Positions 1-64,000 of a stretch of DNA of 64,000 nt are shown piece after piece. The position numbers and the translations under genes are program-made. Source of the DNA: an uncultured delta proteobacterium (GTDB lineage Bacteria; Desulfobacterota; Binatia; UBA9968); contig CAVYTU010000014.1 of NCBI GenBank assembly GCA_963771465.1, positions 352,001 through 416,000 of the forward strand, written 5' to 3'. Numbering within the stretch: the first letter of the stretch is position 1; each line of letters begins with the position of its first letter. The notes beneath the pieces were generated by a model that had not been told where the DNA came from, searched no databases, and saw only the letters and a list, made by a program, of their open reading frames with translations.

Positions 1-44
1 TTCGACAATGACCGCGCTCGATCCCGTCGATTAGAATTTTACCC

Positions 45-1484
45 ATGGCCGATCAAACATCTTGGGGCGCGCTGCCACCGTTCAAAAAGGCGCCCCTGCC
101 GCCCATGCCGGGCATGCTGCGAACCTTGGGCCCCGGCGTAGTTTTTATGGCGCTGGCGCAGGGCAGCGGCGAGCTGATCTTTTGGCCGTATACCATCGCC
201 AAGTACGGCCTGACGTTTTTGTTTCTGCTCATCCCGGCTTGTCTGCTCCAGTTTCCCGTGATCTACGAGATCGGCCGCTACACGATGCTGACCGGCGAGA
301 GCATCTTCCAAGGTTTTATTCGGCTCAATCGTCATTTTGCGTTTGTTCTCTGGGTTTTAATGGCGCTCTCGTTCCTTTGGTTTGGCGCCTTCGCCGCCGC
401 CGGCGGCACTTCGATCGCGGCGCTCACCAATTATCCCGCTGGCTGGTCGCGTCGAGAACAGACGCTATTTTGGGCGTACGCGACTATGGCGTTGTTCCTC
501 GCCGCCATCTTGCTCAGCAAAGTAATTTACAAACTCATTGAAGCGTTCATGTGGGGCGTGGCGATCTTCACCTTGGTCGGTCTCATGTGGGCCAGTGCGA
601 ACGTCGAAGTGCTCGCCGCGCTGCCGGCCTTTCTCAAAGGACTTGTGATTCCTGAGTGGCCGATGCCGCGGCCGTGGGACCCAGCGGACGCGACGAAATT
701 GCTAACCGCCATTACCTTTGCCGGCCTCGGCGGTTTCTGGACGCTTTTTTATTCCTACTGGCTGCGCGATAAGGGCGCCGGCATGGCGCATTACATGGGA
801 CGACTCACCGGGCCAATCACCGGCAAACCCGAGGCGATTCCTGACTCAGGCTCACTGCCGACAAATGACGAAGGACTCGCCCATGTCCGGCACTGGAACC
901 GTTTCATGTTCTGGGACATCGGCATCGGCGTCATCGGCAATCTCATCACCACGCTGCTCACCTGTCTACTCGCCTATGCGTTGCTCTTTCCCAAAGGTCT
1001 GCTACCCCAAGGTTACGAAATCGCCGTGGTGCAAAGCCGCTTCTTCGAAGCGAGCTGGGGTTGGTGGGGAAAAGTCTTTTTTCTAGTCATCGCCGCGGCA
1101 TTTCTCTCCGACACCTGGCTCGCCACTGTCGACGCGGTGAGTCGAACCCATGCCGATTGTGTCTACGGCTTTTTTCCCGGTAGTCATAAAATCGCTTACC
1201 GCAAATGGTATCTGTTTTTTCTGTTGCTTCTGACCGTCATCACCGGCGTCACCGTGCAACTCAACGAACCCGGCACGCTGATCTTGATTTCCGCCGTGAT
1301 CGGCTTCGTCGGCACGGTGATTTATTCCGTCGCGCTGATCTTGCTCAATCACGTCTACCTGCCGCGTCATCTACCCAGCGCAGCCAGGCCGGGCAAGCTC
1401 AATTTCTTTTTTATGCTGATCTCCTGCGCGGCGTACTTTGTCCTTGCCACGCTCTACGTACTAACGGTTCTGGAGATCATCTAA
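45..1484 (+). CDS. Nramp/MntH-related (YcsG-like) APC-fold membrane transporter
   Basis: 479 aa with about 11 hydrophobic helices; TM1 motif GPGVVFMALAQGSGELIFWP and GRYTMLTGES typical of Nramp-related permeases; no DPGN motif. Confidence 0.7.
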   Translation: MADQTSWGALPPFKKAPLPPMPGMLRTLGPGVVFMALAQGSGELIFWPYTIAKYGLTFLFLLIPACLLQFPVIYEIGRYTMLTGESIFQGFIRLNRHFAFVLWVLMALSFLWFGAFAAAGGTSIAALTNYPAGWSRREQTLFWAYATMALFLAAILLSKVIYKLIEAFMWGVAIFTLVGLMWASANVEVLAALPAFLKGLVIPEWPMPRPWDPADATKLLTAITFAGLGGFWTLFYSYWLRDKGAGMAHYMGRLTGPITGKPEAIPDSGSLPTNDEGLAHVRHWNRFMFWDIGIGVIGNLITTLLTCLLAYALLFPKGLLPQGYEIAVVQSRFFEASWGWWGKVFFLVIAAAFLSDTWLATVDAVSRTHADCVYGFFPGSHKIAYRKWYLFFLLLLTVITGVTVQLNEPGTLILISAVIGFVGTVIYSVALILLNHVYLPRHLPSAARPGKLNFFFMLISCAAYFVLATLYVLTVLEII

Positions 1485-1586
1485 GCCGCGCGATTTCTTC
1501 TATCTGTGACTGTCTCCATCGTCGATTAATGGATTTGCTGCCACCGAGCTGTTACCCTAAGCCGAAGTTTTATCGGAGGAATCAGC

Positions 1587-2237
1587 TTGACGGAAATCAT
1601 GAATTGGATCATGGACTCCATCCGCGCTTACGGCGCATGGAGTGTATTCGCCGGCGTGATTATCGAGTCGGTGATCGTCCCGATCCCCTCGCCGCTGATC
1701 ATCATGGGCGCGGGTTTCATACTGATCAGCGCCGATTTGAAATTTTTCGAAGCGCTGACGCCGATCCTAGTGCAAATCGTTTTACCCGGTGCCATCGCTT
1801 CGACACTCGGCGCTTACATCGGCTATGCCATCGGTTACTACGGCGGCAAGCCAATGGTCGATCGCTGGGAGCGCTTTTTAGGATTTAGTTGGCGCGACGT
1901 CGAGGCGCTGGAGCGCCGTTTCAAGGGCGGGCAGATAATCACCTCGATTTTTCTTCTGCGCGCGTTGCCAATATTTCCCCTTTCGGTGATCTCCGCAGCG
2001 GCGGGTTTGCTACGGCTACCGCTCAAGCAGTTTAGTCTTTGGACGTTTTACGGCACCATTCCGCGTTGCCTGTTTCTCGGCTATCTGGGCTGGGGGATGG
2101 GTGAAACATATCAAGGCATAGCCAAAGGCATCGACAAGGCGGAAGGCATTGTTTCAGGTTTGATAATCGTCGCGATCATCGCGGCGATCATCTGGTTGCG
2201 CGCCCGGGTGCGCGGCAAGATTCTCGACAACGGCTAA
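1587..2237 (+). CDS. DedA family membrane protein
   Basis: IESVIVPIPSPLI, GAYIGYAIGYYGG and RALP motifs; GGAGG at 1575-1579 supports the TTG start. Confidence 0.9.
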   Translation: MTEIMNWIMDSIRAYGAWSVFAGVIIESVIVPIPSPLIIMGAGFILISADLKFFEALTPILVQIVLPGAIASTLGAYIGYAIGYYGGKPMVDRWERFLGFSWRDVEALERRFKGGQIITSIFLLRALPIFPLSVISAAAGLLRLPLKQFSLWTFYGTIPRCLFLGYLGWGMGETYQGIAKGIDKAEGIVSGLIIVAIIAAIIWLRARVRGKILDNG

Positions 2238-2478
2238 GTCTCCACCAGCAATTTGGATGATTGCACCCGCCGAGCGCGGTGTGAGCCTGGAGGAACGAAG
2301 GCACCGGCGCAAATGTTTCATTTTAGACTCGGCATTCGCCACATTGTTTGAACATTTCGCTGCTGATCTCAAAAACAAGTCAGCCCGCTGACGTCTACAA
2401 GGCACAGCTGTTTTGCCTTCGTTCTGGAAGGTTCGCGCCGCGCTCGGCGCGTCACTTTTCAACTGCGGAACGTGCGGA

Positions 2479-3189
2479 CTAAATCCAGCCCAACTCCGAA
2501 GCGATCTCCCTACCGAGAAAGAGCCCGAAGCCGATGCTGGCGACACCGGCAATCACACGAATCCAACGGTTCATCAGTGTAAAGCGCTGTGCGGTGAGAA
2601 TAAACGGCAGGCTTATGATACCGCTTAAAAGCAGCATCCCGCCGACTGAACCCAGACCGAAGATGACGATATAAATTAAACCGCTCCACGGCGACTCAAT
2701 GGTCGAGAGCACCAGCAACATCAACGCCGCGCTGCCGGCCAAGCCATGCACCATGCCGACGATAAAGGGCCGGCGCATCGCGTTTAAAGGGTGAGGATGG
2801 TGGTGGTTCTGCTGGGGATTTTCATGGACGTGGAAATGGGTGTGGGTTTGCGGATTGTGACTATGGGTGTGCAGATGCACCCGCTCAGCACCGAAGCTTT
2901 TGCGCAGCACGTTAACGCCGAGGAACACCAGCATCAGCGCCACCGCGAACTCTAATCCCAAACCCAGCCGCGGCGGTATCGCGATGCGTAAACTAATAAC
3001 GATCGAGTCCGACCAAGAACAAAGTCGTCGTATGGCCGAGCCCCCAAAAAGCCCCATGAGAGAGGCCCACTTGAAACTTTTCTGCTCGCTGACAATCGTC
3101 GACACCGCGATCAAATGATCGGGATCGAGCGCATGCTGAATGCCCAATAACAAGCCTAAGCCGAATGCGGCAAAAAGTGATGCTTCCAT
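2479..3189 (-). CDS. High-affinity nickel/cobalt transporter (NicO/UreH-like) with an internal compensated frameshift
   Basis: HALDPDH motif, His-rich loop HLHTHSH..HTHFHVH..HHHPHP, GMVHGLAGSAAL; start moved to ATG at 3189; the WGLGHT motif lies in an alternative frame at about 3004-3050. Confidence 0.85.
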   Translation of the reverse strand: MEASLFAAFGLGLLLGIQHALDPDHLIAVSTIVSEQKSFKWASLMGLFGGSAIRRLCSWSDSIVISLRIAIPPRLGLGLEFAVALMLVFLGVNVLRKSFGAERVHLHTHSHNPQTHTHFHVHENPQQNHHHPHPLNAMRRPFIVGMVHGLAGSAALMLLVLSTIESPWSGLIYIVIFGLGSVGGMLLLSGIISLPFILTAQRFTLMNRWIRVIAGVASIGFGLFLGREIASELGWI

Positions 3190-3269
3190 GGTGATAATAC
3201 TAGACGGAAAGGCGAGATAGAGACGCAAGCCTCCTCCCAATCTCGAGTCCCTATCTCTACTTAAATTCT

Positions 3270-3701
3270 CTATCGATCCGGTAGGCGCTGGCCTGTCTGC
3301 GTGCCGATCCATACCTCGCCACCCTGGTATACTTCCTTTTTCCAGATCGGCACGGTCTTCTTAATTTCTTCAATGGCAAACCGGCTGGCTGCAAAGGCCG
3401 CGTCGCGATGCGCCGACGAGACTACAATGACGACACTCGCTTCGCCGATTTGCACGGGGCCCAGTCGATGCAAGATCGCCATGCGGCAGATCGGCCAGTT
3501 CTTCGCGGCGTCAGTGCCGATGCGCGCCAATTCTTTTTCGGCCATCTCGGGATAGGCTTCGTAGTCGAGCGCAATCACCCGGCGGCCTTCGTTATTATTG
3601 CGCGTCGTACCGATAAACGTCGCGATCGCGCCGGCCTCAGGATCGATGACGTAATCGACCATTTTTTGCAAATCGATCGCTTGGTTGGTAACGCGAAACA
3701 T
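3270..3701 (-). CDS. moaE: Molybdopterin synthase catalytic subunit
   Basis: GAIATFIGTTR, YEAYPEMA, HRLG, SAHRDAAF, PIWKKE. Confidence 0.95.
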   Translation of the reverse strand: MFRVTNQAIDLQKMVDYVIDPEAGAIATFIGTTRNNNEGRRVIALDYEAYPEMAEKELARIGTDAAKNWPICRMAILHRLGPVQIGEASVVIVVSSAHRDAAFAASRFAIEEIKKTVPIWKKEVYQGGEVWIGTQTGQRLPDR

Positions 3702-3707
3702 CTTGGC

Positions 3708-3953
3708 TCAACCTCCGCTCACCGGCGGAATAAATACCACTTCATCCTGATCTTTGAGCGCCTGATCGACACCAACGTAATTCTGATTGACTGCGTAAAG
3801 CATACGAATCCCGGGCACGTCGAGTTTGCCATAATCCTTCTGCAATTCGCGCCACAGATCGGCCACCGAACTACCGTCGGCCATTTCTTTAACCAATTCG
3901 GCGGTTCCGGCGCGTTCTCGTAATATTGCGAAAAACTTGACGCGAACTTTCAT
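3708..3953 (-). CDS. moaD: Molybdopterin synthase sulfur carrier subunit
   Basis: 81 aa ubiquitin-like; VKFFAILRE, AVNQNYV, C-terminal PPVSGG. Confidence 0.95.
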   Translation of the reverse strand: MKVRVKFFAILRERAGTAELVKEMADGSSVADLWRELQKDYGKLDVPGIRMLYAVNQNYVGVDQALKDQDEVVFIPPVSGG

Positions 3954-4453
3954 TTGCCCTGAAGTTGCGAAACCATGTGGCGGATTTCCGGCAAGATTAA
4001 TTTTTCCATCGCCAAAGTCACCGCACCCTTCGAGCCGGGCAACGAGATCAACACCTTGCCGCGTACCGTGCCGGCCGCCGCCCGGCTCATGATTGCCGCC
4101 GAACCGATGTCCAAGTAACTCAGGTAACGGAACAGCTCGCCGAAACCGTCGAGCTTTTTTTCCAGGAAGCGGTTCACCACTTCAAACGTTCCATCGCGCG
4201 GCGATATCCCAGTGCCGCCGTTGACAATCACTGCGTCGGCATCGCCGCCCAGCGCTTCATTGAGCAACCCTTCGATCTCTGCCGGCTCGTCCTTGACGAT
4301 CCGATAGCCGGTGGTCTGATGGCCTTGGTCAACCAAGAACTGCTTGATCGTCTGACCGCTGGTGTCGGTCGCCTCATCGCGCGTATCGCTGACGGTGATA
4401 ACGAAACAGCCAATACTCTTTTTGCCTTTTTCCTTATGTTCATGCACGGACAT
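3950..4453 (-). CDS. moaB: MoaB/MogA molybdenum cofactor biosynthesis protein
   Basis: ITVSDTR, NGGTGISPRDGT, GFGELFR, SLPGS; start at ATG 4453. Confidence 0.9.
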   Translation of the reverse strand: MSVHEHKEKGKKSIGCFVITVSDTRDEATDTSGQTIKQFLVDQGHQTTGYRIVKDEPAEIEGLLNEALGGDADAVIVNGGTGISPRDGTFEVVNRFLEKKLDGFGELFRYLSYLDIGSAAIMSRAAAGTVRGKVLISLPGSKGAVTLAMEKLILPEIRHMVSQLQGK

Positions 4454-4594
4454 GGCCAAACTCCTGACAAAATCTCCATCAAACCTTAGCAACACCTATC
4501 GTGATTTCAAAGATGGGTCAAACCACCGTCGGCGAGAGTGCAATCACGCGCCCTGGCGGTTGCGAGCGCGGGTGTCGGCGCATATGATACGTAA

Positions 4595-5752
4595 ATGTTG
4601 GCGCCATTTTCTCTCTACATCCACATCCCTTACTGCATCAGCAAGTGCCCCTATTGCGATTTCAATTCTCACGTCGTGGCCGAAATCCCCGAGGCGAAAT
4701 ATACCGACGCCTTGCTGCGCGAGCTGGAATATCATGGTGCGGACGAAGCCTGGCGCGACCGCACCGTGCAGAGCATCTTTTTCGGCGGCGGTACGCCCTC
4801 GACTTTCAAACCGGGAAGCATTGGCAAGCTGTTGGCCTGGGTCGCGGCAACGTTCCCGATCAATGCCGATTGCGAAATCACCATGGAAGCCAATCCGGGC
4901 ACGGTCGACGCAGCCTACTTTGCCGGTTATCGCGATGCCGGGGTTAATCGCATCAGCGTCGGCGTGCAGTCGTTTCAGCCGAGATTACTAAAACTCCTGG
5001 GGCGGATTCACGACGCTGAGGAAGCGAAGACGGCGTTGAAGGTCGTCAAGCAAGCCGGCTTCGACAACTTCAGCTTCGATCTGATCTACGCTAACCCCGG
5101 ACAGACGTTGGCAGAATTGGCCAATGACTTGGACACGGCGCTGGAATTTCAACCGCCGCATTTGTCCGCTTACAATCTTACCTTCGAGGAAGGCACGCCG
5201 TTTCATCACGAGTACCGCGCGGGAAGAATGGCGAACCTGAGCGAAGATGAAGAGATCGCCATGGCGGAATTGATCGAGTGTAAACTCAGCGCTGGCGGTT
5301 TGAAGCGTTATGAAATCTCCAACTACGCCCGTTCTTGGTTTCACTCGCGCCACAACGTCAACTACTGGCGCGCCGGCGATTATCTCGGTCTCGGCGCCGG
5401 CGCGCACAGCTACAAGCGAAATCCAGACGGTGTGACCGGTAAACGCTGGAGTGATGAAAAAAATCCTGGGCGCTACATGGCTCAAGTCGCGGAATCGCAG
5501 CATGGCGTCATCGACCAGGAAGAAATAGATTCACAGAAGGCTGCAGGCGAGTTCATGTTTCTCGGTTTGCGGATGACCGAGGGCATAGCGACGGACGTGT
5601 TTTGCGCACAATTTGGTAAGTTGCCCGAGGATTTCTATCCGCGCATCAAAATTTGGACAGAAGGTGGTTTTCTTGAAGAGCAAGGCGGCCACCTTAAACT
5701 GACCGCAAAAGGTTTGATGCTGGCGAATTCAATTTTCGTCGAATTCATGTAG
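4595..5752 (+). CDS. hemW: Radical SAM heme chaperone (HemN-like)
   Basis: LYIHIPYCISKCPYCDFNS (CxxxCxxC), FGGGTPS, YEISNY, HNVNYW. Confidence 0.92.
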   Translation: MLAPFSLYIHIPYCISKCPYCDFNSHVVAEIPEAKYTDALLRELEYHGADEAWRDRTVQSIFFGGGTPSTFKPGSIGKLLAWVAATFPINADCEITMEANPGTVDAAYFAGYRDAGVNRISVGVQSFQPRLLKLLGRIHDAEEAKTALKVVKQAGFDNFSFDLIYANPGQTLAELANDLDTALEFQPPHLSAYNLTFEEGTPFHHEYRAGRMANLSEDEEIAMAELIECKLSAGGLKRYEISNYARSWFHSRHNVNYWRAGDYLGLGAGAHSYKRNPDGVTGKRWSDEKNPGRYMAQVAESQHGVIDQEEIDSQKAAGEFMFLGLRMTEGIATDVFCAQFGKLPEDFYPRIKIWTEGGFLEEQGGHLKLTAKGLMLANSIFVEFM

Positions 5753-5788
5753 CCTGAGTGAGTTCTCACTGAGCAGGAAAGGAGCGCC

Positions 5789-6967
5789 ATGGCGTTAATC
5801 GATAACCTAAACACGATTCGCATCGATCATATCGGCAGCCTCGTTCGTCCGGCAAGACTCAAAGACGTCTTCGCCCACTCCGATCGCGGCCAAGCAGCGA
5901 AGCAGGAATTGTCGCAGGCGCAAGACGAAGCGATCCGCGATGTCATTGCCAAGCAAGAGGCTCACGGCTTCCCGGTCGTCACCGACGGTGAGTTTCGCCG
6001 CCACAGCTTCCAAGAAAGCTTTTCCGAGTGCGTCACCGGATTTGATGTGCCAAAGAATATCGGCCTCTACTATGAAAAGCGCGATTTGAATGAGAACCCG
6101 CTCGAGCGCGCCGAGCAAAACTTCGAAGAAGCCGGCCCAGCGATCATCACCCGGCGCGGCGCGTTCGAACGCTTGAAACTCGTACGCAACCTGACGCTAG
6201 AAGAATACCGCTACGCAGCGAGCGTCGCCAAAGTTCCGGCCAAAGTCACGCTGCTTGGTCCCGATCGTATCGCCCAGCGCTTCAAGTGGGAAGCGTCGTT
6301 GAATGTTTACAAAGGCCTCGACGATTTTGTCGAACATCTCGTCGTAATCGAGCGGCAGATCATCGCGGAATTGGTAAAAGCCGGCTGCAAGTACATTCAA
6401 ATCGATGCCCCCGGTTACACCGCCTACGTCGATAAAGTTTCGCTGGAAAGAATGCGCTCCCGTGGCGAAGATCCCGAGCGCAATCTCCAACGCTCCATCG
6501 ACGCGGACAATGCCATAATCGCAGGCTTCTCCGATGTGACCTTCGGCATCCATATTTGCCGCGGCAACGCCAGAACCATCGATCCCCAAACCGGCAAACT
6601 CGTCCCCCAATGGCATCGCGAAGGCTCCTATGACGCCATCGCCGAAAAACTTTTTAACACACTCAAGCACCAACGTTTGCTGCTGGAATACGACAGCGAC
6701 CGCGCCGGCAGTTTTGAGCCGCTGCGTCTGGTTCCAAAAGATAAAATTGTCGTCCTCGGTTTGGTCTCGACCAAGAACTCCGACATGGAAAGCGTCGACG
6801 CTTTAAAGCGCCGCATCGATCAAGCCAGCAAATATCTGCCCGTCAATCAACTCGCGTTGAGTCCGCAATGTGGCTTCGGCGGCATTGATTCGAAAGTGTT
6901 GAGCGAAGATGAGATGTGGCGAAAGCTGGATACGATCGTCGAGACGGTAAAGCAGGTGTGGAATTGA
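5789..6967 (+). CDS. Cobalamin-independent methionine synthase II family protein (single C-terminal barrel)
   Basis: DHIGSL, VTDGEFRR, YIQIDAP; Zn ligands HICRGN, LLEYD, SPQCGF; 392 aa. Confidence 0.85.
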   Translation: MALIDNLNTIRIDHIGSLVRPARLKDVFAHSDRGQAAKQELSQAQDEAIRDVIAKQEAHGFPVVTDGEFRRHSFQESFSECVTGFDVPKNIGLYYEKRDLNENPLERAEQNFEEAGPAIITRRGAFERLKLVRNLTLEEYRYAASVAKVPAKVTLLGPDRIAQRFKWEASLNVYKGLDDFVEHLVVIERQIIAELVKAGCKYIQIDAPGYTAYVDKVSLERMRSRGEDPERNLQRSIDADNAIIAGFSDVTFGIHICRGNARTIDPQTGKLVPQWHREGSYDAIAEKLFNTLKHQRLLLEYDSDRAGSFEPLRLVPKDKIVVLGLVSTKNSDMESVDALKRRIDQASKYLPVNQLALSPQCGFGGIDSKVLSEDEMWRKLDTIVETVKQVWN

Positions 6968-6997
6968 CGACGTCGAACGCGGCCTCGATGCCGCAAA

Positions 6998-7299
6998 TTA
7001 GCAACAGCCTGGTGGAGTAGGAATCTGCGTTTTGCTGGCGTATCCAATGACAAAAAAAAGCTCGGCAAAACGTTACAAAGTAGCTGGACTAAATAGACGC
7101 GACGTTGAGATGATGAGAGAGAGTTGACAAAGAGATTCGCAAATAGCGAGAAGCCAGTTAGTAAAATAACCCCGATCGAGAATATTCCCCAAAAGAATAA
7201 AATCGACGGTGAGATATTCCCGAACATTCCCGAAAATAATAATGAACCAAGAATACCGAACGCACATAATGCGTATTCATGAACGGTTATCTTCTGCAC
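6998..7299 (-). CDS. Small AT-rich 3-TM membrane protein, probably frameshifted at an A8 run
   Basis: Three hydrophobic segments; adding one base at the A8 run 7052-7059 gives ...NVLPSFFFVIGYASKTQIPTPPGCC* ending at 6998 and removes the overlap with the convergent gene. Confidence 0.45.
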
Positions 7300-7321
7300 A
7301 TTTCTAATTCCAACCCTGTTT

Positions 7322-7604
7322 TCAACTATCCGGCCTCGCGCTACTCAACCACTCCTCATGCACATCGACCCAGATCGTATCCGTATCATGGCAGGTCGAC
7401 ACTTCGCTCAAGATCGAATTTAACAGTGTAGAGCGGCTTATGGATGCCGCGGTGATCTCTGATATTTTCGAGGACTCCGTGGACTAGGCCGATGACGCCG
7501 CGTTTGCCGCGTATATAACGTGGCGTGCGCGGGTTGCCGGTGGGATTTTCGTGGGCGACCATGACGGCGTCGCCGATTTTGTATTTGCTAATCGTGTCGC
7601 TCAT
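7322..7604 (-). CDS. Nitrile hydratase beta C-terminal SH3-like domain protein (thiocyanate hydrolase alpha-like), with one extra base
   Basis: YKIGDAVMV, GNPRTPRYIRGKRGVI, PLYTVKFDL; the expected tail DTIWVDVHEEWL continues in another frame after an extra base at about 7409-7412. Confidence 0.8.
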
Positions 7605-7612
7605 AACAATTC

Positions 7613-8686
7613 TCAATCGGGCCGCACGCGCGGCATCTCAGCTTCGACGTGGGCGGCTTCTCGCTCGCGTAACTGCGAGGGTTCCAACGCGTAGCCCGCG
7701 CCAATCAAACTGTCGACGGTGACGAGCTTGGCCAATTCTGGTTCAGACATTCCTTCGGTGCCTTCGGGACGCTGCGGCAGGACGAAGTAGCGCACGTCGG
7801 AGGTGCTGTCCCACACTTGCAGCTCTTTGCCGGCGGGAATTTCTAGCTGAAACATGTCTCTGACGCAGGCGCGTGGGTTCTGCACGATGTTGGTCCGATA
7901 GCTTTCATGCTTGTACCACCACGGCGTGTCGCCGAGGATGTCATACGGATAACAGGAGCATAAGGTGCAGACGATGACATTGTGCAGCTTGTCGGTGTTC
8001 TCGACCACGACGAGTTTGCCGACTTTGCCTTGATGCACGCCCATATCTCTGAGCGCTTCCCGGCCAGTCGTAAGCAACGCCTGTTTAAAATCTGGATCGG
8101 TCCACGCCTTGGCAACGATCACGCCGCCGGACCAGGGACGCTCCTGGTGTAATTGTTTCCAGCGCTGTGCTAAATCGTCGCGCGTCGCCCAACCGCGCCT
8201 GATCAACGCCTGGACAAACACTTCGAGCAACTCCTGGTAATCTTTTAGATCTTGCTCGACGCCCGCCATGCGCTCTGCGAGCGCGCCGTGGTGTTCTTTC
8301 TTTTTGATCTTGAAAAAATCGTCGTAGTCGCCACGCTCCTTGCGGTTGTCCTCGGTCACCATGTCCATGCCTTCGACCGTGCGCGCGGAAACCAAAGCGA
8401 TGCCTTTGACGTATTCGTCAAGCCACTCTTCGAGATAGCGCACGCGCGCTTCGATGTTTTTCCCCTGGGGTCTAGCGATCTTAAAGAAGTGATCTTTCTT
8501 TTTAAGCGCGCTGCGCACCTTGAGCAGATCGTAAAACGTCACTACATTACGCCGCAGCAAGTAGAAAATACGCGGCTCGAAGCGTTTGGCGCGGTAATAT
8601 TCCAAATCTTCTTCGACGGCTTTGATATGCGCGAGGTAATCGTGCATATGGCCTTCGAACGGTTTGTGTCCGTGCTTTCCCGACAT
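7613..8686 (-). CDS. Nitrile hydratase alpha / thiocyanate hydrolase gamma-like subunit (Co-type) with long N-terminal extension
   Basis: VAKAWTDPDFK, VCTLCSCYP metal motif, VWDSTSDVRYFVLPQRPEGTEG; 357 aa versus about 200 aa for typical alpha subunits. Confidence 0.9.
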   Translation of the reverse strand: MSGKHGHKPFEGHMHDYLAHIKAVEEDLEYYRAKRFEPRIFYLLRRNVVTFYDLLKVRSALKKKDHFFKIARPQGKNIEARVRYLEEWLDEYVKGIALVSARTVEGMDMVTEDNRKERGDYDDFFKIKKKEHHGALAERMAGVEQDLKDYQELLEVFVQALIRRGWATRDDLAQRWKQLHQERPWSGGVIVAKAWTDPDFKQALLTTGREALRDMGVHQGKVGKLVVVENTDKLHNVIVCTLCSCYPYDILGDTPWWYKHESYRTNIVQNPRACVRDMFQLEIPAGKELQVWDSTSDVRYFVLPQRPEGTEGMSEPELAKLVTVDSLIGAGYALEPSQLREREAAHVEAEMPRVRPD

Positions 8687-8710
8687 CGGATTTCCTCCAA
8701 ATATATCCCG

Positions 8711-10426
8711 TCAATGGGTGTCGAATATTTCTTGATATTGCTTGAGCTTCGCTTGTGTCGCGTCCGTTTCCGCCTGGATCGGATTGGCCGGATCGAGCGC
8801 CGGCGGCAAGCAACCGAGCTTCATCAAGCACGCCATCAATAACAGCCGCGCTTTGGTCGCCGTCAGATTGCTACCGGCGATCGCCAGCGGATCGCGCGTC
8901 GGATCAACGAAGCCGCCGGCATTGCCGCGGCCGACTTTGACCACAGGCATACCGCTAAACGTCGCGCGTTTGAGCGCCGCATCGACGGCATTGCTCATGG
9001 CGCCGAAGGGCGCCGAGCCTTCAGCGACAAAGCCGGCGAGCGGCGCGGCGCGCAAATTATTTTCGATGCGCGCGAGTATATCGACTTCGCTGTTGGCGTC
9101 GCCAGAAGTATCCTCAGGCAAGTAGCGCGCATGTTTGACGATTGTCACCTTTGGAATGGCGGTGGCCAGCAGATTCCCGTCGGCGCCTTTGACCGCCACA
9201 GCGATCGCCCCAGCCTTTGACTCTTGGACCCTTGAACCTTGAACGCTGCTCGGTAGCTGCGTCACATTGACGGCAGAATCGTAGGTATGCCGTTTGATCG
9301 TCTTGAACGAAAACTGCGGCGCACCCGGATGACCTATTCTGCCGATGATGCCGCCATGGCCGCCGGTAGCCACATAGCCGCCGGGGCGCGCGTCGGCTTT
9401 TTGCACGTCGCGCGAAGTAAATATCTGCTCGTCGAGTATGGCAACGGCGCCGATGCAATCCCGGCCGTTTTCATCGGCCCAAATTTTCGATGCGATGTAG
9501 TCGACGGAGTCGACGATGTTGCGATCGCCGTCGTTGCCGATGGCGCCGTGGGGGCGCTGCGAGGAGTTGCCGGCAATCGGCACCGTTGTGTCGATCAGGA
9601 GATTCAGCCAATACGTGGTCTCCTCCACAAACGGGCTACCTTCGAGCCAGATCGCGCCGAGATATTTGCCGCTGCCGAGTGCGCGCTGGACGACGTTAGT
9701 GAGGCGCGCCAGCGCCGCCATCGGCGGCTCCTTGCGAAGATATCCGGGACGATAGGGGAAAAAATCCGTGCCGCGAACTTCCGGTGCGATATCGCCGTCA
9801 CCGATATCGGTGCGCTCGCCCGCGCTTCTCCCCTTTGTATAACCGCCCGACGGCAGAGCGCGATAGAAATCGAAATCGGCCTTTGCGGTTAGCAAACAGC
9901 CCACCCCTTCGTCGGAAATCCCCAAGCGGTCGATCTCTTCGAATAAACGCGAGCCGTCGGGGAAAAACGGCACCCGGGTCAACTCTGCCGGCGCATTTTT
10001 TTCCGCCCCGTCGGTCTCCCAAGGCTGGCCGCTGGCTTGGCGCGCCATATAGGGCAACGGATACAAACCATCTTCAGGCTGGAGCGTGATTTCATAAACG
10101 GGTTTGTCTTGTGGACCGGTTGGCTCTTTGTGAAAAGCGCCGGTTGAATCGAGATAGCCGTCAGGCGGCGCGTAGAGCTCGGCGTGATCCTTCTCCAGCG
10201 GATGCGCGCTGAACCGTTCGACGTAAATCGTCACCGGCGCCGCTAATCGCTGCGCGCGCAGCACATCGAAACGCAGCGGCGTGCCATCTTTGTTGGTGCG
10301 AGCGGGCAATCCATATTTCGCGCGCGCCTTGTTGCTCGTCACCAGTGGCTCGCTGTTTTGAATCGTCGCCGTCGGTCCGGAAAAGACCGCGATGCACGGT
10401 TTCGCGTTGCTCCGCGTATCAGCCAC
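8711..10426 (-). CDS. Asparaginase/glutaminase-fold protein with large insertions
   Basis: FSGPTATI (GGTI equivalent), WLEGSPFVEETTYWL (HGTDT equivalent), SSQRP, DVQKAD, NLTATKARLLLM, YQEIFDTH. Confidence 0.75.
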   Translation of the reverse strand: MADTRSNAKPCIAVFSGPTATIQNSEPLVTSNKARAKYGLPARTNKDGTPLRFDVLRAQRLAAPVTIYVERFSAHPLEKDHAELYAPPDGYLDSTGAFHKEPTGPQDKPVYEITLQPEDGLYPLPYMARQASGQPWETDGAEKNAPAELTRVPFFPDGSRLFEEIDRLGISDEGVGCLLTAKADFDFYRALPSGGYTKGRSAGERTDIGDGDIAPEVRGTDFFPYRPGYLRKEPPMAALARLTNVVQRALGSGKYLGAIWLEGSPFVEETTYWLNLLIDTTVPIAGNSSQRPHGAIGNDGDRNIVDSVDYIASKIWADENGRDCIGAVAILDEQIFTSRDVQKADARPGGYVATGGHGGIIGRIGHPGAPQFSFKTIKRHTYDSAVNVTQLPSSVQGSRVQESKAGAIAVAVKGADGNLLATAIPKVTIVKHARYLPEDTSGDANSEVDILARIENNLRAAPLAGFVAEGSAPFGAMSNAVDAALKRATFSGMPVVKVGRGNAGGFVDPTRDPLAIAGSNLTATKARLLLMACLMKLGCLPPALDPANPIQAETDATQAKLKQYQEIFDTH

Positions 10427-10468
10427 AATGACCTCGCCGCGCTAGAATATTGAAATCGTCTATGGAAT

Positions 10469-11047
10469 TTATTTCAACTCGTACGGCAGCTGCTTCGGAC
10501 CGTAACCTTGCCAGTACTTGTTGGTCGTCGGATCGTAGCGCCCCTGGAGAAAACCGCCGGCTTTCTCAGCGCGCACGATGATCGCCACCGTCCGCTCATC
10601 GCCGCTCTCTTCGGCATGGATTGCGTAGGGCGGCACGAGATCGATTTTACCCGCGCCGACTTTGACGTTTACCGACTTGCGCACTTCAGCGTAGTCGGGT
10701 TTCGACCGGTCGTCGACCCGCTCGTAACGTGCGATCGACTCGGTGCCGTCGAGCACGCCATAGAGCGTCCAGTTGTGCGCGTGGTCGTGGATCGCGGTGC
10801 GCGTGTGCGGCGCTTTGATCAGGCCGTTGATGACAAACTTATAATCGGGATCTTCGTAGAAAAGTAAATTCTCGGCGCGCTCGGCGCCTTGAGAGCAGTC
10901 GGGCCAACGATTCGATTGTTCTTTGATCGATGGATCGGCGAGTAACTCTTGCAACAGCGGCGTCATCTTTTCCCACCGTTTGGCCGCATCTTTTTCCTCG
11001 GCGTGAAGCTGGCGCGCGGACGCGATGAATTTTTGCACGGCGGACAT
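10469..11047 (-). CDS. Cysteine dioxygenase-like cupin
   Basis: LFYEDPDYKFVIN, IHDHAHNWTLYGVLDG, AIHAE (3-His cupin); GGAGG RBS before ATG 11047. Confidence 0.75.
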   Translation of the reverse strand: MSAVQKFIASARQLHAEEKDAAKRWEKMTPLLQELLADPSIKEQSNRWPDCSQGAERAENLLFYEDPDYKFVINGLIKAPHTRTAIHDHAHNWTLYGVLDGTESIARYERVDDRSKPDYAEVRKSVNVKVGAGKIDLVPPYAIHAEESGDERTVAIIVRAEKAGGFLQGRYDPTTNKYWQGYGPKQLPYELK

Positions 11048-11222
11048 AAAATCCTCCTGACAGTACGAAGCCAATGGGTTATCGGATTATTATTCCGAGC
11101 GAGTAGTGCTCGTCAAGTCAGGTTTTGCGAGATTTCAGCTCTAAGAGTCCACGCGCCAAATCGAAAAGGCTCCGGCAGCGATCAACCGCCGGAGCCTTTT
11201 ATGAGAATGATTGAATTTCGTC

Positions 11223-12497
<1,275 letters not shown>

Positions 12498-12655
12498 TCA
12501 CTTCCTCTCATCACGTTGCGTTAGATTAGTTTGAAATTGCCCGCTGGCATTTCTTGACTTGCAAAGAGCAGCTTAGAGCGTCATGCTGCTCCGAACTTTG
12601 TCCCTTTGGTGGTGAATAGAATTGACTGACTTTGCTGCTAGCTTCGCGCAAAACC

Positions 12656-13834
12656 TCAGACCCGCGCCGCCGCTTTCTTGAGATCAGCCGCTCGATCGGT
12701 CTTTTCCCAAGTAAACAAACCTTCTTCCGGCGCCCGGCCAAAGTGGCCATAGGCCGCCGTCGCACGGTAGATGGGCCGCTTCAGATCGAGGGTCTGAATG
12801 ATGCCTTTGGGGCTTAAATCGAAACTGTCCTGGACGATCTTAGCGATCTTGTCTTCGGGAATAGCCGCGGTGCCAAAGGTTTCGACGAGCACCGACACCG
12901 GCTGCGCCACGCCGATGACGTACGCAAGCTGGACTTCGCATCGCATGGCCAACTCCGCCGCAACGATATTCTTTGCGACGTAGCGCGCCATGTAGGCCGC
13001 GCTGCGATCGACCTTGGATGGATCTTTGCCGGAGAAAGCGCCGCCGCCGTGCCGACCCATGCCACCGTAGGTATCGACGATAATTTTGCGTCCCGTCAAA
13101 CCGCAATCGCCTTGCGGCCCGCCGACCACGAAACGGCCGGTTGGATTCACATGAAAGATCGTGTCTTTGTCGAGATACTCGGCCGGAATGACCGCCTTGA
13201 TGACGCCCTCAATGATCGTTTCGCGTAACTTAGCGTATTCGACATCGGCGCTGTGCTGGGTCGAGATCACGACGTTTTTGACTCTGACGGGTTTGCCGTC
13301 GCGATATTCGACGGTCACCTGTGACTTGCTATCAGGACGAAGAAAATAGGCTTCGCCGCCTTTGCGGACTTTCGCCAAATAGTGAACTAAGCTGTGCGCC
13401 ATCTGAATCGGAAACGGCATCAGTTCCGGCGTCTCGTCGCAGGCGTAGCCAAACATCATGCCCTGATCGCCGGCACCCTGTTCTTTGTGCAAGCCTTGGC
13501 CTTCGGTCACGCCCTGAGAAATATCCGGTGACTGTTGCTCGATGGCGGTGAGAATCGCGCAGGTATTGCCGTCAAATCCCATGGAGGAGTCGGTGTAACC
13601 GATCTCGCGCACGACTTCGCGAACGATATCAACATACGGGACTTTGGCACTGCTGGTAATTTCACCGGCAACCACCACCATGCCGGTTTTGGCCAAGCTC
13701 TCACAGGCCACTCGGCTGTTCGGGTCGCCGGCTAAATGAGCGTCGAGAATCGCGTCGGATACTTGGTCGCAAAGTTTGTCGGGATGACCTTCGGAAACCG
13801 ATTCGGACGTAAATAAAAAATCTTTACCAGCCAT
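12656..13834 (-). CDS. metK: S-adenosylmethionine synthetase
   Basis: [42 protein letters not shown]. Confidence 0.98.
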
Positions 13835-13910
13835 GAGCTGACCTCCAGTGGCGTCAAAATTCCGATTTTTAACCTGTCTTGTATAGCGGATCAGCTGGGG
13901 CGATTCAACC

Positions 13911-14186
13911 TTACTCGCTCTCGTTGAATCGATTGTCGAGCAACTTTTCGAGCGCTTTGACGACTTTTTCTGCGTCCTCGCCGTTGGCCTCGATGTGAAT
14001 CTTACTGCCCTGGGTCGCCGCCAGCGTTAACACTCCCATGATGCTGCGGCCGTCCGCCGTTTGACCGTCCTTGGAGACGCTCACTTGGGCGGAAAATTTG
14101 TTGACGGTTTGCACCAGCAGGGCCGCCGCGCGGGCATGTAAGCCGAGCCTATTTTTGATTTCAAGTTTTTTGACGATCTTGGCCAT
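13911..14186 (-). CDS. ptsH: HPr/NPr family phosphocarrier
   Basis: GLHARAAA (His15) and DGRSIMGVL (Ser46). Confidence 0.92.
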
Positions 14187-14190
14187 AACC

Positions 14191-15057
14191 TCACCTGTCG
14201 ATATCCCGATGCTTGACGTGAATCCGTAAGCTGCCGCCGCCGAAGCGCTTCTGCAGCTCTTCCACCAGAGCCACGGAACGGTGCCGTCCTCCGGTGCAGC
14301 CCAGAGCTAAAGTCAGGCTGCTTTTGCCTTCGCGCTCGTAGAGCGGCAAGGTGAATTCCAAAAGCGCGTAGAGACGGTCGAGAAACGCGCGCGTCTCGGC
14401 GTTACCGAGAACGTACTCTTCGACTTCGTGCTCCAAACCGCTTTTGTGGCGCAGTTCGGCGACGAAGTAGGGATTGGGCAGAAAGCGCACGTCCAGGATA
14501 ATATCGGTGTCATGGGGAATGCCGAACTTGTAACCAAATGAGGTCAGAAATAGCGCCATGCGGCGCACCGACGGCGCTTCGCAAAACTGCTGCTCCATCT
14601 CGCGCTTGAGCTGGTGGACGTTAAAATCGCTGGTATCGATCACCTTATCCGCCAGCGCGCGGATCGATTCCAACGCTTTACGTTCCCAGGAAATACCGTC
14701 TTGAATCGATCCCTGGCGCGCCAGCGGGTGCGGCCGGCGTGTCTCGCTAAAACGACGCACCAGGACGTCATCGGAAGCGTCGAAGAAGAGCACCTGCACA
14801 TGGTGTCCCGCGGCGCGCAGTTCGCCGAGCACTTGGGGTAACGACTGCAAAAACTGGCTGCCGCGCAAATCGACGCCCAGGGCAACGCGCATGATGTCTT
14901 CCTGATAACCGTGGCAGAGCTCGACGAATTTAGGAATCAGCGGCGTGGGCAGATTATCGATGCAGAAAAAACCGTTGTCTTCGAGAGCGCGAATCGCGAA
15001 GCTCTTTCCGGAACCGGAAAGACCTGTGATGATGAAAATATCTAAGCCATCGGCCAT
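14191..15057 (-). CDS. rapZ: RNase adapter RapZ
   Basis: ITGLSGSGKS, SETRRPHPL, SFGYKFG, DVRFLPNP, GCTGGRHRSV. Confidence 0.95.
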   Translation of the reverse strand: MADGLDIFIITGLSGSGKSFAIRALEDNGFFCIDNLPTPLIPKFVELCHGYQEDIMRVALGVDLRGSQFLQSLPQVLGELRAAGHHVQVLFFDASDDVLVRRFSETRRPHPLARQGSIQDGISWERKALESIRALADKVIDTSDFNVHQLKREMEQQFCEAPSVRRMALFLTSFGYKFGIPHDTDIILDVRFLPNPYFVAELRHKSGLEHEVEEYVLGNAETRAFLDRLYALLEFTLPLYEREGKSSLTLALGCTGGRHRSVALVEELQKRFGGGSLRIHVKHRDIDR

Positions 15058-15067
15058 AGCGGGGTTA

Positions 15068-15529
15068 TCAAAATTTATCGTCTTCCTCGGCGATTAGGGT
15101 AAACAGCTCTTGATTGGATTTTGCCGCCATCAAACGGCGCCGGAAAGACTCGTCTTTGAGCAGACGCGAAATCCGCGCTAACGCTTTTAAATGATCCGCC
15201 GCGGCGCCTTCAGGCGCGATGAGAACGAAAAACAAATGCGTCGGACCGCCATCCAACGAATTGAAATCGACACCTTCGGAGCTGCGCGCAAAGACACCGT
15301 ATATCCGCTCCAAGCCCGGCAGTTTGCCATGCGGTATGGCAACCCCTTCACCGATGGCGGTGGTACTGATTCTTTCGCGCTCCATGAGCACGCTCAATAC
15401 CCGCTTTGGGTCGAGATCGGTATGGTTTGCAGCGAGCCATCCGGCCAGCTCTTCCAGAACGGCATTTTTTTCTCGCTGTGCAAGCGCCGGTATAACCGTC
15501 TGCACGCTCAAGAAATCGGTGATTTTCAC
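15068..15529 (-). CDS. ptsN: PTS EIIA (Ntr-like)
   Basis: ERERISTTAIGEGVAIPHGK, HLKALARISRLL; in the rpoN cluster. Confidence 0.9.
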   Translation of the reverse strand: MKITDFLSVQTVIPALAQREKNAVLEELAGWLAANHTDLDPKRVLSVLMERERISTTAIGEGVAIPHGKLPGLERIYGVFARSSEGVDFNSLDGGPTHLFFVLIAPEGAAADHLKALARISRLLKDESFRRRLMAAKSNQELFTLIAEEDDKF

Positions 15530-15843
15530 GCCTTGTTCCTTCTGCGGCTGACTTTAGACTTATCCTTTTGCTTGCGCACCTGGCGTTCAATTTTATCGAT
15601 CACCAAGTCGATCGCCGCGTAGAGATCTTGGTGCTGCTCTTTGCCATGGATCATGGCACCGTGAGTGTGCAATTCGATTTCAGCCAATTGGCGCTCTTTG
15701 GTATCGACAGCCAGAATAATATGCGCGTCGAGAGCCTGTGAGAAATATTTGCCGATCTTGTGAATCTTTTCTTCAGCGTACTGCTTTAACGCTTGGGTCG
15801 GCTCGATATGACGGAATGTAACGGAAACGGTGATCTCGCTCAT
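15526..15843 (-). CDS. hpf: Ribosome hibernation factor, short form
   Basis: VTFRHIEPTQALKQYAEEKI, DLYAAIDLVIDKIERQVRKQK; directly after rpoN. Confidence 0.9.
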   Translation of the reverse strand: MSEITVSVTFRHIEPTQALKQYAEEKIHKIGKYFSQALDAHIILAVDTKERQLAEIELHTHGAMIHGKEQHQDLYAAIDLVIDKIERQVRKQKDKSKVSRRRNKA

Positions 15844-15856
15844 GCGGTTAACAGTA

Positions 15857-17332
15857 TTATTTCCGCGCAAACGGTTGTCGACGTCGGGAAGACGGCAAGA
15901 TGCCCATCGCTTCGCGATATTTCGCCACCGTGCGCCGCGCGATGTCGATGGCGTCGTTCGACAGCGCGGTCGCGATATGTTGATCGCTGAACGGCGCGCG
16001 CGGATCTTCGGCCGCGATGATGTTGCGGATTTTCTCTTTCACCGATTCGCTGGCGACATCTTCGCCGTTACCGCTTCTAAGACCGCTCTGAAAAAAGAAC
16101 TTGAGCTCATAGAGTCCCTGCGGCGTGTGGACGTATTTATTCGCCGTCGCCCGGCTCACCGTGGATTCGTGCATGTGAATGTCTTCGGCAACATCGCGCA
16201 GCACCATCGGTTTTAAATGGCTCACGCCATGATCGAGAAACTCCTGCTGAACCTTGAAGATGCTCTGGGTGACTTTCATCAACGTCTGTTGGCGCTGCTG
16301 AATGCTCTTGATCAACCAAGTGGCCGCGCGCACCTTTTCTTGTAAATACTGCCGTGCCTCTTCTTCCGCCGCGCCGTCCTGACCGGCCATGCGCCGATAG
16401 AGCGAACTGACCCGCAGCCGCGGCACGCCGTCGTCGTTGAGGTAAATGACGAAATCATCGCCAACCTTCTCGACGAAAACATCGGGCAGCACCGTGCGCA
16501 CTTCATCCTGTTCAAAACCACGCGACGGCTTGGGTTCAAGGGATGCGATCAAGTGCGCTGCATCGGCAATTTCGTCGATGCTCACGGCCAAATCTTTGGC
16601 CAATTTTTCGTAGCGTTTGGATTCGAGAAAGCTTAGATGGTGGTCGACAATCCGGGCCGCCAAACTGTCGCTGAGCTGGAGATTTTCCAGCTGGATAAGC
16701 AAGCATTCGCGCAAATTCCGCGCCGCGACGCCGACCGGATCGAAAAACTGAATTTGCCGGAGCAAACTCTCGACCTCTTCCGGACGGGTTTCCGTGATCG
16801 CGCAAATCTCATCCACCGTCAAAGTCAGATAGCCGTTCTCGTCAAGATTCTGAATGATGTTGAAACCGATGGCTGACTCTCGCTCGGTGATCTTCGACAG
16901 CCGCAGTTGCCACATCAAGTGATCTTCCAATGATGTTTTTTTGGTAAGACTGTTCTCCCACGACGGCGGCGAGTCGCCATCTTCCGAATTCGCTTCCGCG
17001 GTTAGAGAACCATGCATGGAGTTCGAGTGAGTATCGAGATAGTCCTGCCAATCCAACGTACCGATCTTATCGACCGTGGAGAGCTCGCGATTGACGACCA
17101 ATTCGGACATCTCTTCCGGCGCGCCGCTTTGCGCCTCAGCGCGCGGCTGTTCGCCTTGCTCGGATTCCTCGCTCGCTCCTTCTTCGAGAGCAGGATTTTC
17201 CTGCAGCTCTTTAAGCACCATTTCTTCCAGTTCGATGCGCGAAAGTTGCAACAGCTTGATCGCTTGCTGAAGCTGCGGTGTCATCACCAGCTGTTGGGCG
17301 AGCCTTTGAACTTGTCGAATCTCAAGTGCCAT
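15857..17332 (-). CDS. rpoN: RNA polymerase sigma-54 factor
   Basis: QQLVMTPQLQQAIKLLQL, HESTVSRA, RpoN box ARRTVAKYRE. Confidence 0.98.
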   Translation of the reverse strand: MALEIRQVQRLAQQLVMTPQLQQAIKLLQLSRIELEEMVLKELQENPALEEGASEESEQGEQPRAEAQSGAPEEMSELVVNRELSTVDKIGTLDWQDYLDTHSNSMHGSLTAEANSEDGDSPPSWENSLTKKTSLEDHLMWQLRLSKITERESAIGFNIIQNLDENGYLTLTVDEICAITETRPEEVESLLRQIQFFDPVGVAARNLRECLLIQLENLQLSDSLAARIVDHHLSFLESKRYEKLAKDLAVSIDEIADAAHLIASLEPKPSRGFEQDEVRTVLPDVFVEKVGDDFVIYLNDDGVPRLRVSSLYRRMAGQDGAAEEEARQYLQEKVRAATWLIKSIQQRQQTLMKVTQSIFKVQQEFLDHGVSHLKPMVLRDVAEDIHMHESTVSRATANKYVHTPQGLYELKFFFQSGLRSGNGEDVASESVKEKIRNIIAAEDPRAPFSDQHIATALSNDAIDIARRTVAKYREAMGILPSSRRRQPFARK

Positions 17333-17334
17333 AA

Positions 17335-18057
17335 TTAGAACTTAAAGCCTTCTCCTAAATAAAATTTTCGCGCCTTGGGACTTGCAGCAATCGTCTCGGG
17401 CGTACCTTCCTCAAGGATCGTGCCTTCATTGACGATGTAGGCGCGGTCACAAATCCCCAAGGTCTCTCTGACGTTGTGATCGGTGATCAGAATGCCGATG
17501 CCGCTGCTGATCAGGCGGCGCACGATATTTTGGATTTCCGCCACGGCAATGGGATCGATGCCGGTGAACGGCTCATCCAACAACAGAAAGAAGGGCGCGA
17601 GCACGAGTGCGCGAGCGATCTCCACCCGGCGCCGTTCGCCGCCCGATAGGGTGAAGGCTTTATGCGTCGCCAAGTGACTGACGCCGAGCATTTTCAACAA
17701 CCCATCGCAGCGTTCTTTTTGTTCGGCGCTATCGAGCTCAAGAGTTTGGAGAATCGCGCGGAGATTGTCCTCCACCGAGAGCCGACGAAACACCGAGGAC
17801 TCTTGCGGCAGGTAGCTGATACCGGCGCGCGCTCTCTGATAGATCGGTGCTGCGGTGAGGTCTTCGTCGTTGAGCAGAACGCGGCCGTCTTCGGGTTGAA
17901 CTAAACCCACCATCATATGAAACGTCGTCGTCTTACCGGCGCCGTTCGGCCCAAGTAAACCGACGACTTCGCCGCCTTTCACTTCCAAGCTCACACCGTT
18001 AACCACGCGACGCCCGCCATAGGATTTTACTACCGACGCCGCTTTGAGAACGCTCAT
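17335..18057 (-). CDS. lptB: LPS export ABC transporter ATPase
   Basis: GPNGAGKTT, YLPQESSVFR, LSGGERRRVEIAR, ITDHNVRETL. Confidence 0.96.
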   Translation of the reverse strand: MSVLKAASVVKSYGGRRVVNGVSLEVKGGEVVGLLGPNGAGKTTTFHMMVGLVQPEDGRVLLNDEDLTAAPIYQRARAGISYLPQESSVFRRLSVEDNLRAILQTLELDSAEQKERCDGLLKMLGVSHLATHKAFTLSGGERRRVEIARALVLAPFFLLLDEPFTGIDPIAVAEIQNIVRRLISSGIGILITDHNVRETLGICDRAYIVNEGTILEEGTPETIAASPKARKFYLGEGFKF

Positions 18058-18059
18058 CG

Positions 18060-18614
18060 TTACTTTGCATCCCCTCGCTCCCGGTCCTTCATCTCCTCCG
18101 GAAAGATCGTCGCCTGAACCCGCACTTTACCATCGCCCTCGGCGATCGCCTTATCCTGGTCGATAAAATAGACCACCTTGACGCCGCTCACTTGATTGTT
18201 GCCCTGGCGCATCACCGGACTACCCGTTAGGGTCACGGTCTTGGCTTTGTCGTCAAACACCGCCCGTTCGCTGGTCGCTACCCGCACGCCCTGGGTCGCG
18301 TTAACTTTTCCCTCCGCGACAATCTGGTGTATCCCCTTCATCTCCGGATCGTAGTAGGCCGTGAGCGCGTCGCTTCTCATGGTCATGTCGGCCTGCACCG
18401 TCACGACACGGCCTTTGTAGACAATCGAGTTTTTTTTCTGATCGACTTCCATCCAATCGGCGGTGATATAAATCGGGTCCTTCTTGTTGAATTCAAATCC
18501 GGAGGAACTTTTCTTGTTATCGTCCTTCGCCGGCGCCGCGGCGCTCCCGGCTAAAATTGGCGATCCCAAAATAACCAAGCCCAGCGCGATCCGAAGCAGT
18601 TTGAAACTCGACAT
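18060..18614 (-). CDS. lptA: LPS transport periplasmic protein
   Basis: Signal peptide, PIYITAD, beta-jellyroll pattern, LTGSPVMRQGNN; between lptC and lptB. Confidence 0.9.
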   Translation of the reverse strand: MSSFKLLRIALGLVILGSPILAGSAAAPAKDDNKKSSSGFEFNKKDPIYITADWMEVDQKKNSIVYKGRVVTVQADMTMRSDALTAYYDPEMKGIHQIVAEGKVNATQGVRVATSERAVFDDKAKTVTLTGSPVMRQGNNQVSGVKVVYFIDQDKAIAEGDGKVRVQATIFPEEMKDRERGDAK

Positions 18615-18617
18615 TAT

Positions 18618-19247
18618 TCATCCCCCGACTTTGCGGTCGCCAGTGGCTTTGTTATTTTTCTTTTTTGCCAACTTTTCGGGCTCAATCTTGGTTTTAACGT
18701 TCTGCAACAAGCGAATCTTTTTGTCTTCCATCTCAATTTCCATCCTCGAACCCTCTAACTCCATTCCTTCGCCGACCACTTTAGTCCGCGTCGGCAGAAC
18801 GATTCGATCCTTGGCCGGAAAGTAATTCGCTTCTTCCGAATTGAGCACATAGCCTTGAAATGAAACTTGGATCGCGCCGCGAAGCTCCATGCGGTCGAGT
18901 TCTTTCTCGTTCAAGTATATTCGCGCTTCGTCGGCGTTGGTTTCGATGGCCTCGCCTTTCTTGTCATAGTAGTAAAACTTCGGCTTCTTAATCACCGCCT
19001 CTTTCTGATCCTTAAAATAGTTTGCCTCGTCGCCATACAATTCCCAAATCTTGCGCCCATTCTCAATCTTGGCGCGGTGAAAGTCTTTCATTTGCAGCGC
19101 CGATTCCGGTAGATAATCCAATGCTTTCAGTGGGTTCTTTTTAATTTGCCCCTGGGCGCCGCGGATAATATCGTAAACCTTGTAGCCAACTCCTCCCAAA
19201 GAAAGAAAAATTACCAGGAGCAGGACTGAGCGTCGAGTTTTTCGCAT
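18618..19247 (-). CDS. lptC: LPS export protein
   Basis: N-terminal TM anchor then beta-rich domain (WELYGDEA); synteny; start at ATG 19247. Confidence 0.85.
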   Translation of the reverse strand: MRKTRRSVLLLVIFLSLGGVGYKVYDIIRGAQGQIKKNPLKALDYLPESALQMKDFHRAKIENGRKIWELYGDEANYFKDQKEAVIKKPKFYYYDKKGEAIETNADEARIYLNEKELDRMELRGAIQVSFQGYVLNSEEANYFPAKDRIVLPTRTKVVGEGMELEGSRMEIEMEDKKIRLLQNVKTKIEPEKLAKKKNNKATGDRKVGG

Positions 19248-19302
19248 ATTGAATCCGCACGAATGGTAAAAATACCACTCTTCCAAAAACCTGTAAAGCA
19301 TT

Positions 19303-19318
19303 AGGCACGAAATTTGCT
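19303..19318 (+). promoter_or_regulatory. Sigma-54 -24/-12 site oriented antisense to the lptCAB-rpoN operon
   Basis: AGGCACGAAATTTGCT: GG(19304-05)-N10-GC(19316-17), near consensus TGGCACG-N4-TTGCW, in the kdsC-lptC gap. Confidence 0.6.
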
Positions 19319-19358
19319 TTGCAAGCAAGGCAACTTTAGGAGAATCTTGGCAGTTTAA

Positions 19359-19886
19359 CTAGCGTAATGTCAATTTGCGCCACTTTTTTTGGGCCCGAAG
19401 CAATAATTCAGCTACTTCTCTTACCGCGCCCCGTCCACCTCGCTCCTCGGTGGTATAGTCGACGGTCGAAGACAATTCCGACCAGCCGTCCGCGACTGAA
19501 ACCGCTAATCCGACCCGGCGCAACACCGGTAGGTCGATCAAGTCATCACCAACGTACGCTATCTGGTCATCCTTTAAATCGTGGTTACGCTTGATCTCCT
19601 CGTAGCACGCCAGCTTGTCCGCGAGGCCTTGATAAACCAATCGTACTCCCAAGTCCCTTGCGCGATGGCGAACCACTTTGGAGCGACGCCCGGTGACGAA
19701 CCCGACATCAACGCCAGATCGTATCAGCAATGAAATGCCCTGGCCGTCGCGGACGTGAAATTGTTTGGTCTCCACGCCGTGATCGTCGATGATGATGGCA
19801 CCATCGGTGAGCACGCCATCGACATCGAGCAGCAGCAACCGAATTTTGGCAGCTTTCTTACGAAGGGCAGCGGAGATAAGTTTCAC
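19359..19886 (-). CDS. kdsC: KDO 8-phosphate phosphatase
   Basis: LLDVDGVLTDG, FHVRDGQGI, YVGDDLIDL, GGRGAVRE. Confidence 0.95.
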   Translation of the reverse strand: MKLISAALRKKAAKIRLLLLDVDGVLTDGAIIIDDHGVETKQFHVRDGQGISLLIRSGVDVGFVTGRRSKVVRHRARDLGVRLVYQGLADKLACYEEIKRNHDLKDDQIAYVGDDLIDLPVLRRVGLAVSVADGWSELSSTVDYTTEERGGRGAVREVAELLLRAQKKWRKLTLR

Positions 19887-19893
19887 GGGTGGA

Positions 19894-20865
19894 CTAGATT
19901 CCGGCTTTAACCAGATCGTGCAGATGAATCATACCGAGCGGTTTTTTGCTGCTGACGTGGAGCACGAAGAGAGCAGTGATCGAGTAGCGTTCCATGATCG
20001 ACATCGCTTCCGTAGCCAATGATTCAGCGGGGATGGTTTTAGGATTGCGCGTCATAATGTCTTTAGCTTTGAGTTCGAGGATCTGACCTCTCGATTCCAA
20101 GCTACGGCGTAGGTCGCCATCCGTTATTACGCCGACGAGCTTGCCCTTAGAATCGGCGACGCCCGTGACGCCAAGCCGTTTAGAAGTAATTTCAAAGAGC
20201 GCATTTCTTACCAATGTCTCTTCTTGAACCATCGGCAACTGCTCGTCGCGATACATGATGTCCTCAACCCGCAAGATCAGCCTTCGGCCCAAAATACCGC
20301 CGGGATGGCGCGCCGCGAAATCGTCCGGCTTAAACCCTTTTTGTTCCAACAGTACGACAGCAAGAGCATCGCCCATGGCCAACGCGGCGGTCGTGCTCGT
20401 CGTCGGCGCCAAGCCGAGCGGGCAAGCTTCCTCATTGATCCTGACGTTCAGCACGACCTCGCCGGCTCGGCCGAGAGTCGATTCGGGATTGCCGGTGATG
20501 ACGATCAGTTTGAGCTCATGGAACTTGAAATGGGGCAGCAATTTTAGAATTTCATCGGTCTCGCCGCTATTGGAGACCGCGAGTATCAAGTCGCCTTTCA
20601 TGACCATGCCGAGATCGCCATGCAAAGCTTCGCCCGAATGAAGGAAGAAAGATGGCGTACCGGTGCTGGCCAGAGTCGCGGCGATCTTGGCGCAAATGTG
20701 ACCGGACTTGCCGACTCCCGTGACGACGACTTTCCCCTCGCAGCGTTGAATCAGTTCAACCGCCCGAACGAAATTGTCATCGAGCCGGTCGATTAGCGAC
20801 AGAATCCCGGCGGATTCGTTTTTGAGTACGGCGGCCGCCCGTTGGAGCAACTGCGCGGAATTCAT
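19894..20865 (-). CDS. kdsD: Arabinose 5-phosphate isomerase
   Basis: GVGKSGHI, HGDLG, EACPLGLAPTTSTT, HPGG, two CBS domains. Confidence 0.95.
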   Translation of the reverse strand: MNSAQLLQRAAAVLKNESAGILSLIDRLDDNFVRAVELIQRCEGKVVVTGVGKSGHICAKIAATLASTGTPSFFLHSGEALHGDLGMVMKGDLILAVSNSGETDEILKLLPHFKFHELKLIVITGNPESTLGRAGEVVLNVRINEEACPLGLAPTTSTTAALAMGDALAVVLLEQKGFKPDDFAARHPGGILGRRLILRVEDIMYRDEQLPMVQEETLVRNALFEITSKRLGVTGVADSKGKLVGVITDGDLRRSLESRGQILELKAKDIMTRNPKTIPAESLATEAMSIMERYSITALFVLHVSSKKPLGMIHLHDLVKAGI

Positions 20866-21698
20866 CTCTGCTCGCTTCGCTTGATCAGATCGTCAATTTC
20901 TTTAACGGTCCTGAGGAGGGATTCAAAATTCTCCAGCGCGAGGGAATTGGGTCCGTCGCTCAACGCATGCTCGGGATCCTCGTGAACTTCCATAAACAGC
21001 GCGTCGATACCGGCCGCGACTCCCGCCCGCGCCAGCGCCGGAATATACTTGCGCTCCCCGCCCGAAGCGCTGCCCAAGCCGCCGGGCAGTTGCAGGCTAT
21101 GAGTTGCATCGAAAACGACTGGATAACCAAGCTCGCGCATCACGACCAAGGACCGCATGTCGGAAACCAAATTGTTATAGCCGAATGACGCGCCGCGCTC
21201 GGTGAGGAGAATCTGCTGGTTGCCGGTCGAAAGAATCTTCTCGACGACATTGCGCATATCCCATGGCGCTAGGAACTGGCCTTTTTTAACATTGATGATT
21301 TTCCCGGACTTGGCAACCGCAACGACGAAGTCGGTCTGGCGGCAAAGAAACGCGGGTATTTGTAATATGTCGGCAACTTCTTTAACCGCCGCGACTTGAT
21401 CGATCTCATGCACGTCGGTGAGAACCGGCACGCCGATCTTTTTCTTGATTTGGGCGAGAATCGCCAAGCCTTCGACCAATCCTGGGCCACGAAATGAATT
21501 GACCGACGATCGGTTGGCCTTGTCGTAGGAAGACTTGAAGATGTAAGGCACACCGACGCGGTCGGCTCGTTCCTTCAACGCCGCGGCATGCCGCAACGCA
21601 GACTCCTTGCTTTCCACCACGCAAGGGCCGGCGATCACCGCGAGGGGTCGGCCGCCCCCGATCTCGACGTCACCGGCCGTTACCAGCTTTGTAGTCAT
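20862..21698 (-). CDS. kdsA: KDO 8-phosphate synthase
   Basis: IAGPCVVES, YDKANRSS, QIPAFLCRQT, KKGQFLAP, FDATHS. Confidence 0.97.
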   Translation of the reverse strand: MTTKLVTAGDVEIGGGRPLAVIAGPCVVESKESALRHAAALKERADRVGVPYIFKSSYDKANRSSVNSFRGPGLVEGLAILAQIKKKIGVPVLTDVHEIDQVAAVKEVADILQIPAFLCRQTDFVVAVAKSGKIINVKKGQFLAPWDMRNVVEKILSTGNQQILLTERGASFGYNNLVSDMRSLVVMRELGYPVVFDATHSLQLPGGLGSASGGERKYIPALARAGVAAGIDALFMEVHEDPEHALSDGPNSLALENFESLLRTVKEIDDLIKRSEQR

Positions 21699-21717
21699 GG
21701 AAACAACTAAAGGACCG

Positions 21718-23373
<1,656 letters not shown>

Positions 23374-24147
23374 TCAGTTTAAACGCCGCTTCAAATAACG
23401 CTCCGCCCGCTTGAGATCTTCGGATGTATCGACTTCCACCGAGTGCTCGTCAACTTCAGCCACGTAGATCCGATAGCCGTTTTCCAACGCGCGCAGCTGC
23501 TCCAAACTCTCAGTCCGCTCTAGCGCAGTCGGTCGGAGCCGCGCAAACTTGAGCAAAAATTCGCGCCGATAGACATAAAGCCCGAGGTGACGAAAGCCCC
23601 AAAGCCGGCGCTTGCTGCCGGTTGGTAGTTTCCTGCCGCGCGGATCGACAACGCTGTTGCGCACAAAAGGAATCGGCGCCCGGGTGAAATACATCGCGAA
23701 CCCGGCGCGGTCCGTGAGCACTTTGACGATATTTGGATCATGCCACTCCGCTTCGTCGTAAATCGCCGTGCACACGGTGCTCATTGGTACCCTGCGATTT
23801 TGCCGCAGCGGCCGAACCGCTCGGCTGATCGTCGCCGCGTGAATAAACGGCAAATCGCCTTGCACATTGACCAGCAAATCAGCCTTGATCTTGCGCGCCA
23901 CCTCGGCCAAACGATCCGTGCCGCTGGCATGCTTCGGCGAGGTCATCATTACCTCGCCGCCAAAACTTTTGACCGCGGCTTCGATGCGCCGGTCGTCCGT
24001 AGCGACGATGACGCGGTCCAACACTCTCGCCTTCGCGGCGCTCTGGTAAACATGTTGAATCATCGGTTTGCCGCCGATATCGGCCAACGGCTTTCCCGGC
24101 AAACGGGTCGAACCAAAGCGCGCCGGAATGATCGCGACAACACGCAT
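23374..24147 (-). CDS. kdsB: CMP-KDO synthetase
   Basis: IPARFGSTRLPGKPL, SGTDR, NVQGD, ESLEQLRALENG. Confidence 0.97.
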   Translation of the reverse strand: MRVVAIIPARFGSTRLPGKPLADIGGKPMIQHVYQSAAKARVLDRVIVATDDRRIEAAVKSFGGEVMMTSPKHASGTDRLAEVARKIKADLLVNVQGDLPFIHAATISRAVRPLRQNRRVPMSTVCTAIYDEAEWHDPNIVKVLTDRAGFAMYFTRAPIPFVRNSVVDPRGRKLPTGSKRRLWGFRHLGLYVYRREFLLKFARLRPTALERTESLEQLRALENGYRIYVAEVDEHSVEVDTSEDLKRAERYLKRRLN

Positions 24148-24398
24148 GGTTCACGGTCTAAGTTCAATTAAACCAAATAAATCGGCAACCAAAAGAGCGT
24201 CACATCCTAAAAATAAAAAACCGTAATGGCTTTCCGGGAAAGCGCATCACGGAATTCGATAATACGCTTGGGCTGTCGAGGTGTCAATGTGAATGCGCGG
24301 ATCAAGACACAAGCTGGCGAAAACCTCTCGGCGCTTGACTCAACATTCCGTAATCGTGATAGGAGTAACCTATCCAAAGAAACGGCAGGAAGTTTATT

Positions 24399-25325
24399 AT
24401 GGCAGATTTGATCAAGATTAACGCCGGTTTCGCCACCATCGGCCAGGGCGCGGGACCGATGATGGTGACGTGGAAAGCCGGGCTGTTTCAAAAACACGGA
24501 CTCGACGTCGATCGCCCGCCGGTGATGGGGGGAGCCAAAGGCGTAGTGCGCGGTCTGATGTCAGGGGAAATTCAATTTGGCAATTTGGCCGCGCCGGCGC
24601 CGCTCAGAGCGAATCTCAAAGGCGAGGCGGACGTCGTCTTTCTTACCGGTGGCATCAATCAGCAGTTCGTCATCGGTCGGCCGGGAATCAACAGCCGGGC
24701 TGAATTGGCGGGCAAAAAAATCGGCACGGTCGCCGACGGCGGCATCGGCGATGCGCTGGTGAAGTTCGTAATCGCTAAGCTCGATGCAGCCGGTATCAAA
24801 GGGCTGCACGAAGTGCCGATCGCGCACGGCGCCGAAGCAGAACTCGAGGCGCTGATGAGCGGCAAAGCCGACGCCGTCGTCGGCACGCCGCCGGAATGCA
24901 TTGACGTGATCCGTCATGGGTGCAAATATTTGATCGACTTCGCCGAGTACGGTCTTAACTATGCGCTTGGCGGTATCGCCGGGCGACGCGACTACATCGA
25001 AAAGAATCCCGAAATCACGCGAAAATTCGTCAAAGCTTACGTCGAAGGCATGCACCGTTATCGGACGGACCGAGAGTTTACCGTCGACGTCCAGGCTGAC
25101 TATAGCGGCATCGCCGATCGCACCATCGCCGAAGACACCTACGACCTCACCCAACCCGGCATGCCGCGCGCGCCCTATCCAGTGGTCGCCGCACTGCAAA
25201 CGTTACTCGATTTCATGGCCAACGAATTGCCCGAAGCGAAGGGAGCGGACGCCAATAAGTTCGTCGACCACCGCTTCATCCGCGAGCTGGAAAACAATGG
25301 CTTCATCGCCTCGCTGGCGAAGTAA
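24399..25325 (+). CDS. NMT1/SsuA-like substrate-binding protein
   Basis: AGLFQKHGLDV, ELAGKKIG, IEKNPEITRKFVKAYVEG, FVDHRFIRELE; no clear signal peptide. Confidence 0.75.
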   Translation: MADLIKINAGFATIGQGAGPMMVTWKAGLFQKHGLDVDRPPVMGGAKGVVRGLMSGEIQFGNLAAPAPLRANLKGEADVVFLTGGINQQFVIGRPGINSRAELAGKKIGTVADGGIGDALVKFVIAKLDAAGIKGLHEVPIAHGAEAELEALMSGKADAVVGTPPECIDVIRHGCKYLIDFAEYGLNYALGGIAGRRDYIEKNPEITRKFVKAYVEGMHRYRTDREFTVDVQADYSGIADRTIAEDTYDLTQPGMPRAPYPVVAALQTLLDFMANELPEAKGADANKFVDHRFIRELENNGFIASLAK

Positions 25326-25339
25326 AGGAGAGCGAATGT

Positions 25340-26356
25340 ATGACTAGAACAATGATCAATTTACAAATTGGGCTGTTTTCACTTCTATTGCTGGTCAGTT
25401 CGATAACCCGCGGCCATGCGGCCAGCAGCGAGTCGTTGATCGACGCCGCCAAGCGTGAAGGGGAAGTCGTCTACTACGCATCGATGAATCTCAGCGAAGC
25501 CAACGCGATCGTCGCCGAGTTCGAGAAGCGTTACCCGTTTATCAAAGTGAAGTTGCAGCGCACCGGCAGCGAAAAACTTTTGAGCCGCGTATTGACCGAG
25601 TTCCGCGCCAAGAAAATTTTTGCCGATGTGATCCAGACCGTCGAGTTCAGCATGCATATTTTCAACCGAACGGGCGCGCTGGCGCGTTATCTGCCGCAGT
25701 CGAATGCCGCCTATCCGAAGGAGTTCAAGGAAGAAGGATTTTGGACCACGGTTTATTACAATGCTTATGTCACCGCCTATAACACTCGGCTGGTGCCGGC
25801 CCGTCAGTTGCCAAAAACCTACGACGACCTGCTCGATCCCAAGTGGAAAGGCAAGCTCATGATGGAAGGAACCAAAGCCGATTGGTTCGCCGGTATGCTG
25901 CAGATCCTCGGCCAGGAACGCGGCTTGAAATACATGCGCGACCTCGCCAAGCAGCAGCCAAGCCCGCGTGAGGGGCATGAGCTGTTAGCCCAACTCGTCG
26001 TCGCCGGCGAGGGCGCCTTCGATATCAATATTCCGGCGGCTTCGGTGGAGAGAATGAAAGAGCGCGGCGCGCCGATCGATTGGACCGCGCTCGGCCCGAC
26101 ACCGGCGATCATGGTCGGCTCCGGCGTCGCCACCGGCGCACCGCACCCTAACGCGGCCAAACTGTTCCTGGAGTTTGCGCTATCCCGTGAAGGTCAGAAA
26201 CTGATGCAAACCCCGGGTCGCCATAGCGCCCGCACGGACTTCAGCAACGAGCAGGCCGCCATGCTAAAAGACCTCAAGATCGTCCCGGTCAATCCCGCAC
26301 TGGCGGAAAAGCTCGACGAATACGCTAAACAACTTCGGTCGATCTTCGGTAGCTGA
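25340..26356 (+). CDS. Extracellular solute-binding protein (AfuA/FbpA-like)
   Basis: Signal peptide, AAKREGEVVYYAS, FEKRYP, YDDLLDPKWKGK, APHPNAAKLFLEF. Confidence 0.85.
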   Translation: MTRTMINLQIGLFSLLLLVSSITRGHAASSESLIDAAKREGEVVYYASMNLSEANAIVAEFEKRYPFIKVKLQRTGSEKLLSRVLTEFRAKKIFADVIQTVEFSMHIFNRTGALARYLPQSNAAYPKEFKEEGFWTTVYYNAYVTAYNTRLVPARQLPKTYDDLLDPKWKGKLMMEGTKADWFAGMLQILGQERGLKYMRDLAKQQPSPREGHELLAQLVVAGEGAFDINIPAASVERMKERGAPIDWTALGPTPAIMVGSGVATGAPHPNAAKLFLEFALSREGQKLMQTPGRHSARTDFSNEQAAMLKDLKIVPVNPALAEKLDEYAKQLRSIFGS

Positions 26357-26424
26357 CGACGCTTTGGAGTATTGGTCCTCTCAGTCTTATGAGTCCTATT
26401 GCTAAATTGAAAAAGGAGAACCCG

Positions 26425-27195
26425 ATGCGCTTCATGTTCTTGAACCACTCGGCGCAACGCCACTCGCCCGAGCTCGAAGCCCACATCGCCAAGCTGCTCA
26501 AAAGCTACGCCTCGCCGGAAACAACTTTCGAGCAAGTTTATCCCGAAGATCTCGGTAGCGGCGCGGTGCTAAGCCTGCTCGAAGAGCGTAAAGCGCTCTC
26601 GGGTTTGCACCACATGCTAGAAACACCGGCGCTGGTGAAAAAAGCCATCGAGGCTGAACAACAAGGCTTCGACGCGGTGATCCAAAGCAACACCTTTGAC
26701 CCCGGCGTCGAAGCGAGCCGGCTCGCCGTCCGCATTCCCGTCATCGGTCTGTTGCGCGCGTCGCTCCATTTTGCCGCGACTATTTGCGATCGATTCGGAC
26801 TGATCGTGCCGTTGGAGACCCACATTGCGCACACCCAGAGGCTGGTGCAAACCTATGGCATGTCGGGCTTCGTCATGGGCGTTCGCACCGTCGGACTCTA
26901 TGATACCGGCGACCTGTGGGGTTACCATGACGAGGTGATTCAGCGCACGCTCGAAGTCGGCAAGGAATTGGTCGCTCAGGGCGCGCAGGCGATCATTCCT
27001 CTTGGCGGCAAGATTTATCCTTACGTCGTCACCCCCGAAGAACTGGAACCCCATCTCGGTGTGCCGGTGATCAACACCAAAGCGGTCGGCGTGAGTTACG
27101 CTGAGCTGATGGCGCGAAACAATTTGAAACACAGCATCAAAGCTTATCCATGTCTTACCGGCATGGACCCCGAATCGGTTTCGAAGCGGTTGTAA
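26425..27195 (+). CDS. Asp/Glu/hydantoin racemase family protein lacking the catalytic Cys pair
   Basis: AEQQGFDAVIQSNTFDPGVEASRLAVRIPVIG, GAQAIIPLGG, LGVPVIN; AAGGAG RBS before ATG 26425. Confidence 0.8.
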   Translation: MRFMFLNHSAQRHSPELEAHIAKLLKSYASPETTFEQVYPEDLGSGAVLSLLEERKALSGLHHMLETPALVKKAIEAEQQGFDAVIQSNTFDPGVEASRLAVRIPVIGLLRASLHFAATICDRFGLIVPLETHIAHTQRLVQTYGMSGFVMGVRTVGLYDTGDLWGYHDEVIQRTLEVGKELVAQGAQAIIPLGGKIYPYVVTPEELEPHLGVPVINTKAVGVSYAELMARNNLKHSIKAYPCLTGMDPESVSKRL

Positions 27196-27260
27196 TTAAC
27201 CGCTCGCAGAGATGCGTCCCACAGATTTTGCCAGAAGCCTATTTGGAGTATGACGAATTC

Positions 27261-28355
27261 ATGATTATCGACGGCGACGGTCACTTTTTTGAAACCGAAG
27301 AGATGTTCGATAAATATATGGAGCCGAGTTTGCACAATTATCGGCCGCGCTTGCTGACCGACGAACAAGGCCATAACTTCTGGGTCGTCGATGGCCAGAC
27401 CTCGTACAAAAGGCCAACAATCAAAGGAGCCGGCGCGCCCGGCACCGCCGCACCCCCAGGCAAAGCGCTGCAATCGGCGCGGCGCGCCACGCCTGGAAGT
27501 CAGACGCTGACCAATCTCAAAGAACGCTTGGAAGATCTCGACCGGGAAGCGATCGACTTGCAGTTCATCTATCCAAGTTTTCTGCTCCACGCCAACGCTT
27601 GGCCAGACGGCATTTTGGCCAACGGCGTCTGCCGCGCCTATAACACCTGGCTCAACGAAGCATGCAGTCAAGCGCCCGACCGGCTCAAAGCCGTCGGCGT
27701 CGTATCGTTGATGGATCCTCAAGGCGCGGCGAAAGAGATCACCCGCTTGCACGACATGGGCGTCATGGCGGTGATGATCAACGGCACCGCCGGAGCACGC
27801 CGCCTCGATCATCCGGAGCATGATGGGTTTTTCGCCGAATGCGATCGCGTCAAGATGCCGATCGCTGTCCACTTTAGCTTGCAGTTTCCCTGCGTCGATA
27901 CGCTCTTCGAGCACCACTTTCCCAACCGCGTTTTGGCGGGCATCTTCCCGATCATGGCCGGGCTCACCAGCGTGCTCTGCTCCGGCTTGCTCGATCGCTA
28001 TAAGAATTTAAGGTTCGCCTTTCTCGAAGGCGGCATCAGTTGGGTGCCGGCCCATGTCGAACGCATGGATGACCATTTTGACAATCCGCGTTACGGTGCC
28101 AAGGATCTGCTCAGCCATCCGCCTAGTGACTATCTCAAAACCGGTCGCGTGTTCTTCGGCTGCGAAGGCAACGAGCCTTTCCTCGGCAAGATCGTCGCGG
28201 CAGTCGGCGAGGAGCTTTTCATGTTCTCGTCCGATTATCCGCACGCCGACCGCACCGAGGGAACGGCAACTTTCCTCAAGGATCGCACCGATATCGCCGC
28301 GCCGGTGCGCCAGAAGCTTTTGGCAGACAACGCGCGAAACTTTTACGGTTTGTGA
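27261..28355 (+). CDS. Amidohydrolase_2 family protein
   Basis: IIDGDGH, CRAYNTWL, AVH, FLEGGISW, FSSDYPHAD, NARNFYGL. Confidence 0.88.
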   Translation: MIIDGDGHFFETEEMFDKYMEPSLHNYRPRLLTDEQGHNFWVVDGQTSYKRPTIKGAGAPGTAAPPGKALQSARRATPGSQTLTNLKERLEDLDREAIDLQFIYPSFLLHANAWPDGILANGVCRAYNTWLNEACSQAPDRLKAVGVVSLMDPQGAAKEITRLHDMGVMAVMINGTAGARRLDHPEHDGFFAECDRVKMPIAVHFSLQFPCVDTLFEHHFPNRVLAGIFPIMAGLTSVLCSGLLDRYKNLRFAFLEGGISWVPAHVERMDDHFDNPRYGAKDLLSHPPSDYLKTGRVFFGCEGNEPFLGKIVAAVGEELFMFSSDYPHADRTEGTATFLKDRTDIAAPVRQKLLADNARNFYGL

Positions 28356-28507
28356 TCGACTCGGCGTGACGCTCGTACTCAATGGAGCGTAATCGCGGTG
28401 ACGATTCGTTCGCCATGCCGTAACCACGTCCTTGAGGTCTTAAGCGTTGCATCGTCGTTTGAATCGACTCACTCAGGCCATGTCGATATGTCGAAGGCGA
28501 TGAACTC

Positions 28508-28795
28508 ATGAAAAACGCAATCAATATTTTCGTCGTCGTAGTGACAACCTTAGTATTTAGCAGTGTCTCCTTCGCCCAAGCGAAAACGGCGCTGCCGGTC
28601 ATTCCTGCAACTCCGACGATGCCTGCAATGGAAACGAAAGCGGAGAAGGCGTTCGAGAAAGTCGCGGAAAAAGCCGGCGAGAAGGGCAAGGTCGAAGCCA
28701 AGGCTAAGTCCAAAAAGCCTACCAAGAAGGCGGTTGACGAGATGGCTGACATGGCGAAAGCCAAGATGGAAGAAAAGACGGGTGAATATGGGTAG
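28508..28795 (+). CDS. Secreted Lys/Ala/Glu-rich low-complexity protein
   Basis: Signal peptide ending SFA-Q, Pro linker, KAEKA-type repeats. Confidence 0.7.
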   Translation: MKNAINIFVVVVTTLVFSSVSFAQAKTALPVIPATPTMPAMETKAEKAFEKVAEKAGEKGKVEAKAKSKKPTKKAVDEMADMAKAKMEEKTGEYG

Positions 28796-28921
28796 GAAAA
28801 ACAAGTAATCCGTCGACTTCCGTTTTTTCCCAGGGGCACTCGACAAGCTCGATTGTCCTTTTTTTTGGTACCCGCAACCTGCTTGGTGATCGGCTTGTCA
28901 GCGACCAACAGCAAACCCAGC

Positions 28922-28951
28922 TTGATTTACCCCATCTCGATACTATAAAAT
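28922..28951 (+). promoter_or_regulatory. Putative sigma70 promoter for the zinc-ribbon gene
   Basis: TTGATT at 28922 and TATAAAAT at 28944-28951. Confidence 0.45.
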
Positions 28952-29009
28952 TTCTAACTGTAAGTGGTGCGTTGCGCGGGGTTCGGGTGTGTTGAAAGGA
29001 GGAGTGGAG

Positions 29010-29192
29010 ATGGATCTGCCGAAATGTCAGAAATGCAACAATGGTATTCTTATTCCCCTGTCAGATTACGGCCAGGAGGGCGCCTCGGTAACGTACAAAG
29101 CATGGGCTTGTACTAATCCCGACTGCGGCTTTTCTCTGCGTATCGACAAAGGCGAAGTAACCTACGGCAAGCGCATCGAACCGAAACACTGA
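29010..29192 (+). CDS. Small zinc-ribbon protein (60 aa)
   Basis: CQKC ... CTNPDC; strong AAGGAGGAG RBS upstream. Confidence 0.8.
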   Translation: MDLPKCQKCNNGILIPLSDYGQEGASVTYKAWACTNPDCGFSLRIDKGEVTYGKRIEPKH

Positions 29193-29291
29193 ACGAGAAA
29201 ACGTTGATATTTCTACCGGCGGTCTGCAATTCGGGCCATCGAATCCAGACCCAAACGCGCAACTCTCCAGGACTCCATCACACCATTTTTC

Positions 29292-29948
29292 TTATCCCGG
29301 CATGCTTTGATTGAAGCTTTGAATCGCTCGGCCAAAGAGCTCGCAGCCTTGCTTCAAAGCCGCCAGACATTTTTGCTGTGACTCGGCATCGGTGGCGTAA
29401 CGCCGGAGAATTTCCGGCGCGATCCATTCATGTCCTTCTTCGTCGGCAAGTAGCGTATCGCGATAAATCGACGCCGTTGTCGGATCGATCGGCGTCACCC
29501 GCTCGATGAACGATTTTGACGTGCGCGGAAAAAACTCTTCATGACCGAATTGCACGCTGGCGATCAACTCGCACAGCGATCCCAGCGACGAGTGAAAATC
29601 CCACAGTTCTTTCAGCTCCTTAAGAGGGCTGTTCCACAACGCATCGGGATCGCCGTTGAGTTCGGCGATGCGTTTGCGCAGGATGGCGGTGTGCTTGAGT
29701 TCGTTGACGACGTACTCGGACATCGGTTGTTGCAGATCGAGATCGGGAATCTTGCCCACCCATGGCGCGGTCACTTCCGCCGCTTTGCGCTCCATTACCA
29801 CACCGAACTGAAGCCGGCGCAAAACCACGGCTGCGCTCAACGGTTTCTCAGCGCCGTAGCTTTTGCGTTCGGCATTCATTTTTTCCCAGAATCCTTCGCG
29901 GGTCGCGACTAATTGATTGAGAAATTCTTCCGGCTTCAAGGTTTGCAT
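29292..29948 (-). CDS. Ferritin-like di-iron four-helix-bundle protein
   Basis: E..ExxH..E..ExxH pattern: VMERKAAE, NELKH, GHEE, ADEEGH. Confidence 0.7.
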   Translation of the reverse strand: MQTLKPEEFLNQLVATREGFWEKMNAERKSYGAEKPLSAAVVLRRLQFGVVMERKAAEVTAPWVGKIPDLDLQQPMSEYVVNELKHTAILRKRIAELNGDPDALWNSPLKELKELWDFHSSLGSLCELIASVQFGHEEFFPRTSKSFIERVTPIDPTTASIYRDTLLADEEGHEWIAPEILRRYATDAESQQKCLAALKQGCELFGRAIQSFNQSMPG

Positions 29949-30079
29949 AATTTCCTCGCTTCAACACAACGCTCGGTGATTGACTCCAGGTTTCATTTAG
30001 GTTTTAACAATACAAGAAATCCGACCGCGGTAAAAGCTTGTAAAAAGCGCCGAGCCGAGCCATTTCACAACCATCGCCA

Positions 30080-30823
30080 ATGGAACCCGCGCAAGCCAAG
30101 ACAGTCGTCGACAACCTCTATAAGGACGTCCACACCCACTGGGACAAGACCATCAACCACGGCGAGTTCATGACTCGGCTGCGTGAAGGTACTCTGCCGC
30201 TTCCCTGCCTGCGCAGGTTTTTCAAAGACTGGGGGCTTTTCTCCATCGAAGTCGTCGCCCTCAATGCGGTTTCCTATTACGTCCATTTGCCGTTTTTCGT
30301 CGACAACTTCGATCTACTCGCGCCGCTCTGCGACAAAGTCGCCGAGGAACTGATCTCGCCCAAACCACCGGGGCATATTCTAATCTTGCTCGAAACGGCG
30401 CAAGCGATCGGTCTGTCAAAAGAGGAAGTTTTCGAACAGCCGGCGTCCGCCGCCGGCCGCGCCATCAGCGACTTTTGTCGGCGCGTCTTTCAAGACGGCT
30501 CGATCATCGAACTCTGGGGCGCCCATGTTTACGAAGAGACCCTCGGCCACTGGTCTAAGCAATGGGCCGAGGCTCTGGTCACCCATTACCGCATGAGCAA
30601 ACGCCAGGCGATTTATTTCACCGCCCACGCCGAAGCCGACTTGATCCAACATGAAGATCGCATGGGCCACGGCCCGCTCAATCGCATGATTCTGCAGCGC
30701 ATCTTGGAACAGGGGAGAACCGCAAAAAAACTCGGCTACGATCCGAAATACTGCGCCTTCACCATGGTCGATCTCCAAGCGCTGATGGAGCAGCATGCGT
30801 TGGCCAATCCTTATCCGTCATAA
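30080..30823 (+). CDS. Heme-oxygenase-like di-iron protein (PqqC/CADD/TenA-like)
   Basis: FMTRLREGTL, EEL....GH, HVYEE, YFTAHAEAD...GH. Confidence 0.75.
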   Translation: MEPAQAKTVVDNLYKDVHTHWDKTINHGEFMTRLREGTLPLPCLRRFFKDWGLFSIEVVALNAVSYYVHLPFFVDNFDLLAPLCDKVAEELISPKPPGHILILLETAQAIGLSKEEVFEQPASAAGRAISDFCRRVFQDGSIIELWGAHVYEETLGHWSKQWAEALVTHYRMSKRQAIYFTAHAEADLIQHEDRMGHGPLNRMILQRILEQGRTAKKLGYDPKYCAFTMVDLQALMEQHALANPYPS

Positions 30824-30860
30824 AATTTCATTAGCGTCGAAGTCGAATCAAATAGGAATC

Positions 30861-31796
30861 ATGCGCATGGTTCGCCTACGTGCCGCCTGTCTATTGCTGC
30901 TTAGTTTCATGATTCCAAACGCGCGCGCCGAAATGCCAGGAAAATGGCAAAGCCGCGCGCCGATGCCTTCCGCCCGCACCGAAGTTGCCGCGGTGGAAGT
31001 GGGCGGCAAAATCTTCGTGATCGGTGGCTATGATAAAAGCGGTCAACTCGTCGAGGAATACGATCCGACCAAAGACAATTGGCGTGCTCGGGCGGCGTTG
31101 CCCAAACCGCTGCATCACGTCGGCGCCGCCGTGGTCAATGGAAAAATTTATGTCATCGGCGGCTACATTTCCGGTGTCGGTCCGGTCGATACGGTTTACG
31201 AATACGATCTCAGTGCGGATCGCTGGACGGTGAAAAAAGTCATGCCGACACCAAGAGGCGCTCTGGCAAGCGGAGTGATCGGCGGAAAAATATTCGCCGT
31301 CGGCGGCGTCACGACCACCAGCAGAAACACCGCGGCCAACGAAGCTTTCGATCCCGCGAAAGATCTCTGGACCAAGCACGCTCCGATCATGACGCCACGC
31401 GATCATCACGCCGTCGGCGTCCTCAACGGAAAACTTTATGCCATCGCCGGCCGCATCAACGGCAATCACAACCGCAGCATCGGCGACAACGAGGAATACG
31501 ATCCTGCGAGCGACCGCTGGCGCGTCCGCTCGCCGATCCCCACCGTGCGCAGCGGCATCGTCGCGGCAACGCTGGCCGGAAAGATATTCGTCTTTGGCGG
31601 CGAGTACGGCCGCCGCACCCATGCCAACGTCGAGTCCTACGATCCGGCCAATAATAAATGGCAACGCTGGTCGCCCATGCCCACCGCCCGCCACGGCCTC
31701 GGCGCCGCCGTCATCGGCAACTCGATCTACGTCATCTCCGGCGGCCCGCAGCCAGGTGCGACGTTCTCATCGGTTAACGAAATGTTCACACCGTAA
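30861..31796 (+). CDS. Secreted Kelch-repeat beta-propeller protein
   Basis: Signal peptide then six repeats GKIYVIGG...EYDP..W...APMPT.R. Confidence 0.92.
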   Translation: MRMVRLRAACLLLLSFMIPNARAEMPGKWQSRAPMPSARTEVAAVEVGGKIFVIGGYDKSGQLVEEYDPTKDNWRARAALPKPLHHVGAAVVNGKIYVIGGYISGVGPVDTVYEYDLSADRWTVKKVMPTPRGALASGVIGGKIFAVGGVTTTSRNTAANEAFDPAKDLWTKHAPIMTPRDHHAVGVLNGKLYAIAGRINGNHNRSIGDNEEYDPASDRWRVRSPIPTVRSGIVAATLAGKIFVFGGEYGRRTHANVESYDPANNKWQRWSPMPTARHGLGAAVIGNSIYVISGGPQPGATFSSVNEMFTP

Positions 31797-31802
31797 AATA
31801 GT

Positions 31803-32822
31803 TCAGCCCTCATCCCTGTTACTCGAAGCGGCGAAAAAATCAGCGATTCGCTGCGGCACCCAATCAAGTGATCCCGGAAATGCTCCCGCAACGAAGCCCA
31901 CATGGCCGCCTGAATCAGGGAATTCCAATGTAACTGAAGCAGAAACTTCCGCGTCCGTCGGCAGCGCCGCCGCCGGAAATAAAGGATCGTTGCGGGCGTT
32001 GATCAACAGCGTCGGAATTTGAATTTGCTTGAGCCATGGCTTGCTGCTCGCTCTTGTCCAGTAGTCATCGGCATCTTTGAAACCGTGCATGGGCGCGGTG
32101 TAGAGGTCGTCGAACTGCCGGAAGGTCGAGCAATCGCGCATCGCTGCAGGATCGATGTCGAGGCCATGCTGAGAAATTTTAGCCAGCATTTTCTCCCTCA
32201 GCGAGCGGAGAAAGCGTCGGGTGTAGATCGCTCTGCAATGGCCGAAATCCAACACGCTCGCCGCGGCGGGCAAATCCACTGGCGCCGAAACTGCGACCGC
32301 GCGGTAAATGACCGCGTCCGCGCCGCTGCCGGCCTCGCCGAGCCATTTCAAGAACATGTTGCCGCCGAGTGAGACAGCGACCACGCAGATATCGCTTTTA
32401 GAAAACTCATTTTTCAGCCGGCGCAAAATCCAGTCGATCTCTGCTGAATCCCCGGAATGATAGGCCCGCGGCAGTCGATTCAATTCGCCGCCGCAACCGC
32501 GAAAGTGCGGCACCACGCCGCGCCAGCCTAGCTGCTGCGCCATGGACATCAAGCTCAACGCGTAATGGCTGCGCGAGCAGCCTTCGAGGCCGTGAAACAC
32601 AACGAGCAACTTGTTATCCGTGGCGGCCGCTTCCGTCCAATCCAGATCGATGAAATCGCCGTCCGGCGTCTCCCAGCGCGCGCGGCGGTAGTTCACCTGG
32701 TAATTTCTCGCCAGCGAGCGCGCGTAGATGGTTTGCAAATGTCCCCCCGGCAACCACCAGGGCGGCGCATAAGTAGAATTCACTAACAAGCCGACCTTGT
32801 GCTCACTGGTTTGGTTATTCAT
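31803..32822 (-). CDS. YheT-like alpha/beta hydrolase
   Basis: GGHLQTI, DGDFIDLDW, HGLEG, VSLGGN, INARNDP, GGHVGF. Confidence 0.9.
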   Translation of the reverse strand: MNNQTSEHKVGLLVNSTYAPPWWLPGGHLQTIYARSLARNYQVNYRRARWETPDGDFIDLDWTEAAATDNKLLVVFHGLEGCSRSHYALSLMSMAQQLGWRGVVPHFRGCGGELNRLPRAYHSGDSAEIDWILRRLKNEFSKSDICVVAVSLGGNMFLKWLGEAGSGADAVIYRAVAVSAPVDLPAAASVLDFGHCRAIYTRRFLRSLREKMLAKISQHGLDIDPAAMRDCSTFRQFDDLYTAPMHGFKDADDYWTRASSKPWLKQIQIPTLLINARNDPLFPAAALPTDAEVSASVTLEFPDSGGHVGFVAGAFPGSLDWVPQRIADFFAASSNRDEG

Positions 32823-32830
32823 CCGAGCGA

Positions 32831-32865
32831 TTGAACTTTTTGAACGAATTGAACGATTTGAACGG
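32831..32865 (+). repeat. 9-bp tandem repeat (TTGAACnnn)x4
   Basis: TTGAAC at 32831, 32840, 32849, 32858. Confidence 0.85.
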
Positions 32866-32866
32866 G

Positions 32867-35797
32867 CTACTTTTTTCCTCGCTCCGGCGGCGCAAAGCCG
32901 TGGCGCAGCGTGTTTTCGGAAATTGTCCGCGGTTCGAGAAACTGCAAGAGATAATCCGGGCCACCGGCTTTTGAGCCGATGCCGGAGAGTTTCAGCCCGC
33001 CGAAAGGTTGGCGCTCGACGACGGCGCCGGTGATGCCACGGTTGATGTAAAGATTGCCGACTCGAAATTCCTGGCGCGCTTGTTCGATATGCGCCGGCGA
33101 CCGCGAGAAGATGCCGCCGGTCAACGCGAACTGAGAATCGTTGGCGATCTGCAAAGCCTGATCAAAATCTTTCGCCTTGAGCACCGACAGCACTGGACCA
33201 AAGATTTCTTCCTGGGCAATGCGGCAGCGCGAAGCAACATCGCAAAAAATCGCCGGCCCGACGAAAAAGCCTTCTTTAGGCGCGGTCATTTCAAGCACGC
33301 ACTTAGCTTCCTGCTTGCCGAGCTGAATATATTCGCCGATACGTTTCTGCGCCTCGGCATCAATCACCGGGCCGATTGCGTTGCGGGGATCTTCGGGTGG
33401 ACCGATCTTGAGACTGCTGACAGCGTCGACCAGCCGGCTGAGAAAACGATCATGGACGTCACTGAGTAGTATGACGCGCGAAGCCGCCGAGCATTTCTGC
33501 CCCTGATAGCCAAAGGCGGAATCGATAATATGCGCCACCGCTTCGTCCAGATCGGCGTCGTTGTCGACGATGACCGCGTTCTTGCCGCCCATCTCACAGA
33601 CCACGCGTTTGACATGCGCTTGTCCGGGACGATGCACGTACGCTTCGCGCAGAATTTCCAAACCCACTTCGCGCGAGCCGGTAAATGCAATGAGATGAAT
33701 CTTGGGCGAGCGCGCCAGATGGCCGCCGATTTCGCCGCCGCCTTGGAGCAACCGACACGCGTCGTCAGGCAAGCCCGCTTCATGGAGAATTTCGCGAAGC
33801 TGCACGCCCAGCAGCGGCGACTGCTCTGCCGGCTTCATCAACACGCAGTTGCCGGTAACCAATGCCGCTGCAGTCATGCCGGTAAGAATCGCCAGGGGAA
33901 AATTCCACGGCGCGATGACCGCGGCAACGCCGCGCGGCTGGTAAAAATAGGTATTGGTTTCGCTCGGCAGTTGTTGCGTCTCGCGCGGCTCGGCCAAGCG
34001 CAACATCTCGTGGCCATAGTAGTCGAGATAGTCGATCGCTTCGCAAACATCGGCGTCCGCCTCGCGCCAACCTTTGCCGACTTCGAAAACCTCTCTTGCG
34101 GCGAGATCCCAGCGCCGCTCGCGCATAATCTCGGCTGCTTGATAGAGAATCTGAGCGCGCTCTTGTGCCGGCGTGTCGCGCCATTCTGGAAAAAAGCGCG
34201 CCGCTTTATCGATCGCCTTTTCAGCGTCTTCGATGGTCACCGTTCGCACCCGGCCAATAACCTCATTGGGATCGGCGGGATTCACCGATTCGATCCACGA
34301 GCCGCTGCCAGGCTTGCGCGGTTTTCTGAATTCGCGACGAACTTCTGCAAGCGATTCAGCGAAGCGCACACGATTTTCCGCGCGCGAGAAATCGATCGGC
34401 GCTTGGTTACAAAATTCTCGCCGTGATTCGGCATGAGCGACAGGCTGCGTCGCTGCCTTTGCCAGCGCCGGCGCTTTGATCAAACTCTCAACGTCTTTCT
34501 TCTCCGCATAGGTCTGGCGCAAGAACGACGTGTTCGACGTGTTCTCCATCAAGCGGCGGATGAGATAGGAAATGCCCGGCAGCAACTCGCCCGCCGGCAG
34601 ATAGACGCGCACGCGCTGGCCGTTTTGAATAATCGCCTGGCGCACCGGCTCGGCCATGCCGTAGAGCATTTGCATCTCATAGCCGTTGATCGGCACGCCG
34701 ATTTCTTTGGCGGCGACGATGGCGTGGGCTAGGCTGCGCAGATTGTGACTGCCAAACGCGGAGTCGATCACGTCGTGGCTTTCGAGCAACATCCGGCTCA
34801 GCCGCTCATAGCTGGCATCGGTTTCGGCTTTGTCCAAGAAAACCGGGATCGGCCAATTCTTCTGCTTGGCCCAGGCAATTTCACTGTCCCAATACGCGCC
34901 CTTGACCAAGCGCACACCGACACGCCGGGTATGACGGCGCGCCCACCGTATCAATTCTTTCACGTCATTCTCGCTAGCGCGCAAATAGGCTTGCAGCGCG
35001 ATCGCCGCATAAGGCTGCTCGCGAAACTCGTCTTCTGACAACACGGCGCGAAAAATCGCCAGCGTCAATTCGCGAAACGCGTACTGCTCCATGTCGACGG
35101 TGACCGCGGCTTGCAATCGAGCCGCTTCGCGAAACAGCTCGCGCAAGCGCTCGCGCACGATGATTTCCGTACTCGGATCGAGCGCATCGAAACGAGCGCA
35201 CAGCGACGATAACTTTACCGAAAGATTGACCCGGGGAATTTTGCCGTGGGATGAAACGTCGATCTGGGCGCAATCCGGCCATTTCGCACTGGCAGCTGCC
35301 AGGCGGCGCAGCAGATCGAGATAACGGCGCTGCATCGCCGCCGCTTCCGCATCGCTCACCGTCGCTTCGCCGACCACGTCGAGCGTAAATCCGGCCGGCT
35401 CTTTTCTGAGACTGGACAGAACCGCGGTCAAATGCTCGCCGCTTTCCTCGGCGATAAAACGGCGCGCCAGTTTAATCACGTTGCGCCGCACCACCGGCGC
35501 TACCAGCGTCCCCGCGTGCAGCGCTTGCGCCAGGATCGCCAACCCGCTCAGCGCATGATCGACGCGCGAGAAGTATTCTTCCAAATGGCGGCCGATCTCC
35601 GCCGATGACTCCAGGCTCGGCAACACGTCGACGAAACGGAACAGCGCGACGCGCAGCGACTCATCGTCCAACGACCAGTCGATCATCCGGCCGAGCAAGT
35701 CTTGGGCGTCAAATAGCGCCGGCTTTTGCCGCGCCGCCTTGTGATACAAAGCCCGCGCCAACCGTTGGACTTCTTGCTCGGAGGTTACATTCGCCAT
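32867..35797 (-). CDS. putA: Bifunctional proline dehydrogenase / P5C dehydrogenase
   Basis: LFRFVDVLP, VRLVKGAYWD, YLIRRLMEN, PWNFPLAI, EMGGKN, QGQKCSA, EEIFGP. Confidence 0.96.
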   Translation of the reverse strand: MANVTSEQEVQRLARALYHKAARQKPALFDAQDLLGRMIDWSLDDESLRVALFRFVDVLPSLESSAEIGRHLEEYFSRVDHALSGLAILAQALHAGTLVAPVVRRNVIKLARRFIAEESGEHLTAVLSSLRKEPAGFTLDVVGEATVSDAEAAAMQRRYLDLLRRLAAASAKWPDCAQIDVSSHGKIPRVNLSVKLSSLCARFDALDPSTEIIVRERLRELFREAARLQAAVTVDMEQYAFRELTLAIFRAVLSEDEFREQPYAAIALQAYLRASENDVKELIRWARRHTRRVGVRLVKGAYWDSEIAWAKQKNWPIPVFLDKAETDASYERLSRMLLESHDVIDSAFGSHNLRSLAHAIVAAKEIGVPINGYEMQMLYGMAEPVRQAIIQNGQRVRVYLPAGELLPGISYLIRRLMENTSNTSFLRQTYAEKKDVESLIKAPALAKAATQPVAHAESRREFCNQAPIDFSRAENRVRFAESLAEVRREFRKPRKPGSGSWIESVNPADPNEVIGRVRTVTIEDAEKAIDKAARFFPEWRDTPAQERAQILYQAAEIMRERRWDLAAREVFEVGKGWREADADVCEAIDYLDYYGHEMLRLAEPRETQQLPSETNTYFYQPRGVAAVIAPWNFPLAILTGMTAAALVTGNCVLMKPAEQSPLLGVQLREILHEAGLPDDACRLLQGGGEIGGHLARSPKIHLIAFTGSREVGLEILREAYVHRPGQAHVKRVVCEMGGKNAVIVDNDADLDEAVAHIIDSAFGYQGQKCSAASRVILLSDVHDRFLSRLVDAVSSLKIGPPEDPRNAIGPVIDAEAQKRIGEYIQLGKQEAKCVLEMTAPKEGFFVGPAIFCDVASRCRIAQEEIFGPVLSVLKAKDFDQALQIANDSQFALTGGIFSRSPAHIEQARQEFRVGNLYINRGITGAVVERQPFGGLKLSGIGSKAGGPDYLLQFLEPRTISENTLRHGFAPPERGKK

Positions 35798-36148
35798 CTA
35801 CTTCCCGTCCGGAACTTTAGCATAACGCCGCCGCACCGCGGCGGAAAAACCATTGTGAGCCGCGCGCGACCCTGGTACCTTCAACACTAGCTAGACCGGA
35901 TTATTCACACTACGAGGGAAACTCACAACACTGTGTCGATCGAGGTGCAACCCTGGAGGAGCGAAGGCAGCAGCGCAAATGTTTCATCGTATTCTCGGCG
36001 CTCGGCACGATGCTTGAACTTCTCGCAGGTAATCTCAGAGATAACTTGCTCCGCTTGCGTCTTCAAGGCAAAGACGCTTTGCCTTCGCTCCGGAAGGGTT
36101 GCGCCTCGATCGCAGTTGAACCGCGAATAATCCGGGCTAGGAAATTGC

Positions 36149-37840
36149 ATGAATCAAACCACCGATAAAATTACCGGCGCAGAAGCCGCAGTGGAAATGC
36201 TCAGGCTGCACGGCGTCGAAATTATTTTCGGCCTGTGCGGCGACACCAGTCTGCCGTTTTACGATGCGCTGGCGCGCTTGCCCCATGGCATGCGCCACAT
36301 ACTTGCGCGTGACGAACGCTCCGCGGCGTACATGGCGGACGGTTACGCGCGCGCGTCGGGCAAGGTCGGCGTCTGCGAAGGTCCGAGTGGCGGCGGCGTC
36401 ACCTACATCATTCCAGGCGTTGCCGAAGCCAACGAATCGTCGGTGCCGCTTCTCTGCATCAATTCCGATATCTCCGTCGCCGCGCGCGGGCGCTATACTT
36501 TGACTGAATTGAATGTCGGCGCGCTCATGAGCCCGCTGACGAAATGGCATAGCGTGCTCGATCGCAGCGAAGAGCTGCCGAATGCATTTCGCGCGGCATT
36601 CAGGCAAATCACCACCGGCCGTCCCGGCGCGGCCCATATTAGCTTGCCATTCGATGTGCAGAACGGCTCGGTTGCTCGATCGGATGTTTGGGGCGATCTG
36701 CAATACGCGCACTACCCAGCCGAACGAGCGTCGCCCGCCGCCGCTATCGTTGAGGGCGCCGCCCGTTTGCTACGGGAAGCGGCCAATCCGGTTTTCATCT
36801 GCGGCGGCGGCGTAGTGATTTCCGCGGCGCAGAAAGAATTGCTCGATATCGCCGAGCGGCTCTCGGCGCCGGTGGCGACGACCATCAGCGGCAAAGGGTC
36901 CATTGACGAACAACATCCCCTAGCCGTCGGCGTAGTCGGATCGAATGGCGGTACACTTGAAACACGCGCCATCGTCGACGAGGCCGACCTGATCGTTTTC
37001 GTCGGCTGCCGCGCCGGCTCGGTGACCACCGAACGTTGGCGCCATCCGCTAGCGGGTAAGTGCAAAATCATTCACATCGATGTCGACCCGAAAGTTCCCG
37101 GCACCAATTATCCGGCCGACGTGGCGCTGGTCGGCGACGCCAAGATCACCTTAAGCATGCTCAACGCAGCGCTTGCCGATGTGAAACGCTGCGTCAACGC
37201 GGCGCGAATTGAAACGGCGAAGGAACAGAAATTCGCAAAGTTCCAAGCGCTCGCCGAGTCCAACGAAACACCGATCAAACCCGAACGGGTCGTATCCGAA
37301 CTAAGCCGAGGGCTCGACGCCGACGCCATCGTGGTCGCGGACGCCGGCACCCCATGTCCGTATTTCTCCGCCTACTATCCGATACGCGGCAACGGCAGAA
37401 AATTTATTTCCAACCGCGCCCACGGCGCGCTTGGCTACTCAATGGCCGCCGCCATGGGCGCGCACTTCGCGCAACCGAATGTGAAATGCGTTGGGGTGAT
37501 GGGCGACGGCAGCTTCGGTTTTACCTGTGGCGAGCTCGAGACCGCGGCTCGTTACCGATTGCCGATCACTTTCCTAGTGATATCGAACGCGAGTTACGGT
37601 TGGATCAAAGCCGGCCAGCGCTCCGGCTACGGCCAGCGATACTTCGCGGTAGACTTCGCCGTCACCGACCACGCCGCCGTGGCCGCAGCATTCGGCGTCA
37701 AAAGCTGGCGCGTAACCGAACCGAATGAATTGGCTAAAGCACTGCAAGCAGCGCTTGGACACGGCGGACCGAGCCTCGTGGATATCGTCTGCCAGCCGCT
37801 GGAACAAGCCCAAGCGCCGGTTTCGGAATGGATCGCGTGA
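36149..37840 (+). CDS. Thiamine diphosphate-dependent enzyme (acetolactate synthase-like)
   Basis: RDERSAAYMADGYAR, GRPGAAHI, GDGSFG...SNASYGWI TPP motif. Confidence 0.9.
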   Translation: MNQTTDKITGAEAAVEMLRLHGVEIIFGLCGDTSLPFYDALARLPHGMRHILARDERSAAYMADGYARASGKVGVCEGPSGGGVTYIIPGVAEANESSVPLLCINSDISVAARGRYTLTELNVGALMSPLTKWHSVLDRSEELPNAFRAAFRQITTGRPGAAHISLPFDVQNGSVARSDVWGDLQYAHYPAERASPAAAIVEGAARLLREAANPVFICGGGVVISAAQKELLDIAERLSAPVATTISGKGSIDEQHPLAVGVVGSNGGTLETRAIVDEADLIVFVGCRAGSVTTERWRHPLAGKCKIIHIDVDPKVPGTNYPADVALVGDAKITLSMLNAALADVKRCVNAARIETAKEQKFAKFQALAESNETPIKPERVVSELSRGLDADAIVVADAGTPCPYFSAYYPIRGNGRKFISNRAHGALGYSMAAAMGAHFAQPNVKCVGVMGDGSFGFTCGELETAARYRLPITFLVISNASYGWIKAGQRSGYGQRYFAVDFAVTDHAAVAAAFGVKSWRVTEPNELAKALQAALGHGGPSLVDIVCQPLEQAQAPVSEWIA

Positions 37841-37926
37841 AAGCAGGCAATAGGCATTAGGCAACTGGCAATAGTTGATAATTTCTTTCTGACTATTGCC
37901 TAATGCCTGTTGCCTATTGCCTGCTT
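37841..37926. repeat. Inverted pair of 7-bp tandem repeats (AGGCAAT-like), possible bidirectional terminator
   Basis: Left arm aagcaggcaataggcattaggcaactggcaatagt (37841-37875), right arm actattgcctaatgcctgttgcctattgcctgctt (37892-37926), between convergent genes. Confidence 0.85.
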
Positions 37927-38393
37927 CAGTTTTTCAACCGCACTTTCGTGCCAAGATTCGCGCAGTCCTCGTCCGTCATCAGTCCAGCGGCGCGGATGCC
38001 GTGGGCGGCAAGTTCCTCATCGCGTTCCTGGGTGTCGCCGGTGACGCCAACGGCGCCGATCACATCGCCGTTATTATTGCGGATCAGCATGCCGCCGCCT
38101 TCGGGAAATATCTGATCGTCCGAGGCGCGGATTAAATACTGCATGAACAGCGGCCGCTCTTCGGTGCGCATGCGCACCAGCGATGAGGAACGGCCGAGAG
38201 CGAGCGCCGCATACGCTTTGCCGTAGGCCATCTCAAAGCGCATCATCGCCGAATCGTCTTCTTTCTGAAAAGCTTTCACCTTGGCGCCGGGCTCGACGAC
38301 GATGACGCTCATTGGCCGACAGGCTAGCTCACGGCCGCGGGTGAAAACCGCCGTTATGATGCAATTGGCTTGCTCCAGAGTGATCATGCTCAT
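37926..38393 (-). CDS. GlcG/HbpS family heme-binding protein
   Basis: ITLEQA, AYGKAYAA, GGGMLI, VIGAVGVTG, DEELAAHG. Confidence 0.85.
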   Translation of the reverse strand: MSMITLEQANCIITAVFTRGRELACRPMSVIVVEPGAKVKAFQKEDDSAMMRFEMAYGKAYAALALGRSSSLVRMRTEERPLFMQYLIRASDDQIFPEGGGMLIRNNNGDVIGAVGVTGDTQERDEELAAHGIRAAGLMTDEDCANLGTKVRLKN

Positions 38394-38492
38394 GATGCCT
38401 TCTCAGGCGCCAAGATTGTTGGCTCTCCGAGTCTATGGTGAAAGCTATTCTCCGTTCATCCTTCGAGAGCCCTGACAAAGAGTTGCGGTGAT

Positions 38493-39446
38493 CTACTTTT
38501 TCTCAGAAAAGTAAAAGACCTCCAGCAGTCGTTGGCGCATCGCCAACTCCCCTCCCGGTAGGGTCTCGAATTTTGTCGTTTCACCGGTTCTTTGCAATAT
38601 CGACCGGCCCTCGGCGTCCTGATGCATTGACAGCAGGATCTTTTCAAGGCGGGTAACCAACGTCGGCGCCAAATCCCTTCGGACGGAGACAACATGGCGT
38701 GGCAGGCTGTCCGTCTCCGCCAAGATGGTTAAGTCCGACTTTTTTCTCTCGTCAAGCGTGGCATGGTCGTCGTTACTAAAGGCTCCGGCGGCCACCTGTT
38801 TTGTTAACACCCAGTCGACCAGCTTGTCCTGTGAATAGGCAAAAATGTAACCGATTTCCCCCGCGGCAACGTTAGCTCCGACTTGGCTCTTTTGTGAAAG
38901 CTTGAATCCCCGCCTCGAAAGGAAGAACTTCGGGAGAAAATAGCCTGAAGTCGATCCGGGATCTTCAAAGGCGATGAGCTTTCCCCGCAGGTCTTCCAGG
39001 CGCTTTGTTTCGCCGTTTCTTGTCGTGAAAATCAGGGCGTGGTAGTCGGCCATGCCTCCCTTCCAACGTCTGAGGAGCAGTTTTCCGGCTCCATATACGC
39101 TGTTGATCAAATAGGTCGGATAGGGACTCTCCATGTAAAAGTCGGCCTTCCTCTCGGTAAGAAGGCGGGCGAGCCGAGCATCGGTCGGAGCCATCGCGAT
39201 CTTTCCCTCGATCGCCGACATAGAGGATAGCTTTGTTGCCACGTAGCGGACAAATTCGCGAAAATGTTCCTCGATCTCTTTCTGATTTTTTGCCGCGACG
39301 ATTCCTAAAGTGATCGTCTTTATTTCCACTCCGCCGCGCGTCTGTCCCATCGCTTGGGATCCCAGAAGGATGTCAAAAAGGAGAATCGCAATCGTAGAAA
39401 CGAAGGCGAGCCTGCGCGTCTGTTTAGTCACAAACATTAGCGTCAC
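38493..39446 (-). CDS. PhnD-like phosphate/phosphonate substrate-binding protein
   Basis: LEDLRGKLIAFEDPGSTSGYFLP, ILAETDSLP, RRDL; N-terminal signal or TM. Confidence 0.8.
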   Translation of the reverse strand: MTLMFVTKQTRRLAFVSTIAILLFDILLGSQAMGQTRGGVEIKTITLGIVAAKNQKEIEEHFREFVRYVATKLSSMSAIEGKIAMAPTDARLARLLTERKADFYMESPYPTYLINSVYGAGKLLLRRWKGGMADYHALIFTTRNGETKRLEDLRGKLIAFEDPGSTSGYFLPKFFLSRRGFKLSQKSQVGANVAAGEIGYIFAYSQDKLVDWVLTKQVAAGAFSNDDHATLDERKKSDLTILAETDSLPRHVVSVRRDLAPTLVTRLEKILLSMHQDAEGRSILQRTGETTKFETLPGGELAMRQRLLEVFYFSEKK

Positions 39447-39592
39447 AGCGAACCGCTCGTATGGCGAAGGTATTATATGAACGACGCGATCTTGGCAAGA
39501 AAAAACAGGGCAAGCGAGTTCGGAGATTTTTTAACAAACACTGATGACTCCGCGCCCTCGGCGCCTCTGCGGCGTAGGTTGTGACGATCGCC

Positions 39593-40447
39593 CTAGCGGA
39601 ACAGCACCACTGCCAACTCTGAGCGATACTTGTCGGTGAGCGGATGCTCTGAGCCGAGCACTTCGAAGATTTGCACCATCGCTTTGCGCGCGCCGTCGTC
39701 TTTGAACGTGCGGTCGGCTTTGACGATGGCGAGAAACTCGATTAGCGCCGCTTCGTAGTTTTCCACGGCGGCGAGCGACTGCGCCAAGTCAAAACGCGCT
39801 TCCAGATCAGACGGATTGGCGGCGATCTTTTCCCGCAGCGCCGCCTCGTTCTGCGCACCGCTAGACTGGAGATCAAGGCGCGCCAGCAAGCGGTCCGCTT
39901 CCTTACGTTCATCAGCGACGATTGAGATCTGATCGAGATAGTTCCGCGCCGCGTCGTTGTCACCCGCGCTCATCGCCAACCGGCTCAAACCGAGGAGCGC
40001 TTGGGCGTGATCCGGATCGCCCGCCAAGATCGCTTGATAAGCCGCCTTGGCGTCGTCGGCTTTTCCTTCCGCTTCAAGCTCGGCGGCCGCTTGAGCTGCC
40101 TTATCGGCCGCGCTTGGCAGGAACTTAGCGAGAAACTCGCGCAGCATCGGTTCCGGCAAGGCGCCGGTAAACTCCGACGCCAGGTCGCCGTCGCGAAACA
40201 GCTTTACCGCGGGAATACCCTGAATGCCAAAAGCCCCGGCGAGCTGCTGATTTTCATCGACGTTGACCTTGGCGAGAATAAATTGACCGCCGTACTCATC
40301 GGCCAATTTTTCCAGCACCGGCCCGAGCACTTTACACGGGCCGCACCACTCCGCCCAAAAATCCACCAGCACCGGCACTTCCATCGAACGCGCCAGCACC
40401 GCCGATTCAAAATTTTCCTCGTTAACGTCGATCATCCACTGATTCAT
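39593..40447 (-). CDS. ybbN: Thioredoxin-TPR chaperedoxin (YbbN/CnoX)
   Basis: [14 protein letters not shown] helices, [21 protein letters not shown]. Confidence 0.9.
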
Positions 40448-40472
40448 ATGTCCGCCACCTGTCCGATATCGT

Positions 40473-40499
40473 TTGAACTATTTGAACGGCTGGAACGTT
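40473..40499 (+). repeat. 9-bp tandem repeat (TTGAACnnn)x3, same family as 32831
   Basis: TTGAAC 40473, TTGAAC 40482, TGGAAC 40491. Confidence 0.75.
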
Positions 40500-40509
40500 T
40501 GGGAGCCGA

Positions 40510-40755
40510 TTATTTGGCGATAATCGTCTTGGCGAGATTACGCACTTTCGCCGCCGCCGGCCGCATCGCGTATACCGTCGCTTCGGTGATCTCGTCCTCC
40601 GACGCGCCGCATTCACGGGCTTTTTTCAAATGCAGCATGGCGCCTTCTTCGTGGCCGATCGAGATACAGACCGCAAAGAAAATGAGCTGCGCCGTCTTCG
40701 GATCGAGCGAACCTTCTTTATACTTCACATTGAAAAATTCTTTATCGGTCGTCAT
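40510..40755 (-). CDS. CMD/AhpD-like small protein
   Basis: SLDPKTAQLI, HLKKARECGASEDEITEA; no CxxC. Confidence 0.8.
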   Translation of the reverse strand: MTTDKEFFNVKYKEGSLDPKTAQLIFFAVCISIGHEEGAMLHLKKARECGASEDEITEATVYAMRPAAAKVRNLAKTIIAK

Positions 40756-40782
40756 CGATACATCCCTCGGTTTCATAGTCGA

Positions 40783-41274
40783 CTATTGGTTGAACGAGCC
40801 GGGATCGAAGGCGGCGCCGTTGAGTGTGTATTCGCTCTTAACTTCGGTCGGCCGGCGGATGGTTTGGATCACGTAGCAGCCTGCTTCGGCGTTGCGCACG
40901 ACCTTGGCAATTTTTTCCGGCGCTTCCTTCGAAGTGATCTCGCAGCGCGTCTCGACGCCTAAGCCCTCCGCTTGCACCGTTTCGCGCAGCACCGAGCCTT
41001 CGTTCTTGAAACGCGCCGCAACGTAAACCTTGGCGTGGTCGATATGAGTTTTGAGCATTTCGCCGTACCGGGAAATCTGCGTCAGCAGTCAAAACCCCAC
41101 AGACAAGCCGAAATAAGCCAACGGCGGCGGTGCGGTATTATCGCCGCCGATTCGTTCGCCTTCATCGCAATAGACGGTGAAACCGCGCGCATGCCCTTCC
41201 TTGCGCATGCGTTCCAAGGTCTCGGCATCGGCCTCGAGAACGATCTCGCGTTTCACTTGCATGTCATCGGCCAT
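40783..41274 (-). CDS. OsmC-like selenoprotein (UGA at 41089-41091 read as Sec)
   Basis: ORFs 41089..41274 and 40783..41058 are one frame: DE..IGGDNTAPPPLAYFGLSVGF-U-LLTQISRYGEMLK...AEAGCYV; UGA at the first OsmC Cys position; hairpin downstream. Confidence 0.85.
41055..41080 (-). promoter_or_regulatory. Putative bacterial SECIS element
   Basis: GC(AG)AUUUC-CCG-GUA-CGG-(C)-GAAAU-GC; apical loop starts with G 21 nt after the UGA. Confidence 0.7.
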
Positions 41275-41341
41275 AGAGTGTCCTCCCGAGTAAAACTCTT
41301 AGTTTTCATAGCCGAGCCGGCGCCGATTGGCAATGCAGCGG

Positions 41342-42402
41342 TTATTCTTTCCGACTCAAGCGATATTCTTCGTCGTAGAGATCGATCAGCGCGGCAAGTA
41401 AAGCGAACCAAACGGGACCCAAGATCAATCCGAGCGCGCCGAACACCGCCAAGCCGCCGAGGATGCCGAACAGCAGAAAAATCGTCAGCATTTGCATTCT
41501 TGAACCGATAAAGATTGGCTTCAGAACGTTATCGATCGTCACCACCACACCCAAGCACCAGGCGAGCAAGATAATGCCCCTGACGTTGTTGCCTTGCAAG
41601 AACAGCTAGAGGCAGGCTGGAACGGTCACGAGCGTGGTTCTGCCCAGGGGGATCAGCGCGGCGAACGCCGTCACCACGCCCCAGAGCGCCGAGTAAGGCA
41701 CCCCGGTCAACCAAAAAGCCAATCCCGCGAGAAGTCCCAGGACCCTAGCCACCAGCAAGCAGCGATGCACGACCGCGGTCACGGCATTGACGATATTTTG
41801 AAATAACCCTTCTTGATGTTCACGTTCCATCGGCAAGAGCCGGCGCAGCCGGGCGGTGAATTCAGCGCCATCGCGAAAAACAACGTGACCAATACGATGA
41901 CGAAGTTAACGGTGAAGAGGAGAACGTTTTGCGCCAAGCCTTTCACTTGCGCCACGAGAACAGATGACGAAGCTTGCGCCGCTTGCACGATTAACTCTTT
42001 CCAATTGATTTGAAATCCACCGACCGGAACGACACCATATCCCACCAGCCGATAACCTGGCTCACCCACGGCGTGGCCAGCCACTGCGCCAAACCTTCAC
42101 CGCTCACAAGCGCGCGCACCGACTGCACCGATTCTACCGCTTCATCAGCCAAAACCGCGCCAGCTCGACGCCGGGGACCACGACTAACAGCTCGATCAAG
42201 GCAATGACGATAAAAGCGCCGCCAGCGTCGCGCGCCCGCGTAGGAGCTTGGTCAGCCAGGTATAGAGTGGATAGACGAGGATCGCCAAAATCACCGCCCA
42301 CGTGATCACGGGTAAAAACGGGCTCAGAATCAGAAACGCGCCGTAAAGAATCAGCAGAAAGAGCGCAAAGAAGAAAGCTGGCACGAGCCAGGTTTGGTTC
42401 AC
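41342..42402 (-). pseudogene. AI-2E family transporter pseudogene
   Basis: Fragments ILSPFL..WAVILAILVYPLY, RDG..LLPM, LWGVVTAFAALIP, IDNVLKPIFIG, FGILGGLAVFGALGLILGP spread over several frames plus in-frame TAG at 41606-41608. Confidence 0.85.
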
Positions 42403-42552
42403 CGTCGAACCTCCTTGTCAATTTTTCCACCTCTACGCACAAGGTTTCAGTGCGGCAAGTGCGCCGCCGATTGAGCGATTGCCGACTGCCGACTCGCCAT
42501 AGTATAGATGCGATGAATCTTGCGAGTGAACTGACCCAGCAAGGAATCAGCC

Positions 42553-42867
42553 GTGACGCCTAGGCGAAGTCTCAGGACAATCCTGTTTGTTACTGGAGCC
42601 GGATTGGTTCTTGCCGGCGCGGCATGGAGTGCCGAAAGCGGCATCAGCAAAACTCCAGACGCGACTGGCAAGTTTTGCCACCTCAAGTTCCCGGCGATCC
42701 GCGAGGACACGCTCTACAGCGATCGGCCCATGCTCAAAGACGCCGGCAGCGGCGATATCGTCGACATCTACGCGCCCTGCGATTACGATCCCTTGGGCAA
42801 AGACGAAGTCGCGCGCCAACAAGCGCATCGCCGCCATCTGCGCGATCACCATCTGTACAGCGACTGA
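42553..42867 (+). CDS. Small secreted hypothetical protein with two Cys
   Basis: AAGGA RBS before GTG, signal peptide ending AWS-A, FCHLKFPAIREDTL...APCDYDPLGKDE. Confidence 0.7.
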   Translation: MTPRRSLRTILFVTGAGLVLAGAAWSAESGISKTPDATGKFCHLKFPAIREDTLYSDRPMLKDAGSGDIVDIYAPCDYDPLGKDEVARQQAHRRHLRDHHLYSD

Positions 42868-43314
42868 GTGAGCGCGAGAGTCGTCGGTTCTGATTAGCAA
42901 AAATCTAAAATCTCCAAGCGCTGTGATGCCCGGCAAAAACCTCATCGTCGGACGATCCCGACAAATGTGCTGGTGCGAGCGGACGGGTCATCAGATGATA
43001 GTAACGAGTTGGAGAGCTAAAAACGCCCACTCATTCCTCAGCCCTTTATGAGGGGGATAGTAGGAAACATCTTTCTGAGATATGTACACGCAGAAGCTAT
43101 CACAACGAGCCTTCAGGAACGGCCGTTTATTTGTCGGTCATGAGATGGATGCGAAAGCCTTGCAGGGTCGGACACAAAAGTCGGCAACGAGGTTTGTTTA
43201 GAAAGTACCGCTCCCGTATGTTTTCTAGTTCCGGTTTCGCCGGTGGCGCGCCCAGTCGAAGCACCACTTAAAGCATGCGGGAATGACGGACTTAACGCGG
43301 CGAGTAAACGAAAC

Positions 43315-46257
43315 ATGAACCTTCGTGACATGCCTTTGATTCGCTATTTCGGCGGCGGGCGCGCGCGCGGCCGGTTGATGCGCGAGTACTTTTTGATCTC
43401 GGTGCTGCTCGTCGGCGGTGGCCTGATCGCCAGCGGCGCCATCGAAATCTACTACAGCTTCCAGGAGAGCCAGGAGCACTTGGCCGACGTGCAGCGCGAA
43501 GTCGCCACCGGCGCGGCGATTAAAATCGAGCGGTTTGTGCATGAGATCCACAACACGCTCAAAGGCGCGACGCGCAGCCGCGAGATCGCACCGAAAGGAT
43601 TGACCGACGAGTTCCGTTTTGAACTGGAAAAGCTCTTATTAATCGCGCCGGCGATTACCGAGGCCGTGGCGCTCGACCGCGACGGCGCCATCCAGGTCCA
43701 GGCCTCGCGTCTGCGTACCGTGCTGCCCGACGCGAAAAAAGAAGCTGCCAGCGCCGGCGCTTTTCAAACCGCCAAGGGCGGTAAATCTTTTTTCGGCCAA
43801 GCCTATTTCGTGCGCGGCTCGGAACCTTACATGACGGTCGCCGTGCCGATTGAACGCTTCGCCGGCGACGTGATCGGCGTGCTCCAGGCCGAGGTCAATC
43901 TCAAGTACATCGGCGACGTGGTCAATAATCTAACCATCGGCAAAGCCGGCTATGCCTACGTCATCAGCAAGAGCGGCGAGCTCATCGCTCATCCGGACAT
44001 CAGTCTGGTGTTGCAGCGAAAAAACGTCTTGCAGCTGGAATCGACTCAAGTGGCCTTCGGCACAACCGGCACGACACAACAACAGCAACGGGCCCTGGTC
44101 ACACCGAATATTCAGGGCAAAAAGGTTTTGAGCGCGTCGGCGATCATTCCCGGCTTCGATTGGGCGATCATCATCGAGCGGCCGGTGGAGGAAGCCTACG
44201 AGCCGGTTTATGCCTCGATCGTGCGCACGGCGACACTACTCCTGCTGGGTCTCGGCTTGGCGTTGATCGCGAGCTTGTTCTTGGCGCGCCGCGTCATCCG
44301 TCCCGTGGGTATCTTGCGCCAAGGCGTCGAGCGCATCGGCGCCGGCGAACTGAGTCATCGCCTGGAGCTCAAGACCGGCGACGAGATCGAAGTACTGGCC
44401 GATGAGTTTAATAAAATGACCGCGCAGCTCGAAGAGTCCTATTCGAACCTGGAGCAAAAAGTCGAAGACCGCACCCAAGAATTGACGGAATCTCTCGCCC
44501 AGCAGACGGCCACCAGCGAGGTGTTGCGCGTGATCAGCAGCTCGCCGACCGACGTTCAACCCGTCTTCGATACGATCCTAACCGATGCTTTGCGGATCTG
44601 TGAATCCCACTACGGAGCGATCTTCCGCTTCGACGGCGCAGTCTTTCATCTTGCCGCAACCGCAAACGTTACGCCGGAACTACTGGCGCATTTGACCAGC
44701 AGTCCGATCAAACCCGGACGACAGAGCGCCTTGCGGCGCGTCGGCTTGGAACACCAGCCGGTGCACATCGCTGACGTGCTCGCCGATCCCGAGTGCGAGC
44801 TTCCCGAAGCCTACCGCAAGGAAGGCCTGCGCAGCGTCTTAGCGGTGCCGTTGCTCCGGGAGAATACGCTCATCGGCGCAATAACCATTCACCGTCGCGA
44901 CGTCAGGCCTTTCAGCGAAAAGCAGATCGCCCTACTAAAAACCTTCGCCGACCAGGCGGTGATTGCGATCGAAAACGTGCGCTTGTTCCAAGAACTTGAA
45001 TCCAGAAATCGCGAAATCACCGAAGCGCTGGAGCAACAAACCGCAACCAGCCAAGTATTAGGTGTCATCAGCAGCTCACCGAGGGATTTGAAACCGGTTT
45101 TCGAATCTATTCTCGCCAACGCAGCGCGGCTCGGCAGCTCCGACTACGGGGTCATTTTTAGATTTGACGGCGCGCTATTTAGTCTGGCAGCGGCCCACAA
45201 TCCTTCGCCGCAGCTCATGACATTGGCAGATCGAACCTTTCCGCCGCAACGAACCACGGCAATCGGCCGCGTCGGTTTGGAGCGGAAGGTCATCCATATT
45301 CCCGATGTGAGTGTCGATCCGGAATGGCAACCCCCGGAAGAGTACCGCGCGGAGGGAATAAAAACCGTTCTCGCCGTCCCCATGCTTAAGGAAAACACTT
45401 TGGTCGGCGTCATCGCGGTCTACCGTCGCGAAGTCCGGGCATTCACCGAGAGCCAAATCGCCCTGCTGCGGACCTTCGCCGACCAGGCGGTCATCGCCAT
45501 CGAGAACGTCCGCTTGTTCCGCGAGTTGGAAGAAAAAAATCTCCAGTTGGAAATGGCGAGCAAGCACAAGTCGCAGTTCCTCGCCAACGTCAGCCACGAG
45601 CTGCGTACGCCGTTAAATTCTATCATCGGCTTTACTCGGATCGTGCTGCGCCGCAGTGAAGGCAAGCTCGAAACCTTGCAGAAAGAAAACCTGCAAAAAG
45701 TTTTGATCAGCTCCGAGCATCTGCTGGCCTTGATCAACGAGCTGCTCGATCTCGCCAAGATCGAGTCCGGCCGCATGGAAGCATACGTCGAAACGTTCAA
45801 GCTCGACGACATTCTCCGCGTCGCCACCACCACGGTGGAACCGCTTTTGAAAACTGGCCGGGTAACACTGCTGACTGAAATCGCGCCGGATATTCCGCCG
45901 CTCAAAACCGATCGCGACAAGTTGAAACAGTCGGTGCTCAATCTGCTCAGTAACGCGGCGAAGTTTACCGAGCGAGGTGAGATCAAAGTCGCCGCCTGGC
46001 GTGACGACGGGCTGTTGAAGCTCACGGTTTCCGATACCGGCATCGGCATGAAGCAAGAAGCCTTGCAATACATCTTCGACGAGTTCCGCCAAGCCGACAT
46101 GTCGAGCACGCGCAAATACGGCGGCACCGGCTTGGGACTGGCCATCGTGAAAAAATTTATCAATCTAATGGGCGGCGACATCGTCGTCGAAAGCCAAGTC
46201 GGCCAAGGCTCCAAGTTCACCATCACTCTGCCGATGGAGCTGAGACCGGGAGCGTAA
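43315..46257 (+). CDS. Sensor histidine kinase (dCache-HAMP-GAF-GAF-HisKA-HATPase)
   Basis: Two TMs flanking GYAYVISKSGELIAHPD Cache; HAMP DEIEVLADEFN; two GAFs ending FADQAVIAIENVRLF; SHELRTPLN, NLLSNAAKFT, GTGLGL. Confidence 0.93.
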   Translation: MNLRDMPLIRYFGGGRARGRLMREYFLISVLLVGGGLIASGAIEIYYSFQESQEHLADVQREVATGAAIKIERFVHEIHNTLKGATRSREIAPKGLTDEFRFELEKLLLIAPAITEAVALDRDGAIQVQASRLRTVLPDAKKEAASAGAFQTAKGGKSFFGQAYFVRGSEPYMTVAVPIERFAGDVIGVLQAEVNLKYIGDVVNNLTIGKAGYAYVISKSGELIAHPDISLVLQRKNVLQLESTQVAFGTTGTTQQQQRALVTPNIQGKKVLSASAIIPGFDWAIIIERPVEEAYEPVYASIVRTATLLLLGLGLALIASLFLARRVIRPVGILRQGVERIGAGELSHRLELKTGDEIEVLADEFNKMTAQLEESYSNLEQKVEDRTQELTESLAQQTATSEVLRVISSSPTDVQPVFDTILTDALRICESHYGAIFRFDGAVFHLAATANVTPELLAHLTSSPIKPGRQSALRRVGLEHQPVHIADVLADPECELPEAYRKEGLRSVLAVPLLRENTLIGAITIHRRDVRPFSEKQIALLKTFADQAVIAIENVRLFQELESRNREITEALEQQTATSQVLGVISSSPRDLKPVFESILANAARLGSSDYGVIFRFDGALFSLAAAHNPSPQLMTLADRTFPPQRTTAIGRVGLERKVIHIPDVSVDPEWQPPEEYRAEGIKTVLAVPMLKENTLVGVIAVYRREVRAFTESQIALLRTFADQAVIAIENVRLFRELEEKNLQLEMASKHKSQFLANVSHELRTPLNSIIGFTRIVLRRSEGKLETLQKENLQKVLISSEHLLALINELLDLAKIESGRMEAYVETFKLDDILRVATTTVEPLLKTGRVTLLTEIAPDIPPLKTDRDKLKQSVLNLLSNAAKFTERGEIKVAAWRDDGLLKLTVSDTGIGMKQEALQYIFDEFRQADMSSTRKYGGTGLGLAIVKKFINLMGGDIVVESQVGQGSKFTITLPMELRPGA

Positions 46258-46322
46258 TCCGCAAAAGGTGAACGGCAAGGGGTTGGCGGTTATCCTTAAC
46301 CCCGCCGCTGAAAGGAAAAACT

Positions 46323-46688
46323 ATGGCGAAAAAAACCATACTCGTCGTCGACGACACCGACTGGAATCGCGACTTGCTGGTGCAGCTCTTGGAGGAAGAC
46401 TACACGATCTTGCAAGCGGTCGACGGTGCTGACGGCGTGCGCATGGCCGAAGAGCACAAACCCGACCTGATCCTCATGGACTTGGGCATGCCGATCATGG
46501 ACGGCTGGGAAGCGACGCGCACGATCAAGGCGAACGACGCGCTTAAAAATATCCCGATCATCGCCGTCACCTCCCACGCCATGGTCGGTGACGAGATAGA
46601 TGCGCGCAAAGCCGGCTGCGACGATTACCTATCCAAGCCCATCGACGACGAAGCGCTGATACAAAAAATCAAGCGCTTCATCGGTTAA
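46323..46688 (+). CDS. Single-domain response regulator (DivK-like)
   Basis: ILVVDD, LILMDLGMP, AVTSHAM, YLSKP. Confidence 0.93.
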   Translation: MAKKTILVVDDTDWNRDLLVQLLEEDYTILQAVDGADGVRMAEEHKPDLILMDLGMPIMDGWEATRTIKANDALKNIPIIAVTSHAMVGDEIDARKAGCDDYLSKPIDDEALIQKIKRFIG

Positions 46689-46806
46689 ACTGGGATTTTC
46701 GATGCCCGATTTTTGCAACGAAATGAAAATCATTTTTCGGGCTCAATTTTCCAGTTCCTGTTTCGACAACCCAGAATCGAATATTCTCAATGATCCTAGG
46801 TGACCT

Positions 46807-47889
<1,083 letters not shown>

Positions 47890-48068
47890 TCACCGAAGCG
47901 ATAAGTTTCTTCACAGCGGGCACAAAGGTCGCGGAGATATTTCAAATTTTCTTTCTTGCGTTCTCAGCGCCTCAACGGTGAGTTTTCTTGGTCGTCGATA
48001 GCGCTTGAAAGCCCGCTGGAAAGTCTGCCCAAGATGAAAAGTTTGCGCTATAGTAGCCCTACCGAACC

Positions 48069-48995
48069 ATGAAGCAGCGCGAAGCCACACCGGTCGATAA
48101 GTCCATCCGCGTGCGTTTTTGGGGCGTGCGCGGCAGTTATCCGACCACTGACCGGAGCAGCCGCGCCTTTGGCGGCAACACGTCTTGTGTGGAGGTTACG
48201 GCTGGCGGCCAACGTCTCATCTTCGACGCCGGCACCGGGATCATTGCGCTGGGCAAGGAGATCTGTAATGGCGCAAGCGCGCGTCCGGCCGCCTACGTGT
48301 TCTTGAGCCACACCCATATCGACCATGTGATGGGACTATGTTTTTTTGAACCGTTGCTCACGTCTGACGCCCGTTCATTCATCTACGGTCCGGGCAACTC
48401 CCATCGGGCGCTAAGCCGAAGCTTGCAACAGTTGACGCACAGCGACCTGTTCCCGGTATCCTTCGATGAGCTTAAAGGGAAAAAGGAAGTCCACTCGCTG
48501 ATCGGCGGTGAATCGATTCGTTTTCGTGGGCCCGGCAAACGACCCTTCGTCGAAAAGCATTCCACGCCGGCGCAACCTGGCGCCAGTGAGCTCACGGTCG
48601 TCGCCCATAAGAGCCCCGCCCACCCGCGCTTCGGCGTGATGCTTTACCGGGTCAACTATCATGGCAAGAGCGTGGTCTACGCCACCGACATCGAAGAGCA
48701 GGAAGGCGGCTATCCCGACGTGATTGAATTCGCCCGCGGTGCCGACCTGCTGATTCACGACGCGCAGTATCTGCAAGACGAGTACGTTTCGACTTCGAAA
48801 CCAAAAAAAGGTTGGGGCCACAGCACCATCGAAATGGCCACCGCCGTGGCCCAAAAAGCCGACGTCAAGCGGCTCGTGTTATTTCACCATGAGCCGCTTC
48901 ACGACGACCGCGCCATGGGCAAAATCGAGCAGCGTGCCAAGAGCCTCTTCCCATCAACAATCACCGCGCGCGAGCAGCGCGAGCTAAAATTGTAG
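48069..48995 (+). CDS. MBL-fold metallo-hydrolase, putative cyclic nucleotide phosphodiesterase
   Basis: VRFWGVRGS, GGNTSC, DAGTG, SHTHIDH, IHDAQY, GWGHS, FHHEP. Confidence 0.85.
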   Translation: MKQREATPVDKSIRVRFWGVRGSYPTTDRSSRAFGGNTSCVEVTAGGQRLIFDAGTGIIALGKEICNGASARPAAYVFLSHTHIDHVMGLCFFEPLLTSDARSFIYGPGNSHRALSRSLQQLTHSDLFPVSFDELKGKKEVHSLIGGESIRFRGPGKRPFVEKHSTPAQPGASELTVVAHKSPAHPRFGVMLYRVNYHGKSVVYATDIEEQEGGYPDVIEFARGADLLIHDAQYLQDEYVSTSKPKKGWGHSTIEMATAVAQKADVKRLVLFHHEPLHDDRAMGKIEQRAKSLFPSTITAREQRELKL

Positions 48996-49025
48996 CAACC
49001 GCATGGGCAGAGCTTTGAGTCTATC

Positions 49026-49988
49026 GTGAAATTTTTTCTGGCAACTTTTCTCTTCCTCATCGCCGCGACGGCGCGAGCCCAGACGCCGATTCTCCGCGTG
49101 GCCATCTTGGTGCAGGAGATGGGCCGGGCGCAGTCCCAGGCTTTCAAAGGCGTGAGCGCTGAGCTTTCCCGACTCGGCTACCGCGAGCGCAATAACATCA
49201 AGTTTGAAATCCACGATGCCAGGGGCGACCGTAGCGCCCTGCAAGGGGCGGCCAAGGAACTGGCGGTAAAAAAAGTCGCGGTGATTTTCACCGCCGGCAC
49301 GCGGGCAACTTTAGCCGCCACCGCGGCGACCCGCGATATACCTGTGGTGTTTGTGCATCCCGGCGATCCCCAGACCGCACGCCTGATGGTTGGCTCGGGC
49401 ACCGCGGCGGAAAATCTCACCGGCGTGGCCGCCTACGCGGCGGAGACCACTGAGAAGCGGCTGGCGTTATTCAAACAAATTTTGCCCGCGCTGACGAAAA
49501 TTTATGTGTTCTATGACGCCAACAACAATTTCTCCCGAAAAAACGTTGCTCTGGTCATAGCGGCGGCGAAAAAGTTGGACCTGGCGCTTGACGCCCAGGC
49601 GATAAAGTCGACCGATGAGTTGAAGACGACTTTGGGCAATTTGCGCGCTGAACCTCGGGCGGCGATTTTTCAGATCACCGACGATCTAATCGAGAACGAA
49701 GCGGAGTTTGTTTTTGCCACGGCGCGGCAGAAGAAGATTCCGACGATGTTTAACGAAGAGTCGTGGGCGATCGGCGGCGCGACCGCGGCTTATGGCCCGA
49801 GTTATTTCGAAATGGGCCGCTTGGCCGGCCAGAGCATCGATCAGATCATCAAAGGCAAAGCGCCATCGACGCTGCCGATCCTGCGCGCGACCCAATTCGA
49901 TCTGACGTTGAACTACCGGGCCGCCACCTACATTGGTTTGCAACTGCCCAAAGATCTGCTGAAGCAAGCGAACAAGATCATTCGTTAG
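49026..49988 (+). CDS. ABC_sub_bind family substrate-binding protein
   Basis: Signal peptide, ATRDIPVVFV, NLTGV, KRLALFKQILP, AYGPSYFEMGR, LTLNYRAA. Confidence 0.85.
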   Translation: MKFFLATFLFLIAATARAQTPILRVAILVQEMGRAQSQAFKGVSAELSRLGYRERNNIKFEIHDARGDRSALQGAAKELAVKKVAVIFTAGTRATLAATAATRDIPVVFVHPGDPQTARLMVGSGTAAENLTGVAAYAAETTEKRLALFKQILPALTKIYVFYDANNNFSRKNVALVIAAAKKLDLALDAQAIKSTDELKTTLGNLRAEPRAAIFQITDDLIENEAEFVFATARQKKIPTMFNEESWAIGGATAAYGPSYFEMGRLAGQSIDQIIKGKAPSTLPILRATQFDLTLNYRAATYIGLQLPKDLLKQANKIIR

Positions 49989-50122
49989 CTGGTATAATGT
50001 CGGACGCTAACCCACACATGACGCAATAGACGCGCAATCGATCTTGGTCTTTGATCGTGGTCGCAGTACAGCGACGTCGCATGCGGAAATTACAGACTCC
50101 TAACTGAAGCGAAATTTTACCC

Positions 50123-52786
50123 ATGGAACCCCAAGCCGACCTCATCCGCAGCATTCCGATCTTCTCCGCACTGTCGCGCGAGGATGTCGCCAAGGTGCTG
50201 GGTAAGATGGAAGAGATTACTTTTAGCACCGGCGCGACGATTTTTAGTCAGGGCGATCACGGCGACGCCTTTTACTTGATTCAATCCGGCGCGGTGCAAG
50301 TGGTCGTCGAAAGCGGCGCGGGCAACGCCGAGGTCGTCGCCATTCTCGGCGCCAAGGATTGGTTTGGCGAGATGGCACTGCTTTCCGGCGAGCCCCGTTC
50401 GGCGACCATTAACACGGTGAAAGAAACCACACTGTGGCGGCTCAGCCGCGAAGCTTGGGATGAACTGATCGATAAACATCCCACTTGGCTGCTCCAGTTC
50501 TGCGCGACCCTTAGCAAACGGCTCTCCTACGTCGACCGGCAATATTCAACCGGACGGGAAGCTTTTAATTCTCTCGCCGAGGAGTTTTACGGCTCGCGCA
50601 CGCCCGGCGAACGGCAATTTTTCCGCCACGCCTCACTGCTCGGCGCCATCGATGCGCAGAATTTCGATCGACTCTTTCGCACCGACGGGCTGACTCAATT
50701 GATTACCGATCTTGGCAATAGTCAGTTTCCGCTGATTCGCCATCTCGGTGACGGCAAGTACGAGCTGCATAGCTTCTTTAAGGATTTCTTGCGCGAAAAA
50801 CTAAATTCCATCGACGGCGCCGAAGCGATGCAGCGGCTCCATGCCGATTTTGCCGAGCGCTACGAAGCTCTCGGCGATTGGCCGCAAGCGTTGCATCACG
50901 CCGTGCACGGCCAAGATTGGTCGACCGTGACCCGTCAATTGACCGCGCAAGGTGAGCACCTGCTTGCCGACGCGCCGCTGTTGGTAAAGAACACGCTGGA
51001 GAGCGTTCCCCAAGAGCAACTCTTGAGCAGCCCCCGCTTGGTCAACTTGAAAAGCAACGTCTTGATCCAGCTCGGCGATATCGCCGGCGCCTATCGAACC
51101 TATCATCAGTTGTTGACGCAAAAGACCGCGGGAGCAATGGGCATGGATACCATTGTCGGCTATCGGCGCATGGCGGAAACTTTGGCGCAGCGAAAAGAAT
51201 ACGCCCAAGCCATCCATCAATTACGCGCCGCACTCAACGTGTTGGACCAAGATAACGCCATGACAGGAGATTTCTCTGAAGTTCCAACGGATATACCGCG
51301 GCTGCAGCCGACGGATGCGACGGCGCATGAGCAGCAGCGCGCCGACCGATCGGCCAACCGTTTGCGAACAACCATCGCTGCGCTGCGCTCGTCGGCGCTG
51401 TCAAAATGGTTCGGCGCGCTGGCCGGACTCGCGGCAGGCAGTTATCTCTGGTTCGGACAGCCCGACATCGGCCTCGATACGGCGGCGACGAAATTGCTCG
51501 GATTGATTACGGCAACCTTAACTTTTTGGGTCTTTCGTTCGCTGCCGGATTACGGCGTCGCGTTGATGTTCGCGATGATCATTGTCCTTACCAATTTGGA
51601 ATCGGCGCAAACGGTCATGGGCGGGTTCGCCAGCACGACATGGTTTATGACGCTTGGTGTCTTGGGCCTCGGTGCGGCAATCACCGGCTCGGGTTTATTT
51701 TACCGGTTGTCACTCCACTTGGTGCGCCTGTTTCCGCTGAGCTTTTACTGGCAGATCATCGCCACGGGTATCATGGGTGTCGTCGTCATGGCACTGATTC
51801 CGCAGCAGACCGCCCGCACGGTCATCACCAGCCAGATGCTGATTAATCTTTCCGAGAGCTTGGGTTACAAGACGCCGTCAAAGGCGTCCACCGGGCTATT
51901 CACGGCGAGTTTTCTCGGCTTGGGGCAGCTCGGTTTTTTGTTTCTGACCGGCTCGACGACGAGCTTGATCGCTTGGGGTCTGCTGCCGACAGATGTGCGG
52001 GAGCAGTTTACCTGGGGCTATTGGTTTCTCGCCGCGCTGCCGCCGACGCTGGTGGTCATCGTTATCATCCTAGGGAGCTCGATCATTCTCTTTCGGCCCG
52101 AATCGCAACCGAAGATTTCCTACACCATGGTGCAGACGCAATTAGAAATTTTGGGGCCGCTCTCGTCTAAAGAATGGATTAGCCTCGCGGTCCTTTGTTT
52201 CACGGTGGGTGGCTGGCTCACGACAGCGCATCACGGCATCGACAGCGCCTGGATCGCCATCATCGCGTTTTCGGTTTTGGTCAACACCGGCATTCTTGAC
52301 TGGAGTATGATGCGCAAGGGCATCGACTGGGAATTACTAATTCACATGGGCGTGACTCTAAGCATCCCGACGCTGTTGAAAGCGGCAAAGATCGATCAGT
52401 GGCTGGTCGACGTGATTTCACCGTTGATTCTGCCGTTCATGGACACCCCGGCATGGTTTTTCATCATCATCGCGCTGTTGACCTATGCGCTGAAATTAGT
52501 TTTCACCAGCTTCCTGGCCGTGGTCACGCTCTGCGTCGCGTTGCTGCCGTTGTCGATCGACGTTGGTATGAATCCATGGATTATCGCCATGATCATTCTC
52601 ATCGCCTCGGAAGTTTGGTTTTTTCCCTACCAGGTCGACTGGCACATGCTCGCCTACTCCACCACCGACGGCAAAGGATTTTTTTACCCGCTCATGTGCC
52701 GGGTAAATCCCATTTATGCCGTAGCCTACATCGCCGCGCTCGTTGCCGCGATTCCATACTGGCGTTATCTCGGTTTGATGAATTGA
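50123..52786 (+). CDS. Fusion: cNMP-binding domain, MalT-like winged-helix/TPR region, SLC13/DASS transporter
   Basis: IFSQGDHGDAFYLIQSG, FGEMALLSGEPRSA; YELHSFFKDFL..LHADFA..ALHHA; C-terminal multi-TM with LIPQQTAR, FLTGSTTSL, FTWGYWF, IDWELL, FFPYQ. Confidence 0.85.
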   Translation: MEPQADLIRSIPIFSALSREDVAKVLGKMEEITFSTGATIFSQGDHGDAFYLIQSGAVQVVVESGAGNAEVVAILGAKDWFGEMALLSGEPRSATINTVKETTLWRLSREAWDELIDKHPTWLLQFCATLSKRLSYVDRQYSTGREAFNSLAEEFYGSRTPGERQFFRHASLLGAIDAQNFDRLFRTDGLTQLITDLGNSQFPLIRHLGDGKYELHSFFKDFLREKLNSIDGAEAMQRLHADFAERYEALGDWPQALHHAVHGQDWSTVTRQLTAQGEHLLADAPLLVKNTLESVPQEQLLSSPRLVNLKSNVLIQLGDIAGAYRTYHQLLTQKTAGAMGMDTIVGYRRMAETLAQRKEYAQAIHQLRAALNVLDQDNAMTGDFSEVPTDIPRLQPTDATAHEQQRADRSANRLRTTIAALRSSALSKWFGALAGLAAGSYLWFGQPDIGLDTAATKLLGLITATLTFWVFRSLPDYGVALMFAMIIVLTNLESAQTVMGGFASTTWFMTLGVLGLGAAITGSGLFYRLSLHLVRLFPLSFYWQIIATGIMGVVVMALIPQQTARTVITSQMLINLSESLGYKTPSKASTGLFTASFLGLGQLGFLFLTGSTTSLIAWGLLPTDVREQFTWGYWFLAALPPTLVVIVIILGSSIILFRPESQPKISYTMVQTQLEILGPLSSKEWISLAVLCFTVGGWLTTAHHGIDSAWIAIIAFSVLVNTGILDWSMMRKGIDWELLIHMGVTLSIPTLLKAAKIDQWLVDVISPLILPFMDTPAWFFIIIALLTYALKLVFTSFLAVVTLCVALLPLSIDVGMNPWIIAMIILIASEVWFFPYQVDWHMLAYSTTDGKGFFYPLMCRVNPIYAVAYIAALVAAIPYWRYLGLMN

Positions 52787-53063
52787 CAACCGTTCGCTGC
52801 GTTCTCGGCGATCTCGTCCGAATCTCGTTATCAACCCTTGTCATAATCGTGACGACAGTTGCAGACCGCAGCAATCCCGTCGTCCGTGCGATTTTCAGTG
52901 GGAAAATTCACTGGGCACGGAGAAATTCAAGCGCATCCAGATCATCAACACCACCTCGTCGTCAATTTTAGAGAACTGAGCAGTAATAAAACGTCCTGAT
53001 AAATGGTCTTTGCGTTTGTTATCCCTACAACTCTTTGCTTGAGCTTCGATTCAACCTATTGAG

Positions 53064-53084
53064 TTTTACTTAGCGTGAGTAAAA
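53064..53084. promoter_or_regulatory. Palindromic putative operator TTTTACT-N7-AGTAAAA
   Basis: Perfect 7-bp inverted repeat 25 bp upstream of TTGACA; related TTTACT-N8-AGTAAA at 53200-53219. Confidence 0.45.
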
Positions 53085-53109
53085 TAATTTCTAAAATGAT
53101 ATTTTTTTC

Positions 53110-53139
53110 TTGACATACCATTTGTTGTGCCTTAATAAT
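53110..53139 (+). promoter_or_regulatory. Sigma70 promoter
   Basis: TTGACA 53110-53115, TAATAAT 53133-53139 (17-18 bp spacer), AT-rich UP-like tract upstream. Confidence 0.7.
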
Positions 53140-53254
53140 CGATCCAGCTACAAAATATGGGAGGGTTCCAGAAGTAAATCGTCTCCGCCTGAGTCATACT
53201 TTACTGCCTGTCAAGTAAAAGCCCGCCCGTGGAATTTTAAAAGGAGGTGCTCTT

Positions 53255-53302
53255 ATGGCTGCTAAGAAAAAAGCCAAGAAGAAAGCCAAAAAGAAAAAGT
53301 AA
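53255..53302 (+). CDS. 15-aa Lys/Ala microprotein MAAKKKAKKKAKKKK
   Basis: AAGGAGGT SD at 53241-53248, ATG 53255, TAA 53300-53302; own promoter and terminator; below the ORF-track cutoff. Confidence 0.75.
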   Translation: MAAKKKAKKKAKKKK

Positions 53303-53385
53303 CTATCTACTAGATGTGGGGTTGTGGTGGTGTTTTAAACCCTCCTTACTCTCAGGCGACAAGGTAACTGTTCTGGTTGCCTAAT

Positions 53386-53428
53386 ACACAGAGCCCTTCA
53401 AGCGTCAGCTTGAAGGGCTCTGTGTTTC
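53386..53428 (+). terminator. Intrinsic terminator-like hairpin
   Basis: Perfect 18-bp stem acacagagcccttcaagc / gcttgaagggctctgtgt, loop gtca, short T tail. Confidence 0.8.
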
Positions 53429-53563
53429 TGCCGCGTCCGCTTCACTTTTGAGTCATTGACTTCGCTGCACTTTCGCTCCTGACGCAACATCCGTTCAGTG
53501 TCCAGCTGTGGGTGAGCGCTCGGGTCGGCTCGGGAAGACTTAGTATTGCGTCGCTCCAATCAA

Positions 53564-54145
53564 ATGGTTAGAGTTATTGCCGTGAATGTATTGTTTCACC
53601 GTCACTCGCTGGCGTTGATTCTGGTGACCTTGAGCGTGGTATCGCTGAAGCCGGCGCCGGCGTTGACGCAGTCGAAGGTTGATTACAAAGCCGTACCGAT
53701 TCTTCAGGCGATGAAAGAAGTCGCTCCGACACCGGAGATCAATCTCGCCACGCCGGACGGTAAAAAACTTTCGCTCAAGGATTTCCGCGGTAAGATCGTC
53801 CTGCTCAACTTCTGGGCGAGCTGGTGCGTGCCCTGTCGCGAAGAAATGCCGGCGATGGAAAAACTCTATCAGGAATTTAAAGACAAAAACTTCGTTATCC
53901 TCGCGGTGGCCGTCAAAGACCGCAAACAAGATGCCGTCGACTTCGCTAAAGAGCTCAAGATCACCTACCCGATCGCTCTCGATCCTGACGCAAAAGTCGG
54001 TCAGGAGTACGGTGCCTGGGGACTGCCCGCTACCTACATCATCGGTCCCAAGGGCGAAGGCCTTGCTCGCGGTTGGGGGCCGGCCGAATGGTACGGCAAC
54101 GGTGCGAGAAAATTGATCAGAGATCTGGTCGACGGTAAACGATGA
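53564..54145 (+). CDS. TlpA/ResA-like thiol-disulfide oxidoreductase
   Basis: LLNFWASWCVPCREEMP, GLPATYII; start uncertain. Confidence 0.9.
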   Translation: MVRVIAVNVLFHRHSLALILVTLSVVSLKPAPALTQSKVDYKAVPILQAMKEVAPTPEINLATPDGKKLSLKDFRGKIVLLNFWASWCVPCREEMPAMEKLYQEFKDKNFVILAVAVKDRKQDAVDFAKELKITYPIALDPDAKVGQEYGAWGLPATYIIGPKGEGLARGWGPAEWYGNGARKLIRDLVDGKR

Positions 54146-54879
54146 CCGATGTAAACGTATTCGTTGCCTTTGCCGCCGGTATTTTTTCCTTTCTTTCTCC
54201 CTGCGTCTTGCCGCTGATTCCCTCCTATCTATCATTCGTTTCGGGGGTTTCCCTCGAAGAGATGCGTAGCGATCAGGCGCGAACGCAAGTGCGTGGCCGC
54301 GTCGTGCTAAATTCGCTGGCATTTATCTTGGGATTTTCCCTTGTCTTCGTTTCCCTCGGTGCCTCGGCGAGCTTTCTCGGCAGCCTCTTTTTAAGTTATC
54401 GAAATATCATTCGCATCGGCGGCGGCATTTTCATACTCCTTGTCGGCCTTTACCTCGTGGGCGCCTTTAAGATCGCCGCGCTCGATCAGTATCTCCAGTT
54501 CAATCTCAAGGATAAGCCCGCCGGCTATCTCGGCTCCGTCTTAGTCGGCATCACGTTCGCTGTCGCGTGGACTCCCTGCGTTGGACCGATCCTCGGCGCG
54601 ACTTTAGCGCTGGCCAGCACCGCTGGCGAAGTCGGCCGCGGCACGTTTTTGCTCATGAGCTATGCCGCGGGCCTCGCTCTGCCGTTTTTCTTGAGCGCGC
54701 TGGCGATTAATTCGTTTGTGCAATTCTCGCAAAGCCTACGCGGTTATATTCAAGCCATTCACGTCATCGGCGGTGCGCTCCTGATCATCGTCGGCGTCTT
54801 ACTGATTACCGACTACATGACCTTCCTGAATATCTACGTGCTGCGCTTCACGCCCAATTGGTTGCTGCAGAAGCTTTAA
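54142..54879 (+). CDS. ccdA: Cytochrome c biogenesis protein CcdA
   Basis: SFLSPCVLPLIPSYLS and AWTPCVGPIL. Confidence 0.93.
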   Translation: MTDVNVFVAFAAGIFSFLSPCVLPLIPSYLSFVSGVSLEEMRSDQARTQVRGRVVLNSLAFILGFSLVFVSLGASASFLGSLFLSYRNIIRIGGGIFILLVGLYLVGAFKIAALDQYLQFNLKDKPAGYLGSVLVGITFAVAWTPCVGPILGATLALASTAGEVGRGTFLLMSYAAGLALPFFLSALAINSFVQFSQSLRGYIQAIHVIGGALLIIVGVLLITDYMTFLNIYVLRFTPNWLLQKL

Positions 54880-54975
54880 CCGACCTGGTTTGACCGTCCT
54901 GTGGCTAAATGTTAGTTTTCTAAAACTTTGTTGCCGTCGCGCGAGCTGCGTTGTTGGCCGATTGATGGAGCATTG

Positions 54976-55524
54976 ATGGAAGAACAGATCCGGCAAATAC
55001 TGAAGGCTATCGGTGAAGATCCCGAACGCGAGGGACTGCTAAAAACTCCTTCTCGAGTCGCTCAATCCCTGACCTTTTTAACCCGCGGCTACGATATGGA
55101 CCCGGCGAAAGTCATCAACGATGCGCTGTTTACTGAAGACTACGAAGAAATGATCGTCCAGAGAGACATCGATTTTTATTCGCTTTGCGAACACCATCTG
55201 CTGCCTTTTTTCGGCAAGGCCCATGTCGCTTATATTCCGCATCACAAGATTGTCGGCATCTCAAAACTCGCCCGCCTCGTCGACGTCTTCGCGCGCCGCC
55301 TGCAAGTGCAGGAGCGCATGACCAATCAGATCGCGACCACGATCATGGAAAAACTTGACGCCCTTGGCGTCGCCGTGGTCTTGGAAGCCGAGCATCTATG
55401 CATGCGCATGCGCGGCGTCGAAAAACAAAATTCGTATGTCATCACCAGCAGTTTGCTCGGCGCATTTCGCACTCGCACCGAGACTCGAAATGAATTCATG
55501 AACTTGATCCGGCGCAAAGACTGA
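54976..55524 (+). CDS. folE: GTP cyclohydrolase I
   Basis: [39 protein letters not shown]. Confidence 0.97.
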
Positions 55525-55544
55525 CCAGGCAGAGCAAGATAACC

Positions 55545-57020
55545 ATGAATGCCAGCTTTCGTGACACCAACGTCGAGCGCATCAAGAGCGACCTGCTGGT
55601 GCTCCCCGTGCGGGAAAAGAAAATGGATGATCCGGCGCTGCGAGCTTTGGACCGCCGACTCAAAGGCCATCTGCGCGGACGCATCGAGCAAAGTAAGTTC
55701 ACCGGCGCCGAAGGCGCAACGCTGCTGATGGCCACGCTGGGAATGCTCCCCGCGGCACAAATTTTATTGATCGGCGTTGGCGCCGCGGACATGACCTGCG
55801 ATATCTGGCGCAAAACTGGCGCGCGGGCGCGCAAGGAAGCCGCCGCGATCGGCGCCGGCGAGATCGCAATCTTGTTCGCGCCGGACAACGATCCTGACAA
55901 CGCCGCGGGCGCGCTGGTCGAAGGCGCACTGCTGGCAAGCTATCAATTCAACAAATACCGCTCGACCTCACGAGCGCCGGCGGAACTGAAAACACTTACC
56001 TTATTTCGCACCGGTCTCAAGAAAACCGCGGCGATGCAAAAATCGGTCGATACCGCGCGAGCGATCATGCCAGCCATCTTTCTCGCCCGCGATCTGGTCA
56101 ACGAGTCGCCTTCCGTCGCCACCGCGCGCTTTCTCGGCGCCCAAGCGAAAGCTCATTGCCGCGGCCGCGGCCTTACGGTGGAAGTGTGGAATAAGAGAAA
56201 AATCGAGGCGATGAAGCTCGCTGGGTTGTTGGCGGTGAACCGCGGCAGCTTGGAAGAACCGCGCTTTATTAGAATTCATTACCAGCCGGCGCGCAAAGCG
56301 AGAAAGAAAGTCGCGCTCATCGGTAAGGGCATCACCTTCGACTCCGGCGGCTTGTCGCTCAAGCCCGCCAAATCGATGGAAACCATGAAGCTCGACATGG
56401 CCGGCGGCGCCGCCGTGATCGCCACCATGAGTTGTCTGCCCAAGCTCGCCCTCGACATCGAGGTCACCGGCTACGTACCGACAACGGATAATCTACCCGG
56501 ACACAACGCGCAAAAGCCGGGCGACGTGATTCGCTATCGCAACGGCAAAACCATTGAAGTGCTGAATACCGACGCTGAAGGCCGTTTGATCCTGGCTGAC
56601 GCGCTGGCGTTAGCCGCCGAGCAGAAACCAGACTATATGGTCAATCTGGCGACCTTGACGGGCGCTTGCATGACCGCGCTGGGCACCCAGGTCGGGGGAA
56701 TTTTCAGTAACAACCAGCCGCTCGCCGACAACCTCATGCGGAGCGGCCAGGAAGCCGGCGAGAAACTCTGGCAGCTGCCGTTGGTCAAGGAATACAAGGA
56801 GCTGATCAAGAGCAGTGTCGCCGATATGAAAAATATCGGCGGCGCTCATGGCGGCGCGATCACCGCGGCGTTGATCCTGCAAGAGTTCGTCGGCGATATT
56901 GCTTGGGCGCATTTGGACATCGCCGGTCCGGCCTTCGCTGAAAGCGACACCGCACTTTGTCCTAAAGGCGGCACCGGTTTCGGCGTCCGCACGCTTAGTA
57001 AATTTCTAACCGCATTGTGA
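55545..57020 (+). CDS. pepA: Leucyl aminopeptidase (M17)
   Basis: GKGITFDSGGLSLK, MKLDMAG, NTDAEGRL, HLDIAG. Confidence 0.95.
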   Translation: MNASFRDTNVERIKSDLLVLPVREKKMDDPALRALDRRLKGHLRGRIEQSKFTGAEGATLLMATLGMLPAAQILLIGVGAADMTCDIWRKTGARARKEAAAIGAGEIAILFAPDNDPDNAAGALVEGALLASYQFNKYRSTSRAPAELKTLTLFRTGLKKTAAMQKSVDTARAIMPAIFLARDLVNESPSVATARFLGAQAKAHCRGRGLTVEVWNKRKIEAMKLAGLLAVNRGSLEEPRFIRIHYQPARKARKKVALIGKGITFDSGGLSLKPAKSMETMKLDMAGGAAVIATMSCLPKLALDIEVTGYVPTTDNLPGHNAQKPGDVIRYRNGKTIEVLNTDAEGRLILADALALAAEQKPDYMVNLATLTGACMTALGTQVGGIFSNNQPLADNLMRSGQEAGEKLWQLPLVKEYKELIKSSVADMKNIGGAHGGAITAALILQEFVGDIAWAHLDIAGPAFAESDTALCPKGGTGFGVRTLSKFLTAL

Positions 57021-57029
57021 GGAGACAAA

Positions 57030-57356
57030 ATGGCCAAGATAACCGAAGTGGGCGATAATAATTTCGAAGCCGAAGTGATCAATTCGGCGGTTCCGGTGCT
57101 AGTGGACTTCTGGGCGCCTTGGTGCGGCCCGTGTAAAGCGATCGCGCCGATCGTCGAAGAGATCGCCGGCGAGTACGATGGCAAATTGAAAGTCACCAAA
57201 CTCAATGTCGATGACCATCCGGCCACGGCATCGCGCTATGGCATCCGTGGCATTCCGAATCTGATCATCCTCAAAGGCGGCGCCGTCAAAGAGCAAATCG
57301 TCGGCGCCGTGCCGAAAGCAAAGTTGGTCGCCGCCATCAACAAAGCCCTGCAGTAA
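57030..57356 (+). CDS. trxA: Thioredoxin
   Basis: DFWAPWCGPCK, 108 aa. Confidence 0.97.
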   Translation: MAKITEVGDNNFEAEVINSAVPVLVDFWAPWCGPCKAIAPIVEEIAGEYDGKLKVTKLNVDDHPATASRYGIRGIPNLIILKGGAVKEQIVGAVPKAKLVAAINKALQ

Positions 57357-57371
57357 ACCATCTGGAGAAAC

Positions 57372-57409
57372 TGGAGTAATGGGTTTCAGAGTCGCACCCC
57401 ATTACTCCA
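57372..57409. terminator. 12-bp inverted repeat between convergent trxA and rodA
   Basis: tggagtaatggg (57372-57383) / cccattactcca (57398-57409). Confidence 0.6.
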
Positions 57410-57430
57410 ACATTCCATCACTGCGTCCCG

Positions 57431-58534
57431 TCAAAAAATATACCGGCGCATACTGACATTCATCATGACGCCGACCGCGAACATCATCGAAGCCAGCGCC
57501 GAGCCGCCATAGCTCACCATCGGCAGCGGCACCCCGACCACCGGCATAACACCGGACACCATGGCGACGTTGATCACCACATGCCAGAAAATAATCGCAA
57601 TCATGCCGAACACCAACAGCGCGCCAAAGCGATCCTTAGCCCGTTGCACCAAGCGGATACAGTAAGCGATCAAGACAAAGTAGAGCAGCAGTAAAACGGC
57701 GCAGCCGACCAATCCCCACTCTTCGGAAAACACCGCGAAGATAAAATCGGTATGCTGCTCCGGCAGAAAATTGAGCCGATTCTGCGTCCCGTGCATGAAC
57801 CCTTTGCCAAAAATCTTGCCCGACCCGATGGCGATCTGCGATTGAATGACATGATAGCCGGCGCCGAGCGGGTCGCGATCGGGATCGAGAAAGGTCAGAA
57901 TGCGGTTGCGCTGATAGTTTTTGAGGAACTGCCAAGCGATCGGCAGAAATGCCAGCCCCGCGGCGACTAGGTAAGCAAACGAACGCAGCCGCAATCCACC
58001 CATCAAGACCATGCTGATGAAAACCACGCCGAGAATAATTGCCGTGCCGAGATCGGGCTGGATCAGCGTCAGAAGCACCAACGGTAGGACCAACGCGAAG
58101 GGCACCCACAGGTCGCGCAGGTAGTAACCTCTGGGCGGCTCGTCGGTTTGAAAATATTTCGCCATCAGCAGCACGATGGCAAGTTTGGCCGGCTCAGACG
58201 GTTGCAGGCGAAAGAAACCGAGATTAATCCAACGCTGCGAGCCGCCGCCGGAATGGCCGATAATGATGACAAGAATCAACAAGATCAGCATGGCGCCATA
58301 AAACGGATAAGCTAGTCTATCGATATAGTGATAGTCGAAACTCATGGCGCCCAACATGGCGATCAATCCAAGTCCCAGCCAAGTCGCCTGGCGCATCGGT
58401 AGCGCGCCGGCGTGACCTTCGGCCATGTCATAGTTGGCGCTGTAAATCGTTACGATGCCGATGGCGACGATCACCAGCGGCAGCAAGAGTAGGGTCCAAT
58501 CGAGATGAGAAATCAGACGCCGGTCAATCTGCAC
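57431..58534 (-). CDS. rodA: Rod shape-determining protein RodA
   Basis: QRWINLGFFRLQPSE, QPDLGTA, GYHVIQSQIAIGSG, LPEQHTDFIF, SYGGS. Confidence 0.96.
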   Translation of the reverse strand: MQIDRRLISHLDWTLLLLPLVIVAIGIVTIYSANYDMAEGHAGALPMRQATWLGLGLIAMLGAMSFDYHYIDRLAYPFYGAMLILLILVIIIGHSGGGSQRWINLGFFRLQPSEPAKLAIVLLMAKYFQTDEPPRGYYLRDLWVPFALVLPLVLLTLIQPDLGTAIILGVVFISMVLMGGLRLRSFAYLVAAGLAFLPIAWQFLKNYQRNRILTFLDPDRDPLGAGYHVIQSQIAIGSGKIFGKGFMHGTQNRLNFLPEQHTDFIFAVFSEEWGLVGCAVLLLLYFVLIAYCIRLVQRAKDRFGALLVFGMIAIIFWHVVINVAMVSGVMPVVGVPLPMVSYGGSALASMMFAVGVMMNVSMRRYIF

Positions 58535-60398
58535 GAGTTTCTCCGTCTAGGCGGACTTGCTGCTTTTCAGTTTTTTGCTTCGCCTGCTCGACGAACTTTT
58601 CAAAGACCTTCTTAGCCATCGGCGCCGCGGCATCGCCGCCATGACCGCCATGTTCGACGAGCACGGCGATGGCAACTTGGGGATTTTGCACCGGCGCATA
58701 GGCGACGAACCAGGCATGATCGCGGCTGAAATAAGCCAGCTGTTCGCTTTTCACGTACGCGCCCTTCATCTCGACCACCTGCGCCGTGCCGGTTTTGCCG
58801 GCGATGTCGACGATCGGAGAGCGCGCCATACCGCCGGTGCCGCCTTTGACCACGTCGGCGAGCGCGCTGCGCACCCGGGTTAACGTGTCTGGCTTGATTT
58901 CGATGGTGCGGATCAGCTCCGGCCCATACTCGCGCACCGAAGTGCCGTCCACCGATTCGACTTTGCTGACGATGCGAGGACGAAAAAGTTTGCCGCCGTT
59001 AGCCACGGTCGCCATCATGTTCGCCATCTGCAATGGCGTCACCGTGACGTAGCCTTGGCCGATGGCCACGGAAACCGTTTCGCCTGGGTACCAGGGTTGG
59101 CGAAATCTTTTCATTTTCCACGCCGTGTCGGGAATCGTGCCGCCCCGTTCATCATCGAGAGCGATGCCGGATTTTTCGCCCAGACCGAAGGCGCGCGACC
59201 ACTTGGCGATGCGGTCGACACCGAGCTTCGGACCGAGTTGATAGAAATAGGTATCGCAGGAAATGACGATCGCATGGTGCAGATTGACCGAGCCATGGCC
59301 GCCTAGTTTCCAGTCGCGGAAGTTCCGATTGCCGAAGGAAAAAAAACCGGGATCGGAAATATGCGCGTCGGGATTGATCACACCTTCTTCGAGGCCGGCG
59401 ATGGCCATGACTATTTTGAATGTCGATCCCGGCGGAAACTGTCCCTGGGTGGCGCGATTGTTGAGCGGCCTGAGCTTATCGGTGGCCAGCGCATTCCACT
59501 CGCCGCCCTTAATACCGCGGGCGAAAACATTGGGATCGAAGGCCGGCGTGCTGGCGAGGGCGAGAATCGCGCCGCTATGAATATCGATGGCGACGATGGT
59601 GCCTTCCTTACCCTTGAGAGCCTCGTAGGCGGTCTGTTGTAGTTGCCGATCAAGAGTTAGATGAACGGTATAACCTGGCACGTCGCTGACTTCGTGCAGC
59701 ACGCGCACGCGCCGTCCGAGCGCGTCGACTTCGACTTGCTGGCCACCACTTTGGCCGCGTAGCACATATTCCCATTTTCGCTCCAGTCCGTATTGGCCGA
59801 TTTCATCGCCGATGGCGTAACCCTCTTCTTTGAATGTTTTGAGCTGCTTTTGATTGATCTCGCCGAGATAGCCGAGCACATGGGCCGCCGCTTGGCCGTC
59901 GACGTAGTTACGCCGCGGCCGCGCTCGTAATGTGATGCCGGGTAAATCGAGCTGATGAGTTTCCACCGCGACGATGGTCGACCACTCGACATCGCGGCCC
60001 AGAGTAATCTCATCGAACGCCGCCCGGCTTTTGTTGTCCTCATAGGTTTTTAAGAGTTCGCTTTCATCCCACTTGAGATAGCGCGCCAAGGAGCTGAGGG
60101 TCTTTTCTGGCGCGGTGCTATCTTCCGGCACGAAGAATAAATCGAAAGACGGCCGGCTATCGACCAATAACTCGCCGTGGCGGTCGAGCACCATGCCACG
60201 CGTCCCCGGCACGCGTTTGAGGCGGACACGGTTATTTTCCGACAGAAAGGTATAACGCTCGCCGTGAATTACTTGGAGAAAAATCATTCGCAGCGAAAGG
60301 CTGAGAAAGGCAAATATCAGAATCGCGAATAGCCACACCGAACGCCGGCGAAGTTCCGGTGCGCCGTCCTGTTTATTGATTTCACCAAGCGTAGCCAT
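58524..60398 (-). CDS. mrdA: Penicillin-binding protein 2
   Basis: PGSTFK (SxxK), SCD, KTG; start at ATG 60398. Confidence 0.95.
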   Translation of the reverse strand: MATLGEINKQDGAPELRRRSVWLFAILIFAFLSLSLRMIFLQVIHGERYTFLSENNRVRLKRVPGTRGMVLDRHGELLVDSRPSFDLFFVPEDSTAPEKTLSSLARYLKWDESELLKTYEDNKSRAAFDEITLGRDVEWSTIVAVETHQLDLPGITLRARPRRNYVDGQAAAHVLGYLGEINQKQLKTFKEEGYAIGDEIGQYGLERKWEYVLRGQSGGQQVEVDALGRRVRVLHEVSDVPGYTVHLTLDRQLQQTAYEALKGKEGTIVAIDIHSGAILALASTPAFDPNVFARGIKGGEWNALATDKLRPLNNRATQGQFPPGSTFKIVMAIAGLEEGVINPDAHISDPGFFSFGNRNFRDWKLGGHGSVNLHHAIVISCDTYFYQLGPKLGVDRIAKWSRAFGLGEKSGIALDDERGGTIPDTAWKMKRFRQPWYPGETVSVAIGQGYVTVTPLQMANMMATVANGGKLFRPRIVSKVESVDGTSVREYGPELIRTIEIKPDTLTRVRSALADVVKGGTGGMARSPIVDIAGKTGTAQVVEMKGAYVKSEQLAYFSRDHAWFVAYAPVQNPQVAIAVLVEHGGHGGDAAAPMAKKVFEKFVEQAKQKTEKQQVRLDGETRAD

Positions 60399-60403
60399 CG
60401 GGT

Positions 60404-60910
60404 TTATTGCGCCGCCGGCTGAAGTTTTTCCAGAGAACTTTCCGCGCGCCGCAACACGCCAAACATGAACGGCGCAAGTACAGCGGCGATGAGCGCCTCC
60501 GTGACGATATACTGGGCCGCGCCTTTCCAAAAGCCTTCAGTGCTCAAAAACAAAAGCCAAACCAAAACTAAGCCTAGGCCTTTGACCAGCGCGGCCAACA
60601 AAACGATGATCGAACTGACGATCGGATGATGCAGCCAGATCGAACGCGAGCCGAGATAAGCGGCGATAAAGACTAGCGACATGGCGAAAGCGTTAATGCC
60701 GAGGAGCCGGCTTGAAATAATATCAACCGAATAGCCTAAGAGAAAGGAGCCCACAGCAGCGCCGACGGTGGGATGATGCAGCCCCCAGTAGACGCAGAGA
60801 ATCAAAATGAGATCCGGCACGATCGGCCCGATCGGCAAGAGACGTTGCACGGTGGTCTGCAAGATAACCAAGAAAATACCGATGGTAAAAAACATCAAGG
60901 AAAGTTTCAT
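60404..60910 (-). CDS. mreD: Rod shape-determining protein MreD
   Basis: Hydrophobic, PDLILILCVYWGL, GYSVD; synteny. Confidence 0.88.
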   Translation of the reverse strand: MKLSLMFFTIGIFLVILQTTVQRLLPIGPIVPDLILILCVYWGLHHPTVGAAVGSFLLGYSVDIISSRLLGINAFAMSLVFIAAYLGSRSIWLHHPIVSSIIVLLAALVKGLGLVLVWLLFLSTEGFWKGAAQYIVTEALIAAVLAPFMFGVLRRAESSLEKLQPAAQ

Positions 60911-60935
60911 CGCCGGGTCTTGTCCAACCAGAGGG

Positions 60936-61775
60936 TTAATTCTTCGCTGGGCCGCTGTCGGCGCCGATGGCAACGACTAAGACTTCTTCGACGCGCGACG
61001 GTTGCACGGCCGGCAAGACCTCGACGAACTGAAACAGGCCGAGATTCTGCTTGTTCACATGAGTCACCGTCCCGACCATAAGGCCTTTGGGGAAGACGCC
61101 GTCTAAGCCAGAGGTGATCAGCCGGTCGCCGACTTGAATGTCTTCGCTCCGTTTCATGTACTTCAAGACCAAGCCGTTCTCGAGCGACCCCGATACAATG
61201 CCGCGGCTGCGGGTGCGTTGAATCACCACATCGATGCCGCTGTTGGCATCGGTGAGGAGAATCACTTTCGCGCTACGCGTGCTGGTGGAAACGACTTTGC
61301 CGACGACACCTAATGGCGTCACCACCGCCATGTCTTTGTGCACGCCGTCGGCGCTTCCCTTATCGAGCACGCAGCCTTGAAACCAACTGCTGGCGCTGTC
61401 GGCGATGATCGATGCGGTGAGCGCTTTCGCCGGCAGCTGCGTGCGAAAGTCCAACAACTCCTGCAGTTTGCGATGGGTCGCTTGGGCCTCCAAAAATTTT
61501 TGCCGCTCGACCTCGAGGGATTGAATGCGTTTGCGCAGCCGCTCGTTTTCCGATTTAAAGCCCGACATGGTCAGATAATTCTCTTGAATACCGATCAGCC
61601 AACCGGAAGTCGATTGCGCGGCGATCTGCAGCGGCCGCATGAGCCACATCAACACCACGCCCACCGGTTCGTTGGTTAATTGACCGCGCGCCGAGACGGT
61701 AAGAATGTAAAGAGACAATAAAACGCAGAAACAAGCGCTAACGGGAATCTGATTCTTGCGCAGAAAAGCGAGCAT
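60936..61775 (-). CDS. mreC: Rod shape-determining protein MreC
   Basis: Coiled coil ENERLRK, LDKGSADGV, GVVGKV, TSGLDGVFPKG. Confidence 0.94.
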   Translation of the reverse strand: MLAFLRKNQIPVSACFCVLLSLYILTVSARGQLTNEPVGVVLMWLMRPLQIAAQSTSGWLIGIQENYLTMSGFKSENERLRKRIQSLEVERQKFLEAQATHRKLQELLDFRTQLPAKALTASIIADSASSWFQGCVLDKGSADGVHKDMAVVTPLGVVGKVVSTSTRSAKVILLTDANSGIDVVIQRTRSRGIVSGSLENGLVLKYMKRSEDIQVGDRLITSGLDGVFPKGLMVGTVTHVNKQNLGLFQFVEVLPAVQPSRVEEVLVVAIGADSGPAKN

Positions 61776-61822
61776 GGCCGGCTAGTTCGCCTCGGACAGT
61801 CGGGAGGTGTGAGCCCTTGAGC

Positions 61823-62962
<1,140 letters not shown>

Positions 62963-63055
62963 TTAGCGGATCCGCGAACGGTTGCATTGATGAGGCCCAT
63001 TTTCTATCATGGGTGGACTTCCCTTACCTCATTTGATCGAAAGGTTCCTTGCTCC

Positions 63056-64000
63056 ATGCTCGATTTTTTACGTAAGCGCAAAAGAAATTGGATCATCGTT
63101 TTTTTTCTTGGCCTGATTATCGTAGTTTTCGCCTTGTTTTACGGTGGCAGTAACAAAATCGGCGACAAGTCATCATTGGAAGTAGCAGAGGTCAATGGCG
63201 AAATCATCAGCCAGCGTGAATTCACCCTGAACTATCAACGCGCCGTGGAGCGCTATCGGCAGATGCTTAAGGGTCAGCTTACCGAAGACATGATCAAGGG
63301 GCTTAACATCAAAGGCAACTTGATCGAAGAACTGATTCAGAAGAAGCTGATCCTACAGGAAGCACGAAACCTAGGATTAACCGCTAGTGACGACGATGTC
63401 GTCAATCATCTGGCGAAAGCGCCGGAGTTTCAAATCGCCGGTCGGTTTAACAAAGAGCAATACCTGCAAATTCTCAAAGCCAACCGATTGTTCCCGGCGC
63501 AGTTCGAAGAAGAACAACGCGAGCAATTGACGCTTAATCGTCTCTCTAGCGTCATCGTCGATTCGGTGCAAGTGAGCGACACCGAAGTACGGGAGCGTTA
63601 CCGTCTCGAACAGGGAAAAATCAATCTTCAGTTTATCAAGCTGGCGCTCGGCGATTTTATTGCCGAGGTCAAACTCAACGAAGAAGACGTCAAGAAATTC
63701 TATGAGCGGAACAAGGAGTCGCTCAAAGAACCGCTTAAACTGCAAGTCGAATATCTATCCTATCCCTTCGACAAGTACGCAACCGCGGCTCAGGTTTCCG
63801 ACAAAGAAGTAGAAGATTATTATCAAGCCAATCAAAATGACAAATTTCGTAAGCCCAAAGAGATCAAAGTCCGTTACATTTCCCTACGCGTGAAAGCGGA
63901 AGCGGACGAGAAACAAAAGCAGGCGGTGCGCGAGCGCGCCGGCGCCCTGGTCAAAGAAGCGCGCGGCGGCAAAGATTTCGCGCAGCTCGCCAAGCGGGAA
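63056..64000 (+). CDS. ppiD: PpiD/SurA N-terminal domain chaperone, runs off the window end
   Basis: Own translation MLDFLRKRKRNWIIVFFLGLIIVVFALFYGG...VAEVNGEII...FQIAGRFNKEQYLQIL; no stop seen before the window end, so absent from the ORF track. Confidence 0.85.
   Translation, partial: MLDFLRKRKRNWIIVFFLGLIIVVFALFYGGSNKIGDKSSLEVAEVNGEIISQREFTLNYQRAVERYRQMLKGQLTEDMIKGLNIKGNLIEELIQKKLILQEARNLGLTASDDDVVNHLAKAPEFQIAGRFNKEQYLQILKANRLFPAQFEEEQREQLTLNRLSSVIVDSVQVSDTEVRERYRLEQGKINLQFIKLALGDFIAEVKLNEEDVKKFYERNKESLKEPLKLQVEYLSYPFDKYATAAQVSDKEVEDYYQANQNDKFRKPKEIKVRYISLRVKAEADEKQKQAVRERAGALVKEARGGKDFAQLAKRE

Follow-up and report, generated by a model that had tools for sequence, protein, structure and literature searches.

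In the window, by which we mean the whole 64 kb stretch of DNA analysed, the reverse strand carries at positions 7616–8686 a gene for a 357-residue protein related to the alpha subunit of nitrile hydratase (NHase; Pfam NHase_alpha, E 2.2e-62). This gene, which we call long-alpha, has its stop codon at 7613–7615 and an ATG preceded by GGAGG at a spacing of 7 nt. Canonical NHases convert nitriles to amides by means of a Co(III) or Fe(III) ion with Cys-sulfinate and Cys-sulfenate ligands; the metal site lies at the interface of the alpha and beta subunits, and its maturation normally requires an activator. The NHase_alpha profile (PF02979) covers residues 153–330 of the protein, corresponding to profile positions 6–183 of 184, and the score of 210.1 bits passes the gathering cut-off of 27.2. 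The stricter NCBIfam equivalog cut-offs are not reached, either for NHase alpha (TIGR01323, 205.3 bits against 249.85) or for the gamma subunit of thiocyanate hydrolase (SCNase; TIGR03887, 145.9 bits against 291.45).

Comparison of a 20-member family profile with the PDB, together with Foldseek, delimits a catalytic alpha domain at residues 151–336 (7679–8236, reverse strand). The profile aligns residues 150–336 with residues 17–201 of solved Co-type alpha chains, so that about 135–150 surplus residues precede the shared part and about 20 follow it. Co-type alpha chains are matched at E 2.4e-77 to 1e-62, Fe-type chains at about 1e-52 and SCNase gamma at about 1e-46. The AlphaFold2 (AF2) model of the full chain (pTM 0.71) retrieves only alpha and gamma chains with Foldseek, at TM (target) 0.72–0.77. 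The metal-binding motif of NHase alpha subunits is C-(S/T)-L-C-S-C, Co-type enzymes being recognized by the Thr and Tyr of C-T-L-C-S-C-Y. An initial sequence-only reading of this DNA had described an intact VCTLCSCY behind some 150 extra residues, and this description is accurate: the motif occupies residues 239–246 (7949–7972, reverse strand), behind an extension of residues 1–150. Its metal-ligand segment residues C240, C243, S244 and C245 are invariant in our alignment of 20 family members (alignment A1), and by sequence the motif fits the Co-type rule, with Co-type chains scoring closer than Fe-type ones. Judged on these comparisons, the alpha domain is a complete, Co-type-like NHase catalytic domain.

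Eight bases downstream of long-alpha starts a gene for the C-terminal, SH3-like part of a beta subunit (7322–7604, reverse strand), the mini-beta gene, whose 283 nt comprise 93 codons, a stop and one extra base. The sequence-only reading, which had a beta C-terminal gene present here in need of repair, is thus borne out. Alignment with the DNA of relatives (4 of 4) and three-frame translations place the single-base insertion at 7410–7412 (reverse strand), after which the conserved tail SEVSTCHDTDTIWVDVHEEWLSSARPDS sits in the +1 frame. The window copy matches NHase_beta_C (PF02211) at E 1.2e-11 and 45.3 bits, and an intact relative does so at 56 bits over profile positions 7–97 of 98; the NCBIfam equivalog cut-off for NHase beta is missed (49 against 152). 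With hhalign the mini beta corresponds to residues 134–225 of the 227 of canonical beta (probability 98.7%), and it keeps the conserved active-site Arg, its GNPRTP being aligned with the GHTR of canonical beta. The insertion removes the main interface strand of the mini beta and reflects either a mistake in the assembly or a loss of function that happened very recently.

Two further genes precede long-alpha in the same putative operon. Its immediate neighbour, 24 nt upstream, encodes a divergent asparaginase-family protein of 571 residues (8711–10426, reverse strand), with Pfam Asparaginase N and C domains and matches to PDB asparaginases at E 9e-11. The first gene (10469–11074, reverse strand) encodes a thiol-dioxygenase-like cupin of 201 residues, whose PDB matches are mercaptosuccinate dioxygenase (8vni, E 4e-8) and, at 1e-3 to 1.5e-2, CDO and 3-mercaptopropionate dioxygenase. 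A scan of positions 6800–11400 gave counts of promoters and terminators no higher than in shuffled sequence; one promoter-like site matching at 10 of 12 positions lies directly upstream of the cupin gene. Rfam found no matches in the whole window.

Distribution and gene content of the family

Long-alpha has numerous close relatives. A database search with the full protein scored 8000 candidates and placed 7995 of them at E≤1e-3; the 120 top matches, of 344–395 residues, are 80–90% identical to it. Searching 1.84 billion representatives with the extension only yielded 102 clusters at E≤1e-3 and 71 at E≤1e-10; eight of the 14 cluster proteins fetched (332–372 residues) are long-alpha proteins, at 31–52% identity. 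In a tree of alpha domains the 20 long-alpha sequences form a single branch (support 100/99) apart from 18 canonical ones. The long-alpha/mini-beta pair is a conserved family found mainly in metagenome-assembled genomes (MAGs) of Candidatus Binatia, an uncultured soil lineage, and represents a widespread, uncharacterised soil-bacterial NHase variant. The literature search returned no paper joining nitrile hydratase with Binatia or Binatota, and no nitrile pathway in Binatia is described in the literature searched. The Pfam entry PF27793.1 labels some long-alpha homologues only, among many near-identical proteins, which suggests a match close to its threshold and not a profile built on the extension.

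The gene pair is also stable in its arrangement. No related locus long enough to include mini-beta shows it broken: 38 of 41 have an ATG open reading frame of 89–103 residues, and in the other three the frame is open but begins with a codon other than ATG. In 36 of the 38 it starts 5–17 nt after the alpha stop codon. Of the 43 loci that could be assessed, 42 have the asparaginase-like gene upstream of long-alpha; the cupin gene is present in 37 of these 42, the other five ending within the asparaginase-like gene. One locus (L026) has the long-alpha/mini-beta pair without either. As the loci compared are 76–92% identical, this synteny supports a functional link to the cupin and the asparaginase only weakly.

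The sequence-only reading had noted that a beta N-domain and an activator are both missing nearby, and a search of the window and 46 related loci revealed neither. Six-frame translation gave 10,409 pieces (512,988 bases, covering the 64 kb of the window and about 6 kb on each side of long-alpha in the relatives), in which the best hmmsearch E-values were 2.4 for the beta N-domain profile and 2.3 for the accessory-protein profile. Likewise, a Pfam scan of the 63 open reading frames of the window showed no beta N-domain and no CobW-type or accessory family. The activator role may have been taken over at these loci. An extended alpha with a stand-alone beta C-terminal protein, conserved in the 46 related loci, also agrees with the earlier suggestion of a new subunit architecture, as it differs from each of the six ways of arranging NHase genes that the 2020 review PMC7193024 sets out. 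The long-alpha/mini-beta locus is a real, new variant of nitrile hydratase.

It differs from each of the characterized systems. Co-type alpha2beta2 NHases (Pseudonocardia thermophila 1IRE, Pseudomonas putida 3QXE) have alpha domains 41–49% identical to ours in structure alignments, at TM (target) 0.72–0.74, and share with it the C-T-L-C-S-C-Y ligands and a homologous beta C-terminal domain keeping the Arg of GHTR; however, the long alpha has about 135–150 additional N-terminal residues, the mini beta lacks the first 130 or so residues of beta, and no activator gene was found nearby. SCNase belongs to the same superfamily, its gamma subunit being homologous to the alpha domain (E about 1e-46), and its beta is split in two, but no subunit equivalent to the beta N-terminal half was found here. 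Small helical Co-type activators, or self-subunit-swapping chaperones, such as P14K and NhlE act on alpha, and none was found here either. Split-beta NHases of three subunits form another known class, to which the toyocamycin NHase ToyJKL belongs, and one of the fetched loci (L062) is a split-beta example. In the Streptomyces canus member of this class (AnhD/AnhE/AnhA), as PMC7329996 describes it, a stand-alone beta C-terminal protein likewise accompanies alpha with no separate activator; such enzymes nevertheless keep a separate beta N-terminal protein (AnhD), required for activity and maturation, whereas here alpha is extended and no homologue of that protein was found. Finally, the fused beta-alpha NHases of Monosiga brevicollis and other eukaryotes resemble long-alpha in having extra sequence N-terminal to alpha and no known activator, at least in the accounts given in PMC2603476 and PMC7193024. 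In the Monosiga fusion, however, the N-terminal part is described there as a whole beta joined by a His linker, whereas the extension shows no detectable homology to beta and the beta C-terminal part is a separate gene.

Sequence features and origin of the extension

The extension (8237–8686, reverse strand) is predicted from AF2 secondary structure to be largely helical, with helices at residues 16–44, 50–59, 77–104 and 135–162 and a low-confidence loop at 101–123. Three related helices recognized in the sequence-only reading are indeed present (AHIKAVEEDLEYY, residues 19–31; ARVRYLEEWLDEY, 80–92; ERMAGVEQDLKDY, 138–150), as are two segments of the form L[LI]RR...T..DL (LLRRNVVTFYDL, 43–54; LIRRGWATRDDL, 161–172). 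Two DxFFKI motifs had also been claimed, and both exist, as DHFFKI at residues 65–70 and as DDFFKI within RKERGDYDDFFKI; however, the first is confined to a close clade (at least 76% identity), and it is the YD.FF of the second that is family-wide. The RKERGDYDDFFKI segment (residues 115–127; 8306–8344, reverse strand) shows the strongest conservation within the extension, with R115, E117, G119, Y121, D122 and F125 unchanged across 20 sequences whose identity falls as low as 40%. It lies in the low-confidence loop, with pLDDT below 50 at residues 101–123. Near the N-terminus, HMHD (residues 13–16; 8639–8650, reverse strand) forms with H20 a nearly invariant H-M-H-D-x3-H, H13, M14, H15, D16 and H20 each reaching 90% conservation or more in alignment A1; this motif is a candidate metal-binding site.

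Searches with the extension returned little. Pfam on residues 1–170 gave only noise at E≤10 (PPR_3, E 0.16), an ESM Atlas search with residues 1–150 gave no usable match, and with a model of the extension alone (pLDDT 65) none of the 50 Foldseek matches listed reached E≤1e-3, and no NHase chain was among them. Two proteins that matched the extension in several stretches (P0189 and P0211) proved on inspection to be unrelated repeat proteins.

By contrast with these databases, the extension resembles itself. It can be divided into repeat units R1 (residues 13–64; 8495–8650), R2 (65–121; 8324–8494) and R3 (122–185; 8132–8323), all on the reverse strand, of which R3 continues into the N-terminal helix-turn-helix of canonical alpha, the canonical homology beginning at about residue 150, inside R3. 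Comparison of slices of the family alignment with hhalign gave a probability of 86% (E 5.4e-6) for R2 with R3, 16% (E 1.6e-3) for R1 with R3 over 51 columns, and 7% (E 4.9e-3) for R1 with R2, each pair scoring above all 55 of 55 column-shuffled controls. At the level of sequence, then, the repeats exceed chance. Since the units match one another and the alpha N-terminal helix-turn-helix, internal duplication of alpha's own helix-turn-helix is the best-supported origin of the extension.

The sequence-only reading had inferred that the extension replaces the beta N-domain. Derivation from that domain finds no support: hhalign gives 0.45% against the beta N-domain and 0.94% against full beta (E 0.06–0.13), and 0.14% against two accessory proteins, all below 1%, compared with 98.2% for the positive control, the beta N-domain against an accessory protein. 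P14K/NhlE-type activators resemble the beta N-domain, and the extension resembles neither. The likeness of YYRAKRF..LLRRNVVT to the YY..W..L..KG.IT helix of beta, on which that reading had leaned, is the best local alignment in these comparisons yet insignificant (0.5–0.9%, E 0.06–0.13). The same segment aligns better with alpha's own N-terminal helix (R1 with R3, E 1.6e-3), which again points to internal duplication.

Possible roles of the extension

A complex was modelled from the window's long alpha and the mini beta of another locus (L002), since the frameshift disqualified the window's own copy. The complex scored 0.82 against 0.53 for the best control; of 157 solved complexes 116 pass the mark applied, as do 2 of 215 mismatched pairs. 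At least 69% of contacts agree between runs, with a partner pLDDT of at least 79, and the confident contacts join mini-beta residues 26–28 and 30 (PRTP.Y) and 73–82 to alpha residues 240–241, 267–271 and 287–297. The mini beta is thus modelled on the alpha domain, beside the Cys cluster. As solved alpha/beta complexes exist, this result is a sign of likeness and may reflect what the predictor learned from them. Residues 1–150 contribute nothing to the part of the long-alpha interface that is placed with confidence, unnamed residues being uncertain rather than absent, and this counts against the extension as a substitute for the beta N-domain, since a true substitute would be expected to touch the beta C-terminal domain.

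On balance we lean slightly towards a two-protein, lineage-specific NHase, in which long alpha carries a self-duplicated helical arm at the position of the beta N-domain and is completed by a mini beta of about 93 residues. The arm of about 150 residues would have been built by repeated duplication of the alpha N-terminal helix-turn-helix, and the mini beta, which matches only the last, SH3-like third of an ordinary beta subunit, would be the second protein of the enzyme. The arm would pack on the alpha domain at the usual beta N-domain site and shut off the pocket for the substrate, where its invariant residues R35, R45, R115, Y30 and Y121 would make contacts that beta N-domain residues supply elsewhere. 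The H-M-H-D-x3-H N-terminus may assist metal loading, which would account for the missing activator. The substrate would be a nitrile or a related compound with a C-N triple bond, hydrated to an amide, which may in turn be hydrolysed by the asparaginase-like amidohydrolase transcribed with it. That the beta N-terminal half matters has a precedent in S. canus, where Table 2 of PMC7329996 gives 4.17% activity for alpha with the beta C-terminal protein and 0 for alpha alone. Functional replacement of the beta N-domain by the extension is plausible. Against this reading stand the lack of homology to the beta N-domain and to accessory proteins, the Foldseek outcome for the extension alone, the poor model confidence at residues 115–127 and the missed NCBIfam equivalog cut-off for NHase alpha, and a beta N-domain gene may lie elsewhere in these genomes.

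The near-invariance of H13-M14-H15-D16 and H20, along with the lack of an activator gene in the window and the 46 loci, would also suit an extension that is mainly a built-in maturation module, a cis-acting counterpart of Co-type activators or self-subunit-swapping chaperones, whose His-rich N-terminus passes metal to the Cys cluster and which lies outside the finished active site. Canonical alpha genes without the extension in two fetched loci (L060, L062) have His-rich N-termini instead, and AnhD, the beta N-terminal piece of the three-subunit enzyme, is described in PMC7329996 as a metal chaperone as well. We nevertheless consider this unlikely to be the main role, as the extension shows no resemblance to the two accessory proteins (hhalign 0.14%) and its conservation peaks at residues 115–127, distant from the His motif. 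A maturation role and a structural role are compatible and may coexist.

The long amphipathic helices predicted for the extension, its weak likenesses in Pfam, all to coiled-coil families (APG6_N, LIP-1; E 0.007–0.08), and a confidently modelled mini-beta interface free of extension residues might also suggest a peripheral coiled-coil serving oligomerisation, filament formation or regulation, the beta N-domain function being dispensable or encoded elsewhere. Such a role is improbable in our judgement: invariant Arg, Tyr, Asp and Phe at non-heptad positions and a conserved loop motif suggest specific contacts, no beta N-domain was found in 513 kb around 47 copies, and the full chain is modelled with a pTM of 0.71 and a higher confidence for the extension (pLDDT 68–90 in 10-residue blocks of residues 11–100) than when the extension is modelled alone (57–80).

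A bolder scheme would make the enzyme self-sufficient, with its beta N-terminal half rebuilt from the triplicated arm, H-M-H-D-x3-H as a cobalt chaperone, the cupin as a maturase installing the Cys-sulfinate, and an amino-acid nitrile (beta-cyanoalanine or gamma-cyano-alpha-aminobutyrate) as substrate, the Asn or Gln product passing to the asparaginase-like enzyme. Formation of the Cys-sulfinate ligand has so far been viewed as autocatalytic or activator-assisted, and we give this scheme little credence. Decay of the module in this genome, with a real frameshift truncating the partner before its interface strand and leaving long alpha non-functional, seems hardly probable: the extra base, which none of the 4 relatives compared has, lies outside any long homopolymer and the lost tail (mini-beta residues 66–93) holds the most confident modelled contacts (73–82), but long alpha itself is undamaged and shares 90% identity with its relatives, the conserved tail can still be read in the shifted frame, free of other lesions, and comparable single frameshifts appear, from split or shortened alignments, to break long alpha in three MAG loci (L030, L036, L038), which fits assembly error.

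Nitrile hydratases are used industrially to make acrylamide and nicotinamide, and long-alpha may offer a new way of assembling their metal site. If the proposed replacement holds, the two-protein enzyme would reveal what share of beta is truly indispensable and provide a simpler two-part scaffold for engineering, and the long-alpha/mini-beta pair allows a direct test of how metal and oxidised cysteines are inserted. The thiol-dioxygenase-like and asparaginase-like operon partners give a hint that Binatia may possess a nitrile pathway of physiological importance. Should our reading hold, an abundant natural family would have swapped the beta N-domain and the activator for a duplicated piece of alpha.

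A divergent alpha subunit and its N-terminal extension

The ORF at 7613–8686 (− strand), with GGAGG 7 nt ahead of its ATG, encodes a nitrile hydratase (NHase) alpha-like protein of 357 aa, here called long alpha, whose residues 153–330 Pfam recognises as a complete NHase alpha domain (E 2.2e-62). The intact Co-type motif that the sequence-only reading had reported, VCTLCSCY, is present at aa 239–246, and its Cys, Ser and Cys are invariant across the 20-sequence family alignment A1. When 20 family members are combined into a profile, aa 150–336 align with residues 17–201 of Co-type alpha chains of solved structure (best E 2.4e-77), the same profile scoring about 1e-52 against Fe-type chains and about 1e-46 against thiocyanate hydrolase (SCNase) gamma, and only alpha and gamma chains were matched by Foldseek with the full AF2 model (pLDDT 76.9, pTM 0.71). 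As long alpha misses the NCBIfam equivalog cut-offs of both NHase alpha (205 vs 250) and SCNase gamma (146 vs 291), we classify it, on sequence grounds, as a divergent member of the NHase superfamily. Its extreme C-terminus, PRVRPD (aa 350–357; window 7616–7640, − strand), is kept in the close clade, missing in distant members and modelled at pLDDT <50. Some near-identical homologues (P0001, P0006 and others), not all, carry the precomputed Pfam label PF27793.1.

Residues 1–150, the extension, have no Pfam family, no ESM Atlas neighbour and, as a separate query (model pLDDT 65), no Foldseek match among solved structures at E≤1e-3. AF2 predicts helices at 16–44, 50–59, 77–104 and 135–162, the last continuing into the canonical alpha N-terminal helix, and a low-confidence loop at 101–123. 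Every extension motif listed by the earlier reading was found. Down to 40% identity, D27, Y30, K34, R35, R45, L85, E86, R115, E117, G119, Y121, D122 and F125 are invariant in A1, and H13-M14-H15-D16 and H20 nearly so; alignment A3, made of fragments and noisier, keeps K34, R35, E37, R45, L54, R81 and R115 without variation.

The best 120 database matches of long alpha are 344–395 aa long and 80–90% identical; those with names are called 'nitrile hydratase (subunit alpha)', and most stem from MAGs assigned to Candidatus Binatia or 'Deltaproteobacteria'. Searching with the extension alone returned 102 clusters at E≤1e-3 from 1.84 billion representatives, and eight of the 14 members fetched (332–372 aa) are long-alpha proteins at 31–52% identity; two others were rejected as spurious repeat proteins. 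In an unrooted catalytic-domain tree of 20 long-alpha and 18 canonical alpha sequences, with no Fe-type or SCNase sequences included, one branch (100/99) separates the two sets, which is consistent with a single origin of long alpha.

Origin of the extension

Three repeat units were compared by hhalign as slices of the family alignment: R1 (13–64), R2 (65–121) and R3 (122–185). R2 and R3 align with a probability of 86% (E 5.4e-6), R1 and R3 with 16% (E 1.6e-3, 51 columns), and R1 and R2 with 7% (E 4.9e-3); all three scores exceed 55/55 column shuffles, so the related helices noticed from the sequence are statistically real. Because the canonical alpha N-terminal helix-turn-helix (LEVFVQALIRRGWATRDDL) sits inside R3, and R1 aligns with that very segment (FEPRIFYLLRRNVVTFYDL), the origin of the extension that these alignments support best is its descent, by tandem duplication, from the N-terminal arm of alpha itself.

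A fused beta N-domain (beta-N) is unsupported as the source. The likeness of YY...LLRRNVVT to the beta-N pattern YY..W..L..KG.IT, which the earlier reading had pointed out, is indeed the top local alignment, yet its hhalign probability is only 0.5–0.9%, against 98.2% for the control pair of beta-N and the accessory (maturation) protein.

The beta-C partner and the missing beta N-domain

Beta is represented, as had been proposed, by its C-terminal SH3-like part (Pfam NHase_beta_C), the product of a mini-beta gene starting 8 bases past the alpha stop codon on the same (−) strand. Intact mini beta aligns with residues 134–225 of the 227-aa canonical beta (probability 98.7%), and in this alignment the invariant Arg of its GNPRTP is matched to the Arg in GHTR of canonical beta, the second active-site Arg of that subunit. 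An ESMFold2 complex with the alpha domain scored 0.82 (best control 0.53; the mark for this score is reached by 116/157 solved complexes and 2/215 mismatches), with contact agreement between runs of at least 69% and partner pLDDT of at least 79. Since alpha/beta complexes have already been solved, the modelled placement demonstrates a resemblance to them and may be owed to memorised structures. Contacts predicted with confidence join mini-beta 26–28, 30 and 73–82 to alpha 221–225, 240–241, 267–271 and 287–297.

The window copy, 283 nt long (93 codons, a stop and one extra base), carries the extra base at about 7410–7412 relative to 4/4 aligned relatives, and the conserved tail ...SEVSTCHDTDTIWVDVHEEWLSSARPDS is carried on in the +1 frame. 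With mini-beta 73–82 among the modelled contacts, the frameshift would delete the main interface strand. ATG ORFs of 89–103 aa are found at 38 of the 41 related loci reaching the gene, and at the other three the frame is open with another start codon. Long-alpha alignments are split or shortened in MAG loci L030, L036 and L038 (for example, a match ending at base 7072 and partial tblastn segments), which suggests single-base frameshifts resembling that of mini beta and, through them, assembly error as a common origin.

That beta-N and an activator are missing nearby was borne out. A genome scan gave 46 loci of the long-alpha kind. When these and the window were translated in six frames (512,988 bases, 10,409 pieces), profiles of beta-N and the accessory protein, built from the scan's canonical loci, had no match (best E 2.4 and 2.3), and a full-beta profile hit mini-beta genes only (~1e-14). 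Pfam detected no beta, accessory protein or CobW-type activator among the 63 window ORFs scanned. A reduction of the opposite kind is seen in a Latescibacterota locus (L047:6046–7014): after an alpha of normal form (195 aa) comes a beta-N/accessory-like protein of 121 aa whose tail is His-rich, and, by eye, no beta gene lies among ORFs within ~2.5 kb. A Hyphomicrobiaceae locus (L062:5289–6600) is of the three-subunit type: its beta is in two pieces, an N-half of 110 aa and a C-half ORF overlapping it, and both come before an alpha that is rich in His and Asp at its N-terminus.

A 2020 review sets out six NHase gene organisations, none of them 'extended alpha plus beta-C only' (PMC7193024). No paper linking nitrile hydratase with Binatia or Binatota was found in full-text literature, subscription papers and bioRxiv supplements aside, and other searching gave nothing relevant. 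The proposed new architecture appears undescribed and uncharacterised, its proteins being already in databases under a generic name.

Gene neighbourhood and possible role of the extension

On the coding strand the order is metK (12656–13834, −), ahcY (11223–12491, −), a 201-aa cupin opening the putative operon (10469–11074, −), a 571-aa asparaginase-family protein (8711–10426, −), long alpha and mini beta, with gaps of 42, 24 and 8 nt from the cupin onwards. A MetE-like methionine synthase (392 aa, 5789–6967, +; below NCBIfam cut-offs) is convergent to the operon, so that in most related loci the NHase module has homocysteine/SAM-cycle genes on its flanks. Upstream of long alpha, 42/43 assessable loci carry the asparaginase-like gene and 37 of these 42 the cupin too, the remaining five ending too early; because the loci are close relatives (76–92% identity), this synteny is weak evidence. 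At one locus (L026) the alpha/mini-beta pair stands by itself amid other genes, with neither neighbour, which makes the pair the core unit.

No Pfam or NCBIfam family covers the cupin, which resembles thiol dioxygenases: mercaptosuccinate dioxygenase 8vni comes first (E 4e-8), followed by CDO and 3-mercaptopropionate dioxygenase, and three His of the cupin align with the metal ligands of these enzymes. It is suggestive that such a cupin neighbours an enzyme dependent on a Cys-sulfinate ligand. From residue ~240 on, the asparaginase-like protein can be aligned with L-asparaginases; its first ~235 residues have no family match, and it bears EGSPF in place of their conserved HGTDT. A 150-aa ORF (6847–7299, −), hydrophobic in its N-terminal half, lies across the MetE-like gene's 3' end. 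A comparable protein was found only in L032 (37% identity, 121 aa); the ORF probably encodes a small membrane protein or is no gene at all. Rfam gave no family at gathering score over window 1–64000, so that metK, ahcY and the NHase operon have no riboswitch in front of them.

The locus has a complete alpha active-site sequence and a beta-C partner that keeps the conserved Arg; beta-N and an activator are absent from its surroundings. In published work, the NHase metal site is placed where alpha and beta meet (PMC11672702), an Fe-type enzyme cannot do without betaArg56 (PMC7193024), and a three-subunit enzyme reduced to alpha plus beta-C retains only 4.17% activity, the beta-N piece doubling as a metal chaperone (PMC7329996). 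That chaperone role leaves room for a purely maturational extension. Alternatively, the extension may be a peripheral coiled-coil, with beta-N function dispensable or supplied in trans; no extension residue enters the confident mini-beta interface of the ESMFold2 model. Local gene decay at this locus, with the extra base in mini beta a true mutation, is a further, less likely alternative. We lean slightly towards a reading that homology does not back, in which the duplicated helical arm of long alpha would stand in structurally for beta-N and may perhaps assume its chaperone role too.

What the first reader, a model, noticed from the sequence alone, without database searches (positions are those of the whole stretch)
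53110..53428. Stand-alone transcription unit for a 15-aa poly-Lys peptide (MAAKKKAKKKAKKKK)
Seen: TTGACA/TAATAAT promoter, about 110-nt leader, strong SD AAGGAGGT, ORF 53255-53302 with 10 Lys, 4 Ala and Met, then an 18-bp perfect hairpin, all in an AT-rich gap. Lys codons mix AAG and AAA, which suggests selection on the peptide rather than a simple repeat. Inference: an abundant polycationic microprotein, e.g. a protamine/H1-tail-like nucleoid compactor, an eL41/bS22-like small ribosomal protein, or a polyphosphate binder. It is too short for standard gene callers.
Basis: partly seen in the sequence, partly recalled or inferred. Interest (0 to 1): 0.85.

Follow-up and report, generated by a model that had tools for sequence, protein, structure and literature searches.

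The report
Tiny poly-lysine protein on structured mRNA
A self-contained, strongly promoted little gene of an uncultured soil bacterium (class Binatia) encodes a 15-residue lysine/alanine peptide inside a conserved folded RNA, and it is the shrunken member of a class-wide, unannotated family of histone-H1-tail-like proteins.

Summary
Promoter (TTGACA 53110, AATAAT 53134), SD (53241-53248), ORF 53255-53302 (MAAKKKAKKKAKKKK) and an 18-bp hairpin (53386-53425) sit in a 36-44% GC gap.

It is not chance. The unit is about 80% identical across the genus and about 70% in a second family. A whole-collection scan found it almost only in MAGs labelled Candidatus Binatia, or older names such as Deltaproteobacteria and Syntrophobacter.

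The frame behaves as coding. On a tree, 95 of 131 changes fall at third codon positions, all indels are in frame, and SD, AUG and stop are kept.

Other Binatia families carry the same unit with K/A/P-rich ORFs of 20-37 aa, and up to 85 aa in one genus. The long forms weakly resemble histone-H1-like DNA-binding proteins, below thresholds.

A long-range helix closes the ORF, and a hairpin and the terminator covary. Rfam, Pfam and NCBIfam have no match.

RNA libraries from at least seven studies hold the sequence.

Best reading: a structured small mRNA for a polycationic, H1-tail/protamine-like nucleic-acid binder. The function is inferred, not shown.

The parts
53080..53109 (+). A/T-rich UP-element-like region upstream of the -35 box, containing TTTCTAAAATG
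   Evidence: Conserved in the genus alignment. The related motif TTTCCAAAATG followed by TTGAC recurs in other Binatia families. A combined regex for it matched 55 of 107 unique loci. The genome's own rRNA promoter has a similar upstream region.
53110..53139 (+). Sigma-70-type promoter: -35 TTGACA (53110-53115), 18-nt spacer, -10 AATAAT (53134-53139)
   Evidence: 11 of 12 consensus matches. TTGACATAC is invariant in 20 of 20 genus loci. Transcription start near 53147 is inferred.
53150..53167 (+). Invariant 5' block ACAAAATATGGGAGGGTT with box A (GGGAGGGTT, 53159-53167)
   Evidence: Nearly invariant in 26 sequences. It can pair with box A' in 95.7% of cells but shows no covariation. Role unknown.
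53186..53193 (+). 5' strand (B, CGCCTGAG) of the long-range helix that closes the ORF domain
   Evidence: 100% paired with 53351-53358 in 26 sequences. One pair covaries: CG 22, UA 2, UG 2. The helix is in the RNAalifold consensus and the MFE fold. Other families keep a helix at the same place with changed flanks or a wholly different sequence.
53221..53229 (+). C-rich box GCCCGCCCG (GCCCRCCC in relatives)
   Evidence: Conserved. Its CCRCC can pair with GGUGG of the G/U box in 90% of cells in the best register, but the register is ambiguous. Candidate helix only.
53241..53248 (+). Shine-Dalgarno AAGGAGGT, 6 nt before the AUG
   Evidence: Invariant in 26 of 26 sequences. Complementary to the CCTCCTT at the 3' end of the genome's own 16S rRNA.
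53255..53302 (+). ORF for MAAKKKAKKKAKKKK (15 aa) plus stop TAA
   Evidence: The ORF is kept in 26 of 26 loci that have the promoter anchor, in 42 of 59 global pattern hits and in 107 unique loci overall at 13-107 aa. Parsimony changes by codon position are 18/18/95. In the first 7 codons, 32 third-position changes give 4 sense amino-acid changes against 16 in the antisense frame.
53316..53332 (+). G/U-rich box GTGGGGTTGTGGTGGTG (GGUGG repeats)
   Evidence: G/T-rich in all 39 unique sequences of this type. In other families a similar box sits at the 5' end of the transcript instead. Function unknown.
53338..53348 (+). Box A' AACCCTCCTTA, an anti-SD-like sequence 2 nt (53349-53350) upstream of strand B'
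   Evidence: Conserved. It shares CCTCCTT with the genome's 16S 3' end. It can pair with box A or, on paper, with the SD. Partition-function folding gives the SD:A' pairing a mean probability of 0.00.
53351..53358 (+). 3' strand (B', CTCAGGCG) of the long-range helix
   Evidence: See strand B.
53362..53382 (+). Hairpin H: 8-bp stem (AGGTAACT / GGTTGCCT) with loop GTTCT
   Evidence: 5 of 8 pairs change on both sides and 96.6% of cells are paired. The loop GTTCT is nearly invariant.
53386..53429 (+). Intrinsic-terminator-like 18-bp hairpin (53386-53425) plus TTTC tail
   Evidence: Perfect 18-bp stem. The stem covaries across relatives, for example columns 289:329 with four pair types. Most relatives have a TTTTT run after it. 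In this window the tail is weaker, and the scan did not list it.

Best explanation
Positions about 53080-53430 (+) form a self-contained transcription unit of about 285 nt. It has a strong UP-element/sigma-70 promoter, a structured leader, a consensus SD, a 15-codon ORF, a structured trailer and an intrinsic terminator.

The ORF is translated into MAAKKKAKKKAKKKK. This peptide is the miniaturised member of a family of Lys/Ala(/Pro)-rich polycationic proteins of 13-37 aa (64-85 aa in one genus) found in many families of the uncultured class Binatia.

By composition, repeat plasticity and weak likeness of the long forms to bacterial histone-H1-like DNA-binding proteins, the product most likely acts as an abundant free polycation. 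It would bind nucleic acid, chiefly DNA of the nucleoid, electrostatically, like an H1 C-terminal tail or a protamine.

The conserved RNA fold consists of a long-range helix clamping leader to trailer around the ORF, hairpin H, the terminator, and the conserved A, A' and G/U boxes. It most likely makes the mRNA stable and/or sets its translation, possibly by feedback from the peptide.

Shown here: the unit, its conservation, the coding signature, the RNA helices and the presence of the sequence in RNA libraries. Inferred: translation, DNA binding, stabilisation and feedback.
For: Conservation:
- The 331-nt stretch matches 21 of 24 same-genus genomes at 79-92% identity and 5 of 5 genomes of a second family at 68-72%.
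- A scan of 185,579 species genomes with an RNA-only pattern gave 59 hits. 42 of them carry SD plus a poly-Lys ORF, nearly all in MAGs titled Candidatus Binatia, Deltaproteobacteria or Syntrophobacter.

Coding signature:
- Peptides of 13-19 aa vary by in-frame indels only.
- Tree-based changes by codon position are 18/18/95.
- In the first 7 codons, 32 third-position changes give 4 sense amino-acid changes against 16 antisense.
- The stop codon varies between TAA (64) and TAG (43).

Family:
- SD-ATG-Lys pattern: 89 of 401 Binatia genomes, reversed control 0.
- KKAPAKKK pattern: 92 of 401, reversed control 0, mostly in other families.
- The loci I inspected show ORFs of 20-37 aa with invariant SKAKKKAPAKKK, and 64-85 aa forms in one genus. 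They share the promoter motif, the closing helix, the SD and the terminator.
- The long forms score on Pfam HC2 (E 0.02-0.03) and NCBIfam NF038053, histone H1-like DNA-binding protein (E 4e-4). Both are below cut-off.
- G000 has no other Lys-rich low-complexity gene of this kind and no long H1-like protein.

RNA:
- The B:B' helix is 100% paired. Hairpin H has 5 of 8 covarying pairs.
- The terminator covaries.
- Across 54 helix variants the GCCUG:CAGGC core is invariant, with flank pair types CG 38, UA 6, UG 6. Three loci have wholly different complementary sequences at the same place.
- The MFE z-score is -5.29.

Stand-alone unit: tlpA-ccdA lies downstream only in the first two families. 0 of 26 loci from other families have it within 1.5 kb. 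Their neighbours there are a hydrolase, PAPS reductase and enolase.

Expression: 12 runs on record as RNA, from at least 7 studies, hold half or more of the sampled words. Contigs of 179-233 nt from four studies lie wholly inside the predicted unit with 0-2 differences, and one has word depth 94.9.

Promoter: the UP-like region resembles the genome's rRNA promoter.
Against: - There is no direct evidence of translation or of the peptide. Contigs give neither strand nor ends, and DNA can contaminate RNA libraries.
- The likeness to H1-like families is below every curated threshold and is largely compositional.
- A profile search of 1.84 billion proteins and a word-based search found nothing, so homology to known H1-like proteins is not established.
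- A 15-aa peptide may bind DNA too weakly to compact it. Lys-rich tails also bind RNA, polyphosphate and membranes.
- The elaborate, highly conserved RNA (invariant A, A' and B boxes and the loop of H) is more than stability alone would seem to need. It could mean the RNA has a function of its own.
- The proposed feedback has no support. Folding does not predict SD sequestration by A' (mean probability 0.00), and the predicted SD partners differ between sequences.
- Third-position periodicity alone does not exclude one antisense frame, which shares its third positions and is open by composition in 107 of 107 loci.
- The family is not universal in the class. It was found in 0 of 27 and 0-1 of 94 genomes of two families with the micro-form pattern, and 0 of 5 near-complete genomes of one of them have any triple-Lys cluster.
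Confidence: 0.55

Rival explanations
1. The peptide is a tiny, very basic ribosome-associated protein, comparable in kind to the smallest basic ribosomal proteins. The structured mRNA would be its autoregulatory operator.
For: The promoter has an rRNA-like UP region. The sequence is held by many RNA libraries. The mRNA carries CCTCCTT, identical to the anti-SD core of the genome's own 16S 3' end, next to a conserved helix. That could be read as rRNA mimicry, as in r-protein operators.
Against: Length varies from 13 to 85 aa by repeat gain and loss within the shared unit, unlike proteins that fit a fixed rRNA pocket. The composition is Lys/Ala/Pro rather than Arg-rich. No NCBIfam or Pfam ribosomal family was hit by the 24-37 aa forms at E up to 10. 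5 of 5 near-complete genomes of one Binatia family have no Lys-cluster gene at all. Hairpin H covaries freely, so it is not a strict rRNA mimic.
Confidence: 0.12
2. The transcript is mainly a functional non-coding or dual-function RNA, such as a protein sponge or regulator. The ORF would be secondary, for example serving only to load ribosomes.
For: Sequence blocks outside the ORF are invariant across families: the A box, B/B', A' and the loop of H. There is a covarying hairpin and a long-range helix. The G/U-rich GGUGG box is kept but sits on different sides of the ORF in different families. The MFE z-score is -5.29.
Against: The peptide sequence itself is under selection: third-position changes dominate, indels are in frame, the N-terminus MAAKKKA and the motif AKKKAPAKKK are conserved, and the SD is kept. 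No Rfam family matches, even at E up to 10 in the window or E up to 1 in ten other loci. A ribosome-loading ORF would not need a conserved product.
Confidence: 0.12
3. The peptide binds another polyanion, in particular polyphosphate granules, as described for the H1-like protein AlgP of Pseudomonas, rather than DNA.
For: It has the same polycationic chemistry. The abstract of PMC9239181, seen in the search listing, reports that the H1-like AlgP helps space polyphosphate granules.
Against: Nothing in the locus or its neighbours points to polyphosphate metabolism. I did not test co-occurrence with ppk genes.
Confidence: 0.1
4. The ORF is a cis-acting leader peptide, an attenuator sensing Lys-tRNA or ribosome stalling on poly-Lys, that controls the downstream tlpA-ccdA-folE genes.
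For: A Lys-rich short ORF is followed by a terminator hairpin 115 nt upstream of tlpA. tlpA and/or ccdA follow the unit in 25 of 27 loci of the first two families.
Against: 0 of 26 loci from other families have tlpA or ccdA nearby. The downstream genes are not lysine-related. The terminator stem varies freely and is not complementary to the conserved boxes. Ala and Pro positions are conserved as well as Lys. The long forms reach 85 aa.
Confidence: 0.03
5. The real product is the hydrophobic Phe/Leu/Ala-rich peptide on the opposite strand (31 aa, 53289-53194), as in type I toxin genes.
For: The antisense frame is open in 107 of 107 loci and shares third codon positions with the sense frame. The window has a 31-aa minus-strand ORF.
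Against: That openness follows from base composition. Promoter, SD, AUG, stop and the terminator T-run are all on the + strand. A 2-nt indel between SD and AUG (L001 and L002 against the other 24) breaks the antisense frame. There are 16 antisense against 4 sense amino-acid changes in the first 7 codons.
Confidence: 0.02

Closest known systems
Bacterial histone-H1-like DNA-binding proteins: Chlamydia Hc2/HctB (Pfam PF07382, NCBIfam NF038052), the Burkholderia-type H1-like protein (NF038053) and Pseudomonas AlgP
   Same: Lys/Ala/Pro low-complexity repeats. Length varies by repeat number: Hc2 varies 165-237 aa by lysine-rich pentamers according to the abstract of PMC2848022 (listing). The Binatia family varies 13-85 aa within the shared unit. 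The long Binatia forms give their best, sub-threshold scores on exactly these models.
   Different: The window's product is 15 aa, about a tenth the size of known members. No score reaches a curated cut-off. The gene sits in a conserved structured RNA with a 5'-3' closing helix, which I did not find described for these families (searches found nothing). Homology is not established.
Eukaryotic protamines and the histone H1 C-terminal tail (recalled from general knowledge, not from a call)
   Same: Short or unstructured polycations that neutralise nucleic-acid charge. The AKKKAPAKKK-type motif of the 24-37 aa forms resembles H1-tail repeats.
   Different: Lys-based rather than Arg-based, unlike protamines. 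Bacterial, far shorter, with no globular domain. This is analogy only.
Very small basic ribosomal proteins of bacteria and eukaryotes (the bS22, bL37, bTHX and eL41 kinds; names recalled)
   Same: Tiny size, extreme positive charge, missed by gene callers, strong expression signals.
   Different: Length is not fixed. No family model matched at E up to 10. Not found in some Binatia families.
mRNAs closed by 5'-3' long-range pairing, such as the fold-back structure of hok-type mRNAs (recalled)
   Same: A helix between leader and trailer encloses the SD and a very short ORF.
   Different: The peptide is hydrophilic and not a membrane toxin. The locus is single-copy and syntenic within the genus. 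No antisense partner was seen.
Amino-acid-rich leader peptides of attenuators
   Same: A short ORF rich in one amino acid, followed by a terminator.
   Different: No alternative antiterminator was seen. The downstream genes are not conserved. The peptide sequence is conserved beyond the Lys codons.

Membership tests
Pfam PF07382 HC2 (histone H1-like nucleoprotein) | Score at or above the gathering cut-off (40 bits) | tested here: not met
   The 85-aa and 64-aa Binatia homologues score 14.7 and 15.5 bits, E 0.034 and 0.019. The 26-37 aa forms give no hit. The window's 15-aa peptide is too short for the tool.
NCBIfam NF038053 / NF038052 (histone H1-like DNA-binding proteins) | Score at or above the curated cut-off (80 / 135 bits) | tested here: not met
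   Best scores are 20.7 bits (E 4e-4) on NF038053 and 14.7 bits on NF038052 for the long forms. The 24-37 aa forms give none.
Histone-H1-like / protamine-like polycations (functional kind) | Lys/Ala/Pro low-complexity composition, with length varying by repeats | tested here: met
   The catalogue of 107 unique loci spans 13-107 aa, all at least 38% Lys with A/P/S/T/G/V making up the rest. Repeats such as KKAPAKK are visible.
Histone-H1-like / protamine-like polycations (functional kind) | Binds and condenses DNA | not testable with these tools
   Needs EMSA or compaction assays with synthetic peptide.
Small basic ribosomal protein families | Match to a curated family model; fixed length; presence throughout the clade | tested here: not met
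   0 NCBIfam and 0 Pfam families at E up to 10 for four 26-33 aa forms. Length is 13-85 aa within the shared unit. 0 of 5 near-complete genomes of family f10 have any triple-Lys cluster.
Any Rfam family (release 15) | Covariance-model match at the gathering score | tested here: not met
   In window 52500-54000 only miRNA and snoRNA chance hits appear, all below gathering and at E 0.24 or higher. Ten loci of other families give three sub-threshold chance hits.
Attenuator leader peptide | Controls a conserved downstream operon for the cognate amino acid | tested here: not met
   The downstream genes are tlpA-like, ccdA, folE and pepA. They are not kept in other families: 0 of 26 loci.
Type I toxin mRNA | Small hydrophobic membrane peptide with an antisense RNA partner | tested here: not met
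   The sense peptide has 10 of 15 residues Lys. The antisense hydrophobic frame is not conserved. An antisense transcript was not testable with contigs.

The most novel reading that the evidence does not exclude
The 13-19 aa peptides would be the smallest dedicated nucleoid or nucleic-acid polycations known in bacteria, a 'bacterial protamine'. Their class-wide conserved RNA (closing helix, A/A' boxes, GGUGG box, hairpin H) would be a new kind of cis-regulatory element. It would sense the free polycation, or the cell's polyanion/polycation balance, and set its own translation or stability. On this reading the unit is a self-titrating charge-homeostasis module, not just a small mRNA.
Probability: 0.2. 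Interest if true: 0.85.

Novelty: new variant of a known kind. Interest (0 to 1): 0.62.

Why it matters
Genes this short are invisible to annotation pipelines. Here one is conserved in 107 unique loci spanning at least 14 families of an uncultured, soil-abundant class. It shows clear coding selection, a strong promoter and an RNA structure absent from Rfam, and the sequence turns up in RNA libraries from soils, rhizospheres and ice.

It offers a natural series, 13 to 85 aa, of one polycationic protein family. That series could show how little peptide is enough for an H1/protamine-like job. It also offers a compact, testable RNA element of about 285 nt for mRNA stability or feedback control.

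If the function is confirmed, very small polycations would be added to the list of bacterial nucleoid or polyanion organisers. It would also argue for composition-aware searches for such genes in other phyla.

Tried and rejected
Anti-SD switch. Box A' (53338-53348) could pair on paper with the SD (97% of cells). Partition-function folding of 39 sequences gave that pairing a mean probability of 0.00, and the predicted SD partners were inconsistent. There is no covariation either. I dropped it as a claim.

C-box:G/U-box helix. The best register is 90% paired, but a second register reaches 87%. I kept it only as a candidate.

Single-sequence long-range stems are not better than shuffles. The argument for the helix rests on conserved position and covariation instead. 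In one search the anchor picked a second GCCTG in six loci (L001/L002, L004, L005, L008, L042). Four loci without the anchor (L094, L104, L106, L114) were left out of the count.

RNAduplex over whole UTRs timed out and was uninformative.

Protein searches:
- The 64-aa form found nothing at E up to 1e-3.
- The profile of 16 forms against 1.84 billion representatives gave 0 hits.
- The Atlas holds the 30-aa form letter for letter. Its nearest clusters are unnamed hypothetical proteins of 22, 37 and 30 aa. This is a lead only.

Coverage. In one search the flanks (52950-53160 and 53394-53650) had no contig cover in 4 of 4 RNA runs. No DNA run was laid. The 'million letters' of the small runs are contig totals, so I make no abundance ranking from them.

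Syntenic locus in family f3. ccdA is present in 5 of 5 genomes, but no poly-Lys ORF lies within 1.5 kb.

16S mimicry of hairpin H. Only a short run is shared with the genome's own 16S, and the stem covaries. Rejected.

Literature. 'Binatia' plus 'small RNA' gave 0 papers. Small-protein and H1-like searches listed nothing about this gene. I read listings and abstracts only, no full texts and no supplements.

Full report
**The observation**

- TTGACA lies at 53110-53115 and TAATAAT at 53133-53139. The scan scores AATAAT at 53134-53139 with an 18-nt spacer as 11 of 12 consensus matches.
- AAGGAGGT lies at 53241-53248.
- ATG lies at 53255 and TAA at 53300-53302. The translation is MAAKKKAKKKAKKKK.
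- A perfect 18-bp hairpin lies at 53386-53425.

GC falls to 0.36-0.44 in the gap, against 0.51-0.55 beside it and 0.557 genome-wide. On its own, one promoter-like site is no more than chance would give. The case therefore rests on comparison with relatives.

**Organism and neighbours**

The window is contig C14 of a 6.9-Mb genome. Record titles of near-identical loci name Candidatus Binatia, or older labels such as Deltaproteobacteria and Syntrophobacter.

The flanking genes are:
- upstream, an 887-aa fusion of a cNMP-binding domain and a Na/sulfate-symporter domain;
- downstream, a TlpA-like thioredoxin, CcdA/DsbD_TM, GTP cyclohydrolase I and an M17 aminopeptidase.

**Conservation**

The 331-nt stretch is found in 21 of 24 same-genus genomes (79-92% identity) and in 5 of 5 genomes of a second family (68-72%). 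It was found in 0 of 11 genomes of a third family.

In the alignment of 20 genus loci, conservation begins in the A/T-rich region upstream of the -35 box and ends after the hairpin. Sequence beyond these limits is unalignable.

I scanned one genome per species (185,579 species) with a pattern taken only from the RNA downstream of the ORF. This gave 59 hits, and 42 of them have an SD plus a poly-Lys ORF upstream. The other 17 are from other phyla and lack the ORF, the promoter and the leader motif. One exception is a Binatia contig cut 76 nt upstream, where the ORF cannot be seen. About 17 chance hits were expected from my own estimate of the pattern's information content.

**Is the ORF coding?**

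All 26 loci with the promoter anchor keep SD, ATG, frame and stop. The peptides range from 13 to 19 aa, for example MAAKKKAKKKKKK, MAAKKKAKKKAKKKKK and MAAKKKAKAKPKKKAKKKK. They differ by in-frame indels of 3, 6 or 12 nt.

On a tree built from the non-ORF part of 39 unique sequences, parsimony changes by codon position are 18, 18 and 95. The first two figures are inflated by ambiguous alignment of the K/A repeats.

One antisense frame shares third positions with the sense frame and is open by composition in 107 of 107 loci. Periodicity alone therefore cannot decide the strand. Four other observations do:
- In the first seven codons, 32 third-position changes cause 4 sense amino-acid changes but 16 antisense ones.
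- A 2-nt indel between SD and AUG breaks the antisense frame.
- Promoter, SD, stop and the T-run are all on the + strand.
- The stop codon alternates between TAA and TAG.

**A class-wide family**

The SD-ATG-Lys pattern matches 89 of 401 Binatia genomes, with 0 for the reversed control. By family the counts are f1 43/63, f2 4/4, f4 6/8, f11 13/25, f12 14/19, f3 0/27, f9 0/55 and f10 1/94.

Of the 30 loci returned, 23 hold ORFs of 16-33 aa. Four are unrelated longer proteins and three were unresolved.

In these other families the ORF is 24-33 aa, for example MAAKKKAKKAKKKSKAKKKAPAKKKGSKKK, with SKAKKKAPAKKK invariant in 16 sequences.

A second pattern, KKAPAKKK, matches 92 of 401 genomes with control 0. 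Most of these are in families the first pattern missed: f9 20/55, f15 22/26, f13 10/18, f8 9/20, f18 5/5 and f7 3/3. The loci I inspected hold ORFs of 20-37 aa in the same kind of unit. In one genus of f9 the forms are 64-85 aa (MPAKKKAAKKTVKKAAKKAPAKK...) behind the same leader and closing helix.

Family f3 has 84-104 aa H1-like proteins with a different leader.

The catalogue stands at 107 unique loci with ORFs of 13-107 aa.

G000 itself has no other gene of this composition and no long form. Five near-complete genomes of f10 have no triple-Lys cluster at all.

**What the protein resembles**

No Pfam or NCBIfam model is hit by the 24-37 aa forms at E up to 10. The long forms score best on these models:
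- Pfam HC2: 14.7-15.5 bits against a cut-off of 40.
- NCBIfam NF038053, 'histone H1-like DNA-binding protein': 20.7 bits against a cut-off of 80.

These are sub-threshold, composition-driven scores, so membership is not met. Sequence searches of the large libraries found nothing. The ESM Atlas holds the 30-aa form verbatim among unnamed clusters of 22-37 aa proteins.

Length plasticity by repeats is typical of H1-like proteins such as Hc2 (abstract of PMC2848022) and untypical of ribosomal proteins. The Lys/Ala/Pro chemistry, rather than Arg, also points to the H1-tail kind. That last point is general knowledge, not a call.

**The RNA**

*Supported helices.* In 26 sequences, a long-range helix (53186-53193 with 53351-53358) is paired in 100% of cells. 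One of its pairs covaries: CG 22, UA 2, UG 2. Hairpin H (53362-53382) has changes on both sides in 5 of 8 pairs. The terminator stem also covaries. RNAalifold and the single-sequence MFE both recover the long-range helix, hairpin H and the terminator. The MFE is -98.1 kcal/mol with z -5.29.

*The helix across families.* A helix sits at the same place, 45-80 nt before the AUG and 45-90 nt after the stop. Among 54 variants the core GCCUG:CAGGC is invariant. The neighbouring pairs vary in a compensatory way: CG 38, UA 6 and UG 6 at one position; AU 38, GU 6 and UA 1 at another. In f11 the helix extends to 11-14 bp. Three loci have quite different complementary sequences at that place. The f9 forms use CCGCCU:AGGCGG.

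*Conserved boxes without covariation.* Box A (GGGAGGGTT, 53159-53167) and box A' (AACCCTCCTTA, 53338-53348) are conserved and complementary, at 95.7% of cells. They show no covariation, and together with B:B' they would form a pseudoknot. A' carries the same CCTCCTT as the genome's 16S 3' end. Folding does not predict that A' pairs with the SD.

*The G/U-rich box.* This GGUGG box follows the ORF in this lineage and precedes the closing helix in others.

*Rfam.* No family matches.

**Stand-alone unit**

tlpA and/or ccdA follow the unit in 25 of 27 loci of families f1 and f2. The upstream gene is shared by only 5 of them. In 26 loci of other families none of these genes lies within 1.5 kb. The neighbours there include an alpha/beta hydrolase, PAPS reductase and enolase. 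A constitutive-looking terminator separates the unit from tlpA. The leader-peptide reading is therefore rejected.

**Expression**

Twelve runs on record as RNA, from at least seven studies (soil, rhizosphere, ice), hold half or more of the sampled words. Contigs from four studies cover the following ranges, with 0-2 differences:
- 53175-53363, at word depth 94.9;
- 53161-53393;
- 53169-53354;
- 53178-53356.

Loose ends in one run show a related variant of the same ORF and its flanks. Contigs give no strand, ends or level, and DNA may be present in such libraries. This shows presence in RNA libraries and is consistent with a short, discrete, well-expressed transcript. It is not proof.

The promoter's upstream region resembles that of the genome's rRNA operon.

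**Mechanism**

*Most likely (0.55).* This is a stable, strongly transcribed small mRNA whose product is a free Lys/Ala polycation that binds nucleic acid, chiefly the nucleoid, like an H1 tail or a protamine. The closing helix and the structured ends would protect the RNA and may tune its translation.

- Shown: the unit, its conservation, coding selection, the helices, and presence in RNA libraries.
- Inferred: translation, binding target, stabilisation and feedback.

*Rivals.*

| Rival reading | Confidence |
|---|---|
| Ribosome-associated micro-protein | 0.12 |
| RNA-centred or dual function | 0.12 |
| Polyphosphate or other polyanion binder | 0.10 |
| Leader peptide for tlpA-ccdA | 0.03 |
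| Antisense hydrophobic peptide | 0.02 |

**Novelty**

Lys/Ala/Pro-rich H1-like proteins are known in bacteria. I did not find the following in Rfam, Pfam or NCBIfam, or in the four literature searches I ran (listings and abstracts only):
- a 13-37 aa form;
- its spread across an uncultured class;
- the conserved RNA architecture around it.

I file it as a new variant of a known kind.

Three unpublished genomes contribute rows to alignments and tallies: G005 (locus L009), G361 and G369. No claim depends on them.

Noticed in passing
L171 (G004:C5:178108-179331), same genus as the window: A 102-aa ORF starts with MAAAKKKAPAKKKAAAKKKRK and continues into a globular part. It looked to me like a SWIB/MDM2-type domain. 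That name is from recall, and I did not scan it. It shows the same Lys/Ala tail fused to a folded domain in this genus.
   Followed up: no
G000 contig C15, about 1,006,300 (minus strand), upstream of the 16S rRNA gene: The rRNA promoter has an A-tract, then TTCCTAGAAT, then TATTGACA. This resembles the UP-like motif (TTTCYAAAATG ... TTGAC) of the poly-Lys units across Binatia families. The two may be co-regulated with growth rate.
   Followed up: partly
L036, L044, L068, L079: Four Rubrobacteraceae or Rubrobacter contigs match the RNA-only pattern with the same 39-nt spacing, but lack the ORF, the promoter and the leader motif. Four hits in one family suggest some other conserved element or gene there rather than pure chance.
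   Followed up: no
L029 (titled Chloroflexota), L062 (titled Verrucomicrobiia), L047 (titled Thermodesulfobacteriota): These contigs carry the Binatia unit. L029 is identical over the unit to L006, from a genome placed in the window's own genus. The record titles and the GTDB placement disagree, which points to mislabelling or mis-binning.
   Followed up: partly
G003 contigs C25 and C26; L050 and L054 (two contigs of one MAG): Two identical copies of the unit lie on separate contigs of the same assembly. This could be real duplication or assembly redundancy. Elsewhere the unit is single-copy.
   Followed up: no
window 50123-52786 (+): An 887-aa protein joins an N-terminal cyclic-nucleotide-binding domain to a Na/sulfate-symporter or CitMHS-type transporter. 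This may be a cNMP-gated anion transporter.
   Followed up: no
window 53362-53382 and relatives: In most genus members the 5' arm of hairpin H shares a run of bases with the helix-45 region of the genome's own 16S rRNA. The stem covaries in other lineages, so I read this as coincidence.
   Followed up: partly
Run X2, record 5: A 157-nt RNA-library contig matches the Lys-codon part of the ORF twice and continues into a different Lys/Ala-coding sequence. Other Lys/Ala-rich genes, perhaps relatives of this family, are present in that ice metatranscriptome.
   Followed up: no

Follow-up and report, generated by a model that had tools for sequence, protein, structure and literature searches.

Organization of the element

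The window, that is, the whole 64,000-nucleotide stretch of DNA that was analyzed, carries on its plus strand an unannotated, single-copy small gene of uncultured soil bacteria, with an RNA of about 285 nt and a peptide of 15 amino acids; the features described in this section are given for the plus strand. A sigma-70-type promoter (TTGACA, 18 bases, AATAAT) is located at 53110–53139, shares 11 of 12 bases with the consensus and is kept throughout the order, and we infer that transcription begins near 53146. This promoter was also compared with the rRNA promoter, and the two were not similar. Immediately upstream, at 53091–53109, a box, CTAAAATG, followed by a T-rich run can be read in the window sequence, and the same YYAAAATG-N-T-rich order also precedes the −35 hexamer in distant families. 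In the window and in the promoters of loci L059–L078, the YYAAAATG box and T-rich run lie about 10 nt 5′ of the −35 hexamer and are kept despite the diverged leader. This box may be an UP element or the binding site of a regulator; a loose form of its pattern has two matches in the genome, which gives no sign of a regulon.

The leader contains a near-invariant 5′ G-rich box, GGGAGGGTT (53159–53167), which is complementary to a downstream anti-Shine–Dalgarno (anti-SD) box, the 5′ strand CGCCTGAG of a long-range helix designated P1 (53186–53193), and a CCCGCCC box (53222–53228; CCCRCC in relatives), a possible upstream anti-SD that is paired with the Shine–Dalgarno (SD) sequence by RNAalifold. 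The SD sequence itself, AAGGAGGTG (53241–53249), is an exact 9-nt complement of CACCTCCTT at the 3′ end of the 16S rRNA of the same genome, and its GGAGG core is invariant in 49 class-wide sequences. The microORF MAAKKKAKKKAKKKK with its stop codon (53255–53302), recognized by codon-position variation and by retention of the ORF in relatives, is followed by a G/U-rich box, GTGGGGTTGTGGTGGTG (53316–53332), kept in the order, and by the anti-SD-like box AACCCTCCTTA (53338–53348), whose CCTC is invariant in 35 sequences and whose 11-mer occurs once in the genome. The 3′ strand of P1, CTCAGGCG, follows at 53351–53358; both strands are supported by the order and class-wide alignments and by RNAalifold.

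Two hairpins close the gene. P3 (53362–53382) has a conserved GUUCU loop and eight pairs, with compensatory changes at several of them, and behind it lies a terminator-like, GC-rich hairpin of 18 bp followed by TTTCTG (53386–53425). The latter was not called by a scan for consensus terminators because its T run is short, and it is read as a terminator because of its fold and covarying stem. The 283-nt stretch as a whole folds with a minimum free energy of −98.1 kcal/mol (z = −4.96), a value that was as low in none of 200 shuffled sequences.

Coding evidence for the microORF

The reading frame runs from ATG at 53255 to TAA at 53300–53302, and its product consists of 11 Lys, 3 Ala and 1 Met, i.e., it is a hydrophilic polycation without any hydrophobic stretch, in agreement with the preliminary description of this DNA, which had set the peptide apart from the hydrophobic type I toxins. 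Among 60 distinct aligned rows, the mean minor-allele fraction was 0.029, 0.030 and 0.244 at the first, second and third codon positions, respectively, and all 14 of the 14 third positions were variable. The AAR codons vary between A and G only at the third position, which preserves lysine, and the indels within the ORF are multiples of three, which preserves the frame. An intact Lys/Ala ORF of 12–19 aa was found in all 59 full-length distinct relatives, and in all 49 class-wide sequences the invariant GGAGG is followed by an ATG codon and a stop in the same frame. In the sister families, the ORF versions are 16–40 aa long; an SD-preceded K-rich ORF of this length, MAAKKKASKAKKKAPAKKGAAKKKK for example, was present in 37 of the 40 distant loci fetched, and no qualifying ORF was seen in the other three (L147–L149).

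The minus strand of the window also has an open frame at 53194–53289, rich in Phe, Leu and Ala (MAFFLAFFLAAI...), which lies antisense to the Lys/Ala ORF and is wobble-aligned with it, AAR lysine codons standing opposite TTY phenylalanine codons. Of the 56 sequences in which the sense start was found, 53 have this hydrophobic frame open and in the same wobble register. The variation by codon position, taken by itself, thus leaves the choice of strand undecided, as it also fits a product of the type M/L-AFFLAFFLAAISTSF. The mirror ORF begins with TTG in 50 of 53 cases, an SD-like sequence precedes it in 0 of 53, and no sigma-70-like promoter was detected on the minus strand between 52700 and 53700; we give little weight to its being a real gene.

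Long-range pairing between the untranslated regions

Each of the strings on which the preliminary description was built is present in its place: GGAGGGTT at 53160–53167, CCAGAA at 53168–53173, AAGGAGG at 53241–53247, AACCCTCCTT at 53338–53347 and TTCTGG at 53371–53376. In the window sequence alone, the best unbroken stem that joins the two UTRs is one of 9 bp, GGGAGGGTT/AACCCTCCT, which was equalled in 11 of 40 shuffles; stems found in the single sequence are thus without significance, and the case for pairing rests on the relatives. A comparison of the whole UTRs with shuffled ones by RNAduplex was abandoned, as it returned whole-length duplexes with uninformative z scores.

The relatives bear out the main helix that had been proposed, CGCCTGAG:CTCAGGCG, through order-wide pairing and compensatory changes in the sister families. 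Across the 60 distinct relatives within the order, P1 is paired in 99.1% of cells, with six of its eight pairs invariant and the outer pair changed from C-G to U-A in three sequences; because P1 is mostly invariant at this level, its support depends on the sister families. In the class-wide alignment (49 sequences, plain MAFFT), a P1 of 14 pairs has 76.5% of its cells paired, against 32–50% when the 3′ partner is slid by 1–3 columns; double changes occur at 9 of the 14 pairs, and the covariation score was reached by 7 of 500 shuffles. RNAalifold predicts P1 as the sole helix of this alignment, with compensatory changes at six of eight pairs, and ViennaRNA gives P1 a probability of 0.84–1.0. 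All eight core pairs are formed in 38 of the 49 sequences and at least seven in 44. Three of the five failures (L078, L134 and L142) have an uninterrupted helix of 9–10 bp a few bases away, a fourth (L143) was found by reading to have UGCCUGG/CCAGGCA together with CGAAGGGA/UCCCUUCG, and the fifth, L132, has none. Helices have been substituted in some loci, as by CUCGUGCGGAGGGA/UCCCUUCGCACGAG in L072 and by GCCUGAGGGA/UCCCUCAGGU in L078. In several sister families, a purine box inside the 5′ strand of P1 pairs with a CU-rich box inside the 3′ strand, so the “anti-SD” box there simply extends P1.

Within the order, RNAalifold returns P1, an SD-proximal CC.CC/GG.GG pairing, P3 and the terminator, with compensatory changes at 16 of 37 pairs, nearly all of them in P3 and the terminator (in P3, for example, A-U 24/G-C 10 and G-C 24/A-U 7). 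Comparison of the relatives establishes, as a predicted fold, the pairing of the 5′ and 3′ UTRs in the long-range P1 around the SD–ORF domain, followed by P3 and the terminator. An extra outer helix, in which the 5′ arm of the terminator pairs with the G-rich leader, was obtained when RNAalifold was applied to family f12 and was dismissed as an artefact because these extracts lacked the 3′ arm of the terminator.

An outer helix, CCAGAA:TTCTGG, had been suggested along with the main one, and it did not survive the comparison. Its 5′ side varies, two of its pairs being open in 25 of 52 and 21 of 44 cells, and TTCTGG belongs to P3, where it forms the loop and the 3′ side of the covarying stem. 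The nesting of pairings around the ORF, also suggested previously, holds for P1, which encloses the SD and the ORF, but not for the pairing of the 5′ box with the anti-SD box: from the order of the positions (53160 < 53186 < 53338 < 53351), the latter crosses the main helix and would have to be a pseudoknot or an alternative fold.

The preliminary description had also given the anti-SD box two alternative partners. Both pairings are possible and conserved, as the box (53338–53345) can pair with the 5′ box in 97.3% of cells and with the SD in 95.2%, but neither is singled out by covariation: the 5′ box, the SD and the anti-SD box are all near-invariant, so covariation cannot choose among them. 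The candidate partners, moreover, number at least four, namely the 5′ GGGAGGG, the SD, the GGUGG box and, indirectly, the CCCRCC box, which competes for the SD. No covariation was detected for SD:anti-SD, CCRCC:GGUGG, CCRCC:SD or GGUGG:anti-SD, the last two being conserved to the same degree as the others, and none of these interior pairings is therefore preferred. The pairing of the CCCGCCC box with the SD GGAGG in RNAalifold contains a central R-A mismatch, and ViennaRNA places the anti-SD CCUCC mainly on the adjacent GGUGG (p ≈ 0.5–0.7) and on the SD with p ≈ 0.1. Of the translational switch proposed earlier, the conservation of the boxes thus stands, but none of the candidate pairings covaries and SD:anti-SD has a low probability in the fold; an SD/anti-SD switch is possible as judged from these boxes.

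A further 3′ UTR motif, GCTAGGCACGTA(G/A), was seen in most of the related loci of the L073 type (L073, L077, L130, L131, L133, L139–L141 and L144–L146), among which L131 has ATAGGCACGTAG; it is missing from the order to which the window belongs.

Distribution and genomic neighbours

The element is present once in the 6.9-Mb genome. A set of 60 genomes of near relatives gave full-length matches of 68–92% identity in 34 of 36 members of family f1 and 5 of 5 members of f2; two “matches” in f3 (E = 0.014 and 0.4) were regarded as noise. Over the order, blastn found the element in 78 of 123 genomes (75 of 89 in f1; 2 of 5 in f2, with a shorter query; 0 of 28 in f3). A covariance model built from 35 sequences and applied at a threshold of E ≤ 0.01 matched 65 of the 151 genomes sampled from the class. 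These tallies take in four genomes flagged as unpublished (G005, G035, G085 and G088), the loci of which were left out of the alignments. Outside the class, 2 of 146 genomes had a match to the SD/ORF part only; two pattern hits, in Rhodoluna and Microbispora, where the covariance model found no match, were attributed to chance. Additionally, family f3 (genus g9) was without the element in 28 genomes by blastn, in eight by the covariance model and in five complete genomes by a loose SD-ATG-Lys pattern. Since f3 is a family of the same order, the element is not indispensable.

Weak class-wide matches confined to model positions 112–142 came from tandem AAG-rich repeats of other genes and were left out of the counts of the element. 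Genomes G156, G164, G229 and G250 have three to four such matches in tandem at a spacing of about 45–90 nt, perhaps AAG-rich repeats of Lys-rich repeat proteins. In G003, the element was found with equal score on two contigs, C25 and C26, as a result of real duplication or of redundancy in the assembly (contamination 7%).

The contigs that carry the element are labelled Candidatus Binatia, Deltaproteobacteria, Syntrophobacter or Thermodesulfobacteriota. Three further loci, L080, L107 and L119, are labelled Chloroflexota, Verrucomicrobiia and Candidatus Eisenbacteria and have the element next to the same tlpA/ccdA neighbours, with 70–90% protein identity, and in L080 and L107 also folE and pepA; these taxonomic labels look inconsistent with those of the other carriers.

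In the window, the genes downstream encode a TlpA-type redoxin and CcdA, and 30 of 35 loci of the order have tlpA and/or ccdA downstream in the same orientation, a count that leaves out two loci of the genomes flagged as unpublished. The upstream gene differs among the loci of the order. In the window, it is an 887-aa gene at 50123–52786 on the plus strand, in which a cyclic-nucleotide-binding domain is fused to a permease of the Na/sulfate-symporter type, and which adjoins the element in only some relatives. At ten distant loci, an alpha/beta hydrolase was found downstream in six and enolase or DivIC upstream in several, and at least one of the ten (L154) has a PAPS reductase gene next to the element in convergent orientation. 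As the neighbours differ in the distant loci, the element is an independent gene and not the leader of one operon.

Representation in RNA libraries and databases

Of the words sampled from a 461-nt query, 40–44% were present in six metatranscriptome runs from five studies, and DNA runs from soil metagenomes also contained the query. Contigs of 179–209 nt from three of the runs, soil metatranscriptomes of three studies, cover 53169–53363 with 0–1 differences, two of these runs being small (12.8 and 15.2 million letters), and a fourth run that was examined contained relatives' versions of the element. The flanks 52950–53165 and 53382–53750 were without contig cover in runs X16, X18 and X19, a lack that proves nothing. 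These contigs are suggestive of transcription of the element and are not proof of transcription, strand or ends. The contig ends in the three libraries agree to about 10 nt, at 53169–53178 and 53354–53363, just outside P1, and in X16 there is an adapter-like loose end at 53363; they hint, weakly at best, that the RNA is processed to a P1-closed form of about 190 nt.

The suspicion that the RNA motif is undescribed agrees with the search of Rfam 15, in which no family reached its gathering score in the window or in 14 homologous loci: positions 52900–53600 gave six matches of 16.5–21.4 bits against thresholds of 50–97, and the 14 loci gave three, all under threshold. Pfam-A and NCBIfam returned no family at E ≤ 10 for six homologues of 25–40 aa, a result that refers to these longer homologues, the 15-aa peptide itself being too short for profile tools. 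None of nine homologous peptides was present by exact look-up among 15 billion proteins, a search for homologues with a 40-aa member among proteins of 22–70 aa found none, and neither such a peptide nor such an RNA was found in the open literature, the part covered here.

The gene is real: it is a previously undescribed, class-wide microprotein gene with a conserved 5′–3′ closing helix, and it is missed by gene callers and family libraries although it is present in single copy and kept across the class.

Interpretation

The region 53110–53430 on the plus strand is probably a stand-alone mRNA for a microprotein, closed by a helix between its 5′ and 3′ ends, rather than a type I toxin or a leader. 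The strong promoter would drive transcription of about 285 nt up to the hairpin terminator, and the perfect 9-nt SD with the ORF of 15 codons would yield the Lys/Ala polycationic microprotein. On a purely conjectural level, P1 would act as the closing stem that stabilizes the RNA and perhaps sets its mature ends. The CU-rich anti-SD box beside the 3′ strand of P1 may tune the access of ribosomes to the SD, with the G-rich decoys (5′ GGGAGGG and 3′ GGUGG) competing with the SD for the anti-SD, such that initiation would be metered. As a variant, a ribosome terminating at 53300 could cover the beginning of the G/U box and free the anti-SD, which would then close the SD. If the SD and anti-SD boxes do form such a switch, it would be a new design of cis-regulatory RNA. 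The peptide, again as pure conjecture, might be a housekeeping polycation that binds nucleic acids or ribosomes.

A more far-reaching version of the microprotein reading, which we think rather unlikely, would make the Lys/Ala peptide an unrecognized, abundant polycation of the ribosome or nucleoid of this class, a bacterial counterpart of Thx, eL41 or protamine-like peptides, and its mRNA a stable, P1-closed, trimmed form of about 190 nt. Translation of this form would be metered by a closed circuit of the SD, two SD-like decoys and two anti-SD boxes, into which the peptide or ribosomes at termination might feed back.

Stable RNAs typically have a closing stem that joins their 5′ and 3′ parts, and the ARN motif is a binding site of the Hfq type. 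On a rival view, the element functions as an abundant regulatory or protein-binding RNA with an incidental or secondary ORF (a dual-function type), its A/G-rich tract of 45 nt serving, for example, as an (A-R-N)n site of the Hfq type. The strongly conserved UTRs, including the boxes outside the ORF, and the short contigs of small RNA libraries that cover the element speak for such a function, which we nevertheless hold to be improbable: the SD is invariant and the start and stop codons are intact class-wide, changes in length preserve the frame, and the AAR third positions are occupied by A or G only, where an ARN site would allow any base. An RNA function of a more special kind, as a mimic of the 16S rRNA 3′ end that titrates a ribosome-maturation factor or as an autoregulatory binding site of the peptide, was raised by the resemblance of ACCCTCCTTA to the 16S 3′ end CACCTCCTTT and by the occurrence of ACAAGGTA and CGCCCGT in the 3′ domain of the genome's own 16S rRNA, and we rate it as very improbable. 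The words shared between the 280 nt of the element and the 1558 nt of the rRNA are expected by chance (by arithmetic, about 26 7-mers and about seven 8-mers), the pieces occur in a different order, and ACAAGGTA is not retained by the more remote members, whose hairpin stem covaries. With only 7–8-mers in common, at chance level and not colinear, mimicry of 16S rRNA was dropped.

The remaining two explanations appear to us extremely improbable. A module resembling type I toxin-antitoxin systems, with either the sense peptide as toxin or a minus-strand toxin M/L-AFFLAFFLAAISTSF to which the plus-strand RNA would be antisense, would account for the 5′–3′ pairing and anti-SD, which are described for the hok and aapA1 mRNAs, and for the antisense frame being open, hydrophobic and wobble-aligned in nearly all sequences. 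Type I modules are usually patchy and multi-copy; the element is single-copy and inherited with conserved neighbours across the order, and class-wide. The sense peptide, moreover, lacks a hydrophobic stretch, and the mirror frame has TTG for a “start” in most sequences, no SD-like sequence upstream and no promoter-like site on its strand between 52700 and 53700. The 11 lysines among 15 codons, the terminator-like hairpin that follows them and the recurrence of tlpA and/or ccdA downstream would fit control of these following genes by a lysine-sensing leader peptide (attenuator). However, a TlpA-type redoxin and CcdA are not lysine metabolism, the neighbour differs in the sister families (alpha/beta hydrolase or, in L154, the convergent PAPS reductase), and no antiterminator structure was found in the folds that would rival the terminator stem.

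Comparison with known systems

Thx, bS22, bL37, eL41 and the tails of Hc-type histone-like proteins are examples of very small basic ribosomal or nucleoid proteins. The peptide described here shares with them its tiny size, an extreme Lys/Arg content and strong expression signals, a likeness of size and composition, as the peptide is too short and of too low complexity for sequence comparison. It adds a new family of extreme polycationic microproteins, for which roles at the ribosome, in the nucleoid or in RNA chaperoning are all possible.

Small proteins are also encoded by dual-function small RNAs, such as SgrS/SgrT, RNAIII/hld and SR1/SR1P. As in these systems, the element is a short structured transcript with its own terminator in which a microORF and non-coding parts are conserved, but it has no known or predicted pairing target, and its non-coding boxes look self-complementary, i.e., cis-acting, and not like seed regions. 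The pairing of 5′ and 3′ parts around a short internal reading frame is reminiscent of tmRNA, an abundant small RNA, whereas the tRNA-like domain of tmRNA is missing here and the ORF, unlike a tmRNA tag ORF, has an SD and AUG. The single tmRNA that ARAGORN detected in the genome (tag ADNFEYQLAA) lies on a different contig, and the program reported none at this site.

The closest architectural parallel is offered by hok/Sok and by aapA1/IsoA1 of Helicobacter pylori, whose mRNAs combine 5′–3′ pairing with an anti-SD (PMC5416894, PMC6733600, PMC9841398). Like them, the element is a small mRNA (about 200–400 nt) with a tiny ORF, a long-distance 5′–3′ interaction around the SD and ORF and a CU-rich anti-SD in the 3′ part. 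Unlike hok and aapA1, it encodes a hydrophilic polycation and not a membrane peptide, it is single-copy, vertically inherited and class-wide, and, compared with their antisense antitoxins, it has no promoter-like site on the minus strand in 52700–53700. The analogy with type I toxins drawn in the preliminary description thus applies to the RNA architecture, but membership in such a family fails on the type of peptide and the single-copy, vertical distribution, and apparently also on the antisense partner. The element thereby provides a natural example of a 5′UTR–3′UTR closing helix around a microORF beyond toxin-antitoxin systems.
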